Shown here piece after piece: positions 1 to 64,000 of a DNA stretch of 64,000 nucleotides; positions within the stretch are counted from its first letter, which is position 1, and every line of letters begins with the position of its first letter. The notes below the pieces were generated by a model that ran no database searches, was not told where the DNA came from, and saw only the letters and a list, made by a program, of their open reading frames with translations. The position numbers and the translations under genes are program-made. Source of the stretch: Planctomycetota bacterium (lineage in GTDB: Bacteria > Planctomycetota > UBA8108 > SXIK01); contig CBDCXR010000004.1 in the NCBI GenBank assembly GCA_965223845.1, positions 5,280,001 to 5,344,000 of the forward strand. Direction: 5' to 3'.

Positions 1-1161
1 ATCGAGCTCGGCTGAATCCGTCGCTTCGGGCCGGCTTTCCCCTTCAGTCGCTGAAGCAAGACTTTCGTTGATTCTCTCGAGAGCGGAACGAACCACCTCT
101 CTGATCTCGGGACTGTCCACCTCGTCTCGTTCGCACGTCGCAGAGATGAACTCGTAGGTCTCGGCTGCTAAGTCGCTCGTCACTTCGAGTCCGACGAGTC
201 CCGCGGAGCCCTTAATGGTGTGGAACAATCTTCGGATGCGATCCATGTGTTCGCGGGATATGGGCTCCGCGTCGAGAACGATGGTTTCGATCTCGTCCAA
301 GTACGGCTCGCACTCTTCTAGGAAAACGTCGATCAAGTCGGAGTCGACGGACCCGGCTCCCGCATCGTTGCCGCCTTGCACGTCCGATCGTTTGGCGTCC
401 TTCACAGCTCTCAGGCACTCTTCGATCTGGGCGATCGCGCGCCAAATTCCGTCCAGCTCTGCGGACGATACGCTCCCCCCTTCGTCGATCAGGTCTTCGA
501 GGACCTGTTGCTGGCGATCCGCAACCATTTGAATCCGGTCGACGTTCGCGAGCCCCGCGGCACTCTTCAATGTGTGAAAGGCGCGCGATACTCCGAGAAG
601 GGCCTCGCTATCCTCGCGGTTCCCTTGGAGCGCTTCCGCATTTCGTTCGAGCGCGTCGAACAGCTCGTCGGCTTCGTCGATGAAACAAGCGATCAGTTCG
701 GGATCGACATCGTCCAAGGCCCCGAGGTCGAGATCACCGACGTCCCGTCGGCTCACGTCCAGATAGTCTCCGTATTCGCTTCTGACCTTCTCACGGTACT
801 CGCGGAGAATCTTCGCTTTGTCCGCTCCGGGCGACTCGATCGCGTCGGACAGCGTTCTAAGAATTGGAAACGAGTCTGAAACAAGTCTGCAGATGGAATC
901 GAATCGTTCTTCGTCCACGCCCAGGAACGACTTGGCCACCTCGAGCAGATCTTCCGAACACCCGGCAATTTCGAAGATCTCCAGCTGCTTGAACAGGCCC
1001 GCAGCTCCTCTTAGTGCGTGCACAGCCCGAATCGCCGCGTCGAGGTTGTCGTCACTCCGGTCGCCCGCGAGCATCGAAGCAACTGCCGACTCCGCGCTGT
1101 CCGCGAAGATCTGTACGTCCTTCACGAAGTACGAAACCATCTCTTCGTGGTACTTGCGCAT
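1..1161 (-). CDS. CheA/ChpA-like chemosensory kinase, N-terminal part with three Hpt domains (partial, runs off the left edge)
   Basis: Not in the ORF track; translated by hand from ATG at 1161 (MRKYHEEMVSYFVKD...). Three Hpt-type motifs: VHALRGAAG, FHTLKSAAG, FHTIKGSAG. Directly downstream of cheW. Confidence 0.85.
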   Translation of the reverse strand, partial: MRKYHEEMVSYFVKDVQIFADSAESAVASMLAGDRSDDNLDAAIRAVHALRGAAGLFKQLEIFEIAGCSEDLLEVAKSFLGVDEERFDSICRLVSDSFPILRTLSDAIESPGADKAKILREYREKVRSEYGDYLDVSRRDVGDLDLGALDDVDPELIACFIDEADELFDALERNAEALQGNREDSEALLGVSRAFHTLKSAAGLANVDRIQMVADRQQQVLEDLIDEGGSVSSAELDGIWRAIAQIEECLRAVKDAKRSDVQGGNDAGAGSVDSDLIDVFLEECEPYLDEIETIVLDAEPISREHMDRIRRLFHTIKGSAGLVGLEVTSDLAAETYEFISATCERDEVDSPEIREVVRSALERINESLASATEGESRPEATDSAELD

Positions 1162-1219
1162 CCTCTTGCCTTTCACTGCGTCGATTCTCGACACTCAAAC
1201 GAGTGAGCGTCGAAGCCGT

Positions 1220-1705
1220 CTACCGATCAAGAAAGCGAACCTGCTTCTGGCAATCTTCGATCAGCCGGTCCACGTCTAAGAGCATCACCAAGGAATCCCG
1301 GAACTCGCACAACCCTGCCGCGTACACCACCGACCCCTCGCCTTGGATCTCCTCCCCGGAGACCGCAGTTAGCAACTCGCCCACGGTGAGCACTCGGTCG
1401 ACGAGTACGCCGACGAAGTCGAACTTCGTTTCGAGCACCAGAATCGTCGACTTCCCCGCGGAAGCGACCGGTTCGACGCTCAGCCAACGATCAACCGAGA
1501 TCACCGGAACGACGTTTCCAAGAAGGTTGACCGCCCCACACACAAACTCGGGAGCTGCCGGAACTTTCGTCAGAGCGTCGACGGTCCAGATGCGATTGAC
1601 CGTCGCAACCGGCACACCGAACGCGGACGACCCGCGTTGAAACACGCACACGTGCAGCGCTTCGCGCTCGATGAGAGCCGTCCCAGTCTTCTCGTCTATC
1701 TCCAT
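1220..1705 (-). CDS. cheW: CheW chemotaxis adaptor
   Basis: FGVPV...LTKVPAAPEFVCGAVNLLGNVVPVISV...GVLVDRV pattern; lies in a chemosensory operon. Confidence 0.9.
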   Translation of the reverse strand: MEIDEKTGTALIEREALHVCVFQRGSSAFGVPVATVNRIWTVDALTKVPAAPEFVCGAVNLLGNVVPVISVDRWLSVEPVASAGKSTILVLETKFDFVGVLVDRVLTVGELLTAVSGEEIQGEGSVVYAAGLCEFRDSLVMLLDVDRLIEDCQKQVRFLDR

Positions 1706-1721
1706 GCCGCTTCGCCTCCGC

Positions 1722-2081
1722 TCACGCGCTGAACTTTTCGACGAGATCGATCAACTCTTGTGGCTCGTACGGCTTGACCAAGTACGCGCTCGCGCCTTGC
1801 TTCAGGCCCCATTGCCGATCGGTTTCTTCGCCCTTGGAGGTGACCAGAATGACCGGAATGTCCTTGGTGGTCTCGTTTCGCTTGAGCGCCCTACAGACTT
1901 GAAACCCGTTCTTCTTCGGCATGACGACGTCGAGCAAAACCAAATCCGGGTTGGTGGTGGCGGCGGCCTCTTCACCCTGAACGCCGTCGCTGACGTGAGT
2001 GCAGGAATGTCCATTGCTCACGAGAACCGACTGCATGATTTGAGCTTCTGCTTGACTGTCATCGACGATGAGTACGCGCAT
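1722..2081 (-). CDS. Single-domain response regulator, PilH/CheY-like
   Basis: MRVLIVDD...DLVLLDVVMPKKNGFQVCRALK...DRQWGLKQGASAYLVKP, typical of PilH. Start trimmed to ATG 2081. Confidence 0.9.
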   Translation of the reverse strand: MRVLIVDDSQAEAQIMQSVLVSNGHSCTHVSDGVQGEEAAATTNPDLVLLDVVMPKKNGFQVCRALKRNETTKDIPVILVTSKGEETDRQWGLKQGASAYLVKPYEPQELIDLVEKFSA

Positions 2082-2212
2082 GATTCTTCTCCACTGAATC
2101 TCTTCTATCGCTCTCGCAATCCGAACGGGGCGGCTGACGGTCGCGATCACAACTGAGTTCCGACTTCCAGCTCGTCTCCGGCCACGATCACACAACTGTG
2201 ACGCGGCGAAGA

Positions 2213-4825
2213 TCAAGCGGAGCCAGCGACCTGGAACTGACCGATCGCCTTTGTGAGGTCGGCGGACAGCGCGGCGAGCTCTTCCGTCGAGTGCCGCGTT
2301 TGCATCGCTCCGGACTGCGCCTGTTTCGCAATGTCGGCCACCACCTCCATTGCCTTCACCACGCCGTTGGCACCGCGCACTTGCTGCTTCGCGGAAAGAC
2401 TGATCTCCTTGATCAGCTCCGACGACTGCCGAGTCGCAACCTGAATGTCGTCGAGTGATTGTCCCGCTCGAAGGACGACGCGGCCTTCGTCCTCTACCTG
2501 GGAGGTCTGTTCCTCCATAGAGGTAACCGCCTCGTTGGTCTCCGCCTGAATTCCCGCGATCAGCTTTTCGATCTCGTGCGTGGCGCCCCCTGTGCGCTCC
2601 GCGAGCTTACGCACTTCCTCGGCGACGACCGAGAATCCCCGGCCGTGCTCACCGGCACGAGCGGCTTCGATCGCTGCGTTGAGCGCCAACATGTCGGTCT
2701 GCGCGGAGATCTCCTCAATCGTGTTGACGATCGTCGAGATCTCCATCGAACGATCCCCTAGGCGCTTGATCTTCTTCGCACCGGCGAGAACGTTCTCACG
2801 AATTCGATCCATTCCGGCGATGACCTTGCTCACCGCGTCATTTCCGTCTTCGGAGGCGGAACGCGTCTTATCGCCCGCCGTCGCCGCGACTTCTGCGTTC
2901 TCCGCCACGGATTCGATGTTCGAGGACATTTCCTGTACGGCAGCAGTCGTGTTGATGACCTCTTCACTCTGCCTATCCGCGCCGTTGGCCAGCTGCTCCG
3001 AAGCGACTTGGATCTCCGTCGAAGCGGAAGCCACGCGATTCGCGGCGTCCCGCACGCCCTTGATCAGATCGCCCACGTTCTCGAGCATGAGGTTGATCGC
3101 GTCCGCAACGTTGCCGAGGGCTCCCTCGGTCACTGCCGCGCGCACGGTCAGATCACCGTCCGACGCGTCACTCACAACCATGAGGAGGTTTTGAATGTCT
3201 TCCTGCAGTCGTCGATTCTCTCGTACGATCTTCGTCTGAGCATCGACCCGCGACTCGACCATCGAGTTAAAGGCGACCGCTAGATCTCCGATTTCATCGT
3301 TCGTCGATACGCTCGCACGCGCATCGTCATCTCCGCCTGCGACCTGTTCCGCTACGGAAACGAGGTTGACCACGGGCTTGGAGAATTGACGCGCGCCCAG
3401 GAACGCCGCGGAGATAAACACGAGCAGCGCGATGGCTCCGACGAGAATCGACGTTGTCGCCTGACGATTCGCCGGCGCGAACGCCTCGGCCGCGTCGATC
3501 TCGGTGAGAATTCCCCAGTTCAAGCCGGGAATACTGAGAGGGCCGTAGGAACCGAGCACGTTGACGCCGCGATAGTCGGGGTAGACGTCGACCCCCGAGC
3601 GAACCGCGGGATCGGAACTGAAGATCCGTTCGACACCGCGCGTCTGAATCTCGAGAACTCCGATCGAGGTATGTGACAGTTGCTGCCCGTCCGACGAAAG
3701 CGTCTTTCGCCGTTGCGATACGTTCTCGAGTGAATCAAGAAATCGCGAGTTCGTGCGCTGCACGAAATCTTCGCCCACCAGATAGCTCTCGCCGGACTCA
3801 CCAAGACCCACCTGCTCTTGCCTACCGGACATGGTCATCACGTCGTTGATTCGATCGACGGGAAGCTGGTAGATCATCACCCCTTCCTTCTTTCCGTCTG
3901 CACCGAAGATCGGACAACCGAGAAAGGTGGCCGGAGCGTCGTACGAAATCGGGTAGGGAGCGAAGTCCGTCATCTTCACATGCCCGTCGACCGAGCCGTC
4001 GCGTTCGGATGCCCACCCGAGTGCGAACGCCTGTCCGATTCCCGTGTCCTTCTGCGGTCCGCTACGGAGATTTCCGTTGAAGTCCAGCTCCTTGAATACT
4101 GAGTAAACGACGTATCCTTCGGCGTCACAGATGAAGACGTCGTAATAGCCGAACCTCGATACGAGCTGCTTGATAATCGGGTGGTAGTTGGAATGCGCCT
4201 TGAGGAAAGTTGTCTGTCCGAGCGCCGATCTGAATCGACTGTCGAGATTCGAATTTCCTACGATGTCTGCGATGTCATTTTTTTCTTCTTTGCTGCCGAC
4301 CGGAGACGGATTCTTGACCGTGTACACATACTGGAGAATGTTGGTCTCGGGATCGGGGTGGAGAAAGCTCTCCACACTCTCCACCTCCCCGTCACGTACT
4401 CGACTCAGGTTCTGAATCAAAACGTCTTCGTAGTACTCCCTGTTCGCCGAGAGAACTTCACGCAGCAGCTTTTCGTCGACCTCTTGTCCCGCACCCTCGA
4501 TCTCTCGCACTAGTGTTCGCCGCGCCTGCGACAGCTCCGTAAGCGCACTGCGAACGGTCAGACTCTCGGCTTGATTGGCCAGATCCCGTCGCGCTTGTTC
4601 GAAATAGCTTTCGATATTCTCTTGGAGGGCGCTACGGACCGAGCTGAGCTGATCGAAAGCTTGTCTTTCCAGTGAGCTAGAGCTGATCTGGTAGCTAACG
4701 GTGGAGATCAAGACAACCGCAAAAACACCGAGCGAGGACACCGCCACGATCAGCTTGTTGCGGATATTCATTCTGAGTTTCTTCGCGCCCTGCGAACCGG
4801 AACTATCTGAAACGGCCACACTCAT
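2213..4825 (-). CDS. Methyl-accepting chemotaxis protein (TM, large Cache-type periplasmic domain, TM, HAMP, MCP signalling domain)
   Basis: Two TM segments, HAMP (DEIGDLAVAFNSM) and hairpin IEEISAQTDMLALNAAIEAARAGEHGRGFSVVAEEVRKLAERT. Start uncertain (4846 or 4825). Confidence 0.95.
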   Translation of the reverse strand: MSVAVSDSSGSQGAKKLRMNIRNKLIVAVSSLGVFAVVLISTVSYQISSSSLERQAFDQLSSVRSALQENIESYFEQARRDLANQAESLTVRSALTELSQARRTLVREIEGAGQEVDEKLLREVLSANREYYEDVLIQNLSRVRDGEVESVESFLHPDPETNILQYVYTVKNPSPVGSKEEKNDIADIVGNSNLDSRFRSALGQTTFLKAHSNYHPIIKQLVSRFGYYDVFICDAEGYVVYSVFKELDFNGNLRSGPQKDTGIGQAFALGWASERDGSVDGHVKMTDFAPYPISYDAPATFLGCPIFGADGKKEGVMIYQLPVDRINDVMTMSGRQEQVGLGESGESYLVGEDFVQRTNSRFLDSLENVSQRRKTLSSDGQQLSHTSIGVLEIQTRGVERIFSSDPAVRSGVDVYPDYRGVNVLGSYGPLSIPGLNWGILTEIDAAEAFAPANRQATTSILVGAIALLVFISAAFLGARQFSKPVVNLVSVAEQVAGGDDDARASVSTNDEIGDLAVAFNSMVESRVDAQTKIVRENRRLQEDIQNLLMVVSDASDGDLTVRAAVTEGALGNVADAINLMLENVGDLIKGVRDAANRVASASTEIQVASEQLANGADRQSEEVINTTAAVQEMSSNIESVAENAEVAATAGDKTRSASEDGNDAVSKVIAGMDRIRENVLAGAKKIKRLGDRSMEISTIVNTIEEISAQTDMLALNAAIEAARAGEHGRGFSVVAEEVRKLAERTGGATHEIEKLIAGIQAETNEAVTSMEEQTSQVEDEGRVVLRAGQSLDDIQVATRQSSELIKEISLSAKQQVRGANGVVKAMEVVADIAKQAQSGAMQTRHSTEELAALSADLTKAIGQFQVAGSA

Positions 4826-5410
4826 CACACACTCCTGCACGAGCAAAAAGACGACGTTTGCGAACTAAGTCTCCAGTCGTGGAGACTCGGATCCGCGAGA
4901 ACTTCCTGTGTACTGGGGAGAACGTGTTCCCTTCAGCGGGATGTATCGGAGTCGAGATCGCGCCCAACGCATTGGGGATCGCCCGGATTCGACCGAGGAG
5001 ATCGGAACTCGCGAAGGCGAAATCGCGAATCGGCGTACGGAACTGCCCGGATCCACCCGAGTCGATGGCGTTCAGCGAAGAACTACGGGAACGTCCCGCG
5101 CCTCGAGCCACAACCCGAGCTCGTTCTTCCCCTCGAAGAATCACGTTCGGACGTTCGCACGGTTCGCGACCGACGTATCGGCAGCGTCGCCCGAGCGCCT
5201 CTACGAGACTCTGGGATCGATTCCCGTGTGCCACCACGGGGCGAGCGAGTCGCGTGAGCGCTAACGCGAAGACCTGCGGCCTAACCCGCCTCGCGAGTTG
5301 AGCTGCGGCCCTGCCAGAGGAGTGGAGCGCCGCCGATGGTGTCCGCTGGAACGAGCGACGGATCAGCTCGAACGGATGAGCGGATCGCTGGGGCTCCCGG
5401 AGGCGGGCCG

Positions 5411-6082
5411 CTAGAGCGGTTGGTGCTGCCGCACGACCGAGCCATCCTCCGGCTCGTGGGTCGATCCGTTTCGCTCGATCAATCCGCAGAGCCGTACCAA
5501 CTGGGCGAGCGAGTCACACTCCATCTTGCGCATGACGCTCGATCGATGGTGCTCGACCGTCTTCGCGCTGATTTTCAGCTGATAGGCGATCGACTTGTTG
5601 GCGTGGCCCTGCGCGACCAAGTCCAGGACTTCGCGTTCGCGTGCGGTCAACCGCTCTGCACGCTGCCGCGCCTGGAGTTCCCGGGTGCGCGATTCGCGGA
5701 TCTGGGAATCTCGATCGAGCGCTCGTCGAACGCACTCAACGAGCGTCAGTGGATCGCAGGGCTTTTGGATGAAATCCACCGCCCCGTGCTTCAGACACTT
5801 GACGGCCGTGGGAACATCACCGCAGCCCGAAATCATGATCACCGGGATGGAATACTCCCGGTCCGCGAGTTCCTGAAGAAGGGTGGTCCCCGGCATCCCC
5901 GGCATGCGGACGTCGACCAGAGCGCACCCCGGCTCCCCGAGATAGGAGTCGAGAAACTCCGTCGCCGATGGGAACGCTCGCACCTCCATCTGATGGGTCT
6001 CGAGCAGCATCGAGAGCGATCTCAGGTACTGCGTGTCGTCGTCGATCGCGAAGACGACCGGGCTCGATCCTTCTCGATTCAT
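5411..6082 (-). CDS. FixJ/LuxR-family response regulator
   Basis: REC domain (IDDD...VDVRMPGM...DFIQKP) plus LuxR HTH (LTAREREVL...NKSIAYQLKISAKTVEHHR). ATG 6082 overlaps the kinase TGA (ATGA). Confidence 0.92.
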   Translation of the reverse strand: MNREGSSPVVFAIDDDTQYLRSLSMLLETHQMEVRAFPSATEFLDSYLGEPGCALVDVRMPGMPGTTLLQELADREYSIPVIMISGCGDVPTAVKCLKHGAVDFIQKPCDPLTLVECVRRALDRDSQIRESRTRELQARQRAERLTAREREVLDLVAQGHANKSIAYQLKISAKTVEHHRSSVMRKMECDSLAQLVRLCGLIERNGSTHEPEDGSVVRQHQPL

Positions 6083-7287
6083 GGCTGCACCGGAAGCGAG
6101 ATGTTCACGGCGGTCCCCGATCTCGATCCCTCGATCCATATTCTACCCCCATGATCTTGAACGATCGTGCGACAAATCGGAAGTCCAAGTCCGAGCCGAC
6201 CCGGTCGGGTGCTAAAGAACAGGTCGAACGCGCAGTCGGCCAGGTCGGCGGGCAAGCCCATCCCGTTGTCCTTCACCTGAATGTCAACCGTGTCGGGACT
6301 ACGATTCACCTCGATCACGATGCGCTTATCGACCTTCGACGACTCTCGCAGAGAATCGAACGCGTTGCGTACGACCTCCAGGATGACGTGCTGAAGCTGA
6401 ACCTCGTCAGCGATGATCAACCCAGGTTCCGATGGGATCTCGGATTCGATCGACACGCCTTCGTCGGCCCCTTCCGACCGCAGAACTCGGAGAACTTGGT
6501 CCATCATGTCTTGGAGGTCGACTGAGGACGACACCCTGCGCCGCCGGGACAACAGTCCGTTTAGGTTCTCCAGAATGTCGGCGGCACGCGCGATCTCGGC
6601 GTCGGCGTTCTCGATCGGCTCCATCGCCGGCGAATCGGCCGCAGAGATGCGGCTGCGTGCGACGCTCAGATAGTTGGCCACCGCTCCGAGCGGTTGGCTG
6701 AGCTCGTGCGACAACTGCGCGATCAGTTCCCCCAGAACGCCGAATCTCGATGATTCCGCGAGAGCGTCACGCAGACGCGCGTTCTCGCCCTTCATGATCC
6801 AGCGGTGAACCTCCGCCTCTATCCGTTGAGCATGGCGCCGCACGAGCGCTCGAGTCGTCGGGTCCATCTCGTGCCCGACGTCATCGGTAGCGAAGACGTG
6901 TCCGATCGGCGTCGAACGGGAATCGAGAAACACGGTCGAGAGATACGACCGTCCATCGATCCGACGCACTGGCGAGCTTGGGTGACAATCCGGGTACTGA
7001 TCGATCACTCCGTCCGGACAGAAGAAGATGTCGTCCTTGAACTCACCCGTGTAGAAACCCGCGTCGGGGAGTCCTTCGACGCGGCACTCCCGCGGACGAG
7101 GTTCCGGCATGCCATCGATCTGAAGAGTCAGCATTTCGAGTTCACCGGTAGCTCGCGAATAGAGAACTACACCGCCGCATCGCCAGCCGAGGTCTTCGAG
7201 GAATGCACCCACGGCCCGTTCGATCGACGTCAGCCCCGACGCCGGAGGGCCCGAGTCGGACCGGTTCGATCGTTGTCTTGCTGGCAT
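6079..7287 (-). CDS. Cytoplasmic sensor histidine kinase with GAF-like input domain
   Basis: H-box LSHELSQPL, N-box RNAFDS, G1 DNGMG, G2 GLGL. No TM segment seen. GAF-like N-terminus (SYLSTVFLD...IGHVFATD). Start uncertain. Confidence 0.88.
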   Translation of the reverse strand: MPARQRSNRSDSGPPASGLTSIERAVGAFLEDLGWRCGGVVLYSRATGELEMLTLQIDGMPEPRPRECRVEGLPDAGFYTGEFKDDIFFCPDGVIDQYPDCHPSSPVRRIDGRSYLSTVFLDSRSTPIGHVFATDDVGHEMDPTTRALVRRHAQRIEAEVHRWIMKGENARLRDALAESSRFGVLGELIAQLSHELSQPLGAVANYLSVARSRISAADSPAMEPIENADAEIARAADILENLNGLLSRRRRVSSSVDLQDMMDQVLRVLRSEGADEGVSIESEIPSEPGLIIADEVQLQHVILEVVRNAFDSLRESSKVDKRIVIEVNRSPDTVDIQVKDNGMGLPADLADCAFDLFFSTRPGRLGLGLPICRTIVQDHGGRIWIEGSRSGTAVNISLPVQP

Positions 7288-7872
7288 GCCAGTATCGATC
7301 CCGAAACTGCGGAACTCAGGCTGCCCGCTCGATGATCGAATCGCGGTCGACTCGACCAGTCTGGGTGGACAAACCGTGATTCTGGGCGAAGGTCGCGAAC
7401 TCGGGAGGATCGACGAACGTCTTCCGTCGACGACACGCTCGAGCACCGGATAGCCGACCTGGCGTCCGATCGGTCGGGCCACGACGGTGGTTCGGTCCGG
7501 TCGGGGGTGACCTCTTCATTCCAGCCGACCGACCACCTCAAGCTAGTTCCAGCTGAACCGCCCGATAGCAATCCGGTTTTTCCCCCATTCATCGATCTTC
7601 GCCCCACGTAGCGTCGAGAAGATAGGCTGGCTACGGGGAAAACGCCATAAGGGATGTCCCCTACTTGGAACTGAGTCCTCCTGCGCTTTGTCGTGAGATT
7701 CTCCCGAGTCGGTCCTCGGCGCGAGGGGGCCGGACTCGACGCTCCAAACGACGGCTGAACGCGGTCGGGCAAGGAGGCCGCGGGTGCCGAGAGACGGCCA
7801 CCCCACGCGCGGCACGCGACGGAGAGGCGGCCGACAAGATCGCCGCCACCACAGCCGCTGGAAGGCACAGAT

Positions 7873-9117
7873 TCAAAAGAGGAACGACGCGTCAAACGCG
7901 GCCGTCGTCTGCGTAAAGCGCGAACTGTTCTCGTAGATCCTCTCGTCGGCGATATCGACGCGAATCTCCCCACGGAGAAGGAGATTCTCGAACGGCTTCC
8001 ATCCGACGGTTGCCGTGGCGTCGAAGATCCGCAGATTAGGGTTCCCGAACGCCGCGCCGTCATGGTCGTCGAAATGCTCCAGACGTACGGCGGCGAACCA
8101 CGATTCACTCAGATCGTAGCGAGCTACGCCGGCGACCCCCCATAGATTCGAATATCCGCCCCCGGCTGAACCGGACTGGTCACTCTGCCAGTCCGCGTTC
8201 AGGAGAAACGTGAGCTTCGCGACCTTGAGCGAGGCAACGAGATCCACGAGGCTGCGGTAGTTCCCGGCGCTGGTTACCTCGCCCACGAAATAATTCGCGG
8301 TCAGGGCCGGCTCGAGGTCACCCCCTGGGGTCAACGTGACACTCGAGAGCCACACCGGGAAATTGCCTCCGCCGGAGGAGCCGACGTTTTGGTTCCCCCA
8401 ACCATTTACGATTCCCAGATAACCCGACAAGATTTCGTCGCCGCCCTCGGTCGAGAGAAGTGGAGCCGAAATCTTCGCTCCGGTATGCACGAACGGAATC
8501 GCGAAGCCAAAGAGGAGTGAGCGCGAAATCGAATCGTTGTACGGAGCGTCGATCAGCTCCGCTCCGGCGCTGGTGAGGAACTTCCCGAAAGTCAGCGTTG
8601 CACCACCGACGACGTCGACCTGATCGGGAACGCGAACCTGAACATTCGCCTCCAAGACATCGAGATCGTTGCCGCCGAACGCAATGTTTGGACTCTGCGT
8701 CGTCGCGCTGTCTTTTCCCGTCGTCGCCGCGAAGGAGAAACCGACGGGCGTAGACTCGTCCGGAGCGCGCGAGATGTAGAGTGCCGCGTTGTGCACGGTG
8801 AATTCGTTGTGGAAGACATCAAAAACGCGGAACGGGGTCTCCGGAAGAAGAGATCCTCCACGTTCCGCGCTATTGAAATTGTAAGCGTACGCAACGTTTA
8901 GATATCCGCCGATCTCGATCTCACGAAAAAGCTCCGCGATCCCCTGCGATCGCTCGGATTCATCGCTGAATTGGTCGCCGTCGGGCGAAGCAACGGCCGA
9001 ATCATCCAAACGAAACGGACCGGCCACTGCGTTCGGGGATGTACTGACAGCGGTCACGATCGCCATCACGATCGAAAGCGCTGCAGAACTACTGCTCTTC
9101 TGTTTGATGTCTGTCAT
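7873..9117 (-). CDS. Putative outer-membrane beta-barrel porin (DUF1597/BBP2-like)
   Basis: Signal peptide; GGYLNVAYAYNFN, GKFLTSAGAELID...N..ISRSLLF...PFVHTG, LLRGEIRVD; C-terminal Phe. Confidence 0.8.
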   Translation of the reverse strand: MTDIKQKSSSSAALSIVMAIVTAVSTSPNAVAGPFRLDDSAVASPDGDQFSDESERSQGIAELFREIEIGGYLNVAYAYNFNSAERGGSLLPETPFRVFDVFHNEFTVHNAALYISRAPDESTPVGFSFAATTGKDSATTQSPNIAFGGNDLDVLEANVQVRVPDQVDVVGGATLTFGKFLTSAGAELIDAPYNDSISRSLLFGFAIPFVHTGAKISAPLLSTEGGDEILSGYLGIVNGWGNQNVGSSGGGNFPVWLSSVTLTPGGDLEPALTANYFVGEVTSAGNYRSLVDLVASLKVAKLTFLLNADWQSDQSGSAGGGYSNLWGVAGVARYDLSESWFAAVRLEHFDDHDGAAFGNPNLRIFDATATVGWKPFENLLLRGEIRVDIADERIYENSSRFTQTTAAFDASFLF

Positions 9118-9338
9118 CTACACTCCCCCTGTCTTGTCCGACGAAGGGTACTGCCGACTCGAGATTCGACGTCCGGATCGAATCACTCGGGCGGGCTACC
9201 TCAGGTAGCTTCCACCGTCACTTTCGATGTTCGGCCGCGGTCCACCTCGCGCGGGATAGGGACATACCCTCGAGCGGACACGACTCGGAAGCGCCGTACA
9301 CACCTATGCGCACCGAGTCCAGCGCACGGTCCCGGCTC

Positions 9339-9376
9339 AAGAAAAAACCCATCGCGGCGCGGAACGTCGCGATGGG
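9339..9376 (-). terminator. Intrinsic terminator
   Basis: 12-bp near-perfect stem CCCATCGCGGCG/CGTCGCGATGGG preceded by AAAAAA on + (U-tract on -). Confidence 0.7.
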
Positions 9377-9556
9377 AGAGAGGGTCGCGCAGACTCAGAC
9401 GAAGCATCCACCATTCGGACGCGTCCGATGAGTCCGCCGAGACGCTGTGCACTCCACCTTTACTAAGGACGGAGGAATCGTCCGCGACTAGCCGACGGGT
9501 CGCAATAGGGAGGTATCCGTACGCGAGTGTCGACCTCACGCGAGTCGGAGCACGCG

Positions 9557-9596
9557 AAAAAAAATCGGCCGGCGAAGACTCGCGTCAACGCCGGCC
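9557..9596 (-). terminator. Intrinsic terminator
   Basis: Stem GGCCGGCG/CGCCGGCC preceded by A8 on + (U8 on -). Confidence 0.65.
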
Positions 9597-9601
9597 TCAA
9601 A

Positions 9602-9689
9602 TCTCCGAACCTCAACAGGATTCAGTTACGAGGATGCTGAAATCCGAGCGCACCTCGGAGGACGCTCGGTGTTGGGTTCAGTTCGGAGA
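9602..9689. ncRNA. Candidate structured cis-regulatory RNA or sRNA (three-way junction)
   Basis: Perfect 9-bp closing stem TCTCCGAAC/GTTCGGAGA encloses a second stem and two hairpins with complementary loops. Abuts a terminator. Confidence 0.4.
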
Positions 9690-10022
9690 AATCCCAAGTA
9701 GCTGCGTGGGAAATCGTGTACGCGACGGGTCCTACAGACGAGGCTCCGGTCGCAAAGGGCCTCATTCGGCGAAGCGATGCGTGCGCGCATTACTTCCGCG
9801 CTCGTCGCCCGCTGATTCCCACTCGGATTGTCGTCGACGGCGGGTAGCTCGAACCATAGGGAGTTTCCCCTACGAGCGGGCCTCCTCGGCTTCGTGCGTC
9901 ACGAGATTTCTTCGCGTGGCCGTGAAAACGGGCTACGCATCGCTGTGCCACAGCCGATACAACCGAACGGAATGATCAGCGACCGAGACACCCGAGGCGG
10001 GGCGAGTGGGTGGAGGTCAGTG

Positions 10023-13000
10023 GTGAGCGAGAGTCTCCGGACCGGGATACGATCACGATCGATTCAACGCATTGCCCTGCTCGCGTTGTTAGCTTTGGGC
10101 GTGTCTCATCCCGCAGCCGCTGACGGCCAACGGATCGCAATCGCGCGACCGGTGAGCGGGATTCTCGTCGACGGGGATCCGAGCGATTGGCCGTCGGACC
10201 TGCGGCGGTACCCCATCGCGAAAGCCGAGTTCGCGTCGCGGCCGCGGGACGAGATCGATTTTCGGGCGAGCTTTTCCGTCGGCTTCGATCCGTCCGAGAA
10301 CGCCCTCTACGTCCTCGTGCGGGTCCGCGACGACTCGACGGTGGTCTCCACCCACTGGCGCGACACCGACGGTTGCTCGATCTATCTCGGAACGGAGGCC
10401 GATCGCGAAGGCGAACGACGGATCGTGCAGTTTAACGCGTACGGTGATTACGACGACCGCGCCGTGACCGCGGTTCGCGATCAAGTCGCCGCCGCCGCGT
10501 GGAATCGCGGACCAGAGCAGCACGTATACGAGTGGCGATTCGACTGGAAAGCGCTCTTCGGCGACGGTCACGAACTCAAGGACGGTCGAAACGCCGGGTT
10601 TGACGTATCCGTATGCGATCGGGATCGAGACGACTCGTTCTCATGGATCGCCTGGACTCCAGGAATCCGAAAATCGGAAATACAAGGACGGATCGGTGAC
10701 CTCCTGTTCGCCTCTTCCGCTAGCGGGACCGGATGGATCGAGGGTCGAATCGACGCCGGATCTCTGCGAGGGCAACCTTTTGACCCGACTCTCATGGTAC
10801 GGCGCGAGCCGTTCGAATCCTCGCCGCGGATCACCATTCACGCCGACCGTCAGGGGCGGTTCCGTGCTGAACTGCCCGAAGGCCGTTACCAGATTTCTTC
10901 TCGGGCCGACCATCGCACCGAGCAGTGTGATGTCCGGGCCGGCAAGTCTACCGAGATCCAAGTTGGCCTACGCCCCGCTCCGGCTTATTCACGGTACTGC
11001 GCACGGGATCGAAAGAACATCGTGGGTCCCGGAAAGCACACCGCCTCTGGGTTTCATTTCGTTAGCCCAGACGAGCTCGGAGCCACGGAGGCAGGCGGCG
11101 TGTTTCAAGCCCGCAGCGGGGAACTATGGATCTACGGTTTTCGCGGCATAGCAAGTTTCGACGGCGAGTCATTCTACTTTTATGGCAGTCGCCTGCTCCC
11201 AAGGACGCCCGACACCGTCTCGGCGATCGACATGGTAGAGGATCTGACCGGTACGTTCTGGATCGCTGCCGAGGACGGGTTGTACCAGTTCCGAGAACAA
11301 GTCTTCACGTTCGTCTCTGGATCCCGCGGAATACGGGGCACGCTGCGGAAGCTGGTCGTTGGTGCAGACGGAACTCTCTGGGTCGGAACGGAATCGAGTG
11401 TCATCCGACTCTCCGACGGTCTTTTCGAGACCGTTGTTGACTGGAACCATCTCGACTACCGACTGTTGAGTTTCGCCGTCGCGCCAGACGACTCCATATG
11501 GATTGGCACCACGAACGGACTGCTTCACGTCGCCGAAGGAAGGACCGAGAGATTCACGAGCGCGGGCGGCCTCCCGAGCGACCGAGTCACCGATGTCGCG
11601 ATCGGGCACAGCGGGAAAAAACTGTGGATCGGGACGGACAAGGGTGTAGCGGTACGTGAAGAGGGAAAGTTCCGGGTCTGGCCGATCAACGCCCCCACGA
11701 GCACCGAGAAAGTATCGCGGATCGGGGTCCGGAGCCTCGTCGAGTCGCCGGACGGGCGTGTGTGGTTCACGTTCCGTAACCGCTCGCTGTGGGAGATCGG
11801 ACCGCACGGTCCAAATCGACTCTCAAATGAAGGCGCTCGAGGTCTGTGCATCGATCGAGAAGGAAATCTTTGGGTCGCGTCCGGTACCGTGCTGAGCCGA
11901 GTCGAACCTGAGCACTCGTCGAAGTTGACGACCTCGAAGATCTACGCAAGCGCGAGAGTTCGTTGTCTGATGCTGACGTCGAACGACACCGCGTGGATCG
12001 GCACAAACGCTCGAGGTCTCTTTCGCGAAGCCTCCGGCAGTGTCACGAACTGGACTACAAGCGATGGCCTTCCCCACAACGGCGTCGGCGCAATCCTCGA
12101 AGATTCTCACGGCGGCGTCTGGGTTGGCACGGCAGCGGGGCTAGCTCGCATCACACCGGACGGGAGCTTCTCGGCGTTCGCTCGAAACGACGAGCTCGTC
12201 GGACACAATGTGACGTGCCTTCTCGAGGATCGTCGCGGTCGAATCTGGATCGGTAGCATCTCTGGAGTCTCGATCTACGACGGAAACGGCGTATCGTCGC
12301 TGACTTCTCTCGATGGACTCCCTGACAACCATATTACCGATTTGTGCGAAGACGACAGGGGATCCGTGTGGATCGGGACCGTCCGCGGCACGGCGCGCTA
12401 CGATCCGATTCAAGATAGAGTCAGCTACGTCGCCGCTCGTAACACGCTCCCGAGGGTGGAATGCCTGTTTAGGCGTAGCGATGGCTCGCTTTGGCTCGGC
12501 GGAGCTGGCGGTTTATCTCGCTTCGATGGTAACAAGTGGACACGACTCGACATATTGCATGATCTCGATGTCGTCTTCGCGATCGCACAGATCGACGAGG
12601 CACGACTTTGCCTCGGGACGGCGAATGGCCTCGTACTCTACGACGGATTCGCAGCACAGCGGGTCACGATGCTAGACGGCCTTCTCCCTGGCAAAGTCGC
12701 GGCGCTCGCCACGCTTAGCGACAACTCCGTTCTCGTTGGGGCGAATCCGGGACTCAACCACTACTTCGCGCGGCCCGCTTCGCCTCCGATCAAGATCACG
12801 CGAGTATCGACGGTCGACGTCGGTGACACCACAAGTGTGGTCCGACTCGATCCATCGGAGTTTCCGTTCGAGATCGAATTCAGCTCGATCAGCTTCAAGA
12901 CTCGGCCAGGATCGCTCTTGTATCGCCACCGGCTCGTTGGGTTCGACGAGGAGTGGAAACTCTCGACCGAACCGCGCGTCGCTTATCGGCAAGTTCCACC

Positions 13001-14396
13001 TGGAACCTATCGGTTCGAGGTGCAAGCGATCGATCGCGATCTCGAATACTCCGACTCACCCGCTCAGGTTCAGATCCAGGTCGAGCCCGATTACGCGAGT
13101 CTCGCGCTTTGGATCGTCACGGCGAGTTCGGGTCTCTTGGCGATTTGGCTGGGCGTGCTTCTCGTGAGACGCGAGCGGAGCATCCGCCGAATGAATGTAG
13201 AGCTCGAAGACCGCGTCGAGAAAAGAACGACCGCTCTTCGCCGGGAGATCGAACACAGCGAGACGCTGCGCGAGCAGCTACTCCACACCCAGAAGCTCGA
13301 AGCGATCGGCACGCTCTCGGCGGGCGTGGCGCATGATTTCAACAACGTGCTCACGGCGATTCTCAACTACGTTCACCTCGTAGAGCTCAGCGAGGATCGA
13401 ACCCAGGTGACTCGCTGGATCGCTGGAATCCGAGATGCGGTCGAACAAGCCTCGGGAGTCACCAGCGCTTTGCTAACGTTTAGCCGAAAAACACCAACTC
13501 AGCGATCCAGTCAGCGACTGACACAAGTCGTCGCGGGGGCCTCGAGCTTGCTCGACCGATTGCTTCCGGCCTCGATCAATCTCCAAGTCGACTTCGCCGA
13601 GGAACATCCCATTTGGTGCCAAGTCGACGGCCCCCAGATACAGCAAGTCGTGGTGAATCTGTCTCTGAACGCACGCGATTCGATGGCCGACGGCGGTACG
13701 CTGACGATCGCCGTTCGTTCGTTCACCACTCAAGACGGTTCGAAACGTGCCTTGGTGATCGTTGAAGATACGGGGACCGGCATGTCCGAGAGTACGCGAG
13801 GACGCGTATTTGAACCTTTCTTCACGACGAAGGCACGTGGACGAGGAACCGGTATCGGCATGGCGATCGTCCACGGCATCATCTCCGACCACGACGGGAC
13901 GGTGAACGTGGAATCCGAGCTCGGAGTCGGCACCAAAGTGTCGATTGAGCTGCCGTGCTGTCCGCCGCCATCGGAATCGGAGTCGCTATCCGCCGACGGC
14001 ATCGAAGATCGGCACTCGCTCCGTACGATTCTTGTAGCGGAGGACGATTGGCACGTGCAGGAATCCGTGTGTCTCGCGCTTCAGAATCTCGGCTATTCCG
14101 TAGTCCGGGCCTCAGACGGACCGGAGGCCGTCGAATTCGTGCTCGCCCGACACAGCGAGTTGTCGGCGGTTGTGTTGGACGTCGACCTTCCTCGAATGAA
14201 CGGCTACGACTGTCTCCGTGCGATGCGTCGAGCCGTACCGAACCTTCCCGCCGTGATCGCGAGCAGCCTCAGAAGCTCCGAATCGATCTTCGAGCTCGGG
14301 TCCGCCACGGTGGCTCTCCCGAAGCCGTTCACCGTGATCCAGCTGGTCCGAGCGCTTGAAGAAGCATTGAAGGACGAGATCACCAGAGACCGCTGA
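10023..14396 (+). CDS. Hybrid sensor kinase: signal peptide, CBM9-like sugar-binding domain, Reg_prop beta-propellers, Y_Y_Y, TM, HisKA-HATPase-REC
   Basis: VDGDPSDW...LYVLVRVRDD (CBM9-like); repeated D..G.LWIGT..GL blades; YRHRLVG..GTYRFEVQA; AHDFNNVL; REC with VLDVDLPRMNG. GTG 10023 follows GGAGG; ATG 9972 is an alternative start. Confidence 0.9.
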   Translation: MSESLRTGIRSRSIQRIALLALLALGVSHPAAADGQRIAIARPVSGILVDGDPSDWPSDLRRYPIAKAEFASRPRDEIDFRASFSVGFDPSENALYVLVRVRDDSTVVSTHWRDTDGCSIYLGTEADREGERRIVQFNAYGDYDDRAVTAVRDQVAAAAWNRGPEQHVYEWRFDWKALFGDGHELKDGRNAGFDVSVCDRDRDDSFSWIAWTPGIRKSEIQGRIGDLLFASSASGTGWIEGRIDAGSLRGQPFDPTLMVRREPFESSPRITIHADRQGRFRAELPEGRYQISSRADHRTEQCDVRAGKSTEIQVGLRPAPAYSRYCARDRKNIVGPGKHTASGFHFVSPDELGATEAGGVFQARSGELWIYGFRGIASFDGESFYFYGSRLLPRTPDTVSAIDMVEDLTGTFWIAAEDGLYQFREQVFTFVSGSRGIRGTLRKLVVGADGTLWVGTESSVIRLSDGLFETVVDWNHLDYRLLSFAVAPDDSIWIGTTNGLLHVAEGRTERFTSAGGLPSDRVTDVAIGHSGKKLWIGTDKGVAVREEGKFRVWPINAPTSTEKVSRIGVRSLVESPDGRVWFTFRNRSLWEIGPHGPNRLSNEGARGLCIDREGNLWVASGTVLSRVEPEHSSKLTTSKIYASARVRCLMLTSNDTAWIGTNARGLFREASGSVTNWTTSDGLPHNGVGAILEDSHGGVWVGTAAGLARITPDGSFSAFARNDELVGHNVTCLLEDRRGRIWIGSISGVSIYDGNGVSSLTSLDGLPDNHITDLCEDDRGSVWIGTVRGTARYDPIQDRVSYVAARNTLPRVECLFRRSDGSLWLGGAGGLSRFDGNKWTRLDILHDLDVVFAIAQIDEARLCLGTANGLVLYDGFAAQRVTMLDGLLPGKVAALATLSDNSVLVGANPGLNHYFARPASPPIKITRVSTVDVGDTTSVVRLDPSEFPFEIEFSSISFKTRPGSLLYRHRLVGFDEEWKLSTEPRVAYRQVPPGTYRFEVQAIDRDLEYSDSPAQVQIQVEPDYASLALWIVTASSGLLAIWLGVLLVRRERSIRRMNVELEDRVEKRTTALRREIEHSETLREQLLHTQKLEAIGTLSAGVAHDFNNVLTAILNYVHLVELSEDRTQVTRWIAGIRDAVEQASGVTSALLTFSRKTPTQRSSQRLTQVVAGASSLLDRLLPASINLQVDFAEEHPIWCQVDGPQIQQVVVNLSLNARDSMADGGTLTIAVRSFTTQDGSKRALVIVEDTGTGMSESTRGRVFEPFFTTKARGRGTGIGMAIVHGIISDHDGTVNVESELGVGTKVSIELPCCPPPSESESLSADGIEDRHSLRTILVAEDDWHVQESVCLALQNLGYSVVRASDGPEAVEFVLARHSELSAVVLDVDLPRMNGYDCLRAMRRAVPNLPAVIASSLRSSESIFELGSATVALPKPFTVIQLVRALEEALKDEITRDR

Positions 14397-14461
14397 CGAG
14401 CGCAAACGGATCGAAATCTCGACTTATCGATGGATTCGCGCGCGAATCCGAGAGCGCCGAT

Positions 14462-15493
14462 CTACACCACCGAACCCAGCCGCGGTCCCCAACTCGGCGC
14501 GATGCGCTCGCCGTGCTTCGCAAGCGCGTCCATCTCCGGTTTCGAGAGCGGTGGCGCATTCAGCACGTAGCGGATGTTCTGCCGCATCTCCTGCTCGTCG
14601 TGACAGCCGATCACGACGCCCGTGACTCCCTCGAGACTGAGCGAGTACCGAACGGCGATCTGCATGAAGATTGGATCCATCTGCGCCGGCCGCCGCTGGC
14701 GATTGAACGCGAAGCCGCCGCGGATCCCGCCGAACACCTTCATCGCCATCGCCGCCGTGCCCACTTCGCGGGCGCGCGGGAGCACCTTGTCCTCGAAGCC
14801 GTAGATGTGCCGGTCGACGAAGTTCATCGCGACCATCATCACGTCGACCTGCTTCGTATCGAGCATCCGAAGGAACTGAAGCGGGCGGTTGTGCCCCGTG
14901 ATCCCGAGGAAGCGCGCCTTCCCGGCTTTTTTGAGCTCGAGGAAGTAGTCCCACATTCCGCCTTCGGCGAGCACTATGTCGAGATCGCGACCGCCGGTGT
15001 GGTGAAGGTGGAGGAGGTCGACATGGTCGACTCCGAGCTTCTTGATCGAAGTCTCGAACGAGCGCGTCGCCCCTTTGCGCGTGTTTTCCATGCACTTCGT
15101 GGCGAGGAACACTTTATCGCGACGTGTCTTCAGCACCTCGCCCAGGGCGTCCTCCGCGTTCCCGTAGATCCGCGCGGTGTCGACGTACGTGATTCCGCGA
15201 TCGATCGCTTCGGAAAACACCTTCACGCACGTCGCGGTGTCCTGCGGCCCCTCTCCCATGCACGCCGTGCCTAACCCGATGATGCTCACCTTTGCGCCCG
15301 TCGTTCCGAGGACGCGCTGCGGAATCTCGCCGAGATCCTCGTCGTCCCCGATCGGCGCGGTCGGCGGTGCCGCCCAGGCCGCGGGGAGCGACCCGCCGAG
15401 ACCGAGTGCGGCCGCGCCGGCGGCGGCGCCTCCGGCTCCGATGAACGATCGACGACTGATCGAACCGTCGCGGTCTTCTCTGCGCTGGGACAT
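14462..15493 (-). CDS. Tat-exported aldo/keto reductase
   Basis: SRRSFI twin-arginine leader; GLGT, DTARIYG, FLATK, DLLHLH motifs. Confidence 0.9.
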   Translation of the reverse strand: MSQRREDRDGSISRRSFIGAGGAAAGAAALGLGGSLPAAWAAPPTAPIGDDEDLGEIPQRVLGTTGAKVSIIGLGTACMGEGPQDTATCVKVFSEAIDRGITYVDTARIYGNAEDALGEVLKTRRDKVFLATKCMENTRKGATRSFETSIKKLGVDHVDLLHLHHTGGRDLDIVLAEGGMWDYFLELKKAGKARFLGITGHNRPLQFLRMLDTKQVDVMMVAMNFVDRHIYGFEDKVLPRAREVGTAAMAMKVFGGIRGGFAFNRQRRPAQMDPIFMQIAVRYSLSLEGVTGVVIGCHDEQEMRQNIRYVLNAPPLSKPEMDALAKHGERIAPSWGPRLGSVV

Positions 15494-15530
15494 TATCTAC
15501 TCCGTCTCTCGGCTTGACTCTTGGCTCGGT

Positions 15531-16979
15531 TCATTGATTCGCGCGCGCCTTGCCGCTGCGCGCGGCGGCCGCGTTCTTCTTCTTCGGCGCGGGAAACCGC
15601 CACCGCTCCGACGGCTCGTATGACGCGTGCATGAGCGCCTTCGCCCAGCGTACGATCTCCGGGTGATCCTTCGCGACATCGTTCTCTTCCCCGAGGTCGG
15701 CCGCGAGATCGTAGAGACGAAGCGCCGAGCCCTTGGGCTGCACGATCGCCTTCCAGTTGCCGAGCCGAACCGCCTCCGCACCACCGCGTTCGTAGAATGC
15801 CCAATAGAGGGCCGGGTGGTTCTGCTGACGCTCCGGTTCACCCAGAAGCGTCGGCGCGAAGGAAATCCCGTCGATGCGGAGCGGGACTTGCTTCGTAGCG
15901 CCGGCCAGCTCGGCGAGCGTCGGCATCACATCTTGAAAGCACCCGATGTGCTCCGACGTCGAACCCGCCGCGATCTTTCCCGGCCAGCGGGCGATCAAGG
16001 GGACGCGGATCCCACCTTCGGTGAGATCGCGTTTGGTCCCGCGGAGAGGACCGTTCGAGTCGAAGAACGTCGCCTTGTGTCCCCCTTCGTTGTGGGGACC
16101 GTTGTCCGAGGTAAAGAAAATCGCGGTGTCGTCGTCGAGATCAAGTTTCTCGAGTAGTGCGAGCAACCGACCGACATCGCGATCCATGCGCGCGATCATG
16201 GCGGCCTGGCCCTTCGCGGGTTCGGGCCAGTCGCGAGCCGCGTATTCGCCGTACTCGGGGACCTCCATTCCCTTGTTCCCCGCCTCGTTGTTCGCGTGAG
16301 GGATCGTCCACGCGAGGTAAAGGAAGAACGGCCGGGCGCGATTCTCTTCGACGAAACGCAGCGCTTCGTTCGTCATGAGGTCGTGCGAGTACTCGACCTT
16401 CTCCGTCGCGACCCCCTGTCCCCATTTTCCTTCCTTCGGAACAACGTTCTTGAGTGGCACGCGCTCGTCGTTCCGAACGAGAAACGTCGGATAGTAATTG
16501 TGCGCGTGATGCTGATCGAGATAGCCGTAGAAGTAGTCGAAGCCCTGCTTCGTCGGAATTCCGGTCGAGCCTTCGTGCCCGAGCCCCCACTTGCCGACGA
16601 GGGCGCTCGTGTAGCCCGCCGGCGCGAGAACTTCGGCGACCGTGACGTCCTCGGGGCGCAGGTTGTCCTTCCCGTTCCCGCGAATGAAGGCGTGCCCGGT
16701 GTGGAGTCCCGTCATGAGAACGCAGCGCGACGGCGCGCAGACCGTCGAGCCCGCGTAAAACTGCGTGAACCGCACCCCCTCGCGCGCGAGGCGATCGATG
16801 TTCGGCGTGCGGATCTCCTTCTGCCCGTAGCACCCGAGGTCGCCGTACCCGAGGTCGTCGACCATGATGAAAATCAGATTCGGTTTTCGCGCCGTCTCGG
16901 CTTGCGCCGTTCCGAGCGATAAGAAGAGCAGCATCGCCGCGCACAGAGACGTCGACAGAGTCACGAACCGGTTCGTCAT
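15531..16979 (-). CDS. Arylsulfatase (Cys-type, formylglycine-dependent)
   Basis: PNLIFIMVDDLGYGD, CAPSRCVLMTG, GKWGLG, FTSDNG; signal peptide. Confidence 0.95.
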   Translation of the reverse strand: MTNRFVTLSTSLCAAMLLFLSLGTAQAETARKPNLIFIMVDDLGYGDLGCYGQKEIRTPNIDRLAREGVRFTQFYAGSTVCAPSRCVLMTGLHTGHAFIRGNGKDNLRPEDVTVAEVLAPAGYTSALVGKWGLGHEGSTGIPTKQGFDYFYGYLDQHHAHNYYPTFLVRNDERVPLKNVVPKEGKWGQGVATEKVEYSHDLMTNEALRFVEENRARPFFLYLAWTIPHANNEAGNKGMEVPEYGEYAARDWPEPAKGQAAMIARMDRDVGRLLALLEKLDLDDDTAIFFTSDNGPHNEGGHKATFFDSNGPLRGTKRDLTEGGIRVPLIARWPGKIAAGSTSEHIGCFQDVMPTLAELAGATKQVPLRIDGISFAPTLLGEPERQQNHPALYWAFYERGGAEAVRLGNWKAIVQPKGSALRLYDLAADLGEENDVAKDHPEIVRWAKALMHASYEPSERWRFPAPKKKNAAAARSGKARANQ

Positions 16980-17160
16980 TGGAATCTCGTGAATGGAAGG
17001 AATCGTCACGCGAGCGCGGCCGACCGCCGGCGCTCGAAGCGGAGGAACATCGTACTCGCCGGCGAACCGGCGACAAAGGGATCACCGTGGCGCGTGGACC
17101 GTGACCGTAGACTTCAGTTTGTCGGCGATCTCGACGTCCGCGCCGAACCACCCCATGAGC

Positions 17161-17835
17161 CTACCTACTCGCCCGGACCCAGAGCTCCGGCTCACGCCGG
17201 TCGTCGGTCGTCACGGAATCGACGCGGAATCCTACGCGCTCGATGAAGCGCCCGACGGAACTCCCACCGTCTTCGACGTCGGTTCCGAGCTCGTACTTCC
17301 CGACGTGCGCGAGCTCGTTGCGCGGCCCGGGATCTGGATAGGGTAAAACTATGTGCAGGGTCCCACCCGGCGCGAGAAGCCGGCGAAACTCCACGAGAAC
17401 GCGCTTCGGCTCGTAGGCGTGCTCGAGGGTGTGCGAGCTCACGATGGCGTCGAAGGACGCGTCGCGAAGAAACGAGAGATCGTGCATGTCGCCGCGGACG
17501 ACGGGCGCCCCCGAACCTTGCGACCGTCGAGACTTCTCGGCACTGAGTTCGACCCCGAGGACGCGCTCAAAACCGAGATCGGTGAGCGCGCGCAGGCCGG
17601 CGCCGTCGCCGCAGGCGCAGTCGAGAACTCGCGCGCTGCGATCCGTGTTCGAGAACGCGAGTTCGAAGTAGCGCCGCTGCGCCGCGACCCACTCGGGCAC
17701 GTCCGACTCGAAGCTGCGGTACGTCTCGGTTTGGAGCCTCAGATACTCGCGGTAGTCGGAGACCACGTCGCGAGCGGAACGCGGCGGCGAGCGAAGCGCG
17801 AGCCGTAGCTTTCGCACGAGTCTTCGCCAAGACAT
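17161..17835 (-). CDS. Class I SAM-dependent methyltransferase
   Basis: VLDCACGDG motif I; SFDAIVSSHTLEH...LAPGG. Confidence 0.85.
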   Translation of the reverse strand: MSWRRLVRKLRLALRSPPRSARDVVSDYREYLRLQTETYRSFESDVPEWVAAQRRYFELAFSNTDRSARVLDCACGDGAGLRALTDLGFERVLGVELSAEKSRRSQGSGAPVVRGDMHDLSFLRDASFDAIVSSHTLEHAYEPKRVLVEFRRLLAPGGTLHIVLPYPDPGPRNELAHVGKYELGTDVEDGGSSVGRFIERVGFRVDSVTTDDRREPELWVRASR

Positions 17836-17842
17836 GCGAGGA

Positions 17843-20032
17843 TCAACTTCCGATGCTGGCCACGGCGACCGCGAGCCAGATGATCGCGAAGCACCCGAAG
17901 AGACTAAGGACGAATCCGATCACGTCGACGGGTCGCGGACGTTGGAACTCCCAGCTGCTCCCGGGAAAAAGTTTTCGGTCGTCGAATCGCCGCGGGTCGG
18001 CGTACGAACGCTCGAGCTCCGCGGCGTCCTCTTCGCGCGTCGCCGCTACGGGCGTCTTCATCTTGACGAAGTAGCGATCGAGCTGAGCGGGATCGCCACG
18101 ACGCGTGAGGAGACTGAATACGATCATCAGCACAAACGGCGTCAGGACACGCGCCGGCAAACGCAGAGTTTCGAGCGCCGAGCTCGAGAAGCTCGCGAGG
18201 TCGATTCCGATGAGCTGGTAGAGGTAGAGGTCGAGCTTGAAATAGCCGGCGCCGCGAAAGCTCCCCTCGCGCACGCTCTCGACGATCGTCGTGGCTCCCT
18301 CCCTGACACGCGAAACTTCGCGCAAGGTCGTGGCCTCTCCTTCGATCGGCTCCACTTTTCCCCAAAAGAGCGCCTTTCCGCCGGTGGTGTAGGAGTCCTC
18401 GAACGGTTCGCCGAGAACGAGTGCGTCCGGCGATTCGCCGAGTCGTGCCATCGAGCGCACGCGAACGTCTGCGTCCCCGATCGATCGCGCTTCGGACTCT
18501 GCAGCGGTCCACGCCGCGATGGCGGCGTTTCGCCGCGCGACGTCGGCGGGAGCCGCCGGACGGACGACCGTCGTCCTGGTGATGTGATTCGTGCCGAGAA
18601 ACTCGGGATTCTCGCGGAGGCTCGGCCACGCGAGCGGGAGTGCGATCGGCAGAATGAAGAAGACCATCGCGGTCGCGAGGATCGTAAACCACGCCGCGTT
18701 TCGCGTCGCGCGACGCCAGAACATTCCGACCCAGAACGGCGCCGCGAAAATTACCGGAAGCTCCCACGCGATCTTGAGCTGGTCGAACACATTCAGGAAC
18801 GCGAGCGACACCCAAGCTCCGCCGACGAGGATGACGACGGAAACGATGCGCGCCGCGAGCAAGCACTCGCGCTCGCTTACATCGCGCCGGAGAAAGGGCA
18901 CGTAGAGATTTCGGACGACGAGTCCCGACGTGACGAGCATGTAGCAGTCGGCAGACGACATCAGCGCCGCGAGAAGACACGCGAGCATGAGGCCGACGAG
19001 GCCCAGCCCGAGCGGTCCGAGGATCTCGACCGCAGCGAAGCCCCACGCGCGATCCGGGTCTTCGTTGACGCTGACGCTTTCCGCAAACAGCGCGAGCACA
19101 ATGAGACCCGTGAGCGCCCAACCCACCGTGCAGAGACGCTTCATGAAGTTTCCGGCGACGAGACCGACGCGCGCTGCCGTCTCCGATTTCGCCGAGCCGC
19201 CGCCCGTCGCGATGAAGTGCGGCTGAACGACGACGCCGACGAGATTGAGAACGGTGATCGCGACGATGTAATGAAGCGGAAACTCGCCGCCCTGCGGCGT
19301 GTCGAGCATGCGGAAGTACTGCTCGGGAAGGCGGTCGTGCATGACCTCGAATCCCGCGAGGATCCCGCTCGACTCGGGTCCGCCGAATCGCTCGACGAGC
19401 GCCGCCAGCCCCGACGGAATGAGGAGAATCGAGAGAAGGATGATGAAGATGCCCTGGATGAGATCCGTCCAGTACGCCGCGCGCAGGCCGCCGAGTGCGC
19501 CGTAGACGAGGACGACGAGCGCGATGATCGGGACGAGCACCGCTTCGACCGGGACGGGATCGACGAACCCGGGGAGCGTGACCGAATCGAACCCGAGGAG
19601 CGGCGGACAGATCTTTCCCACGGCCGAGAAGCTCACCGAGAGATAGACGATGTTGAAAAACAACGCGAAGACCGCGTACGCCGCTCCAAGGCCAACGCAG
19701 TTGAACCGCTCGACGAACCAGTCGCCGAGCGTGAGGTGGCGCATGCGCCGGTACCAGACGCCCGAGATCCAGTAGAACGGCGTCACGAAGAGCCAGAGGA
19801 GAACGCTCCAAATGCCGCTCAACCCGCTCGTGAACGTCGTCCTTCCGAGCGTGACGGGATCGTAGGCCCCCGTGCCCGCGCCGAACGCGGCGAAGGCCTG
19901 AAGGATCTTCCCGAAGGAGCGCCCGCCGAGGAAGAAGTCCTCCTGCTTCTTCACCCGCTTCGAGCACACGTAGCCGATGAGCGCCATCGCGAGGAAGTAG
20001 ACGACAAGAACGGTGTAGTCGAGGGCGGACAT
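17843..20032 (-). CDS. Sodium:solute symporter family protein
   Basis: EDFFLGGRSFG, GGLRAAYWTDLIQG, LLAALMSSAD; multiple TM segments; large soluble insert near the C-terminus. Confidence 0.92.
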   Translation of the reverse strand: MSALDYTVLVVYFLAMALIGYVCSKRVKKQEDFFLGGRSFGKILQAFAAFGAGTGAYDPVTLGRTTFTSGLSGIWSVLLWLFVTPFYWISGVWYRRMRHLTLGDWFVERFNCVGLGAAYAVFALFFNIVYLSVSFSAVGKICPPLLGFDSVTLPGFVDPVPVEAVLVPIIALVVLVYGALGGLRAAYWTDLIQGIFIILLSILLIPSGLAALVERFGGPESSGILAGFEVMHDRLPEQYFRMLDTPQGGEFPLHYIVAITVLNLVGVVVQPHFIATGGGSAKSETAARVGLVAGNFMKRLCTVGWALTGLIVLALFAESVSVNEDPDRAWGFAAVEILGPLGLGLVGLMLACLLAALMSSADCYMLVTSGLVVRNLYVPFLRRDVSERECLLAARIVSVVILVGGAWVSLAFLNVFDQLKIAWELPVIFAAPFWVGMFWRRATRNAAWFTILATAMVFFILPIALPLAWPSLRENPEFLGTNHITRTTVVRPAAPADVARRNAAIAAWTAAESEARSIGDADVRVRSMARLGESPDALVLGEPFEDSYTTGGKALFWGKVEPIEGEATTLREVSRVREGATTIVESVREGSFRGAGYFKLDLYLYQLIGIDLASFSSSALETLRLPARVLTPFVLMIVFSLLTRRGDPAQLDRYFVKMKTPVAATREEDAAELERSYADPRRFDDRKLFPGSSWEFQRPRPVDVIGFVLSLFGCFAIIWLAVAVASIGS

Positions 20033-20228
20033 AGCAAGCGGCGGGGGACGCGGGGAATTCGAACACGTACATCGACCGATCGGGAGAGCTTACCAAGGCG
20101 ATCCCGCGAACGATACAATCGCCCGTCCGTCGGCGCTCCTGCCGAGACGATGCACCACACTGCGGTGTTATTTCGTGCTCGATTCTGCGGTTGAGGAAAC
20201 GGAGAAGAGAAACTCGAATCCGAGAGCC

Positions 20229-20663
20229 ATGCCGACCACGTCCGACCCGACCTCCGCACCGCCGCCATACTCCGTTCTCCTCTTCGACGGCGAGTGTCTT
20301 CTCTGCGACCGCAGCGTGCGCTTCGTCCTAGAGCGCGATCGCCGCGCGCACTTTCATTTCGCGCCGCTCCAGTCGATGTACGGCCAGACTCTACTCGAGC
20401 GGTGCGGGCTCCCCCTTCACGAAGTGAAGTCGATGGTCCTCGTCGATCCGTCGGGCGAATTCGCGACGAAGTCGACCGCGGCGCTTCGCGTCGCCGCGCG
20501 GCTAGGAATGCCGTGGAGCCTCCTCAGCGTGTTTCGTGCCGTCCCGCGGTTTGTGCGCGATGCGATCTACGATATCATCGCGCGGAATCGTTACCGCTGG
20601 TTCGGACGCCGCGACGCCTGCGTGATTCCGGCCGGCGATTGGGCCGAACGCTTTCACGAATAG
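20229..20663 (+). CDS. DCC family thiol-disulfide oxidoreductase (DUF393)
   Basis: LFDGECLLC...FAPLQS...RDAIYDIIARNRYRWFG. Confidence 0.9.
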   Translation: MPTTSDPTSAPPPYSVLLFDGECLLCDRSVRFVLERDRRAHFHFAPLQSMYGQTLLERCGLPLHEVKSMVLVDPSGEFATKSTAALRVAARLGMPWSLLSVFRAVPRFVRDAIYDIIARNRYRWFGRRDACVIPAGDWAERFHE

Positions 20664-20717
20664 CCCCGTCGCGCGGGCGGACATGCGCTCGCGGATCGTC
20701 ACCACCGAGGACTCGAC

Positions 20718-21464
20718 ATGCGCTCGACGAAAACGCTCGTGGTCACTTGTGCCGCGATGGCGGCCATCGCTTCTGGATTGCTCGTCCATTCGACTCAGGT
20801 AGAGAGCCTCGCGAAGCATCCGCCCGTTCCGCGTCTCATCGCGGGGAAGAGCCCGGGGGCGCCGCCGTCCGATGCCGTCCTTCTCATCGGAGACGACGGA
20901 CTCTCGAAGTGGCAGAGCGCGAAGACCAAGGGAGCAGCGAAGTGGGATTTCGAAGACGGGGTCGCCACCGTAAACGGGACCGGCGACATCATCACGAAAG
21001 AGAAATTCGGCGACTGTCAGCTTCACATGGAGTGGCGCATCCCCAAGGAAGCGGGGAACAACGAGGGAAAGGGAAACAGCGGAGTCAAGCTGCACACTCG
21101 CTACGAGGTACAGATTCTCAATTCGTATCCGCAGTCGAAGAATCCCATTCAGCAAGCGGGCGCGATCTACGTTCAGCATCCCCCGCTCGTCAACGTATGC
21201 CGGAAAGCTGGAGAGTGGCAGACGTACGATATCGTCTTTCGCGCGCCGCGATTCGACGAGAATGGTGAAGTCCGCGAGAAAGGAACTCTCACGGTTTTCC
21301 ACAACGGCGTGCTCATCCAAGATCACGCGGAGATCCAGGGTCCGACGAACTCGAAGCGGAAGGCGTCGCCTCACTACAAGAAGCCGCTTCTCCTTCAGGA
21401 TCACGGGGCGCGTGTGAGCTTCCGGAACGTGTGGGTGCGGCCGCTTACGGATCGGGAGGAGTGA
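20718..21464 (+). CDS. DUF1080 (3-keto-disaccharide hydrolase family) protein
   Basis: PPSDAVLL, FGDCQLHMEW, GNSGV, YEVQIL, GEWQTYDI, LQDHG..VSFRNVWV. Confidence 0.9.
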   Translation: MRSTKTLVVTCAAMAAIASGLLVHSTQVESLAKHPPVPRLIAGKSPGAPPSDAVLLIGDDGLSKWQSAKTKGAAKWDFEDGVATVNGTGDIITKEKFGDCQLHMEWRIPKEAGNNEGKGNSGVKLHTRYEVQILNSYPQSKNPIQQAGAIYVQHPPLVNVCRKAGEWQTYDIVFRAPRFDENGEVREKGTLTVFHNGVLIQDHAEIQGPTNSKRKASPHYKKPLLLQDHGARVSFRNVWVRPLTDREE

Positions 21465-21491
21465 GTTCTTTCGTCGTCCTTCGGAAGGATT

Positions 21492-21530
21492 TCACCACGA
21501 AGGGCACGAAGGACACGAAGGAAGAGAAAG
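21492..21530 (+). repeat. Short intergenic CACGAAG tandem repeat (REP-like)
   Basis: tcaccacgaagggcacgaaggacacgaaggaag. Related copies at about 25131-25150 / 26511-26530, and inverted at about 26655-26668. Confidence 0.55.
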
Positions 21531-21564
21531 AGTACAGAGAGAGAGTGTGTGTGATGGTGAACGT

Positions 21565-23667
21565 ATGGCAACGATGAGTCGGACGTGGTGTTTGAGGTCG
21601 CGAACTTGTTGTCTTGTTTTGTTCAGCGCCTTGACGCCGCTGATCTCATCCGACGCGTCGGGGCTCGAGTCCGACGATGTCCTGGTCGCCGATTTTGAGG
21701 GTGATACCTACGGCGAGTGGACGAGCGAGGGGGCTGCGTTCGGCAGCGCGCCCGCGCGTGGGACGCTCCAGGGGCAGATGCATGTCTCGGGTTATCGCGG
21801 GGAGCGCCTCGTCAACTCGTTCTTCGACGGTGATCGCACGGTCGGGGCGCTGACGTCGCCCGAGTTCGAGATCACGCGCGACTTCATCGCGTTCCTCGTC
21901 GGCGGAGGACGCCATCCCGAAGCTACCGGCATCGAGCTCCTCCTCGAAGGGAAGCCGGTACGCCGCGCGACCGGCACCGACTCCGAGGAGCTCGGCTGGC
22001 ATTCATGGAATGTGAAGGACCTCCGCGGGAAACGCGTGCGCCTGCGGATCTTCGACCGTCACACGGGCGGCTGGGGGCACATCAACGTCGATCACATCTT
22101 ACTCACGGACAGGGAGCGTCGCCGTCCCGAGGACGTTCCGATCGAGGTCTACCGCAAGTCGCCCGAGTACTACCGCGAACGCTACCGGCCGCAGTTTCAC
22201 TTCAGCCCCGAAGTGAACTGGATGAACGACCCGAACGGTCTCGTCTACGCCGGCGGCGAATATCACCTCTTCTACCAGTACAACCCGTGGGGCATCCGCT
22301 GGGGGCACATGAGCTGGGGGCACGCGGTGAGTACCGATCTCGTCCACTGGAAGCATCTCCCCGTCGCCCTCTACGAAGAGAACGGTGTGATGATCTTTTC
22401 CGGCTGCGCCGTCGTCGACGCGAAGAACACGAGCGGTTTCGGGACCGCAGCGCGGCCACCGCTCGTCGCGATCTACACGGGTCATACATCGAAGAAGCAG
22501 GATCAGCGGCTCGCCTACAGCATCGACCGCGGACGGACATGGACGAAGTATGGCGGGAACCCCGTACTCGACATGGGCGAGAAAGACTTCCGCGATCCGA
22601 AGGTGTTCTGGCACGAGCCGACGAGCCGCTGGGTGATGGTCGTCTCGCTCGCCGCGGCGAAGCGACTCCAGTTCTACGGCTCGACGGATCTCAAAGAGTG
22701 GACGCACCTCAGCGACTTCGGCCCCGCCGGCAAAGTCGAGAAGCCGAACTGGGAATGCCCGGATCTCTTCGAGCTCCCGATCGAAGGGCGGAAGGAAGGA
22801 ACGCCGGGCTCTACGCGGTGGGTGCTCGAGGTCGACATGGGAAGCGGCTCCATCGCCGGCGGGTCGGGAGGCGAGTACTTCGTGGGGACGTTCGACGGCG
22901 AGCGATTCGTCAACGACAACCCGGACGACCAAGTTCTCTGGGTCGACTACGGTCGCGACTTCTACGCGGCGGTGTCGTTTTCCGACATTCCCGCGCGCGA
23001 CGGCCGGCGGATTTGGATCGGCTGGTTCAACAACTGGGAGACCGCACTCCTCCCCACGAAGCCTTGGCGGAGCGCACAGTCGATCCCGCGGACGCTCTCC
23101 CTCCGCGAGACGAAGGACGGCCTCCGCCTCGTTCAGCGTCCGGTGCGCGAGCTCACTCGACTGCGCGGCGAGCCGTATCGACTCGATGCGCCCACTTCGG
23201 ATCTCGCGACTGTCGGGCGTGCGCTCGCCTCACGGGATTTCGGATTGCACTACGAGATCGATCTCGAAATCGAGGTGCGCGACGCCAAGTCGTGCGGCAT
23301 CGAGGTGCGAAAGGGAAACAGCGAAACGACCCCGATCGGATTCGATCGTAACGAACGCGACCAGAATCGAGGCGAAGTGTTCGTCGACCGGACGGGCTCG
23401 GGCGACGGGGCATTCCACAAACGGTTCCCCGGACGCCACGCTGGCCCCGTCGAGCTCGAGGACGGCCGCGTGGGGCTCCGCATCTTCGTCGATACGTCCT
23501 CCGTCGAGGTCTTCGCCCAGGACGGAATCCTCGCGATCAGCGATCGCATCTTCCCGTCGCCCGAGAGTCGCGGGATCGAGCTCTTCTCGCGCGGCGGTTC
23601 GGCTCGCTTGACGAAGCTCGTCGTGTGGCCGCTCCGCTCGATCTGGCACTCGGGCGCGGGCGATTGA
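21565..23667 (+). CDS. Glycoside hydrolase family 32 (levanase/beta-fructosidase) with N-terminal accessory domain
   Basis: Catalytic motifs WMNDPNG, FRDPKV, WECPD; C-terminal DTSSVEVF beta-sandwich; signal peptide. Confidence 0.95.
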   Translation: MATMSRTWCLRSRTCCLVLFSALTPLISSDASGLESDDVLVADFEGDTYGEWTSEGAAFGSAPARGTLQGQMHVSGYRGERLVNSFFDGDRTVGALTSPEFEITRDFIAFLVGGGRHPEATGIELLLEGKPVRRATGTDSEELGWHSWNVKDLRGKRVRLRIFDRHTGGWGHINVDHILLTDRERRRPEDVPIEVYRKSPEYYRERYRPQFHFSPEVNWMNDPNGLVYAGGEYHLFYQYNPWGIRWGHMSWGHAVSTDLVHWKHLPVALYEENGVMIFSGCAVVDAKNTSGFGTAARPPLVAIYTGHTSKKQDQRLAYSIDRGRTWTKYGGNPVLDMGEKDFRDPKVFWHEPTSRWVMVVSLAAAKRLQFYGSTDLKEWTHLSDFGPAGKVEKPNWECPDLFELPIEGRKEGTPGSTRWVLEVDMGSGSIAGGSGGEYFVGTFDGERFVNDNPDDQVLWVDYGRDFYAAVSFSDIPARDGRRIWIGWFNNWETALLPTKPWRSAQSIPRTLSLRETKDGLRLVQRPVRELTRLRGEPYRLDAPTSDLATVGRALASRDFGLHYEIDLEIEVRDAKSCGIEVRKGNSETTPIGFDRNERDQNRGEVFVDRTGSGDGAFHKRFPGRHAGPVELEDGRVGLRIFVDTSSVEVFAQDGILAISDRIFPSPESRGIELFSRGGSARLTKLVVWPLRSIWHSGAGD

Positions 23668-23713
23668 TCCGACGTCCGAACGTTCACTTCTCGCTCCATC
23701 CATCGAGGCGATC

Positions 23714-25087
23714 ATGAATGGCTCCATCGTTCAGCGCTGCTTTCTCGTCTCCGTTTTCATCGCTTTGAGCGCGTCTGGCTTCCATGCGGCTCGGGCCCAG
23801 GAAGCCGATCGCCCCAACCTTCTCGTGATCCTCGTCGACGACCTCGGCGTCGGCGATCTCGCGTGCTACGGCGCGAAGGATCTTCGTACACCCGCCATCG
23901 ATCGTCTCGCCTCGCGCGGGGTGCGATTGGAGAACTTCTACGCGAACTGCCCGGTCTGCTCGCCGACGCGCGCCGCTCTTCTTTCGGGGCGTTACCCCGA
24001 GATGGTCGGCGTCCCCGGAGTCGTCCGCACGCATGCGCGCGACAACTGGGGAAAGCTCGTCGCGAACGCGAAGCTCCTCCCCGAGCTTCTCTCGGGTGCC
24101 GGATACCACACGGCGATCGTCGGCAAATGGCACCTCGGCCTCGAAAAACCGGATCGTCCGCACGACCGCGGATTCGATCTCTTTCACGGCTTCCTCGGCG
24201 ACATGATGGACGACTACTACAACCACCGCCGGCACGGGAACAACTACATGCGGCGGAACGACGAAGTGATCGATCCCCCGGGACACGCGACCGATCTCTT
24301 CACCGATTGGGCGATCGACTACCTCGAGTCGAGGAAAGCCGCGCGCGACCCGTTCTTCCTCTACCTCTCGTACAACGCCCCGCACACTCCGATCCAGCCG
24401 CCCGAGGACTGGATTTCGAAGGTGAAGGAGCGCGAGCCAGAGATGAATCCCAAGCGCGTCAAGCTCGCCGCGCTCATCGAGCATCTCGACCACGGCATCG
24501 GCCGCGTCCTCGCGGCGCTCGACAGCACCGGCCTCGCGAACAAGACGCTCGTCGTCTTCACGTCGGACAACGGCGGACAAGTGAACGTCGGCGCGAACAA
24601 CGGCCCTTGGCGCGCGGGAAAAGGGACGGTGTACGAAGGAGGGATTCGCGTCGCATTCGTCGCTTCGTGGCCGGGGCGGATCGCGCCTGGGACTACGTCG
24701 AGCCACGTCGGGCTCACGATGGACCTCTACCCGACGCTCCTCGAGGCCGCGGGAGTCAAGGTGTCGCACGCGATCGACGGAGTGAGCTTCCTCGGCGCAC
24801 TGAGAGGGCAATCTCGTTCGGCGCCCGAACGCGACCTGTTCTTCGCGCGGCGCGAGGGCGGGGTCGGCTTCGGAGGCAAAACCATCGAGGCGCTCCGGAG
24901 CGGCGACTGGAAGCTCCTCCAAAACTCACCCTACGCGGCCCTCGAGCTCTACAACCTCGCGGACGATCCGCGGGAAGCAAACGATCTCCGAACGAAACGC
25001 CCCAAAGTCTTCCGCGATCTCGCGGCGAAGCTGCGCCGGCAGATCCAGCGCTACGGGTCAGTTCCGTGGCAGAGGGGGGAGGACTGA
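23714..25087 (+). CDS. Sulfatase (Cys-type)
   Basis: PNLLVILVDDLG, CSPTRAALLSG, GKWHLG, FTSDNG. Confidence 0.95.
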   Translation: MNGSIVQRCFLVSVFIALSASGFHAARAQEADRPNLLVILVDDLGVGDLACYGAKDLRTPAIDRLASRGVRLENFYANCPVCSPTRAALLSGRYPEMVGVPGVVRTHARDNWGKLVANAKLLPELLSGAGYHTAIVGKWHLGLEKPDRPHDRGFDLFHGFLGDMMDDYYNHRRHGNNYMRRNDEVIDPPGHATDLFTDWAIDYLESRKAARDPFFLYLSYNAPHTPIQPPEDWISKVKEREPEMNPKRVKLAALIEHLDHGIGRVLAALDSTGLANKTLVVFTSDNGGQVNVGANNGPWRAGKGTVYEGGIRVAFVASWPGRIAPGTTSSHVGLTMDLYPTLLEAAGVKVSHAIDGVSFLGALRGQSRSAPERDLFFARREGGVGFGGKTIEALRSGDWKLLQNSPYAALELYNLADDPREANDLRTKRPKVFRDLAAKLRRQIQRYGSVPWQRGED

Positions 25088-25213
25088 CGTTCTCGGCGGG
25101 GTTTGGTTCTCGAGACTTTCTGGGAAGAGGTTCACACGAAGAGCGCGAAGGATTGGTGCCGACCCGATTCGCGCAGAAATATACGCTTAGCGGTGCTGTC
25201 AAGGAGCTTGTGG

Positions 25214-25243
25214 TTGACCGAGCAGATAGTTGATGGTATCAAT
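25214..25243 (+). promoter_or_regulatory. Putative sigma70 promoter overlapped by a MarR-type operator
   Basis: TTGACC-N17-TATCAA; palindrome TTGAT-GGT-ATCAA at 25230-25242 covers the -10 element. Confidence 0.5.
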
Positions 25244-25276
25244 CAGCTGTCTGGTTCCAATCCACAGGAGGACCGA

Positions 25277-25870
25277 ATGTCAGACGAGAAGTTCACCGCT
25301 GAGAACGCGGCCATGCTGCTGATCGACCACCAGGTGGGGACTATGGGCTGGGTTCGGTCGGTCGATTTCGAAGAGCTGAAGACCAACGCGATCGTTCTCG
25401 CGAAGGCCGCCTCAGCCCTTGGAATGCCGGTTGTGCTGACGAGCAGCATGGAAGACCAAGCGCAGGGACCACTCATGCCGGAGCTTGAAGAAATCCTTCC
25501 GGAACAGTTCGCTTCGCGTGTCCGTCGGGGTGGAATCGTGAACTGCTGGGAAGACGCCGATTTTTCTGGGGCAGCGAAGAAAGCCGGTCGCAAGAACCTT
25601 ATCATGGCGGGCGTGACCACCGACGTGTGCCTGGCTCCCCCTGCGATTAGCGCCGTGGCCGAAGGCTACCGGGTTCAGGCAGTGGTCGACGCTTCCGGGT
25701 CACCGACGCAGATTGCCGACGACATTGCGTTTCGCCAAATGGAGAGCGGCGGCGTGTTTCTGACCACGACAAACGCTCTGGTCTCCGAGCTCGCACAGGA
25801 CTGGAGTTCTCCCGGAGGCGGTGCATTGATCGAGATTCTCGCTCGAGAGAAGCTCTCCAAACTCGGATAG
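25277..25870 (+). CDS. YcaC-like isochorismatase/cysteine hydrolase
   Basis: LLIDHQVG, VVLTSS, GIVNCWED, AGVTTDVC; AGGAGG RBS before ATG 25277. Confidence 0.9.
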   Translation: MSDEKFTAENAAMLLIDHQVGTMGWVRSVDFEELKTNAIVLAKAASALGMPVVLTSSMEDQAQGPLMPELEEILPEQFASRVRRGGIVNCWEDADFSGAAKKAGRKNLIMAGVTTDVCLAPPAISAVAEGYRVQAVVDASGSPTQIADDIAFRQMESGGVFLTTTNALVSELAQDWSSPGGGALIEILAREKLSKLG

Positions 25871-25882
25871 AGCGAATGCCCA

Positions 25883-26335
25883 ATGGCGAGGACCGCGACC
25901 GGCTACAAGCTGCACGATAGCACTGGTCATTGGATTGCTCGAGTGTTCGGGGCGATGCGCCGGGAGTTCGACAAGGAACTTCGGGAACACGGAGTGAGTA
26001 TCAGTGAGTGGGCCGTTCTTGCAGGACTGCGCAGCGGCGAGGCAAGCACGCCTTCGCAGCTCGCTGACCTTGCTGGTCTCGACCGTGCCGTTGTGACCCG
26101 TGCCCTGGACGGCGTGGTGGAAGCGAAGGGCTTAGCTACTCGAGAGCTGAGCGGTGAGGACAAGCGCTCTTTCACGATTGAGCTGACGGCTGCGGGTGAC
26201 CGAGTTGTCTCAAAGCTTCTCGAGGCGAACAAGCGAATCAACGACGAATTTCTTCGTGGTCTGTCGTCCCGCGAGACGAACCAGTTCCGTCGCACGCTAA
26301 AGCGCATGCTCGAGAACGCCCCGGATATCAAGTGA
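25883..26335 (+). CDS. MarR-family transcriptional regulator
   Basis: EWAVL...TPSQLA..LDRAVVTRAL...DKRSFTIELTAAG winged helix. Confidence 0.9.
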   Translation: MARTATGYKLHDSTGHWIARVFGAMRREFDKELREHGVSISEWAVLAGLRSGEASTPSQLADLAGLDRAVVTRALDGVVEAKGLATRELSGEDKRSFTIELTAAGDRVVSKLLEANKRINDEFLRGLSSRETNQFRRTLKRMLENAPDIK

Positions 26336-26336
26336 C

Positions 26337-26440
26337 CGTCTGCGAAACCGTTCGTTTTCTTAGGCACATATCGTCCACGAAGGGTCTGATTCCGTAGACG
26401 ATATCCGTTCAGAAAATCTCGGTGAGACTTGTTTTGAACA
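26337..26440. other. Putative serine-resolvase res site (three inverted-repeat subsites)
   Basis: Subsites 26337-26366, 26372-26400 and 26406-26440 with YGTYYA-like half-sites, separated by 5-nt AT-rich spacers. Confidence 0.5.
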
Positions 26441-26676
26441 CCTCCACCGAGTCCGAGGCGACCAGCGCTTACCGTATGTTTTTGCGCGAATCCGGTCGGT
26501 GCCCTAGGATCGCGAAGAAAGACGAAGAAGAGAGGGATGGATCGGTAGAGAGACTCGGGTCCGTTGGGAACCCGCGTGGTGAGATCTGCCTTGGGCGGGC
26601 GCGCTGCAGCTTGCTTCTTCAGCGTCACTGCCTTTCGCTTTCTGCCGACCTTCTCCCTTCGTGGTAAATCCTCTCT

Positions 26677-27801
26677 TCAGATATCACGATCGGCCGAGGC
26701 AGCGGGAATCGCCTCAGCATCCAACCGCCGATTCTCCTGCTGAATGAGCTGCCCGCAAGCCGCAGCGATGTCCGGTCCGAGTGACACCCGAAGCGTCGTC
26801 TCGAACCCGGCGCGCTTGAGCGCCCGGGCGAACTCCTCGCGCCGCGGCTTCGGCGTCGCTTCGAGATCGTCCGCGCCGTCGATCGGGTTGTACGGAATCA
26901 GGTTCACGTGCACGCGTAGACCACGCAGGAACTCGATGAGACGCGCAAGATCTTCATCGCGATCATTGAGCCCGCGAAGAAGCAGGTACTCGATCATCAC
27001 TCCCTGCTCTTGCACAGCGTTCAGCTCGACGAGCGTCTCGCGCAGCTCATCAAGGGTGTAGATCTTCGCGAGCGGAATGATCCGCCGGCGAACATCGGGG
27101 TCGACGCTGTGCAGGCTGAGCGCGAGATGAACCCGAGGAAAGCGCTCCGCGCATCGCAGCATCGCAGCCGGGATCCCGACCGTCGACACAAGGATCCGGC
27201 GTGCAGAGTGATGAAAGCACTCGGGCGCGACCAGCGTCTCGAGCGTGCGGTAGAGATTCTCTTCGTTGTGGAAGGGTTCCCCCATGCCCATGAACACGAT
27301 GTTCCGCACTCGCCTGCCCTCGACGGCTAGGAGCTGGTTCGCGCGCACGATCTGATCGAGTATCTCGCTCCGACCGAGATCGTGGGCGACGCCCATTCTT
27401 CCTGTGGCGCAGAAAGAGCAGTTCGCCGCGCAGCCGACCTGCGAGGACACGCAGAGCGCCGTCCGGCCGGTATCGATCCGCAGGATCACCGTCTCGAGAA
27501 GAAACCCCTCACGAGTTCGAAAGACCAGCTTCGACGCCCCATCGACGCGCGAGTCACACCGCTCGACGAGGTCGAGCGAATGGAGCTCGACTTCGGCCGC
27601 AAACCGCTCGCGAAGATGTTCCCCGATCTCGGCGAGCGCACGATCCCTCGACTCGGATCGCTTGAGAAACGCATTCCGAAACTTGCGCAGCTCATCTCGC
27701 GGCACGCGGAGCTGGGCGCGCAATCTCTCGATCGCAACTGGGTCGTGGAGGGAAGGCATGGGGGCGGTGAGGTCGTCGCCGGAGGAGGAGTCGCGGCTCA
27801 C
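26677..27801 (-). CDS. rlmN: Radical SAM 23S rRNA (A2503-C2) methyltransferase
   Basis: CVSSQVGCAANCSFCATG, VFMGMGEP, LALSLH, VNLIPYN, DIAAACGQL. Confidence 0.9.
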   Translation of the reverse strand: MSRDSSSGDDLTAPMPSLHDPVAIERLRAQLRVPRDELRKFRNAFLKRSESRDRALAEIGEHLRERFAAEVELHSLDLVERCDSRVDGASKLVFRTREGFLLETVILRIDTGRTALCVSSQVGCAANCSFCATGRMGVAHDLGRSEILDQIVRANQLLAVEGRRVRNIVFMGMGEPFHNEENLYRTLETLVAPECFHHSARRILVSTVGIPAAMLRCAERFPRVHLALSLHSVDPDVRRRIIPLAKIYTLDELRETLVELNAVQEQGVMIEYLLLRGLNDRDEDLARLIEFLRGLRVHVNLIPYNPIDGADDLEATPKPRREEFARALKRAGFETTLRVSLGPDIAAACGQLIQQENRRLDAEAIPAASADRDI

Positions 27802-28139
27802 TCGCCGCGGCGTTGCCAGCTCGCGCGCTCGGCGAGGCGGCGGTCGGATGCTTCCTCCGCCGATCGCAGCTGTTTTTGAAGCCTATAGAGGATGTACCAA
27901 CTGCTCCACATGCACAGGAGACCGACCGGGAGAAGAATCGAGACCATCGTGGTCATCGCATCGGTGAGATGACCGAGCGAATCGAACTTGTCGCGCGACC
28001 AGAGAGCCGATGTTCCCGCGGCCGCGGCCAGAAGTCCGTACCCCTGCAGAGTGAGCGATCGCCGCTGAGCGAGCCAATAGGAATCGCGCCACCGTTTTCG
28101 TCGGTCCATCCCGCGGCCTCGCGTTCCCGGAGTTTTCAT
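27798..28139 (-). CDS. Small two-TM hypothetical protein
   Basis: Two hydrophobic segments; stop overlaps the rlmN start; start uncertain. Confidence 0.5.
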   Translation of the reverse strand: MKTPGTRGRGMDRRKRWRDSYWLAQRRSLTLQGYGLLAAAAGTSALWSRDKFDSLGHLTDAMTTMVSILLPVGLLCMWSSWYILYRLQKQLRSAEEASDRRLAERASWQRRGE

Positions 28140-28213
28140 CGGACGGTCCTCGATCCAAGCTACTCCGACCCGACTGACACTCGCCTCGTGTGAACCTCTC
28201 CGTCCGTCGACTC

Positions 28214-29197
28214 CTACCGACCGACGTTCACGATCACCTTCCCGTAGGCCCCACCCTCCACCGCCTCGTGAGCCCGCGCGGTGTCTTCGAGCGGAAAGCG
28301 CGGTCCGACGTGCTGCTTCAGCGATCCGGCGGCGAGCCATCGGTCGATATCGCGGATCGCATGCGTCTTCGCTTCGTCGGGCATGAGGAACACGATCACG
28401 TGGTGAACGGAGATGCTCTTATAAAGGAGCTGGTAGAAAGGAAGTTTCGGTTCGGGGACGACTTGAGACGCGTACGCGGCGATCACCCCGCCGGTCTTGA
28501 TCGCACCGAGAGCCGCATCGAGGTTCCCCCCGAACTCGACTTCGACGACGCGATCGGCCCCGCGGCCATCGGTGATCTCCTGGACCCGCTCCGCGACATT
28601 CTCCAGCCGGTAGTTGAGGACGACGTCCGCACCGACTTCGCGCGCCCCGGCCGCCTTCTCGTCTCCGCTCACGGTCGCGACCACGCGCGCACCGCCGAGC
28701 TTCGCGAACTGAACCGCATATCGCCCGACCGCGCCCGCACCGCCTGTGACGAGCACGGTCTGCCCCTCGACCGGACCGTCGGCGAACACCGAGCGATGCG
28801 CGGTCATCGCCGGAATGCCGAGGCACGCGCCGTCGTCGAACGTCGCACCCTCGGGAAGCGGGATCGCGCGCTCCTCCGGAAGGGACACCAGCTCCGCCGC
28901 GCTGCCCGTGTCCTGCCCCCACTGCGCTTCGTAAAGCCAGACGCGCTCACCGACGCGACGTTCACTCACCCCCGCACCGACTCGGTCGATGACGCCCGCG
29001 CCATCGAAATGAGGAATGACTCGCGGAGACGTCATCTCCCCACGGCCACCCAGTCGGCGCTTGACGTCGATCGGATTCACTCCCGACGTCTCGACGCGCA
29101 CTCGAACCTCGCCCGTCCCGGGCTCCGGATCCGGAAGCTCTCCGAACCGAAGCACGTCGGTCGCGGGACCAAAACTCTCGTACCAAACCGCTCGCAT
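28214..29197 (-). CDS. NADPH:quinone oxidoreductase (zeta-crystallin/MDR family)
   Basis: GVNPID, PHFDGAG, VLVTGGAGAVG, AHEAVE...GKVIV. Confidence 0.92.
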   Translation of the reverse strand: MRAVWYESFGPATDVLRFGELPDPEPGTGEVRVRVETSGVNPIDVKRRLGGRGEMTSPRVIPHFDGAGVIDRVGAGVSERRVGERVWLYEAQWGQDTGSAAELVSLPEERAIPLPEGATFDDGACLGIPAMTAHRSVFADGPVEGQTVLVTGGAGAVGRYAVQFAKLGGARVVATVSGDEKAAGAREVGADVVLNYRLENVAERVQEITDGRGADRVVEVEFGGNLDAALGAIKTGGVIAAYASQVVPEPKLPFYQLLYKSISVHHVIVFLMPDEAKTHAIRDIDRWLAAGSLKQHVGPRFPLEDTARAHEAVEGGAYGKVIVNVGR

Positions 29198-29207
29198 GTC
29201 GCTCCGA

Positions 29208-31007
29208 TCAGCGCGTTCTCTCGGGGTGGTATCCCACCCACCCGATCATCATTTCTTCCCACGTCTGGTCGCCCCAACGCACCGCTTTGGTCGCGTCGGG
29301 GTTCGCAGGGTTCTCGGCCGAATTGTCGAAGTGTGCGACGCAGTCGATGCGCGTTCCCTTCGGAAGTCGGAGCGGCTCGGACAGTCGGTAGGTGTTCTGC
29401 CAATTGAAGTCATACGCCGGCACCGAGAGGAGGATTTCGCTCCGCCCGCTCGGATACGTCGCGCGGTAAAGAAAATCCTTTCCGCGCAGGTGCATGTGCG
29501 GCATGAGCGTGAGGAGGCGGACGTCACGCCCGAAGGTGAAGCTCGAGCGAACTTCGTGGTGCGAGGCTCCCGCGGGGATCTCGAAGCGCGTGTTCATGAT
29601 CCCCTTTGTCTGCGCGGCGTACTCGGGCGGCCCGTCTCCCTTGTAGAGAACGAGACCGACCATGGATCGATCCTTCTCGACCTTTCCGGTCGGAGTGTAG
29701 TGCATTTGAAAAAGCAGCTCGGCTCCCGCCGGGATGCGCTTCCCGATGCCCGCCGGCAGAATCAGCGGAGGATCGCCCGGAGCTGTCCCGCAGATGCTTC
29801 CGCGCTCTCTGACGTCGCCGTTCTCTCCCGGGACGCGGTAGAAGACGATGATGTGATGCACAACCGCGCGGTTCCCTGGTCGCGCTTCGGCCGCTTGAAT
29901 CCAAACGTCTTCTTCGAAGTTTGTCGGCACCGTGTAGTACTGATACGGGACGACGCCATCGGCCGGTATCGTGACCTCGTCCTCGAGCTCGAAGACGAGA
30001 TCCGGCTCGTCGATCGTCCAGCCCTCGGCGTACTTCTTCGGCGGCGGCAGATCCTTCGTTTCCCCGAACGGAGTTCCCGCGTCGATCCACTCGATGAGTG
30101 TGTCGACTTCCGACTGCGGCATACGGCGATTGTTGGAGAAGTGACCGTAACGAGGATCGGCGTGCCACGGCGGCATCCGCCGAAGGGTGACCACCTCTTT
30201 GATCATCGCCGAGTTGTCGACGACGTCGTCGTAGGTAAGGAGAGGAAACGGCCCGATCATGCCGGGGCGATGGCATTCGTGACAGCGCCGCTCGACGATG
30301 CGCGAAATCTCCTTCGCGTAGGTGACCGACGACGGAGAGGCTTGTCGATCCCGCTTCGTGATCAGACAGCCGAGCGGATCCGTCTCGGCGATCGTCACCT
30401 TCTGGTTCGCGAGAAGTTCTCGGACGGCTTCTCGAAGATCGCGCCGCCGCGGCTCGTCGCGCTTGTAGGTGTAACCGAAGCGATCGTCGACGCGTCCGTG
30501 GTATCGGACGATGCGCTGGGCATCGAGGACAAAGACTTCCGCCGTTCGCGTCGCTCCGAGGAGATCTGCGACGCGTTGCTCGGCGTCGAGAAGAACGGGA
30601 AACGCAACCTCGTACTCTTTCGCGTGCGCGACGATGGCTTCCTGCGTCACTCCCGCGTTCGCTTGGATCCCGATCACGTGAACGCCGCGCGCGGAGTGGG
30701 ACCGCTCGAGCTCGCCGAGCTCCTTCAGATAGAGATTCGAAATGGGACAACCGGTCCCCATGAAGAAGAGGACGACGGCTCGGCCCGACTTGAAGTCCGT
30801 GAGGGCGACGCGCTTCCCGTTCTGGTCGGGCAGAATGAAGTCCGCGACCTTGCGGCCGACGATCGCGGATGTCTTCGGGGCGCCAAAGACCTTCCTCGCC
30901 GCGTTTTCGGCATCGTCCGCGAGGACGAAGAGCGGTGTGAGCGCGAGGAGTCCGGCGATCGAAAGTCGATTCCGAGCGCTAAACCGAGAACGAAGCGAAG
31001 CGGTCAT
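29208..31007 (-). CDS. Secreted redoxin + cytochrome c + copper-monooxygenase-like fusion protein
   Basis: AhpC/TSA domain (DFILPDQNG...GTGCPIS), CHECH heme motif, VVHHII, PHMHLRG, EEMM. Confidence 0.8.
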   Translation of the reverse strand: MTASLRSRFSARNRLSIAGLLALTPLFVLADDAENAARKVFGAPKTSAIVGRKVADFILPDQNGKRVALTDFKSGRAVVLFFMGTGCPISNLYLKELGELERSHSARGVHVIGIQANAGVTQEAIVAHAKEYEVAFPVLLDAEQRVADLLGATRTAEVFVLDAQRIVRYHGRVDDRFGYTYKRDEPRRRDLREAVRELLANQKVTIAETDPLGCLITKRDRQASPSSVTYAKEISRIVERRCHECHRPGMIGPFPLLTYDDVVDNSAMIKEVVTLRRMPPWHADPRYGHFSNNRRMPQSEVDTLIEWIDAGTPFGETKDLPPPKKYAEGWTIDEPDLVFELEDEVTIPADGVVPYQYYTVPTNFEEDVWIQAAEARPGNRAVVHHIIVFYRVPGENGDVRERGSICGTAPGDPPLILPAGIGKRIPAGAELLFQMHYTPTGKVEKDRSMVGLVLYKGDGPPEYAAQTKGIMNTRFEIPAGASHHEVRSSFTFGRDVRLLTLMPHMHLRGKDFLYRATYPSGRSEILLSVPAYDFNWQNTYRLSEPLRLPKGTRIDCVAHFDNSAENPANPDATKAVRWGDQTWEEMMIGWVGYHPERTR

Positions 31008-31431
31008 CGAGCGAGTCTCCCGTCGAGTCTTGATCTGGGTAGGTAGCCCATCCGCCCAATCTACGCCGTCTCGCGGCGCGATTCTACGAACGATCGCACG
31101 CGTCGTGACTTTCGCGCGCGGAGACCGGGCACCGATCAGAGAATCTCGATCCGCGTCTCGATTCCGGGTGCACGAGCGATCGCAGCATCCCGAGCAACGA
31201 AGCTCGCATCGCAAGATGACGTCCTCGGCCGTCAGGATGCACGAGACCCGAACACGGCCCCAGCAACGGACGCGCAGAGAACGCGGGCGGCGAAGGTCGG
31301 CCGAATCGTCGAGCGGATCTCCGCCGCGAAGCGAGTTCATCGCTCCCGAAGGCGGGAACTGGAGGCCGCCCGCACGGCCACCCGACCGCGCTCACGGAGA
31401 CCGAAACCGCCCCACCCCCCAAAAACTCCCG

Positions 31432-33303
31432 TCACCTACGAACCACCCTCACCGCCATCCCACCCCGCTCGCTGAGCGGCACCTCGAGAACGGTCTTCGA
31501 AGTCACGCGTCGGCGCTCGATCCCCACCTTGGTGCGGGTTCCGACCGATGGATCGTCCCGGTAGATGTGCGCTTCGTAGTCGACCTCGTCCTCGAGGAAG
31601 TCGAATGTGACCTGGATCGTCCGCGGCGCGACGGCGTTGAGGCAGCCCACGAACCACTCGCTCCCCTTCCGCCGCGCGATCACCGCGTACTCGCCGATCT
31701 TCGAGTGGAGGACGCGGGTGTCGTCCCAGGTCGTGGGGAGATGCCGGAAGAACTCGAGCTCCGGCTCGCCGCTCGCGTTCGACGGGCGGTCGTACCAGAA
31801 GAGAAACTGCCACGGACTGAAGAAGAGAACGGTCTTTGCGAGTTGCGCGGCGTGCGATGTCTTCTCGTCGACGTAGCCGTTGTAGTAGCAAAACGTGTGA
31901 TCCGCCGGCGCCACGATCATGCGCGTGAACAAGTTTGCGAGCGCTTGTTCGTTCGGCGGCCGCGTCTCGTCGCCGCCGATGCCCTCGGCGGTCATGAAGT
32001 TCGGGTAGCTGCGCTGCCAGCCGGTCATCCGATACTCGTCGTGGACGTCCACCATGATCTCGTGCGCGGCGGTCTTTCGAATCGCGTCGTGCATCCACGC
32101 GGTCCACTTCTGTGATCCGTGTTGAACGAACCCGTACTTGATGCCGCTGATCCCCCACTTTCGATAGAGGGGAAGAAGCTCGTCGAGCTGGCGCTCGAGA
32201 TGGCGACGGTTGACGTAGACGATGACTCCGATGCCGCGCTCCTTCGCGTAGCGAATCACCTCCTCGAGATCGAGATTCGGACGCGACACCGTCCGCGCGT
32301 CGGCTTTTTCGTCGCGCTCGTTCCCGTACCAACCCGCGTCGTACTCGATGAACTCTAGTCCGTACTCGACGGCAAAATCGACGCAAGCCTTCCCGCCGTC
32401 GGTCGAAAGCGATATTTCCCGGATCACCTTTCCGGGCTTGATCCAGCTCGTATCCTCGATCGCACAGGGTTCGTTCAGATTGAGGATGAGGTCGTTGTTC
32501 TCGAGGAGTCGGCCCGGCGAATCGGCCGCCATGATGACGCGCCACGGAGTCTTCACGGGTAGCGAAAGTCGCACCTCGTCGTGGAGTCTCGAGACGAGCG
32601 TATGCTCGACTCGCTTCGAGCGCCGGAGCCGCATACGCGAATAGTCGACGAGCGCTGCCTCGGCTAGGGCGATCACGCCGTCCTTCGTCTCGAGCACGCA
32701 CGGCCGCTCTACACTGTGTTTGATCTCGCTCAGCTTCACCCTTTCGTACTTGCCTTGAGCCGAGTAGACGGCCCAGAGATCGTGGTCGGCATCGAAACGG
32801 AACTCCGTTTCTTCGCTCGCGATCTCGAGTTCCTCTCGTCCGGGGCCCTCGGCGACGTGGTAGCGGAAGGCCACGCCTTCGTCATACGCCCGGACTTCGA
32901 GCTCGAACGAAGCCGCTGGACTTGACCGCCGAAAGCGAACGGTAAGCCGGCGATGCCGATCACGGACCATCGACCGCTCCCCCCAAACGGGGGTCCAGGT
33001 CGTGTCGTGATCACTCGCAGCCACGTGCTCGAGCAAATCGAATCCGCGCGTCCAATCGACGTCGCCCGCGAGCACGAATCCGAGCCCACTCGACCGGATG
33101 ATCCGGCGGCCCGAGTGCTGGACGCGGTAAACGGGCCGACCGCCATCGTCGAGCGCGAGCTCGATTCGAAACGTGCGATTCGGAGATTCGAGCGCGTATC
33201 GTTCGGTCGAGTCGCGGTCGCCGGCGCAAACCGGACGCATCGCGACGATGACGACACACGCGAGGAGTGCGACGTCGACGAGTCTCTTGCTACGAGGAAT
33301 CAT
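31432..33303 (-). CDS. Glycoside hydrolase family 97
   Basis: RAYDEGVAFRY, TPWRVIM, LNLNEP...SWIKPGK, DAGWY, PTTWDDT, YAVIARRKG..WFVG. Confidence 0.93.
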   Translation of the reverse strand: MIPRSKRLVDVALLACVVIVAMRPVCAGDRDSTERYALESPNRTFRIELALDDGGRPVYRVQHSGRRIIRSSGLGFVLAGDVDWTRGFDLLEHVAASDHDTTWTPVWGERSMVRDRHRRLTVRFRRSSPAASFELEVRAYDEGVAFRYHVAEGPGREELEIASEETEFRFDADHDLWAVYSAQGKYERVKLSEIKHSVERPCVLETKDGVIALAEAALVDYSRMRLRRSKRVEHTLVSRLHDEVRLSLPVKTPWRVIMAADSPGRLLENNDLILNLNEPCAIEDTSWIKPGKVIREISLSTDGGKACVDFAVEYGLEFIEYDAGWYGNERDEKADARTVSRPNLDLEEVIRYAKERGIGVIVYVNRRHLERQLDELLPLYRKWGISGIKYGFVQHGSQKWTAWMHDAIRKTAAHEIMVDVHDEYRMTGWQRSYPNFMTAEGIGGDETRPPNEQALANLFTRMIVAPADHTFCYYNGYVDEKTSHAAQLAKTVLFFSPWQFLFWYDRPSNASGEPELEFFRHLPTTWDDTRVLHSKIGEYAVIARRKGSEWFVGCLNAVAPRTIQVTFDFLEDEVDYEAHIYRDDPSVGTRTKVGIERRRVTSKTVLEVPLSERGGMAVRVVRR

Positions 33304-33389
33304 GCGTGTCACCTGCGCGTCGGCAATTCGGTCGGCACGTCCGGAGCAAGCTCGACCGCGTGCGAGGCGGACGCACAAATCCTGCCCGT

Positions 33390-34133
33390 TCAATAGCCGC
33401 GGGCGGTCAGCGCCGCCCGAGCAGCGCGAGCTAGGCGTGCATTGTCGTCTTTCTCGAGCTCTCGGAGAAGCGGAACCAAGGCGGGATCGTCGGGGACGAC
33501 GAGAAGGAGGGACGCGAGCGCACCTCGTCGGACGGCCGATCGTTCGTCAGACGATCTAGTGATGCGCATCAACTCGTCGCGCGCAGGCCCCGCCGCAGGC
33601 CCGAGCCTTCCCAGGGTCGCGAGAGCCACCTCCCGAAGTTCCGGCTCGGACAGACGCTCGACAAGACGGGGAACGGCGTCACCGGCCGATTCGCCGAACT
33701 CGCCGAGCGCGCGGACCGCAAGCGCGCGGACGTCGAGCGTCTCGTCGTCAAGCCGTTCAACCAGAGCTGGAACCACGCGGTCGCCGAGTTCGGGATCGGC
33801 GATCGATTCGAGCCATCGAATCGCGTGCACCCGCGCGGCAGCCGACTCATCCTCAAGCGCCGCGAGTCGCTCGGCGAGCGTTCGCTCGAAGTCGTCTTCC
33901 GGAGAAGCCTTTGGCTCGCTTGACGGCGGTGGTTCCGCGCGTGGCGAAACACGCGGATTCGACACCGGTGGCTCGGGTGCGCGATCGGGTTCGAAGCTGA
34001 CCGGCGGCTCGTCCGAGGGCTCGCCGTTGTCTTCTTCGCGCGGCTCGCCGCCGCCCGACGTCCAGTAGAAGGCCCCCACGAACAAGAGAAGCAGCAATCC
34101 GGCGACGGACGCCCCGATCTTCGCGGTGTGCAT
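33390..34133 (-). CDS. Membrane-anchored HEAT-repeat protein
   Basis: N-terminal TM, Pro/Glu linker, repeats of VPALVERL.D....VR..A..ALG. Confidence 0.8.
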   Translation of the reverse strand: MHTAKIGASVAGLLLLLFVGAFYWTSGGGEPREEDNGEPSDEPPVSFEPDRAPEPPVSNPRVSPRAEPPPSSEPKASPEDDFERTLAERLAALEDESAAARVHAIRWLESIADPELGDRVVPALVERLDDETLDVRALAVRALGEFGESAGDAVPRLVERLSEPELREVALATLGRLGPAAGPARDELMRITRSSDERSAVRRGALASLLLVVPDDPALVPLLRELEKDDNARLARAARAALTARGY

Positions 34134-34215
34134 GGAAATCACGGACGCCGTCGGGAGACCGCGCGTCGCCCATCCACCGGGGGCGGGCGACGCGCATCTC
34201 CTTCGGGATTCCTTC

Positions 34216-36705
34216 CTACTGACCGCAGTCCGACTGCGCCGCCTCGCTCACGAGATCGTCGAAGAGATCGTCCGAGATGAGGCCCATGTTGACGAACGCC
34301 CGGGCGGTCCGAACCAAAGCGGAGACCCGCGCGCCGTGATTTCGCCACGAGGACATCGTGCCGATCGGATGCTCACACGGAACGAGTTGATCGATCGTGC
34401 AACCGGTCGACGGGTCGATCACTTCGCCGAGAGGCGTGTACTCACACTCGTCCACGTCGCTCGCGACGCCGTCGCCGTCGACGTCCGCGTCGCAGGCATC
34501 GCCGATCGAGTCGCCGTCGAAGTCAAGCTGATCGCCGTTCGGATCCACGGGACAGTTGTCGACGTCGTTCGCGACATCGTCGCCATCCCGGTCGGCGTCG
34601 CAGACGTCGCCGATGTCGTCGTCGTCCTGGTCGGCCTGTGACGCGTTCGGGACGTCGACGCAATTGTCGAAGTCGTTCAGATGTCCGTCGCCGTCGAGAT
34701 CGTCGTCGCACGCGTCGCCGAACGCATCGCCGTCGAGGTTCTCCTGAAGCGGATCGAAATCGTTCGGACACAAATCGACGTCGTCCGGAACACCGTCGCC
34801 GTCCGCGTCCCCCGAAAGGTCGCAGGCGTCGCCGATGCCGTCGCCGTCCGTATCCGCCTGGTCGGCGTTCGGCGTGAGCGGGCAATTGTCGCTCGCATCA
34901 TCGACCCCGTCGCCGTCGTCGTCGTCGTCGCACGCGTCTCCCGCACCGTCGCCGTCCGTGTCGCTCTGATCGGTGTTCGCGATCTGGGGACAGTTGTCAC
35001 TGCCATCCAGCGCACCGTCGTTGTCGTCGTCCTCGTCGCAAGCGTCGCCGAGGCCATCGCCGTCGAGGTCGGCTTGCCCGGGATTGACGACGAGCGGACA
35101 ATTGTCGTCGATGTCGACCGAGCCGTCCCCGTCATCATCGTCGTCGCAGACGTCGCCCGCACCGTCACCGTCCGTGTCGTCCTGACCGACGTTGACGACG
35201 AGCGGACAGTTGTCCGAGTCGTTCACCACCCCGTCGCCGTCCGTATCGTCGTCGCAAGCGTCTCCCGTTCCGTCGCCGTCGAGGTCGTCCTGATCCGGGT
35301 TCGGTTCGAACGGGCAGTTGTCCACGTCGTCGGTCAAGCCGTCGTCATCGTCGTCCGCGTCGCACTCGTCACCCGCACCGTCACCGTCGCTGTCGGTTTG
35401 GTCGGGATTGGGGTTCGAAGGACAGTTGTCTGCGCCATTCAGCTCGCCATCGCCATCGATGTCGTCGTCGCACGCGTCACCGGCGCCGTCGCCATCGAGA
35501 TCCGCCTGGTCGGGATCCGCGACGAACGGACAGACGTCGGAGAGATCGTCGATGCCGTCATTGTCATCGTCGTCGTCGCAGGCATCGCCCGCTCCGTCGT
35601 CGTCATTGTCCGCCTGGTCCGAGTTCGCGGTCGCGGGACAGTTGTCACTCACATCGATGACGCCGTCGTTGTCATCGTCTGAGTCGCAGGCGTCACCGGC
35701 ACCGTCACCGTCGAGGTCGTCCTGATCTGCATTCGAGCTCGAGGGGCAGTTATCCGAGCCGTTGTCGACTCCGTCTCCATCGATGTCGGGATCACACGCG
35801 TCTCCGACACCGTCGAGATCGAGGTCCTCCTGACCGGCGTTCGCGTCCACGGGGCAGTTGTCGTCCACATCGTCGATCGAGTCGCCGTCGTCGTCGGGGT
35901 CGCAGGCGTCGCCGATGCCGTCCGTGTCGAGATCGTCCTGATCTGGATTCGCGAGCACGGGGCAGTTGTCGACGCCATCGGCCACGCCGTCCCCATCGTC
36001 GTCGGGGTCGCAGACGTCGCCCGCCCCGTCGCCATCGAGATCTTCCTGACCCGGATTCGCATCGACCGGACAGTTGTCCGTGACGTCCGCCTCACCGTCC
36101 CCATCGTCATCGGGGTCGCAGACGTCGCCTGCCCCGTCGCCATCGAGATCTTCCTGGCCCGGATTCGCATCGACCGGACAGTTGTCCGTGACGTCCGCCT
36201 CACCGTCCCCATCGTCATCGGGGTCGCAGACATCGCCTGCCCCGTCGCCATCGAGATCTTCCTGGCCCGGATTCGCGTCCGAGGGGCAATTGTCCGACCC
36301 GTCCGGCACTCCGTCGCCGTCGGCGTCCGGATCACCCGTGTCACAAGCGTCGCCGATTCCGTCGCCATCGGAATCCGCCTGATCCGTGTTGAACGTGCTG
36401 GGGCAATTGTCGCAAGCGTCGCCAACGCCATCGCCCTCGGAGTCCAACTGAGTGTTGTTGGGAACGGTGGGACAGTTGTCTAGGTCGTTCGGAAACAGAT
36501 CCCCGTCGATGTTCGGATCGCAGACGTCGCCGACGCCGTCCCCGTCCAGGTCTTCCTGGCCCGGATTCGCGTCCGCCGGACAATTGTCATCGCCGTCCGC
36601 GATCCCATCTCCGTCCGTGTCGACAACCTGTGCGGAGAGCCCCGAACCAATCCACAGGACGAATAGAACCGCTAACCCACCCCTGACCCACGCATGAGCC
36701 TGCAT
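34216..36705 (-). CDS. Secreted thrombospondin type-3 repeat (Ca-binding) protein
   Basis: Signal peptide, about 20 DNCP..N..Q.D.DGDG.GD.CD units, short C-terminal WRNHG domain. Confidence 0.93.
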   Translation of the reverse strand: MQAHAWVRGGLAVLFVLWIGSGLSAQVVDTDGDGIADGDDNCPADANPGQEDLDGDGVGDVCDPNIDGDLFPNDLDNCPTVPNNTQLDSEGDGVGDACDNCPSTFNTDQADSDGDGIGDACDTGDPDADGDGVPDGSDNCPSDANPGQEDLDGDGAGDVCDPDDDGDGEADVTDNCPVDANPGQEDLDGDGAGDVCDPDDDGDGEADVTDNCPVDANPGQEDLDGDGAGDVCDPDDDGDGVADGVDNCPVLANPDQDDLDTDGIGDACDPDDDGDSIDDVDDNCPVDANAGQEDLDLDGVGDACDPDIDGDGVDNGSDNCPSSSNADQDDLDGDGAGDACDSDDDNDGVIDVSDNCPATANSDQADNDDDGAGDACDDDDDNDGIDDLSDVCPFVADPDQADLDGDGAGDACDDDIDGDGELNGADNCPSNPNPDQTDSDGDGAGDECDADDDDDGLTDDVDNCPFEPNPDQDDLDGDGTGDACDDDTDGDGVVNDSDNCPLVVNVGQDDTDGDGAGDVCDDDDDGDGSVDIDDNCPLVVNPGQADLDGDGLGDACDEDDDNDGALDGSDNCPQIANTDQSDTDGDGAGDACDDDDDGDGVDDASDNCPLTPNADQADTDGDGIGDACDLSGDADGDGVPDDVDLCPNDFDPLQENLDGDAFGDACDDDLDGDGHLNDFDNCVDVPNASQADQDDDDIGDVCDADRDGDDVANDVDNCPVDPNGDQLDFDGDSIGDACDADVDGDGVASDVDECEYTPLGEVIDPSTGCTIDQLVPCEHPIGTMSSWRNHGARVSALVRTARAFVNMGLISDDLFDDLVSEAAQSDCGQ
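35987..36277. repeat. Near-identical 108-bp coding tandem repeat (about 2.7 copies)
   Basis: Unit ...tcggggtcgcagacgtcgcc.gccccgtcgccatcgagatcttcctg.cccggattcgc... recurs at 108-nt spacing. Confidence 0.85.
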
Positions 36706-36933
36706 GGTCAGATTCTCCTAGGGAAAGAATTGTCGACTAAATCTACGCACGCCCCGACCCGACACCGAAGTGAGTCGATTCATCTTAGCCAAGCGACTCC
36801 GCGAGGCAAAGGCGAGGCTCGAATCTCGAGTCGCAGAGCGGCAGGAACGCGCGCTTGGGAGCGGGCGTGTTGGAACGATAGTCGTGCGCAAAACAGCGCA
36901 AGCGAGCTGACGACCGAACTCGGACGGGTCGCG

Positions 36934-37105
36934 TCACGCAAGCGGGTCGGTGGCCACCTGTCCGTGCCCGTCGGTGAGACGGAAATCTCGTCCCTCGTAC
37001 CGGAAGGTGAGACGTCGGTGATCGATTCCGAGTGCGTGGAGAATCGTCGCCTGGCGGTGCACGTGAACGGGATCTTCGACGACGTTGCAGCCGAACTCAT
37101 CCGTG
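36934..37105 (-). pseudogene. C-terminal remnant of a DUF1501 gene
   Basis: [45 protein letters not shown] is the characteristic DUF1501 C-terminus; no N-terminal part is present. Confidence 0.75.
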
Positions 37106-37129
37106 CGCGTCTTTTTCTCCGACACTCGA

Positions 37130-39397
37130 TCACGCTGAGACGCGAATCGGTCCGTCCGGATCGGAGCGCTCGCGCACGGTTCCGATGAGAGACGCGCGCG
37201 CGTAACCACGACGCTTGAGCTCTTCGACGCACTTCTCCGCCCGGTCGGCCGGAACTCCGGCGAGCAATCCGCCGCTCGTCTGCGGATCGAAGAGCAGCGG
37301 ATACCGCGCGAACGAACCGGCTTCGTCGAGGTTCGCGACCGCGCGGCGGAGGCGCACGTTCTGCGGTTGCAGCGAGCTCAAGATTCCGGCGCGCGCCGTC
37401 GCCTCGGCACCGTCGAGAACCGGAAGCTCACCGAGGTCGATCTCCGCGTCGATCTCCGAAGCGCGCGTCATCTCGACGAGATGTCCCAGCACGCCGAATC
37501 CCGTGACATCCGTGCACGCGGTCGCGCCGTGCTCCCGCAGGCAATCGGCAGCCGCGCGATTCGACGCGAGCATCGACGCGATCGCACCGGCGATCCACCG
37601 TCCCTTCGCCTTGAGGCGCATGTTCGCTGCGAAGAGCGTGCCGGTGCCGATCGGTTTCGTGAGGACGAGTCGATCGCCCGGTCGAAGCCCCGTCTTCTGC
37701 AGGACTTCGCGCGGATCGATGAGCCCCGTGAGCGCGAAACCGAGCGCTAGCTCTGCGCCCTCGCTCGTGTGACCGCCGATGAGTGCGACGTTTTCCGCGC
37801 GGAAGACTTCGATCGCTCCGCGGAGCAATTGCTCGAGTGTCTCTTCGACCTTGGCCTCGAGTCCGTACGGAATCGTCACGATGGCGAGTGCGGTGTGCGG
37901 TTCCGCCCCCATGGCAAAGAGATCGCCGAGACTGTGGTTTGCCGCGATCTTCCCAAAGACGTAGGGGTCGTCCACGATCGCGCGAAACGCGTCGACGGTA
38001 TGAACGACCGATTTCCCCGCGGGAACGTCAACGACCGCCGCGTCGTCCGGAGAGTCGAGTCCGATGCGCACCTCGTCGCGCGAGGGCGCGTCGAGCCGCG
38101 GCAGGATGCGCTCGAGAACCGACGCTCCGACCTTCGCGCCACAGCCGCCACAGCGCATCGCGATCGTCGAGAGCTCACGGACGGCGTCGTCCGTGGCGAC
38201 TCCCTCGGCGAGCGGCGGGGCCCCATCGGCGGCCATCGCGGGAAGGTCTCCGTACTTCTCCATGAACCGCCGGTCGATGCGATCCTTCCAGCGCCAGACC
38301 CACGCGCCCTCTGCCGCCCACGGCCCTCGGGACGCGATCGCGTAGCGGTCACCCGTGCTGATGAGACTGAGAAACTGACGCTGAGGACGAAACGGCTGGA
38401 GCGGCTCGCCGGTGAGTGCGTTCCGCAGGTTCGCGAGCAGCGGCCGACCTTGCCGGACCGCGAACACACCTGCCTTCTCTCGCGGATAGGGGACGACGGC
38501 CGCGACGTCGCCCGCCGCGAACACGCCCGGGTGGGACGTCGATTCAAGCGTCGCCCCGACGCGAACGAAGCCGCGCTCGTCGACGTCGAGCCCGGCGGCG
38601 CCCAGCCAATCCGGCGCGCCGGCGTCCGTCACCCACACGATCTCGTCGCAGCGGTGCACTTCGCCCGAATCGAGCTCCATCTCCCCTCCGGTAACGCGTG
38701 CCACGCGCGCGTTCGTATGGACGCGAACGGCTCGCTCCTCGAGAATGCGAGTGAGCTTTCGCCGCACGCGAGCATTGAGAGTGGGAAGAATCTGCGGCGC
38801 CGCGCCGAACACGTGGAACTCGAGGTCCGCCGGCGAGCGGCCGTCGACTTCGCATTCCCGCCGGAGGGCGTACTGCATCGCGAGCGTGATCTCGATGCCG
38901 CCAACGCCCGCGCCGACGACAGCGATGCGACTCGTTCCCGCAGCATTCCGCACGCGCTCGCGGAGAACCTCCCACCGCGCGGTGAAATTGTTGATCGGCT
39001 TCACCGGGACCGAGTGTTCCGCGGCGCCCGGGACCCGCCGCACCGCCGGCGTCGAGCCGATGTTGATCGAGAGAACGTCGTAGGCAATCGGCGGGCGATC
39101 GGAGAACAGAACCCGCCCCGATTCGAGATCGAGACCGATCGCGGCGTCGTGTATGAGTCGTGCGCCGGCGAACGCCGAGAGCGGCCCGAGGTCGATGTGC
39201 GTCTCGTCGAAGGTGTAATGCCCGGCGACGAGACCCGGGAGCATTCCCGAATACGGGGTGTGCACGTCGCGTGTGACGAGCGTGACGCGCACGCCGTCGA
39301 GCGGCCGCATGCCGAAACCCTTTAGGACGGCGACGTGGCTGTGCCCACCTCCGAGGAGGACGAGATCCTTGACGACGATGGAGGGCGATCCGTGCAT
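37130..39397 (-). CDS. selD: Selenide, water dikinase fused to an N-terminal FAD-dependent (NADH dehydrogenase-like) oxidoreductase
   Basis: GGGHSH and GAGVGG FAD/NAD motifs, then [40 protein letters not shown]. Confidence 0.93.
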
Positions 39398-39581
39398 GCG
39401 GCGGCTACGAGTTTGGCGCGGGACGAGTGAATCGCGCACGATGAGAACGCAAACGCGGGAGCGGAGCAAGGCGTCGACGCGCATTCGACCGATTCTGTAG
39501 AATCCTCTGCACAGGCTCGATCGTTCGCCGCGACGGGCACCTCGTTCGTCATCGATTCCTCAGCCCAACCCGCAAATCATC

Positions 39582-40157
39582 ATGGGACGCCGGCCCAAGT
39601 CGTCGCAAGGAGCGCGCGCCAACCGCCACGCCGGCCTCACGCCGTCGATTGCGCCGGCGGACGAGGGAGATCTCGACGCGATCGTCACCGCGAAGGAGGC
39701 TCCGTTCCTTCTCGTCCTCGACGGTGTTCAAGACCCGCACAATCTCGGGGCCTGCCTGCGCTCGGCGGATGCGGCCGGTGTCCACGCGGTCATCGCCCCG
39801 CGGAATCGCGCCGTCTCGATCACCGAGACGGTCGTTCGCATCGCCTGCGGTGCGGCCGAGACGGTGCCCTTCATTCAGGTCACGAACATCGCGAACACCC
39901 TGAAGGACCTTCAGAAGGCCGGAGTCTGGTTGGTCGGGACGGCGGACGACACCGAAACGCAGCTCTACGACGTCGACCTCCGCGGCTCGCTGGCCCTCGT
40001 CATGGGTGCGGAAGGCAAAGGGCTGCGCAGATTGACTCGCGACTGCTGCGACTCGCTCGTCCGCATCCCGATGGCGGGGAAGGTGGAGTGCCTCAACGTC
40101 TCCGTCGCGACGGGCGTTTGCCTCTTCGAGGCCGTGCGCCAGCGGCGGAGCCGATAG
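39582..40157 (+). CDS. rlmB: RlmB-like SPOUT 2'-O-methyltransferase (short form)
   Basis: [46 protein letters not shown]; the N-terminal domain is missing. Confidence 0.8.
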
Positions 40158-40260
40158 CGCCAGCGGCGAATCCATCATCAGCGACAATCAATGGTTTCCC
40201 GCGGTCGCAATCTGACCGATGATGTCGGGCGACCTCTTACCCACTACACCTGGAGGAGCC

Positions 40261-40989
40261 ATGCTCACGACTCGAATCGTTCGAAATCTCTGCGTCGCCA
40301 GTCTGTCCGCCGGAGTGTGCGCTTCCGCTATCGCACAGGAAGACTCCAGCTCCGCCGGCGATGTGGTGAACGCCTACCTCGAAAAGGCCAAGCCGGGAGA
40401 GGAGCACGCGCGACTCAAGATGCTGGTCGGGAAGTGGAAGGTGGAAACCACCACGTACGGAGAAGAAGGCAAATCGCCGATGAAGTCCGAGGCCACGGCG
40501 GTGGTCCGGCCGATCTTCGGCGGGCAGTACTTTCGCGAGGACTACACCGGTGACTTTTTCGGGACGAAGTTCACCGGCATGGGGATCTACGGTTTCGACA
40601 AGGGGACGAAGAAGTTCGTGTCATCGTGGATCGATTCGATGTCCACGGGAATCGCGCGGAGCGTAGGTACCGCGATGGCGAACGGCGACATCGCGTTCCT
40701 CGGTGAGTACTACGATCCGGTGGAAGAGAGAATGGTCAAAACGAAATTCGTCCTCACGCTGAATTCGCGGAAGACGCATTCGGGGGTGTACTATTCGATC
40801 GCCGCCGACGGTAGCGAAAAGAAGATGATGGAGTTTGTCTACACCCGCGCGAAGGGCGGAAAGAAGGAACGGAAGAAGAACGCCGAGAAGGGTGAGAAGA
40901 AGGCGAAGAAGAAGGATCGCGACAAGAAGGGAGAGAATAAGAAGAAGGGCGAGAAGAAAAAGAAGAAGGACAAGGACGCGAGTATCTGA
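40261..40989 (+). CDS. DUF1579 protein with Lys-rich tail
   Basis: PGEEHARL..LVGKW...GIYGFD....FVSSWIDSMSTG; GGAGG RBS; signal peptide. Confidence 0.85.
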   Translation: MLTTRIVRNLCVASLSAGVCASAIAQEDSSSAGDVVNAYLEKAKPGEEHARLKMLVGKWKVETTTYGEEGKSPMKSEATAVVRPIFGGQYFREDYTGDFFGTKFTGMGIYGFDKGTKKFVSSWIDSMSTGIARSVGTAMANGDIAFLGEYYDPVEERMVKTKFVLTLNSRKTHSGVYYSIAADGSEKKMMEFVYTRAKGGKKERKKNAEKGEKKAKKKDRDKKGENKKKGEKKKKKDKDASI

Positions 40990-40999
40990 GTGAGCTCGA

Positions 41000-41071
41000 A
41001 ATCCGCTAAGAATCTCGGCGCGCCTGCGTCTACATCCGTGGACGCCGGCGCGCCGAGCGACCGAGCGGATT
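41000..41071. repeat. Long imperfect palindrome (hairpin)
   Basis: AATCCGCT...CTCGGCGCGCC.GCGTCTAC/GTGGACGC.GGCGCGCCGAG...AGCGGATT. Confidence 0.6.
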
Positions 41072-41135
41072 CGAAGGCGCGCTAGGAGTGGGCGAACGGC
41101 GTCCCGAACGCCACACACTCCCGCGGAGATCTCCG

Positions 41136-41828
41136 ATGAACTTGAAGCGACGCTGCACCATCGCGCTCGCCGGCTGCCTCGCCCTCGCTCTCGCTACGTG
41201 GGTTGGATTTCTCGTCTATGTCGAGAGCTCGCGCGTTCGCTACGCCGAGAACGTCATCCTGCGTGAGGCCGCGCGTCCCGAATCGGTCTGGCGCATCTCG
41301 GGACCCGACGACAACGCCCTCATCCGCGTGGGCGGCGGGCCGTTCAAAGGCTGGTACCTCGCCGCCGACGATCGGATCGATCCGGTGCCCACTTCGGCCG
41401 ATCAGATGATCTATCTGAGCTTCGAGGTGAAACCCGGTCCGTACGTGCGAAATCTGTACCTTCGAAAGAAACGGGGGCTCGATTGCTACTGGCGCATCAC
41501 CCGGACGCCGTCGGACGAGCGTCGGATCCAGTCGAAGAACGACGGGCGCTACGAAAACTGGTATCTCGACCTCTTGCAGACGTGCCGCCCAGATGCGAAC
41601 CGCGCTCCGCGAACCGCGTGGAACCTCGTCCTCAACCAGAACCAGGCCCCAGGAACTCAGTGGGTGATCACTCCGGACGGGGAAGGAATGCGCATTCAGG
41701 CGACGTGCGAACCTTTCGCCGGCTGGTTTCTCGATTGCCTCTTCGGCGCGCACGTACTCGAGCGGAGGCTCGGAGACGGTGCTGAGCCACGTCAGCGGCA
41801 GTCGCCGCCGCTCGCGAAGCGGAACTAG
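41136..41828 (+). CDS. Hypothetical membrane-anchored protein with three internal repeats (possible beta-trefoil)
   Basis: N-terminal TM, then three N-x-x-L...W-x-I...I...[FY]-x-[GN]-W-[YF]-L units. Confidence 0.65.
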   Translation: MNLKRRCTIALAGCLALALATWVGFLVYVESSRVRYAENVILREAARPESVWRISGPDDNALIRVGGGPFKGWYLAADDRIDPVPTSADQMIYLSFEVKPGPYVRNLYLRKKRGLDCYWRITRTPSDERRIQSKNDGRYENWYLDLLQTCRPDANRAPRTAWNLVLNQNQAPGTQWVITPDGEGMRIQATCEPFAGWFLDCLFGAHVLERRLGDGAEPRQRQSPPLAKRN

Positions 41829-42089
41829 CTGGACGAGGAGCGCGTTCCAGATCCGTTCGCATTCGCGAGCCTCCCGCCGAACGCTCCGCGATGGTTCGAC
41901 CCACGCGTGTGCGGTCGACGTTCGGCTCGCTCGACCGGAGCCGCCTTGACCCGGTTCGGTCGGCTGCGAAGATGGGGCGAGTTGAACTTGCGCGGCGGCA
42001 AGACGGCCGAACGAATTCTCGCGGAGAGAGTACAGGTGATCGGAGCACGTTCGGCGAAGTCCCGCCCTCTGATCGTCACGCCGCCCTCC

Positions 42090-45000
42090 ATGGCTCGCTC
42101 GCTTTCGTCTCGATGCGCCGCGTTCTTGTCGGTGTCGGCCCTGCTCCTCGCATGCGCGACGGCGAACGCTCAATCGGGCCGCTCACCCGATGGCTCGAAG
42201 CCGGAGAAGACTGCCGCCGTCCGCGCCCGGTTCGCAGACGACGCCCGACCACTCCTGGCGAAGTACTGCCACCGCTGCCACAACGAAAAGCGAATGAGGT
42301 CGGGAGTCCGCCTCGACGACCTCGCCGGCGAGATCCAGGATCGAGATATCCGCTTTTGGATGAAGATCCTCGAAGTGGTGAGCGAAGAGGAGATGCCGCC
42401 GGAAGACGAGCCTCAGCCCTCATCCGAAGAGCGAAGAATCGTCACGGATTGGATCGGCGAGGCGATCCGGCTCGCACTCTCGCGCGAGCGGGAGAAGAAC
42501 GGCTCGGCCCGCCGGCTCACGGTTGCGCAGTATCGCCGGACTCTGCGGGATCTGCTCGGACTCGAGGAAGACCTCACCGAGATCCTGCCACCGGATGCGA
42601 TCTCGAAGGACGGATTCCTCAACAACGCGGAAACTCTAGAGCTGTCGCCGCTCCTCGTCGAAGCGTACTTCGACATCGCGGAACAGGCGCTCGATCTTTC
42701 GCTCGTCGATGAATCGTCGACGCCGGTGATTCAGAACTTCCGCGTCGATCTCGGCCGGGGGATCAACACGCAGCCGTACCCCGACAAGCTGATTCTCGGG
42801 GCGAACAGTCACCTTCTTCGGAACGAAGACTTCGTCGTCAGCGAGCTCGTTCCGTCGAAGCTTTTTTCGTTCGAGTCGTTTCGAATGCGAACGAAGTATC
42901 GCTTCATCGAGGGATATCGCGGGAACGACACCGTGCGCGGATGGCGCGATTACGACAGCATCTACCACGCGGTGTTCGCATGCATGCGGGGAACGGAGGG
43001 CTACCCGAAAGGCATCGCCTACGAGACGGTTCCAGAGGGCCTCCTCCTCCGGCCGGCGATACCGAGTGCGGAGATCTTCGAGGTCGAGAGCACGTACGGC
43101 CCGCGTGCGAACTTCAAGATCTCCCTGCGCGAGCTGCCCGATCACGGACGGTTTCGCGTCACCGTCCGCGCAGCGAAGTACGACGACGGACTCCTTCTCG
43201 AACGCGGGTCGCCGGCGATCGACGTCGATCCCGAGCGCAGCCTCTCGTCGCCTCTACGGTCCGAGCCGCAGCGGGTCGAGATCATCGAAGCCGGGGTCTA
43301 CCAAGTGGATGTCCACCTCGCACGCGAAGCTCCACCCGTTCCTCCCGATGCGTCGAGGCTCGACGATGCACTCGTCGGCGCGTGGGAGTTCGACGGTCAA
43401 TTGACGAGCGAGAGCATCCCCGGAACGAAGTCGCTCGTCGGTGAGCTCGCCGGAGAGGCCAAGCTGGTTCCCTCTCCCTTCGGAGAAGCGCTCTCGGTCG
43501 ACGGCCAAACCGGGAGTGTCGTCGTTCCGCGCGACGCGTCGATGGACGTCGGAGAGGGAGAGTTTACCGTCGCCGCATGGATCTTTCCTCGCGAGCTGCG
43601 CCAAGCCGGGATCGTCTCTCTGGGAGGCTACGGCTACACGCATGGGTGGCTCTTCGACATGCCGTCGGGAAACGGGATCCTCCGTGTCGAAACGGCCACC
43701 GCGGCGAATCAGTCGAACGGAACGGTGGCGTCGGCGTCCGGAGCGATTGTCAGAGGAGAATGGCAGCACGTCGCGGCAGTGATCCGGCGGGGCGAGAACA
43801 ACGCGCGCCTGTTCGTCAACGGGCGCGAAGTGGCCAGCGGAACAATTCACGGCGCGAACCTCGACAATTCCAAACGATCACTTCACATCGGGCGCGTCGA
43901 GGGCGCGAATCTTTTCGCCGGCGAGATCGACGCCGTTCGCTTCTATCGCCGAGCGCTCGCCGAGGCCGAACTCGAGGCGCTCGTCGAGCCCGGTCGCCGG
44001 TTCGCTCGCGCTCAGCGGAGAAAGGAAAAGCCGCAGGAACTCTCGCTTCAGCTCGGCGCGAGATCGTTCAGCGCCAAGCTCGAGCGACCTGCCTTTCTCG
44101 CGGTCCGATTGCTGGCGGGCCCGCTTCGGGTATCGGCTCGCTACGCCGGCAAGACGGCGCTCGAATCCGTCACCTTCACGCCGGTCGACGAAGCGAGCGA
44201 GCTTCACAATCGATTTCGAGTCTTCGAAGCGCGGTCGCCGCACCTCGGCGTCCATCTAGGCCTTCGACGCGACTGCGGCAGCACGCTCAACCGAGTCGGC
44301 GAGCCGCAGACGGTCTCATCGACGAACCTCGAGGAATTCGTCTTCGAGGGTGCGATCAACAACTTTCCGAGCCCCGACGTCGAGAAGGACAACGTCAACT
44401 ATCTCGCCGGAGTTCGCGAGATCGGTGTCCGAAGCGAGTACACGGACGGTCGCGACATGCCCCGGCTCCTCGTTCGATCGGTCGAGTTCGAGGGCCCGCT
44501 CTACGAATCGTGGCCGCCCGACTCGCATCGCCGGATCTTCATCGAGTCGGAGAGAAGAGACGACGCGCCGGCGTACGCGCTGGATATCTTGCGATCGTTC
44601 GCCACGCGCGCCTATCGACGGCCGGTGCGCGACGCCGAGCTGGCCTCCCTCCTCGCCGTTTGGGGAGAAGCTTTCGCTGAATCGGGAGACTTTAGGCAGA
44701 GCATCAAGAGTGCGCTCATCGTCGCACTCTCGTCACCTCAGTTTCTCTTTCTCATCGAGGACAGCGCTACCCCCGAGCCGGAACCGCTCGACTCCTACGA
44801 GCTCGCCGCGAAGCTGTCGTACTTTCTTTGGGACTCTCCGCCCGACCGTCGTCTTCTCGAGCTCGCTGCGGAGAATTCACTCCGGCGCAACCTCGACGTC
44901 GAGATCACGCGCCTCATTCGAGATCCACGCTTCGAGATCTTCGCCGACACGTTCAGTTCGCAGTGGCTCGGTCTCGAGAAGCTCGACGTCGTCGAATTCG

Positions 45001-45776
45001 ACCGCGAGCGCTATCCGCGCCTGACTCGCGATACGAAGTTCGAGCTCGGCAAGGAGCCGGCGCGGTTCGTTCAGCATCTCGTCCGGGAGAACCTATCCCT
45101 CAGCAATCTCGTTCGATCGAGCTTCATCCTCGCCAACGAGGTCGTCGCGAGCTACTACGACCTGGGCGAGCGAACGGAGAGCGGATTCGAGTTCGCGCCG
45201 GTCGAGCACGGGAGCGACCATCTCGGCGGAGTTCTCGCCCAGGCCGGAATCCTCGCGGCCCTCTCGGATGGACGAGAGTCGCATCCGATCAAACGCGGCG
45301 CGTGGCTCGCCCGGAAGCTCATCGCGGAGCCACCCGACGATCCGCCGCCGAACGTACCGGAGTTGCCGGAGGACGAAGGCGAATTGAGCCTCCGCGAGAA
45401 GCTCGAGCGCCATCGGAACGCGCGCGGCTGCAAGAAGTGCCACGAAGGTATCGATCCTTGGGGGCTCCCGCTCGAGGAGTTCGATGCGGGTGGACGCTAC
45501 CGGCCGGACCGACGCGGATCGGGTCGATCGACCTTACCGGACGACACTGAAATCTCCGGTGCCAACGAACTCAAGGCGTACCTCGTCGAAGGTCACATCG
45601 ACCAAGTTGCGTTCTCCTTTCTCAAGCACGTTGCGACCTATGCGACGGGTCGAACTCTGACCTACAACGAGCTCGAGTTTCTCCGGCGCGAAGGCCCGCG
45701 CTTGAAGTCGCGCGGATACCCGATGCAAGATATGGTTCGGTTCGTCGTCGAGAGCGAGCTCTTCCTCCAGAAGTAG
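42090..45776 (+). CDS. Planctomycete PSD/DUF1592-DUF1588-DUF1587 cytochrome c protein with an inserted LamG-like domain
   Basis: [19 protein letters not shown], LamG segment (FTVAAWI...WQHVAAV...[11 protein letters not shown]), [27 protein letters not shown]. Confidence 0.9.
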
Positions 45777-45814
45777 ACCGCTTCCCCCGATACTGCGAGA
45801 GCGAGACGCCAACC

Positions 45815-47155
45815 ATGGACTCCAGCGCAAAGATCGATCGTCGTGCCGTGCTCAAGGGGATCGCGGGAGCGGCACTCGCACTCCCCGTACTCGAGGCGAT
45901 GGGAGAAGAAGTCGCCGGCCGCCCCCCGCGGCGGTTCTGCGCGCTCTATACGGCGAACGGCATGTCGCTCCCGAAGACTCAGCACGGGATCGACGACTGG
46001 AGCTGGTTCCCGACTGCGGCGAGCGACGGGCGGTTCGTGTTCGGAAAATCGACCGAACCCCTCACCCCCTTCCGAAAGAAGCTGAGCTTTCTCGGCGGCC
46101 TCTACCACCGGAACGGAACGAAGGCCGACCCGCACGTGTGCTCGGATATGTGGCTGACGGGCGCGCCGCTCCACGACGCGAAGCCCGGAACGTATAACAC
46201 GGTCGGACTCGACCAAGTCATCGCGCTCCACACGAAGCAGTACTGTCGCCAGCCCTCGCTCGTCCTTTCGATCGACGCGGGGACGGGCTTCCTCTCGCGC
46301 ACGGGCACGATCTCCTACAGCCTCGACGGCAGGCCGATCCCGGCGGAGAACCAGCCGCGCCGCGTCTTCGATCGCCTCTTCCGCGCCGATCGAGCTTCCC
46401 TCGAAGCTCAGCGCGACCGCCTGAAACGGCGACTGAAGCTCGTCGACGCCGTCGCGGACAGCACGCGCGCGCTCAATAAGAGGCTGGGGCGTTCGGACCG
46501 CGACAAGATGGACGAGTACCTGACGTCGCTCAATGAGATCGAGTCGAGGTTGATCGCGTCGGAGAAGTGGATCGACGTCCCGCTCAAGAAGCAGGATCAC
46601 TCGCATCTCGAACTCGACGTCACCTCAGAAGACGATCCCCACCGGTACTACCGGACGATGTTCGACCTAATCGCTCTCGCGTTCGACGCCGACATCACGC
46701 GAAGCGTCGCGTTCATGCTGAATCGCGAAGACGGGATGGGAATCAGCGACACATTCCCGCTCAAGCTCGGTCTCAGCCGGACGCACCACAGCCTCTCACA
46801 CGCCGGTGACAAGGAAGGGCAGCTCGAATTCGCGAAGTACGATCTTTTTCTCAGCCAGCAGCTCGCGCATTTTTTTGCGCGGCTCGAAGAGTACAAAGAT
46901 CGAAACGGCACCGTGCTCGACAACAGCATCGTTCTCTTCGGGAGCGGGGCGAGCACGACCCACTATCCGAAGAATCTTCCGACGCTCGTCGCCGGCGGGG
47001 CCAACATGGGCCTCCGCCACGGTCACTACTGGCGCGACGGCGAGACGCCGATGGCGAACGTGTTCCTCAGTATTCTCCGCTCGATGGGAATCGAAGAACC
47101 GTCGTTCGCCGACAGCTCCGGCGCCGCGGGTCGAGCGGTGTTCTCGCGGGTCTGA
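45815..47155 (+). CDS. DUF1552 protein (Tat signal)
   Basis: [44 protein letters not shown]; canonical partner of DUF1592 genes. Confidence 0.92.
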
Positions 47156-47250
47156 CCAGGATCCGGGGCCGCCGACGGCAGTCGGGCCCCACCGGGGCGG
47201 CGAGAATCAGGCCTTCCCCCCCTTTCCCCCAAGAAACTGCTTTCGGGCCA

Positions 47251-47279
47251 TTGACTTGACCGAACGTTCGGTATAGACT
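47251..47279 (+). promoter_or_regulatory. Sigma70 promoter with a TetR operator in the spacer
   Basis: TTGACT-N17-TAGACT; perfect palindrome ACCGAACGTTCGGT at 47259-47272. Confidence 0.8.
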
Positions 47280-47297
47280 CCTCCGCAGGAGCTCAGA

Positions 47298-47870
47298 ATG
47301 CCGAACACGAAAGCCGAACCCGACACCATTCTCGACCGCCTCACCGACGTTTTTCGGACCGTCGGATACGAAGGTGCCACGCTGAGCAAGCTCTCCGAAG
47401 CCACGGGCCTCCAGCGGGCGAGCCTCTACCACCGCTTCCCCGGGGGGAAGCAGGATATGGCCGAAGCCGTGCTCGAACGCGCGGGCGAGTGGTTCGCGTG
47501 CCACATTCTCGAGCCGCTCTCGGGGACGGGCGCACCGCGCGCGCGGCTCGAAGGGATGGCGAAGAAGCTGAGCGCGTTTTACGAGCGAGGCGAAGCGTCC
47601 TGTCTCCTCGACACCCTGTCTTTCGGGGACGGGCGCGACATTTTCGAGACTCACATCGAAGGGGCATTCTCCGCCTGGATCGAGTCGATCGCGGCGCTCG
47701 TCGGAGACGCGACCCACTGCTCGAAGTCGATCGCGCGCCGCCGCGCGGAGGACGCCGTCATTCGCGTTCAGGGCGCGCTCGTCCTCGCCCGCGGCACCGG
47801 CGACACGAAACCGTTTCAGCGAGTCCTTCGGACTCTACCCGATGCTCTCTTGGGGAAAGGAGACGAGTGA
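47298..47870 (+). CDS. TetR/AcrR-family regulator
   Basis: FRTVGYEGATLSKLSEATGLQRASLYHRFPGGK HTH. Confidence 0.93.
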   Translation: MPNTKAEPDTILDRLTDVFRTVGYEGATLSKLSEATGLQRASLYHRFPGGKQDMAEAVLERAGEWFACHILEPLSGTGAPRARLEGMAKKLSAFYERGEASCLLDTLSFGDGRDIFETHIEGAFSAWIESIAALVGDATHCSKSIARRRAEDAVIRVQGALVLARGTGDTKPFQRVLRTLPDALLGKGDE

Positions 47871-47919
47871 CGCACGAGCCTTAGATGCGAGCCGTCCTTT
47901 TTTATTTGGCCGCACTCTT

Positions 47920-47935
47920 TACCGAACGTTCGGTA
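47920..47935. promoter_or_regulatory. Second TetR operator
   Basis: Perfect 16-bp palindrome TACCGAACGTTCGGTA, 30 nt upstream of the next ATG. Confidence 0.8.
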
Positions 47936-47964
47936 CAACCACTGACCACAAAAGGACCCAAGCC

Positions 47965-48339
47965 ATGAAAGCAGCCATCGCCATTCTCTCCGATCCCAAG
48001 AACGGCTCCGAAGAAGCCCTCGGACGACTCTTCAACGGTCTCGCCGCGGCCTACGACTTCAACCAGCGCGGCGACGAAGTGACCATTCTGTTCCAAGGCG
48101 CAGGAACGCGCTGGATCGGCGAGCTCGCGAAAGAAGACCACCCCGCGCACTCGCTCTTCGAGGAAGTGAGGGACGACGTGGCGGGAGTCTCCTGCGGATG
48201 CGCCGACGTCTTTGGCGGCAGCGAGGACGCGGAACGCTCCGGATTCGACCTCATCAAGGACAACCCCGTTCCGGGCACCACGGGTCTTCCGAGCCTCCAC
48301 AACCTCGTCGCGGAAGGCTACTCGGTACTGACGTTTTGA
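47965..48339 (+). CDS. DsrE-like protein
   Basis: EVTILFQGAGTRW...GVSCGCADVFG...LVAEGYSVLTF; AAGGA RBS. Confidence 0.75.
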   Translation: MKAAIAILSDPKNGSEEALGRLFNGLAAAYDFNQRGDEVTILFQGAGTRWIGELAKEDHPAHSLFEEVRDDVAGVSCGCADVFGGSEDAERSGFDLIKDNPVPGTTGLPSLHNLVAEGYSVLTF

Positions 48340-48417
48340 AGCAGTTCGGAGACGCATTCCGGTGCCGGCGCGGCAAGCGCGACGCGTCGGCACCGGAACA
48401 GAGCAAAGGATGAGACG

Positions 48418-49365
48418 ATGCGCATCGAGAATCCTTATCACGAAGGCGAGCAACTCGTGCAGGAGAGACTCGGCGAAGTCGAAGAAGGCCGCCGAAATGG
48501 CCGCGCCATCGCCGACTCGATCCTCAAGGGCGCGCTCAAATACATCGAGCAACAATCTCTCGTCGTCCTCGGAAGCATGGACGAGAAGGAGAGAGTTTGG
48601 GCGTCCGTCGTCATCGGAGACCCGGGGTTCATGAGAGCTCCCGACGAGAGGACGGTCGAGTTCAACCTCGATCTCGCGGCTCCCGTCCGGGCGGATCCCC
48701 TTTGGACGAACATCGAACGCGACTCCCGAGTCGGTACACTCGTCATCGATCTAGCGACACGCCGGCGGCTCCGCATCAACGGCCGAATCGAACGCCTCGA
48801 GCCGAATCGTTGGCGCCTCGACGTCGACGAATCCTATCCGAACTGCCCGAAGTACATTCAGCGCCGCCGCGTCGTCCCTCATCTCTCCGGCGAGGTGCAG
48901 GTCGATTCGTCGCCCCGACGGGGACGCGAGCTCGGCGCTGGCGAGTCGCAGCTCATCCGATCCGCGGACACGTTCTTCGTCGCGAGCGCGCATCCCGATC
49001 GCGGCGTCGACGCGTCGCACCGGGGCGGTCAGCCGGGATTCGTCAACGTGCTCGACGATCGACGCCTGCGCATCCCCGACTATCCGGGAAACCGGATGTA
49101 CAACACGCTCGGTAACTTCGCCGTCCACGCGCGCGCGGGCCTCGTGTTCATCGACTTCGAGCGAAGTCGCATCCTTCAGCTCGTCGGTCGACCCGAGATC
49201 GTTTGGCAGCGAGACGATCCCGCCAACGAAACCGGCGGTACGGATCGGTACTGGGAATTCGAAATCGACGAGTGGCTCGAGCTCGATCTCCCGCGGCGGC
49301 TCGAATGGGAGTTCCTCGACTACGCTAGCGAGAATCCTGGGCCGTCCCGGAATCGCGCGGACTAG
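48418..49365 (+). CDS. Pyridoxamine 5'-phosphate oxidase-like FMN-binding protein (tandem domains)
   Basis: YHEGEQLVQ, RRRLRING, YPNCPKYIQ, DASHRGG.PGFV, PDYPGN..YNTLGN. Confidence 0.9.
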   Translation: MRIENPYHEGEQLVQERLGEVEEGRRNGRAIADSILKGALKYIEQQSLVVLGSMDEKERVWASVVIGDPGFMRAPDERTVEFNLDLAAPVRADPLWTNIERDSRVGTLVIDLATRRRLRINGRIERLEPNRWRLDVDESYPNCPKYIQRRRVVPHLSGEVQVDSSPRRGRELGAGESQLIRSADTFFVASAHPDRGVDASHRGGQPGFVNVLDDRRLRIPDYPGNRMYNTLGNFAVHARAGLVFIDFERSRILQLVGRPEIVWQRDDPANETGGTDRYWEFEIDEWLELDLPRRLEWEFLDYASENPGPSRNRAD

Positions 49366-49607
49366 GCGAGTGTCGAACACCGAGCCGTTGCGCCCGAATC
49401 CGGCGTCTTCGGCGGACTCCTGATCCGACGCGCCCCGGTGAACGTGAACCGACCGCGGTAGCGGTTAGTGGGGATCGCGCGACTCCCTACGTTCGCCGAC
49501 GCGTAGTCGATCGCCGTCCGGATCGATGCGATGGTCGTACCGAAGGCGTCATGAGGTGCCGAGTCAAGCTTCGAACTAAGCCTTGGGCACCGGACAAGCG
49601 GACGGAG

Positions 49608-50159
49608 TCACGAGCATCGGTCGCCCTGGGAACAAATCGCCGCGAGCGCCTTTCCGGCCGCCTCACCAAGTCGCTTGTCAGTTTGTAGCTTTCGAAGAAT
49701 GGGGACGGCCGACGTGGCCCGCACTCCGTACCTTCCGATCTGAGCGACTGCCCACACGCGAATCGTCGACTCGGTGTCCTCGATTTCTCGGAGGAGGTAG
49801 GGCACGAGCGCGGCATCCAGCTCTTCGGTGATTCGCACGAGTGCGTTCATTACGGTCGCCCTCCGGACGGCCTCACCTCCGACGGTTCAGGTGTCGTCGA
49901 CGAACCCTTCAGCGTGACCATAGAGGCCAGACTCGCGGGCGGCTCTCATGAGCCGGGGAAACGCTCTGACGGAGCGGAGTTCTCCGAGCCGCGCCGTGGC
50001 GACTTGGCGCGTGTCGGCGTCCTTCGATTCAAGACGAAACAGATACCAACTCTCGAGAAGCCTGTCTCGGAAACAAAAGACGGTGCCGGCGACCACAAGG
50101 AGGGAAGTGAACCCTACCAGTAGAGTCCATCGAGTTTGTCGATTCAGTTCCTTTGGCAT
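49608..50159 (-). pseudogene. TM + HEAT-repeat gene interrupted by an in-frame TGA at 49887-49889
   Basis: ORFs 49887..50192 and 49608..49850 are in the same frame; the joined product has a TM and HEAT-like helices on both sides of the stop. Confidence 0.6.
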
Positions 50160-50288
50160 GGAAGCCTGTTCTCCCGATATCGATATCCGCACTCCTCAGG
50201 ATCGGTGCGAAACCGCCGTTTCCCCCCGGAAGCGAGCGAACGGGTGCGGCTCAGGACATTTCTATTCTCGTGCGTGAACGGGGACGAT

Positions 50289-51062
50289 TCAACGATTGGG
50301 GCGTCCATCGCCTGCGGACTTGCCGTACACGCTCAAGTGCCCGTTGAGATCGCACAGCTCCGGTCGCAAGGCCAAGAATCGAAGGATGTCGTCCATTCCG
50401 AACTCGGGATTCTGCGGGTACAAATCGGAGAAGATCTCGTCCACGAACGCGAGGTCTTCGGGCGCGTCCACCGTCCAGCGCAGCGAGGCCAGATCTCGCC
50501 CCGAGACCACGCTCCCGCGACGGAATCGCTGCGCTTGTCGGTGAAAGAACGGCGTCACGTGCTCGCGCTCGTACCGGTCATCCGCCTCACGCCACGCGAT
50601 CTCGAGGGCTTCTCGGCGGACGACCTCGGTGTCGAGGCCGTCGGGATAGCTCCTCTCGATGGTGTTCGAGGTGTAGTCGTTTCGATCGCGAACGTGCTGC
50701 TCGACGATCGTATCGACGACCGCGGGATCGATGAGGGGACAGTCGGCGGTGATGCGCACGATCTCATCGACTTCGTAGGCCGCCGCGGCGCTCCGGTAGC
50801 GATCGAGCACGTCGGTGAGATCTCCGCGATAGAAGAGTGTTCCGCACTGGGCAGCGACTTGAGCTACGGCATCATCTCCGGCATCCGTGCTCGTCGCGAC
50901 GATGATCTCGTCGATCGAGCGGGCGCGGCGCACTCGTTCGATCAAGCGCTCGAGCATCGGCCGGCCGGCGATCGGTCGCAAAACCTTCCCCGGGAGCCGC
51001 GACGACCCGACGCGAGCCTGGATGATCGCCGCGATTCTCCCGCGCGCGGCGTCTGCGTTCAT
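50289..51062 (-). CDS. SpsF-like cytidylyltransferase
   Basis: AIIQARVGSSRLPGKVL, DVLDRY, VRITADCPLIDP, EREHVT, RWTVDAPED. Confidence 0.9.
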   Translation of the reverse strand: MNADAARGRIAAIIQARVGSSRLPGKVLRPIAGRPMLERLIERVRRARSIDEIIVATSTDAGDDAVAQVAAQCGTLFYRGDLTDVLDRYRSAAAAYEVDEIVRITADCPLIDPAVVDTIVEQHVRDRNDYTSNTIERSYPDGLDTEVVRREALEIAWREADDRYEREHVTPFFHRQAQRFRRGSVVSGRDLASLRWTVDAPEDLAFVDEIFSDLYPQNPEFGMDDILRFLALRPELCDLNGHLSVYGKSAGDGRPNR

Positions 51063-51093
51063 CGCGGGTTCCTTCGGATTCGCCGGGAGTGCA

Positions 51094-51810
51094 TCACCGA
51101 TTCCCCTCTGGAGCGAAGAACTTCGACCAGGATTTTTCGAGGAGGACATCCTGCCACCTCGACTCGAGAGCCGAAGCTCCGCGCTCCTTCACCCACGCAT
51201 CGTCGGCGTCGATCCAGACGCGACGCCACACGACCTCGTAGCTCCCGGCGCCGAGAAACATGCTCGCGTGCGTTCGAGCGGGCTTGTAGCAGTAGACGCG
51301 GTCGCCGGCGACGTGGCGATTGACGTTGCGGACGCTCTGCGGGGGAAGAAACTCGCGGATGAAGAGATGCCCCCCGTCGGCGAGCGCGCGGTCGATATTC
51401 GCGACGGACGCGAAAATCGTCTCGCGCGAAACCCAGCAAAACACGTCGTCGACGACCACGAGGTCGAAGAAGCCGCCAAACATCGCGTCGTCCCTCACGG
51501 GATTCTCCGCAATCGTCCCGCGGTGAAGCTCGATCGAATCTCCGTAGGCGTCACGGCCGAACTCGACGGCCTTCGCCGAAGGCTCGACGCCGACGCAGCG
51601 CTCCGCCCCCCGCGTCGCGTAGTAGTCGAGCAGGTCGCCGTAATTGCACCCGTACTCGAGCACGCGCCGCGGCTCGATTCCGCACGAGGCGACGGCTTCG
51701 ACGATCTCACGCTTCTTCCTCCGCAGACGATCGGTGGCCGCGTCGGCGTGGTTTCGCTCGAAGAACGCGTCCGCTTCGTGCTCGAGATACTCTTCGTCTT
51801 GAGTGGACAT
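51094..51810 (-). CDS. Class I SAM methyltransferase (nonulosonate-cluster type)
   Basis: EADAFFERN...VLEYGCNYG...GVEPSAKA...FCWVSRE. Confidence 0.8.
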   Translation of the reverse strand: MSTQDEEYLEHEADAFFERNHADAATDRLRRKKREIVEAVASCGIEPRRVLEYGCNYGDLLDYYATRGAERCVGVEPSAKAVEFGRDAYGDSIELHRGTIAENPVRDDAMFGGFFDLVVVDDVFCWVSRETIFASVANIDRALADGGHLFIREFLPPQSVRNVNRHVAGDRVYCYKPARTHASMFLGAGSYEVVWRRVWIDADDAWVKERGASALESRWQDVLLEKSWSKFFAPEGNR

Positions 51811-51832
51811 GCTTCTGCGTCTCGCGAAACGT

Positions 51833-53335
51833 TTACTCGACCTTTTTTCTCCGCGTCGACGAGAGAGTCGAGCTCGGCTCGCCGACGAACTCACCGGCCG
51901 CCGAGAGCGCGGAGTCGGCGAAGTGCGCGCGCTCTTCCCATGTGCCCCAAGCCGCCACCTCGTCCGCGACGAAAGACAAATACTGCGGAATGCGGGTGTT
52001 GATGTTCACGTTCGCGACCGACGGCAATACCGGAACGATGTTCGCCGACGGATGGAAATCGTCGAACCGGATGCGATCGAACGGTTTCCCCTCCACCCCG
52101 AAGTGGTTGAAGATGATCTGAAATGTTCTGAAGTCGAACGCGCGCAGCTCGTTTCCGTCCGCGACGATCCCGAGGCGGCGCAGGCTGTCGAGCCAGCCAT
52201 CGCGCCAGCTTCCTTCCGGCTCGATGGAAAACTCCGCGTCGGCTTTTGGATAGCAGAACTCGACTTGGACGAGGTTGTTCTCGCCGAACGAGATTCGGCC
52301 GGGAAACGACAGTCGATTGATGCGATGGGCCGGATCGCCGACGAGAATTTCCGTCGCGTCCGCGCGCACCTCGTCAGCAAACTCAAAGCTACCGAGAAGA
52401 AACTGATCGGGCTTCAGCTCCGGCGTCGGAAGATCGAGGATTCCCCGAAGAATCCCGATCGGCGCGCACCAGTAGTACCGCTCCGCGGTCACGAGGCGGC
52501 CGCGCGCGCGAACAACGCTCGCCGAGTGACTTCCCGGCGCGATCTCGAGAGCGAGGTCGTCCACTCCCGCAAGGACTTCGGTGCCGAGCTCGATCAGACG
52601 CGAGTGGAACGCGTTCGCAAACGCGCCGAATCCCCCGTCTTCCGGATAGAGGTACGCTTCGCCTCCGCTAGCGCGCATGGCATCGTGAAACGTGCGCGAG
52701 ATCTTCGACGACTCCGCGGCGTCCGCGGCCGTCGACGTCCTGCCTGATCGTTCGGCGCGCGGAAAGAACCACGGATAGAGTGCGCCGACGAGCCTCGACT
52801 CGTCGATGTCGAAGCGCGCGTGCCGCGCGTCGGACGGATAGGACGCGAGGACGTCGTCGAAGATGAGATCGACAAACGGACGACCGAAGCTCTCCGCGAG
52901 GTTGTCGCGAGTGAGCGGTCGATCCGCGACCTTGTCGACGAGTGGACTCGACGGAAGCAGCTCGCGCAGCGAGTCCGGCCACGCGTCGACGGGGGCGTCG
53001 TAGTCGACGATCTCCCCGCGAAGCACGATCTGCCGCTTTTTCTTTCCCCGGCGAACGCGGCCGCCGACGAGATCGGTGAAGAGCTTCGTCGTCAAAGGCG
53101 AGCGATCTGCGTCGAGAAGATGAAGGCCCGCGTCGAACTGTCTGCCGTTTTCGTTCTTGAACGATTGATCGCCGCCGCCGAGGAACGGCGAGCGTTCGAG
53201 AAGAAGAACTCGGAATCCCATACACGCGAACGTGTAGGCGACGAAGAGACCCGCTAGATTGCCTCCGATGATGACTGCATCGTAATCCTCGCGCTCTGGC
53301 TCGGAGAGTAACGACGGCCTCGCGATGCGATTCAT
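51833..53335 (-). CDS. FAD-dependent oxidoreductase (NAD(P)-binding, HemY/UGM-like)
   Basis: AVIIGGNLAG...LLERSPFLGG...FDAGLH...YLYPEDGGFG. Confidence 0.75.
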   Translation of the reverse strand: MNRIARPSLLSEPEREDYDAVIIGGNLAGLFVAYTFACMGFRVLLLERSPFLGGGDQSFKNENGRQFDAGLHLLDADRSPLTTKLFTDLVGGRVRRGKKKRQIVLRGEIVDYDAPVDAWPDSLRELLPSSPLVDKVADRPLTRDNLAESFGRPFVDLIFDDVLASYPSDARHARFDIDESRLVGALYPWFFPRAERSGRTSTAADAAESSKISRTFHDAMRASGGEAYLYPEDGGFGAFANAFHSRLIELGTEVLAGVDDLALEIAPGSHSASVVRARGRLVTAERYYWCAPIGILRGILDLPTPELKPDQFLLGSFEFADEVRADATEILVGDPAHRINRLSFPGRISFGENNLVQVEFCYPKADAEFSIEPEGSWRDGWLDSLRRLGIVADGNELRAFDFRTFQIIFNHFGVEGKPFDRIRFDDFHPSANIVPVLPSVANVNINTRIPQYLSFVADEVAAWGTWEERAHFADSALSAAGEFVGEPSSTLSSTRRKKVE

Positions 53336-53973
53336 TCCGCGCCCCGCACCTCCGTCCGCTTGCGAAGGATGCAGACGGTCGCTCGATCGGGACCGCCTTC
53401 ATAAGGGAAGACGTTTTCGTAAACGACGGAGTACGCTGGATGCCATGCGAACATCGCGGCGTAATTCATCTTGTAGCTCATCAGCCCCTCACGGTGGTGG
53501 TACGGGTTCGTGTGCGGTTTCTCCGCGTAGAAATCGTAGATGATGATCGCCCCGTCGACCTCGACCACTCGATCCGCCTCTCGCGCGATCGTGAAGAGGT
53601 CTTCACGATCACACAAGTAGAGACAGAACCCGAAGACGACGAGATCGAACTCGCAGGCACCGAACGGCAGCCGCTCTGCAGTCCCCGCGTGAAGCTCGAG
53701 CCGCGGATACGCCTTGCGCCCGGACCTCACCGCGAGCGACGACGGGTCGAGACCGACGCATCGATCAGGCGCGAGCCGCTGTCGAATCTCTTCGAGGCGC
53801 CAGCCGTTCGCGGCGCCGATCTCGAGGATTCGTCGCGGAGTCTGCCCCAACCGCTCGAGCGCCGACAACACCGGGTCGTCTTCTGCCCTTCGCTCGAGCT
53901 TGCTACAATCCGCCAGGTTTCTCAGAAAGTACTGGTCGCCTTCGGTCTCGGTGAAGGCTCGCTTCTGCTCCAT
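53332..53973 (-). CDS. Class I SAM methyltransferase (paralog of 51094-51810)
   Basis: EGDQYFLRN...ILEIGAANG...GLDPS...FGFCLYLCDREDL. Confidence 0.85.
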   Translation of the reverse strand: MEQKRAFTETEGDQYFLRNLADCSKLERRAEDDPVLSALERLGQTPRRILEIGAANGWRLEEIRQRLAPDRCVGLDPSSLAVRSGRKAYPRLELHAGTAERLPFGACEFDLVVFGFCLYLCDREDLFTIAREADRVVEVDGAIIIYDFYAEKPHTNPYHHREGLMSYKMNYAAMFAWHPAYSVVYENVFPYEGGPDRATVCILRKRTEVRGAE

Positions 53974-54023
53974 CCAATTACCCCGTAAATACTGGATGAA
54001 ACCCTACTCGAGGACGACCGAAT

Positions 54024-55244
54024 TTGCACGACGACACCGCCGGCGAAACGCCCGATCCCGATCGCGCCGCGACGTGCGCGGAGTCCTCGAGCGAGCCTTC
54101 GCCTTCGGCGTTCGTCGCAGCTTCGCCTCGGCATATTTTGATTTCGGCCGCACTCGCTTCGACCGCGGATTGCGGAGAGAACCACCTCTACTATCTTCAA
54201 TCGCTCTCGACGGAGTCCACGGAGCTCATCGCGGAAGCGGTGCGATCTTGGGAGGCCTCTCCGTTCGAGACGGTCACGGTTCTCCGGCACACACCTTCGG
54301 ATAGTCGTCTCCCGAGAACATTCCGGCGCCGCGAGAAGCGTGAATTCCGCGCCGAAAACCGCGCGCGACTCAAGAGCGATATCGCTCGACTTCGGCCCGC
54401 GCGCGTCTACGTCGGCACGGACAAACGCTTCGAGACGATGTTCGCGCTCTGGCGGGGGAAGCGCGAGAACGACGGCTGTGTCGGAATCTTCTTCGAAGAT
54501 GGCACCGGTGCCTACGCTCACACGGTGAGGACGACGGGATTCGTTCGCCGCTTCCTCTTCAATTGGCGGCGAAAGTGGAACTACGGCTGGTGGTGGGACA
54601 ACCACGTCGTCATGGGGAGCTCACGCTACGTCGACGAGGTCGTCGCAGCGCTGCCGGATCTCGTCGTGCCCGCGCTCAAGCGAAAACGGGTGCGTTCGCT
54701 CGACGTCGAGTACTTCCGGAGCGATGGTCCGCGACGTCTCGCCGCCCTTCTCGCCGGCGCTCTCGGACTCGCGGCGACCGATCTCAGCGCAGTCGAAATC
54801 GTGGTCGTCCTCACGACGTCACGCGTCGCGAGAACTCTTCCGCGTCACGCGGAGCTCGTCGAAGGCGTGCTTCGCGAGGCGAATGCGCGCGGCCTTTCCG
54901 TCGCGATCAAGGCGCACCCGCGGGAGCCGCGTCCCGAGTTCATGCCGAGTGCGTGGCTCGACTCCGCATTCGAGATTCCCGCCGCGATGCCGTTCGAGCT
55001 CCTCGCTCTTCTCCTCGGAACGGCCATCGTCGTCGGAGATGTTTCGACGAGTCTCTTTGCGGCGAAGTGGTTGCGACCATCACTCGACGTCGTCTCCCTT
55101 GCAGCAAGCGGGGATCACCGCGAACCGGGCGGTGCTCGAAACGCAAAGGATCCTCTGCACGGGCTCCTCCGCGCCGTCGGCGTCAGGATCGAGTCGGATC
55201 CGTCACGGGTCTTCGCTCGAAGCGAGGGTCGAGGAGTCCCCTGA
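54024..55244 (+). CDS. Bacterial (poly)sialyltransferase-like glycosyltransferase
   Basis: FFEDGTGAY (D/E-D/E-G) and IKAHPRE (HP) motifs, plus PFELL...DVSTSL. Start uncertain. Confidence 0.7.
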   Translation: MHDDTAGETPDPDRAATCAESSSEPSPSAFVAASPRHILISAALASTADCGENHLYYLQSLSTESTELIAEAVRSWEASPFETVTVLRHTPSDSRLPRTFRRREKREFRAENRARLKSDIARLRPARVYVGTDKRFETMFALWRGKRENDGCVGIFFEDGTGAYAHTVRTTGFVRRFLFNWRRKWNYGWWWDNHVVMGSSRYVDEVVAALPDLVVPALKRKRVRSLDVEYFRSDGPRRLAALLAGALGLAATDLSAVEIVVVLTTSRVARTLPRHAELVEGVLREANARGLSVAIKAHPREPRPEFMPSAWLDSAFEIPAAMPFELLALLLGTAIVVGDVSTSLFAAKWLRPSLDVVSLAASGDHREPGGARNAKDPLHGLLRAVGVRIESDPSRVFARSEGRGVP

Positions 55245-56048
55245 CGCGCCCGCCGACGATTCGCGGGCTCGAAACACCTCACGCATCGCGATCGACCCCG
55301 CAACCCCGGCGTTGAGAGACTCCACCTCGGGCGCGTGAGCGAGACGCCAGCGGATGTCGGCAGCGGCGGCGATCTCGTCGGCGAGTCCGGCGTGCTCGGA
55401 CCCGACCGCGAGCGCGATGCGCTCCTCGGCGACCGCGAGGGACTCGAGGGCCGATTCATCGCCGCTCGGCGAGGTCGCCACGATCGTCAACGACTCTCGA
55501 CGGAAACGATCGACTGCCTCCCGCGCGCTAGTCCTGGCGATGCGGAGTCCGAAGAGCGCCCCGGCCGTCGAGCGAACGACTTTCGGTGCGTAGGGATCGG
55601 CCGCGTCTCCGGTCAGGACGACGAGCGAAAAAGAGAACGCGAGCGCAGACCGAAGAAGAGTGCCGAGATTCCCAGGATCGGCGACTCCGTCGCAGATCAG
55701 AACGCGGCGATCGTCCGGACGGAGCTGAGCGTTCAGATCGGCGCGCGGGAGCTCGAACGTCGCGAGGATGCCCTGCGTCGTCTCGGCGTCGGCGGCGCTC
55801 GCGAGTTGCCAGTCTTCGAGCACGATCGGAGCAGCGCCACCTTCGGCGAGCCTCCGAACGAGCTCCGCTCCGCGTTCCGTTCTCGACGCAGCCGCAGAAT
55901 AGACGGCGCGAGGCACGACTCCGAACCGAACCGCTTCCTCGACCACGCGGACGCCTTCAGCGAGGAAGAGGCCCTGCTCTCGCCGACCCCTCTTCGTGCG
56001 AAGGTCTTTCAAATCCTTCAGTTGGCGGCGCGTGAGCGTCAACGGCAA
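55203..56048 (-). CDS. TrmH-family RNA methyltransferase
   Basis: FLAEG, DGVADPGNLGTLLRSA, VGSEHAGL, VESLNAGVAG. Confidence 0.9.
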   Translation of the reverse strand: MPLTLTRRQLKDLKDLRTKRGRREQGLFLAEGVRVVEEAVRFGVVPRAVYSAAASRTERGAELVRRLAEGGAAPIVLEDWQLASAADAETTQGILATFELPRADLNAQLRPDDRRVLICDGVADPGNLGTLLRSALAFSFSLVVLTGDAADPYAPKVVRSTAGALFGLRIARTSAREAVDRFRRESLTIVATSPSGDESALESLAVAEERIALAVGSEHAGLADEIAAAADIRWRLAHAPEVESLNAGVAGSIAMREVFRARESSAGASGDSSTLASSEDP

Positions 56049-56124
56049 TCCCGATTCTCGAGCCGAGGAAGAAACAAAGCGGACGCGTCAGAAAACTCGA
56101 GTTTGCACCCCCGATCAAGATGTG

Positions 56125-56970
56125 TCAGTTCGCGGCGGCGCGCACCTCCACCCTCACCGGCCAGTGATCCGACTCGCCAGCGCGAATCACTTCAGCCTTC
56201 GTGGGGGCGAGGTGGCGGGAACAGAAGACGTAATCGATCCGCGCTTGAAACCCGCTCGCGTCGCTTCCGTTCGCCCGCCAGGTGATCTCGGGCTTCGCAC
56301 CGGCGCGGTGGAGTGAGCGAAAGCAATCGGCAAATCCGAGCGCACCCGTGAGGTAGACGATCCCCGGCTCCGTTTCGAGGCTGTTGAAGTCGCCCGCGAC
56401 GATTGCCGGGGCTTCGGTGTCGAGCGACTTCGCGAAGTGACGCAGCTCCGCTGCGCGGAGAGCCGCCGTCTCGAGATAGGAGCGCGCGCGCTCGAGCGGA
56501 GTCCCTGAGAGCACACGCGGCGCGGGAAGATGCACGTTTAGGAACTGAATGGGACCGATCGGAGACCGAGCGAGAACCGATACGGCGTCGAGGGCTCGTT
56601 CGCTGGCCGAGGAGTGCGGGATCGAGCGCGCTTCGGCGAACTCGAACCGCGAGAGAATCGCGTAGCCGCCGCCTCGATCGGCGACGGCGCGGATCACGGC
56701 GAACGGGTAGTCGTTCTCGAGCCCCGCCCGAATCGCCGCTTCGTGCGCCGGCGCGACCTCCTGGAGACAAACGACGTCGGCGTCGGCCTCACGAATCACG
56801 CGGACGACGCCGGCCGAGTCGGCGTTTCGGTAGAGCACGTTCCAGGTGAGGATCGAGAGGGAATCGCGGGGAGGGGATTCGCAACCGCTCACGGCGAGAC
56901 TGAAGATGGCGAACGACGCGATCAGACTTCGGCGACCCACCGGCACGGATTCCGCTCTCGTCCGCCTCAC
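56125..56970 (-). CDS. Endonuclease/exonuclease/phosphatase family lipoprotein
   Basis: Lipobox LAVSGC; TWNV, CLQEV, AGDFN, RIDYVF, SDHWPV. Confidence 0.9.
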   Translation of the reverse strand: MRRTRAESVPVGRRSLIASFAIFSLAVSGCESPPRDSLSILTWNVLYRNADSAGVVRVIREADADVVCLQEVAPAHEAAIRAGLENDYPFAVIRAVADRGGGYAILSRFEFAEARSIPHSSASERALDAVSVLARSPIGPIQFLNVHLPAPRVLSGTPLERARSYLETAALRAAELRHFAKSLDTEAPAIVAGDFNSLETEPGIVYLTGALGFADCFRSLHRAGAKPEITWRANGSDASGFQARIDYVFCSRHLAPTKAEVIRAGESDHWPVRVEVRAAAN

Positions 56971-57180
56971 CTCCCCGCATCCTCCGCAGCGTCCAGCCGT
57001 TTTCCCCGCGCGATGCGATCATGGTAGCGCGAATGCGCGGCGCGCGACATCGAGATCGGTTCACCGCCGCCACGGATCTCGCGGGCTCGCGGCCTTTCGC
57101 ATTCGAGCACATCTCCGGATACACTGCCCAAAACTGCGAGAGGCAGAACTCTCGCCGAAATCGAATCAGAGAGGAGTGAC

Positions 57181-57789
57181 ATGGACACCTTCGAAGCGAT
57201 CTACGGCCGACGCGCGGTCAAACACTTCGATCCCGACCACAAGATGAGCGACGCGGAAATCGAGAAGCTTCTCGAAGCCGCGATTCAGTCGCCGACCTCG
57301 TTCAACATTCAGCATTGGCGCTTCGTCGTAGTGCGCGATCCCGATCTTCGGCAGCAGATTCGAGAGAACGGGAACGACCAAGCACAGATGACGGACGCAT
57401 CGCTCCTCATTCTCATGACGGGCGACGTGTTGGCATGGAAGAAGGACCCGCAGCGCTACTGGAGAAACGCTCCGCCGGAGGTCGCGGAATTGCTCGTCAA
57501 CTGGATGGGCCCGTTTCACGAAGGAAAGGACCAGCTTCAGCGCGACGAGGCCCAGCGCTCGATCGGCATGGCGATGCAAACCATCATGGTCGCGGCGAAG
57601 GCGATGGGGTACGAGTCCTGTCCGATGATCGGATTCGATCACGACGCCGTCGCGAAGCTCGTCCGGCTCCCCGATGACCACTGTATCGGGCCGATGATCG
57701 CTGTCGGAAAGGGCACGAAGGACGCGTGGCCGAAGCCCGGGCAGCTCGCGCTCAGCGAAGTCGTCGTGAACGACCGCTTTCCCGCCTGA
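57181..57789 (+). CDS. Nitroreductase family protein
   Basis: RRAVKHFD, SPTSFNIQHWRFVVV, SCPMIGFD. Confidence 0.93.
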   Translation: MDTFEAIYGRRAVKHFDPDHKMSDAEIEKLLEAAIQSPTSFNIQHWRFVVVRDPDLRQQIRENGNDQAQMTDASLLILMTGDVLAWKKDPQRYWRNAPPEVAELLVNWMGPFHEGKDQLQRDEAQRSIGMAMQTIMVAAKAMGYESCPMIGFDHDAVAKLVRLPDDHCIGPMIAVGKGTKDAWPKPGQLALSEVVVNDRFPA

Positions 57790-57820
57790 CCGCGATCGAG
57801 CATCCGCGGAAGCTAACGGC

Positions 57821-58369
57821 ATGAGCGACCTGGCGGCGTACCTCTACGAAATCGGCCAACTGAAGCGAGTCCCTCGCTCGGGTTGGACGCTCGTGGGTGT
57901 CGCCAGGCCGGAATGCGTTGCGGAGCACACGTTTCGAACGGCGGTGATCGCGTTCGTCCTCGCCGAACGCTCGGGAGCCGACCCGCACCGCGCGGCGTCG
58001 CTCGCGCTCTTTCACGACACAGCGGAAGCCCGCGTAGGCGACGCGCATCGCATCGCGAAGCGCTACGTCGACTGGTCGAAAATCCAAGAGCGGGCGGTCG
58101 GCGATCAGACCGCTTCACTCCCCGATGAGCTCGGTCGCACGATTCGCTCTCTCTGGGCCGAAGCGGATGCGGTGGAGAGCGCCGAGGCGCGGATCGTCCG
58201 CGACGCGGATCACCTCGAATGCCTTCTTCAGGCGAAGGAATACGCCGCGCGAGGATTCGAAACTGCCGAGTGGATCGAGAGCGCGGTGAATGCGCTCCTC
58301 ACCGACGAAGCGCGGGTGCTCGCCAAGGAGATCGTCGATACCCCTCCCGACGCGTGGCAGAGCGCGTGA
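57821..58369 (+). CDS. HD-domain hydrolase (YfbR/HDDC2-like)
   Basis: LKRVPRSGW...ECVAEH...FHDTAEARVGD...DADHLE. Confidence 0.9.
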   Translation: MSDLAAYLYEIGQLKRVPRSGWTLVGVARPECVAEHTFRTAVIAFVLAERSGADPHRAASLALFHDTAEARVGDAHRIAKRYVDWSKIQERAVGDQTASLPDELGRTIRSLWAEADAVESAEARIVRDADHLECLLQAKEYAARGFETAEWIESAVNALLTDEARVLAKEIVDTPPDAWQSA

Positions 58370-58618
58370 TTGCACGGGGAGGCGCGGCGACGCCGGTTGT
58401 TAGGTAAGGCGACTTGGGCCTTCGGTGGATGATGTCCGCGGGCGAAGCGGTGTGCATCCCCGCCGTGACCGGTCACGCTTGAAAACTCGATTCGTGTGAC
58501 CTACGGTTGCGATGCCCCTAGCATCCTCAGTCTCCGCGATCCGAGCCGAGTAAGCCCCTGCTTCAAGCGGCAGCTCGGCCGAGGTGCTCGATCTTTCTCA
58601 AGAAACGCGCAGTTCTAA

Positions 58619-61600
58619 ATGGCACTCGAAACTAGACCACTTTCGTCGAGGTCGAACCGAAGCTCATCGTTTACACGGCGAAGGCTTGCATCGGTGACTC
58701 GGTTGGTGCTCTGTACCGCGCTTTCATGCGTCGCCGCGAACGCAGATCCAATCGAGTCGCGTCCGATCACGTTCGAACCCGTCGGCTCCGAGCCGAGCGA
58801 TCGATACTTGATGCGCGGTTCGGCGTACTCAGCGATCATCGAAGCGCGCCAGATCGTAGTGTCGGGGCGAGGGGGAGCACGTCCGATCCGAATTCGATGG
58901 GTCGGCGCGCGAAGCGGAACGACGATCGGCGCCCAGGGGAGGCTCGCCGGCGTCAGCAACTACGTCCTCGGTGATCAACCCGACGAGTGGCGACTCGGCG
59001 TGCCCCACTACCGAAAGGTGGTCGCGCGAGGCGTCTATCCCGGTGTCGACGTGGTCTATTACGACCAGGGCGGCAGGCTCGAGTTCGATTTCGTTGTCGC
59101 ACCGGGTGCGGACGCGTCTCTCGTGCGCTTCGAGATCGTGAATGGAAACGACGTCGAAGTCGATGCCGCGGGCGACCTCGTCATGCACGAACCGGGTGGC
59201 GCCTTTCGACTCCTCCGCCCGAAGGTCTATCAAGACGTCGATGGCGAGCGGCGTACGATCGCCGCTCGCTACGTACCGGCCCGATCGTCGTCGGCAGCGG
59301 CGACGACCTATGCATTCGAACTCGCGTCGTACGATACTGATCGCCCCCTCGTCATCGATCCGATTCTCGCGTACGCGCGACGATTCGGCGGCGACGCACT
59401 CGACGACGTGACCGGTGTCGCGGTCGACGCGGACGGGAACGTCTATCTCACGGGCTACACCCAATCCCTCGACTTCTCCTCACCCGAGGGAGAAGACACG
59501 GTCGATTTCGGCGACCGAGGCGGCTCGGATGCCTACGCGTTGAAGCTGTCGGCCGACGGAAGCACGGTCCTCTACTCGACGATTCTCGGCGGAGATCGGC
59601 CCGATCGAAGCCTCGGCATCGTCGTCGATGAAGAGAACAACGCGTACCTCGCGGGCACCACTTCGTTCGTTGACTCTGGCTTTCCTACGACCGAAGGTGC
59701 GTACCGCGCCGCACCCGCGGACTTTTTCATCGCGAAGCTCGGTCCGGACGGGAACCTCGAGTATTCGACGTTTGTCGGCGGACTCAATATCGCGAGCTTC
59801 GGCGGGCTCGCGCTGCACGGTTCGGGAGAGTCGGCGCGCGTTGCGATCGTGGGGTCGACCGTCGCCGGATTCCCGACGACGGCGAACGCCTTCCGGCGAG
59901 GAATCAGCGGTCCCTCGGACACGTTTCTCTTCGTCCTCGAGCCGGCCGGAGGCGCCCCGGCCGAGCAGCTCATCTACTCGACCTACTTCGGCTCCGATTC
60001 GTTCGATAGCGGTATCGCCGTCGCGTCCGGACCGGACGGAAAGTTCTGTGTCACAGGAACGGCTCAAGGGGATCTGCCGCTTCGACACGCATTCGACACC
60101 TCGAGAGAAGGAAACCGCGAGGCGTTCCTCGCGGTTTTCGACTTGGGGCGATCGGGTGACGACTCGCTGGTCTACAGCAGCTACGTCGGCGGGAGTCGAG
60201 ACGAAAACGGCGCCGCGGGAGACGGGGGCGTCGCCGTCGACGCGTCCGGCGTCGTCCTCGTAGCGGGAACGACGACGTCGACCGATTTTCCTGTCACTCC
60301 GGAGGGATACCGCGTTTCACGCGAGAGCGCGGACGCGTTTCTCGTCGCGATCGATCCGACACTTCCCGGAGGTGACTCGCTCGTCTACGGCACGTACTTC
60401 GGCGGGCTCGGAGCCGACGCGGGTACCGCCGTCGCCGCCGGCCCTCCCGGCATCGCGTACCTCGCCGGCTTCACGTCGTCCGCAGAGCTCCCCGGGCGTG
60501 GAGGCGATCCGGCCGAGAAGTTCGGCGCCGGAGCGCGCGGCACCGGGCAAGACGCGTTCGTGGCGAAGATCGACTGGAGACGCCTCGCGAGCGATTCCTT
60601 GATCGACGCCGCCTACGTCGGCGGCGGAGGAGCCGACTTCGCGCGATGGGTCGTGGCTCACGACATCGATACCGTCTTCCTCGCGGGCGACACCTCGTCC
60701 GGCGATGCGTTCGAGCCGACCCCCGGATTCGGACAGAAGGATGGCTTCGTCGCTCGCGTTCACACCCGAGTGCAGCTGCCCGACGGTGTAGTCGGAGTCA
60801 GCTCGAGCGACGATCTCGAGCTCGACTTCGGCGAGGCGCCGTACGAGTGGACGGTGATGTCAGGCGACGTTCCGGAAGGATTGGTCGTCTCCGGCGACGG
60901 CGTTCTCTCGGGCGAGCCCGAAACTCTCGGCGATTTCACCTTCACGGTCGAAGGACGAGACGCGGCGGGGACGACGCGTGCGGTGACGTACGGAAAGCGC
61001 GTCGGCGACGGCGCGACGCCCGGAGACGTCCTCATCCGCAAGGCCGCGGCGATCCCGGTGCCGGGGCGTACTTTCCCGTACTACATCCTCCTCCGCAATC
61101 GAACGGATCGGACGCTCTACAACGTCGGCGTCGTCGAAATCCTCGAGTTCTTCTTTCAATTCGTCTCGGCCACACCGGCGCCGACGCTCATCGAGCCCCC
61201 GCCGACCGGAAACGTGTACTGGACGATTCCCGAGATGCGGCCCGGCGAGCTCAAGGCGATTACGTACCGAGTTCGACTGCCGGACGACTTTCCCGTCGGG
61301 ATCGAGCTCAGTGGTGAGGCTTGCCTCACGGAGGAGGACTGCGGGAAAGAAAAGGCCGAATGCTTCAAGATGGGGAAAGAGCGCTGCGAGAACGCGGGCT
61401 GTGTGGGACCGGGAAGCGTCGGATCGTGCAATCTGTGCAACAAGCAGGAAGGCGAGTTCTGTCAGTCCGAATGGCTCCGCTGCATCGCCCTCGTCGGGAA
61501 AGGCTCGTCGCAGGCGCTCGAGGAAGGTAGCTTCGGCGGCGGCTGCTGGACGAAACGACGCCGCACGCAGCGACCGGTGGATCCGAATCAGAAGGGAGTC

Positions 61601-62620
61601 GCTTCGGAACCGTTTGTTCGCTCCGGCGAGATCCTCGCCTACACGATCGAGTTCGAGAACATCGGAGACATCGAAGCTCAGGATGTCTTCCTCACGGACG
61701 CGCTCGACGAGGACCTCGACCTCGCTACCTTGCGCGTGCTCCGGCCCTACGGAGGTCTCGTTCCTCTCCTCCCGGACGTCCCGGTTTCCATCTTCGAGGA
61801 CGACGACGAAAGGTGGATCGTCACTTTGGATGGCGAGACTCGAGTGGTCACGTGGGATCTCCTCGGAATCGATCTTCCGGCGGGGGAAAGTGACAGCGTG
61901 CTGCTCGTTGTTCAGGCGCCCGAGGGCCTCCCGAGCGGCACGGAGCTCGTAAACGAAGCCACGATTCAGTTCGAGGTCTTCGAGACGCTGACGACGAACG
62001 CGACGGTGAACACGATCGATGACATTCCGCCGGTGGCGACGATCGAGCCGCTCCCCGAGATCACCACGTCGCCGTCATTCGAGATCTCGTGGTCTGGAAC
62101 GGATCAGGTCGGGGAGATCGAAATCTACGCGATCTTCGCCTCGACGAACGGCGGGCCGTACGTGCAGATCGAACGCGCTTTCGAACCGGGAACCGCTCTC
62201 TTCGAAGGCGAATTCGGGAGCACTTACAGCTTTCTAGCCATCGCGCGCGACACCGCCGGCAACGTCGAAGAGCTCGACGATGTCGCGGAGGCGACGACCA
62301 TCCTCCGGCGCCCGGGCGCGGCCGTCTTTCACCGAGGAGATCCGAACGCCTCGGATTCCGTCGACATTTCGGACGGCATCTTCATCTTCGAGTTTCTCTT
62401 CAGCGCGAACGCTCCTACGCTGAATTGCCGCGAAGCGGCGGACTCGAACAACGACGGCTCGATCGACATCTCCGACGGCCTCTACCTTCTCAATTGGCTG
62501 TTCGCCGACGGCGCGGAGCTTCCCGCTCCAGGACCGGCGAGCGCGCCGTGTGGTCCCGATCCGGATCCGCCAGGCTCGCCCGGCGATCTCGGTTGTGACG
62601 ACTACGGACCCTGCCAGTAA
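58619..62620 (+). CDS. Large secreted SBBP beta-propeller protein with Ig/DUF11-like domains and a C-terminal dockerin-like motif
   Basis: VYPGVDVVYY..LEFDFVVAPGAD, LVIDP.L.Y, repeated VD..GN.YL.G.T.S.DF, G.LSG.P, DPNQK...YTIEFEN, FHRGDPNASDSVDISD. Confidence 0.88.
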   Translation: MALETRPLSSRSNRSSSFTRRRLASVTRLVLCTALSCVAANADPIESRPITFEPVGSEPSDRYLMRGSAYSAIIEARQIVVSGRGGARPIRIRWVGARSGTTIGAQGRLAGVSNYVLGDQPDEWRLGVPHYRKVVARGVYPGVDVVYYDQGGRLEFDFVVAPGADASLVRFEIVNGNDVEVDAAGDLVMHEPGGAFRLLRPKVYQDVDGERRTIAARYVPARSSSAAATTYAFELASYDTDRPLVIDPILAYARRFGGDALDDVTGVAVDADGNVYLTGYTQSLDFSSPEGEDTVDFGDRGGSDAYALKLSADGSTVLYSTILGGDRPDRSLGIVVDEENNAYLAGTTSFVDSGFPTTEGAYRAAPADFFIAKLGPDGNLEYSTFVGGLNIASFGGLALHGSGESARVAIVGSTVAGFPTTANAFRRGISGPSDTFLFVLEPAGGAPAEQLIYSTYFGSDSFDSGIAVASGPDGKFCVTGTAQGDLPLRHAFDTSREGNREAFLAVFDLGRSGDDSLVYSSYVGGSRDENGAAGDGGVAVDASGVVLVAGTTTSTDFPVTPEGYRVSRESADAFLVAIDPTLPGGDSLVYGTYFGGLGADAGTAVAAGPPGIAYLAGFTSSAELPGRGGDPAEKFGAGARGTGQDAFVAKIDWRRLASDSLIDAAYVGGGGADFARWVVAHDIDTVFLAGDTSSGDAFEPTPGFGQKDGFVARVHTRVQLPDGVVGVSSSDDLELDFGEAPYEWTVMSGDVPEGLVVSGDGVLSGEPETLGDFTFTVEGRDAAGTTRAVTYGKRVGDGATPGDVLIRKAAAIPVPGRTFPYYILLRNRTDRTLYNVGVVEILEFFFQFVSATPAPTLIEPPPTGNVYWTIPEMRPGELKAITYRVRLPDDFPVGIELSGEACLTEEDCGKEKAECFKMGKERCENAGCVGPGSVGSCNLCNKQEGEFCQSEWLRCIALVGKGSSQALEEGSFGGGCWTKRRRTQRPVDPNQKGVASEPFVRSGEILAYTIEFENIGDIEAQDVFLTDALDEDLDLATLRVLRPYGGLVPLLPDVPVSIFEDDDERWIVTLDGETRVVTWDLLGIDLPAGESDSVLLVVQAPEGLPSGTELVNEATIQFEVFETLTTNATVNTIDDIPPVATIEPLPEITTSPSFEISWSGTDQVGEIEIYAIFASTNGGPYVQIERAFEPGTALFEGEFGSTYSFLAIARDTAGNVEELDDVAEATTILRRPGAAVFHRGDPNASDSVDISDGIFIFEFLFSANAPTLNCREAADSNNDGSIDISDGLYLLNWLFADGAELPAPGPASAPCGPDPDPPGSPGDLGCDDYGPCQ

Positions 62621-62723
62621 GGGACGAGCGTCTCGCGCGAAGCGGAAACGGCAAGCGCAGGATCGACGCACCCCGCCGCATCTTGAGGGCGAGCCCCGTC
62701 TCGGCCGCCGAGCCGGGGTTCAG

Positions 62724-63605
62724 TTAACGTTGAGGGGCCGGCTCCGGAGGAGTCATCGCGAAACAGCGGATGCCGTTCCCGTGCCAGAGCGCCGCTGCGT
62801 GGGACGCGGTGAACGATACGAGGCCTTCGATCGGATCGAACACCTGCACGACGTCACCGTCGACGCGAAGGAGTGCGATCGCGTGGCTCTCGGGTCCCGT
62901 CGCCGGATGGTCGAAGAAGAGAATCGCCGGTGGAGGGACGCCGTCGATGCTCGCGTAGCGCTCGTTGAGCGTCTCCGTCGCGATTCCGAGCTGGTCGAGC
63001 GCGTAACGCATCTGCCCGGGACTCGTCCCGAGCTTCGTCGTACCTAGAAGCGCCGCGGCCTCGCGCTCGGTGATCGAGATTCCAAAACCTTGCGCGATAT
63101 TCGCGACCGTCGCCGCCGCGCAGCTCGAGGGATTCGTTTGGAACCAGAACCCTCGCTGTGTACGCCGCTCTTCGGTCAGCGCCGCCGCGAGCGGGGCATT
63201 CCAATGCACGCTCGCCACGAGAAGGGCCGTGTGCAGAGAAACGACCGCGAGCGTGAGACGGCGGCGGCGCGGATCGCTCGATCGGCGGAGCGCGTACAAA
63301 GAAAACCCAGAGAGGACTGCGAAGAGAAACCCGATCGTCCCCCACGTCGCGAGCGCGGCGTCGCGCTGCAGGCGAAGCGGGAGGATCTGCGCCACGCGAT
63401 CGGACAGCTGCGCCGTCAGAGGCAGCACGACGACGAGCAAGCAGGCGATCGAGATCACGAGCAGCAAGGGCGCGTCGCGAAGGGCGGAGTCGATATCCAT
63501 CGCGGGGTGCGACCGGCGTGCGCGCCGGGCCAGCATCACTCCGAGCGCGCTGCCTACGAGCAGCACGGTCAGCGAAAACACGGCGACCCCGACCACTCTC
63601 TTCAC
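62724..63605 (-). CDS. Membrane protein with C-terminal C39-like cysteine peptidase domain
   Basis: Four TM segments; QTNPSSCAAA (Q..C), SHAIAL (H), VFDP (D). Confidence 0.75.
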   Translation of the reverse strand: MKRVVGVAVFSLTVLLVGSALGVMLARRARRSHPAMDIDSALRDAPLLLVISIACLLVVVLPLTAQLSDRVAQILPLRLQRDAALATWGTIGFLFAVLSGFSLYALRRSSDPRRRRLTLAVVSLHTALLVASVHWNAPLAAALTEERRTQRGFWFQTNPSSCAAATVANIAQGFGISITEREAAALLGTTKLGTSPGQMRYALDQLGIATETLNERYASIDGVPPPAILFFDHPATGPESHAIALLRVDGDVVQVFDPIEGLVSFTASHAAALWHGNGIRCFAMTPPEPAPQR

Positions 63606-63758
63606 CTCGGATGAAACTCTTCTCCGTGCGCGCAGCTCGCTGCCGCAACGCCGCCTCGGCCGACTCGCAACCTCGGCCGAACGCTCGGTTCCGGTATAAT
63701 GCTGCGGTCACCGAAATGCACGTCTCGACTTTCATCCACGTTCAATTGCGGAGCCGGC

Positions 63759-64000
63759 ATGAATCGCATCTTATGTTCCGTGGTCGCCACACTACCGATC
63801 GCCGCCCTCGCATCGTTCGCGGATGAAACGCGCTCGAACGCCGACGTCGTCGACGCCGAGCCGCTCGCCGAGGCCCACGCGCATAACGACTATTACCATC
63901 CGCGGCCTTGCCTCGACGCGCTCGCCCACGGATTCACGAGCGTCGAAGCCGATATCTTCCTCGTCGACGGAGCGCTCCTCGTCGGGCACAGCCGCGACGA
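63759..64000 (+). CDS. Secreted PLC-like/GDPD phosphodiesterase (partial, runs off the right edge)
   Basis: Hand translation: signal peptide, then AHAHNDY...ALAHGFTSVEADIFL..G.LLVGH. Confidence 0.8.
   Translation, partial: MNRILCSVVATLPIAALASFADETRSNADVVDAEPLAEAHAHNDYYHPRPCLDALAHGFTSVEADIFLVDGALLVGHSRD

Follow-up and report, generated by a model that had tools for sequence, protein, structure and literature searches.

The staphylococcal Rsa RNAs and RoxS/RsaE are intergenic, trans-acting RNAs whose 3' end is an intrinsic terminator and whose C/U-rich loops pair with ribosome-binding sites. In a transcriptional riboswitch the sensor helix and the terminator must compete with each other, and the purine riboswitch class is characterized by long conserved joining strands. 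Cis-acting processive antitermination RNAs are represented by put of phage HK022 and EAR of Bacillus. To our knowledge, the regulatory RNAs of Planctomycetota are almost unexplored and hardly any RNA regulators are known in this phylum; the part of the literature reached by our search held nothing specific on planctomycete regulatory RNAs of the kind considered here.

The element analyzed in this work is located in a window of 64,000 nt (the whole stretch of DNA under analysis) from a planctomycete whose genome has 7.9 Mb and 65.3% G+C, and contains only 59 runs of eight or more A or T. It lies in a gap of 905 nt (9118-10022) separating the divergent genes of a porin and a histidine kinase (Table 1). 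A preliminary description, made from the sequence alone, named it a candidate riboswitch or small RNA: the small RNA half of that title fits the two minus-strand terminators found in a divergent gap, whereas the riboswitch half has turned out to be unsupported. The reading that we tentatively adopt is that of one or two lineage-specific small RNAs which would be transcribed from the minus strand.

Table 1 Features of the porin-kinase gap and its flanking genes (window coordinates)
Feature	Position	Strand	Description
BBP2 (OmpL-like) beta-barrel porin gene	7873..9117	-	Pfam PF07642, E 5.7e-53; downstream of the element
T2-to-porin-start-codon stretch	9118..9338	-	220 nt; ribosome-binding site GGGGGAG inside
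Intrinsic terminator T2	9339..9376	-	9-bp stem, then U6
Inter-terminator segment	9377..9556	-	long imperfect hairpin, CCUCC-type words
Intrinsic terminator T1	9557..9596	-	8-bp all-GC stem and 3-bp inner stem, then U8
Three-way-junction domain (P1, P2, two hairpins)	9602..9689	- (strand from the terminators, not from the fold)	unique in the genome
Hybrid histidine kinase gene	10023..14396	+	1457 aa; CBM9, propeller repeats, Y_Y_Y, HisKA, HATPase, receiver; divergent

The porin of the window is a diverged paralogue with 63% identity to the other copy in the host genome. That other copy (L025, G000:C4:2000980-2005077) and the closest orthologue (L018 in genome G003, 52%) are each immediately preceded by an ammonium-transporter gene (PF00909, E 1e-102 and 3.9e-47, respectively), so that the BBP2 porin family is probably tied to nitrogen uptake. 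The copy in the window has moved out of this context and is now placed among two-component genes. For the kinase, no orthologue was found in 20 other genomes of the order beyond one 30% match, and the locus is lineage-specific. Since the kinase gene, read from the + strand, bounds the intergenic region, the terminators have no gene upstream of them on the minus strand.

Contigs from four DNA sequencing runs are identical to the window, besides one 87-nt fragment from another organism. The latter belongs to a 151-nt contig (run X5, labelled as a different organism) that is identical to 9199-9285, between T2 and the porin start, over 87 nt and then diverges fully; it may come from a strain in which the upstream part is arranged differently, or be an assembly artefact. 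Across the gap the word ATAGGGA-N-T-N-CC occurs three times (9256-9269, 9505-9518 and 9856-9869; repeats D1 and D2), with spacings of 249 and 351 nt and one copy in each sub-region; the copies may represent a protein-binding word or chance, as a triple 7-mer in 960 nt is not rare.

On the minus strand T1 is composed of GGCCGGCG..CGCCGGCC followed by U8 and T2 of CCCAUCGCG..CGCGAUGGG followed by U6, with hairpin energies of -23.4 and -18.9 kcal/mol, respectively. They are arranged in tandem, 217 nt apart, and the T1 stem forms with a pair probability of 0.99-1.0. Only 5 nt separate T1 from P1, the closing helix of the junction; this spacing and the porin ATG at 9117 agree with the preliminary description. 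Read on the + strand, both T1 and T2 consist of an A-tract and then a hairpin without a U-tract, and the T2 stem is longer there (12 bp, one G-U). A simpler terminator scan with a loop limit of 8 missed T1 and T2 because their loops are longer than 8.

The significance of such hairpins in this genome was assessed by a census of terminator-like sites, defined as hairpins no longer than 38 nt with an energy of -14 kcal/mol or lower and a run of T5 or more after them, with the genes called crudely (4668 on the main contig). The whole genome contains 81 compact strong sites, 27 of them inside ORFs (2.0 per Mb-strand) and 54 intergenic (20.6 per Mb-strand, ten times denser than in ORFs). The intergenic sites comprise 27 situated up to 300 nt after an ORF end, seven situated more than 300 nt after one, six that follow tRNA or tmRNA genes and 14 orphans with no same-strand gene upstream. 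The intergenic enrichment, together with the positions after ORF ends, tRNA and tmRNA genes, indicates that such sites are mostly genuine 3' ends in this genome. T1 and T2, as claimed for them earlier, are real intrinsic terminators of the minus strand; they are two of the 14 orphans, at least one of which follows, by eye, a gene missed by the caller. Same-strand pairs of terminators within 300 nt are found only twice in the genome, T1/T2 being one of them. As strong intrinsic terminators are so rare in this 65% GC genome, the dozen or so orphans make up a short list of candidate RNA genes, and the presence of genuine minus-strand terminators in a divergent gap implies short minus-strand transcripts.

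The segment between the terminators, called a second structured segment in the preliminary description, does contain a long hairpin, yet folded alone it is not significantly structured (z -1.75, nine of 200 shuffles as good). It could be either the body of a second small RNA or a read-through extension of the first one. The T1 loop on the minus strand (ACGCGAGUC, 9577-9585) is a perfect complement of the 9-nt word GACUCGCGU (9538-9546; inverted repeat I6), which starts about 10 nt past the T1 U-tract and has a near copy, ACUCGCGU, 18 nt further on; this complementarity would be relevant only to read-through transcripts.

All helices of the junction are present in the sequence at the coordinates given in the preliminary description. 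P1 is a perfect 9-bp helix of TCTCCGAAC (9602-9610) and GTTCGGAGA (9681-9689; inverted repeat I7), and P2 is formed by CTCAACA (9612-9618) and TGTTGGG (9670-9676) whose seven + strand pairs include a U-G that becomes an A-C mismatch on the minus strand. The two hairpins have the stems TTCAG/CTGAA (9621-9641) and CCGAGCG/CGCTCGG (9644-9669), and the strands joining the junction helices measure only 0, 2 and 3 nt. The loops expose CAUCCUCGUAA and UCCUCCGAGGUG on the minus strand and the GGA words UUACGAGGAUG and CUCGGAGGAC on the + strand. Their complementary words CGAGG (9629-9633) and CCTCG (9653-9657) were found as claimed; a 5-nt complement between loops of such size and composition arose in 3.5% of 20000 loop shuffles and is only suggestive; it also competes with a 3-bp extension within the larger loop. 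UUCAGUU occurs twice (9621-9627 and 9677-9683; repeat D3), which permits alternative pairing within the junction. The G+C content of the junction stretch is 0.526 versus 0.653 in the genome.

In RNAfold the three-way junction proposed earlier is both the minimum-energy and the centroid structure of the 96-nt + strand (-38.1 kcal/mol, z -3.48, none of 200 shuffles as good), and nearly the same fold is obtained for the minus strand (-35.4 kcal/mol, z -3.79, again none of 200); with flanks included the z-scores are -3.84 and -2.96, respectively. The wobbles favour the + strand, on which one U-G pair is gained in P2 and another in the TTCAG hairpin, both being A-C on the minus strand. On the minus strand P1 pairs with a probability of only 0.27-0.42 when the 5' flank is short; lengthening the flank raises it to 0.59-0.92.

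To allow for the choice of a best-looking spot in the preliminary description, a fold scan was made over the first 25 kb in 96-nt frames (1586 frame-strands with 14 mononucleotide shuffles each, hence noisy). The junction ranked fifth and the T2 frame (9345-9440, minus strand, z -5.2) second of 1586. Since three of the six best frames fall within coding sequence, a stable fold by itself does not prove function. The most extreme z-score of the scan, -5.6, belongs to 8801-8896 on the + strand. At 8825-8870 on the minus strand, roughly 250-290 nt from the start of the porin ORF, a strong hairpin of -24.4 kcal/mol is followed by TTTTTG; either a terminator-like site within the gene or a plain palindrome of coding sequence would account for it.

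The gap carries no coding signal: its ORFs reach at most 0.12 codon log-odds per codon versus 0.19-0.30 in the neighbouring genes, and Pfam yielded no match below E 0.1 for any of them. Readings as a pseudogene, a leader peptide or a gene for a small protein were dropped, as neither the codon log-odds nor Pfam gave any sign of them. Pattern scans for sigma-70, sigma-54 and ECF-like promoters produced no convincing promoter for a gap transcript on either strand, and the flanking porin and kinase genes are likewise without a recognised promoter; the tRNA genes of the host genome have clear promoters of the form TTGACN-N17-TAnnnT. The best candidate upstream of the junction, TTGCGA-N15-TAGGAC (approximately 9755-9729), was chosen by eye and is weak. 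A k-mer target scan of 4666 predicted start regions gave a similar excess over shuffles for the minus and plus strands. The search of the host genome for Hfq returned no gene, which removes the usual, though not required, chaperone.

The riboswitch proposal was confronted with the pairing of the nascent RNA and with the covariance models of known families. No mutually exclusive pairing of a junction helix and T1 was found (T1 stem probability 0.99-1.0): when the 3' arm of T1 was blocked, its 5' arm paired locally and not with the junction, and RNA folded up to the T1 loop formed no stable antiterminator. The joining strands of 0, 2 and 3 nt leave little space for a binding pocket. Rfam had no matches in the whole window at gathering scores, and at E values up to 10 the region 9100-10050 gave three chance-level matches to unrelated families, each far under its cut-off. 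The junction shape and the porin family's tie to nitrogen brought ribozymes (the hammerhead and other classes) and the glutamine riboswitch into consideration; all were rejected on the negative Rfam scans.

The element did not recur beside porin relatives either. The covariance model of the junction matched nothing at eight porin-relative loci, a strong same-strand terminator was found upstream of the porin match at only one of the nine loci scanned (L024, where its relation to the gene is unclear), and the loci of the paralogue and the G003 orthologue carry no such element. When the upstream regions of the three porin genes (window copy, paralogue and G003 orthologue) were aligned, no conserved block emerged. 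Taken with the Rfam result, the lack of an alternative pairing for T1 and the short junction strands, this tells against the riboswitch.

In wider BLAST searches the element matched only itself in the host genome and nothing in 40 relatives; 400 genomes of the phylum gave nothing relevant, with two chance matches on the T2 hairpin, and plasmids and phages likewise nothing relevant. The single-sequence covariance model of the junction (R1), which is insensitive to distant structural relatives, gave matches at chance level only, both in the host genome and across the order (21 genomes); across the class (59 genomes) the highest score, 27.9 bits, was likewise at chance level. This best match (in genome G024) was rejected, as it lies inside long ORFs of 71% GC and includes several non-canonical pairs. 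A locus search anchored on the porin protein found nothing in genome contigs and, in metagenome contigs, a single 35% relative. Restricted as it is to one genome, the element at present tells little about biology in general; the lack of conserved homologues, which the preliminary description itself had named as damaging to its proposal, counts against a riboswitch, and the probability of a true one is at most marginal.

The order of structured RNA, two terminators and a same-strand gene of transporter type, pointed out in the preliminary description, would also be expected if the porin mRNA had a long 5' leader, about 580 nt in length, initiated at one promoter upstream of the junction and equipped with two attenuators, so that porin expression would depend on regulated read-through of T1 and T2 by means of a ligand-binding junction, an RNA-binding antiterminator protein or a put/EAR-like RNA that makes the polymerase resistant to terminators. 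The 220 nt following T2, in which no separate porin promoter was recognised although there is room enough for one, are in keeping with such a leader, as are the loop-loop complement, somewhat unlikely by chance (P 0.035), and the alternative pairing that the second UUCAGUU copy allows within the junction. It is opposed by a T1 that pairs with a probability of about 1.0 and shares no alternative pairing with the junction, by the cramped joining strands, by the failure of Rfam to match even at E 10, and by comparative data: ammonium-transporter genes, with no such element, precede both the paralogue and the G003 orthologue, the junction is present at none of the eight porin-relative loci, a strong same-strand terminator lies upstream of the porin match at only one of nine, and no homologues were found. 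We regard the leader as unlikely, and its particular form in which the junction belongs to an undescribed class of cis-acting regulatory RNAs, either an orphan ligand sensor or a polymerase-modifying put/EAR-like element, governing read-through of the two terminators into the porin gene, as highly improbable.

It is similarly unlikely that the terminators are real and the junction has no function of its own, being a fortuitously stable fold in decaying non-coding DNA, with T1 and T2 as relics of a lost minus-strand gene or insulators shielding the porin from stray transcription. The lineage-specific character of the locus (a kinase with a 30% match at most in 20 genomes and a diverged porin paralogue), the comparable fold z-scores in coding sequence of the same window, and the searches that recognised no promoter and found no conservation all agree with this view; the undetectability of any protein-gene remnant, the locally low G+C content, the closeness of T1 and the perfect 9-bp closing helix speak against it. 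Transfer of the activity to the + strand, on which the junction would be part of a long 5' UTR of the kinase or a CsrA-binding small RNA, has in its favour a clean fold that is at once minimum-energy and centroid and holds two U-G pairs more, the kinase start located 333 nt downstream of the junction, and one loop that presumably resembles a high-affinity CsrA ligand. However, CsrA (PF02599) was not found in the host genome, which is 91.7% complete, while the controls were matched in three genomes; both terminators are oriented for the minus strand, and neither a promoter nor a convincing terminator was found for a + strand transcript. The CsrA-titrating alternative raised in the preliminary description is weakened accordingly, and we consider action on the + strand improbable.

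The reading to which we give the greatest attention, with somewhat less than even confidence, is that of one or two lineage-specific, terminator-ended small RNAs of the minus strand with UCCUC-type loops. The pair of terminators is the strongest evidence for it; the lack of coding signal in the gap and a junction fold more stable than all 200 shuffles on either strand also speak in its favour. As the upstream gene is on the other strand, an RNA ending at T1 has to start within the gap, and with the junction only 5 nt before T1 it would include the junction unless it started inside it; on these grounds we assign the element to the minus strand. The independence of T1 pairing from the junction is consistent with a free-standing RNA that carries its own terminator and not with a switch. 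Transcription would start at about 9700-9800, pass through the junction (9689-9602) and stop at T1 (9596-9557), acting as a strong constitutive terminator, to give an RNA of approximately 110-170 nt, and read-through of T1 or a second start would produce a longer form that extends to T2 (9376-9339). On this view the junction would constitute the RNA body and would not sense a ligand. Its hairpin loops, exposing UCCUC and UCCUCC, may pair with purine-rich ribosome-binding sites, so that base-pairing control of the translation of other mRNAs appears the likeliest activity. Evidence against the small RNA comes from the promoter scans, which recognised none, the homologue searches, which returned none, the wobbles and the longer T2 stem favouring the + strand, the low probability of P1 on the minus strand, the failure to find an Hfq gene and the target scan with no difference between strands. 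The candidate is plausible but ordinary, and unproven.

Other orphan terminators of the host genome look like small RNA units too. The only other strong same-strand pair within 300 nt (L039, G000:C4:6193778-6194469, minus strand) comprises two tandem units about 196 nt apart (C4:6193843/6194039) with similar preceding sequence and near-identical terminator hairpins, ACGCCCAGTTTTCTCAACCGAGAGAAC[C/T]GGGCGT followed by T5; it occupies a gap between divergent genes, with an unannotated ORF of 253 aa downstream, and looks like a duplicated small RNA gene. At a second locus (L038, G000:C4:6844603-6845098) the orphan terminator is preceded by TTGACG-N17-TACCCT, which predicts a C-rich RNA of about 55 nt, and at a third (L037, G000:C4:7099281-7099876) it follows a pyrimidine-rich stretch with CCCTCCTTTTTCCTC. 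Rfam, run for calibration on nine other orphan-terminator loci, these three included, gave nothing at E 0.01, and the genes downstream of six other such loci have no common theme.

If the transcript exists, it would be a terminator-ended small RNA encoded beside an outer-membrane porin and a sensor kinase in a planctomycete. Comparison with the described systems places the element at different distances from each of them. With CsrB, RsmY and RsmZ it shares GGA words in two hairpin loops of the + strand, but it differs from them in having two loop sites only, terminators on the opposite strand, no CsrA gene found in its host and no Rfam match. The likeness to put and EAR, a compact multi-hairpin RNA placed upstream of successive terminators and a downstream gene, is a pure analogy of layout; in contrast to the operons that put and EAR serve, there is no operon of that kind here, and Rfam was negative. 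The purine riboswitch (RF00167) similarly has a three-helix junction and distal loops with a 5-nt complement, whereas the element has joining strands of 0, 2 and 3 nt, an extra helix, P2, below the junction and a terminator uncoupled from P1, without an Rfam match or conservation. From the RNAs of the Rsa and RoxS type it is set apart by the lack of any sequence or Rfam relationship and of a recognised promoter, by its tandem terminators 217 nt apart, and by being known here as a candidate from its sequence; with these RNAs it has in common an intergenic position, a non-coding structured body directly before a strong terminator and pyrimidine words in the loops.
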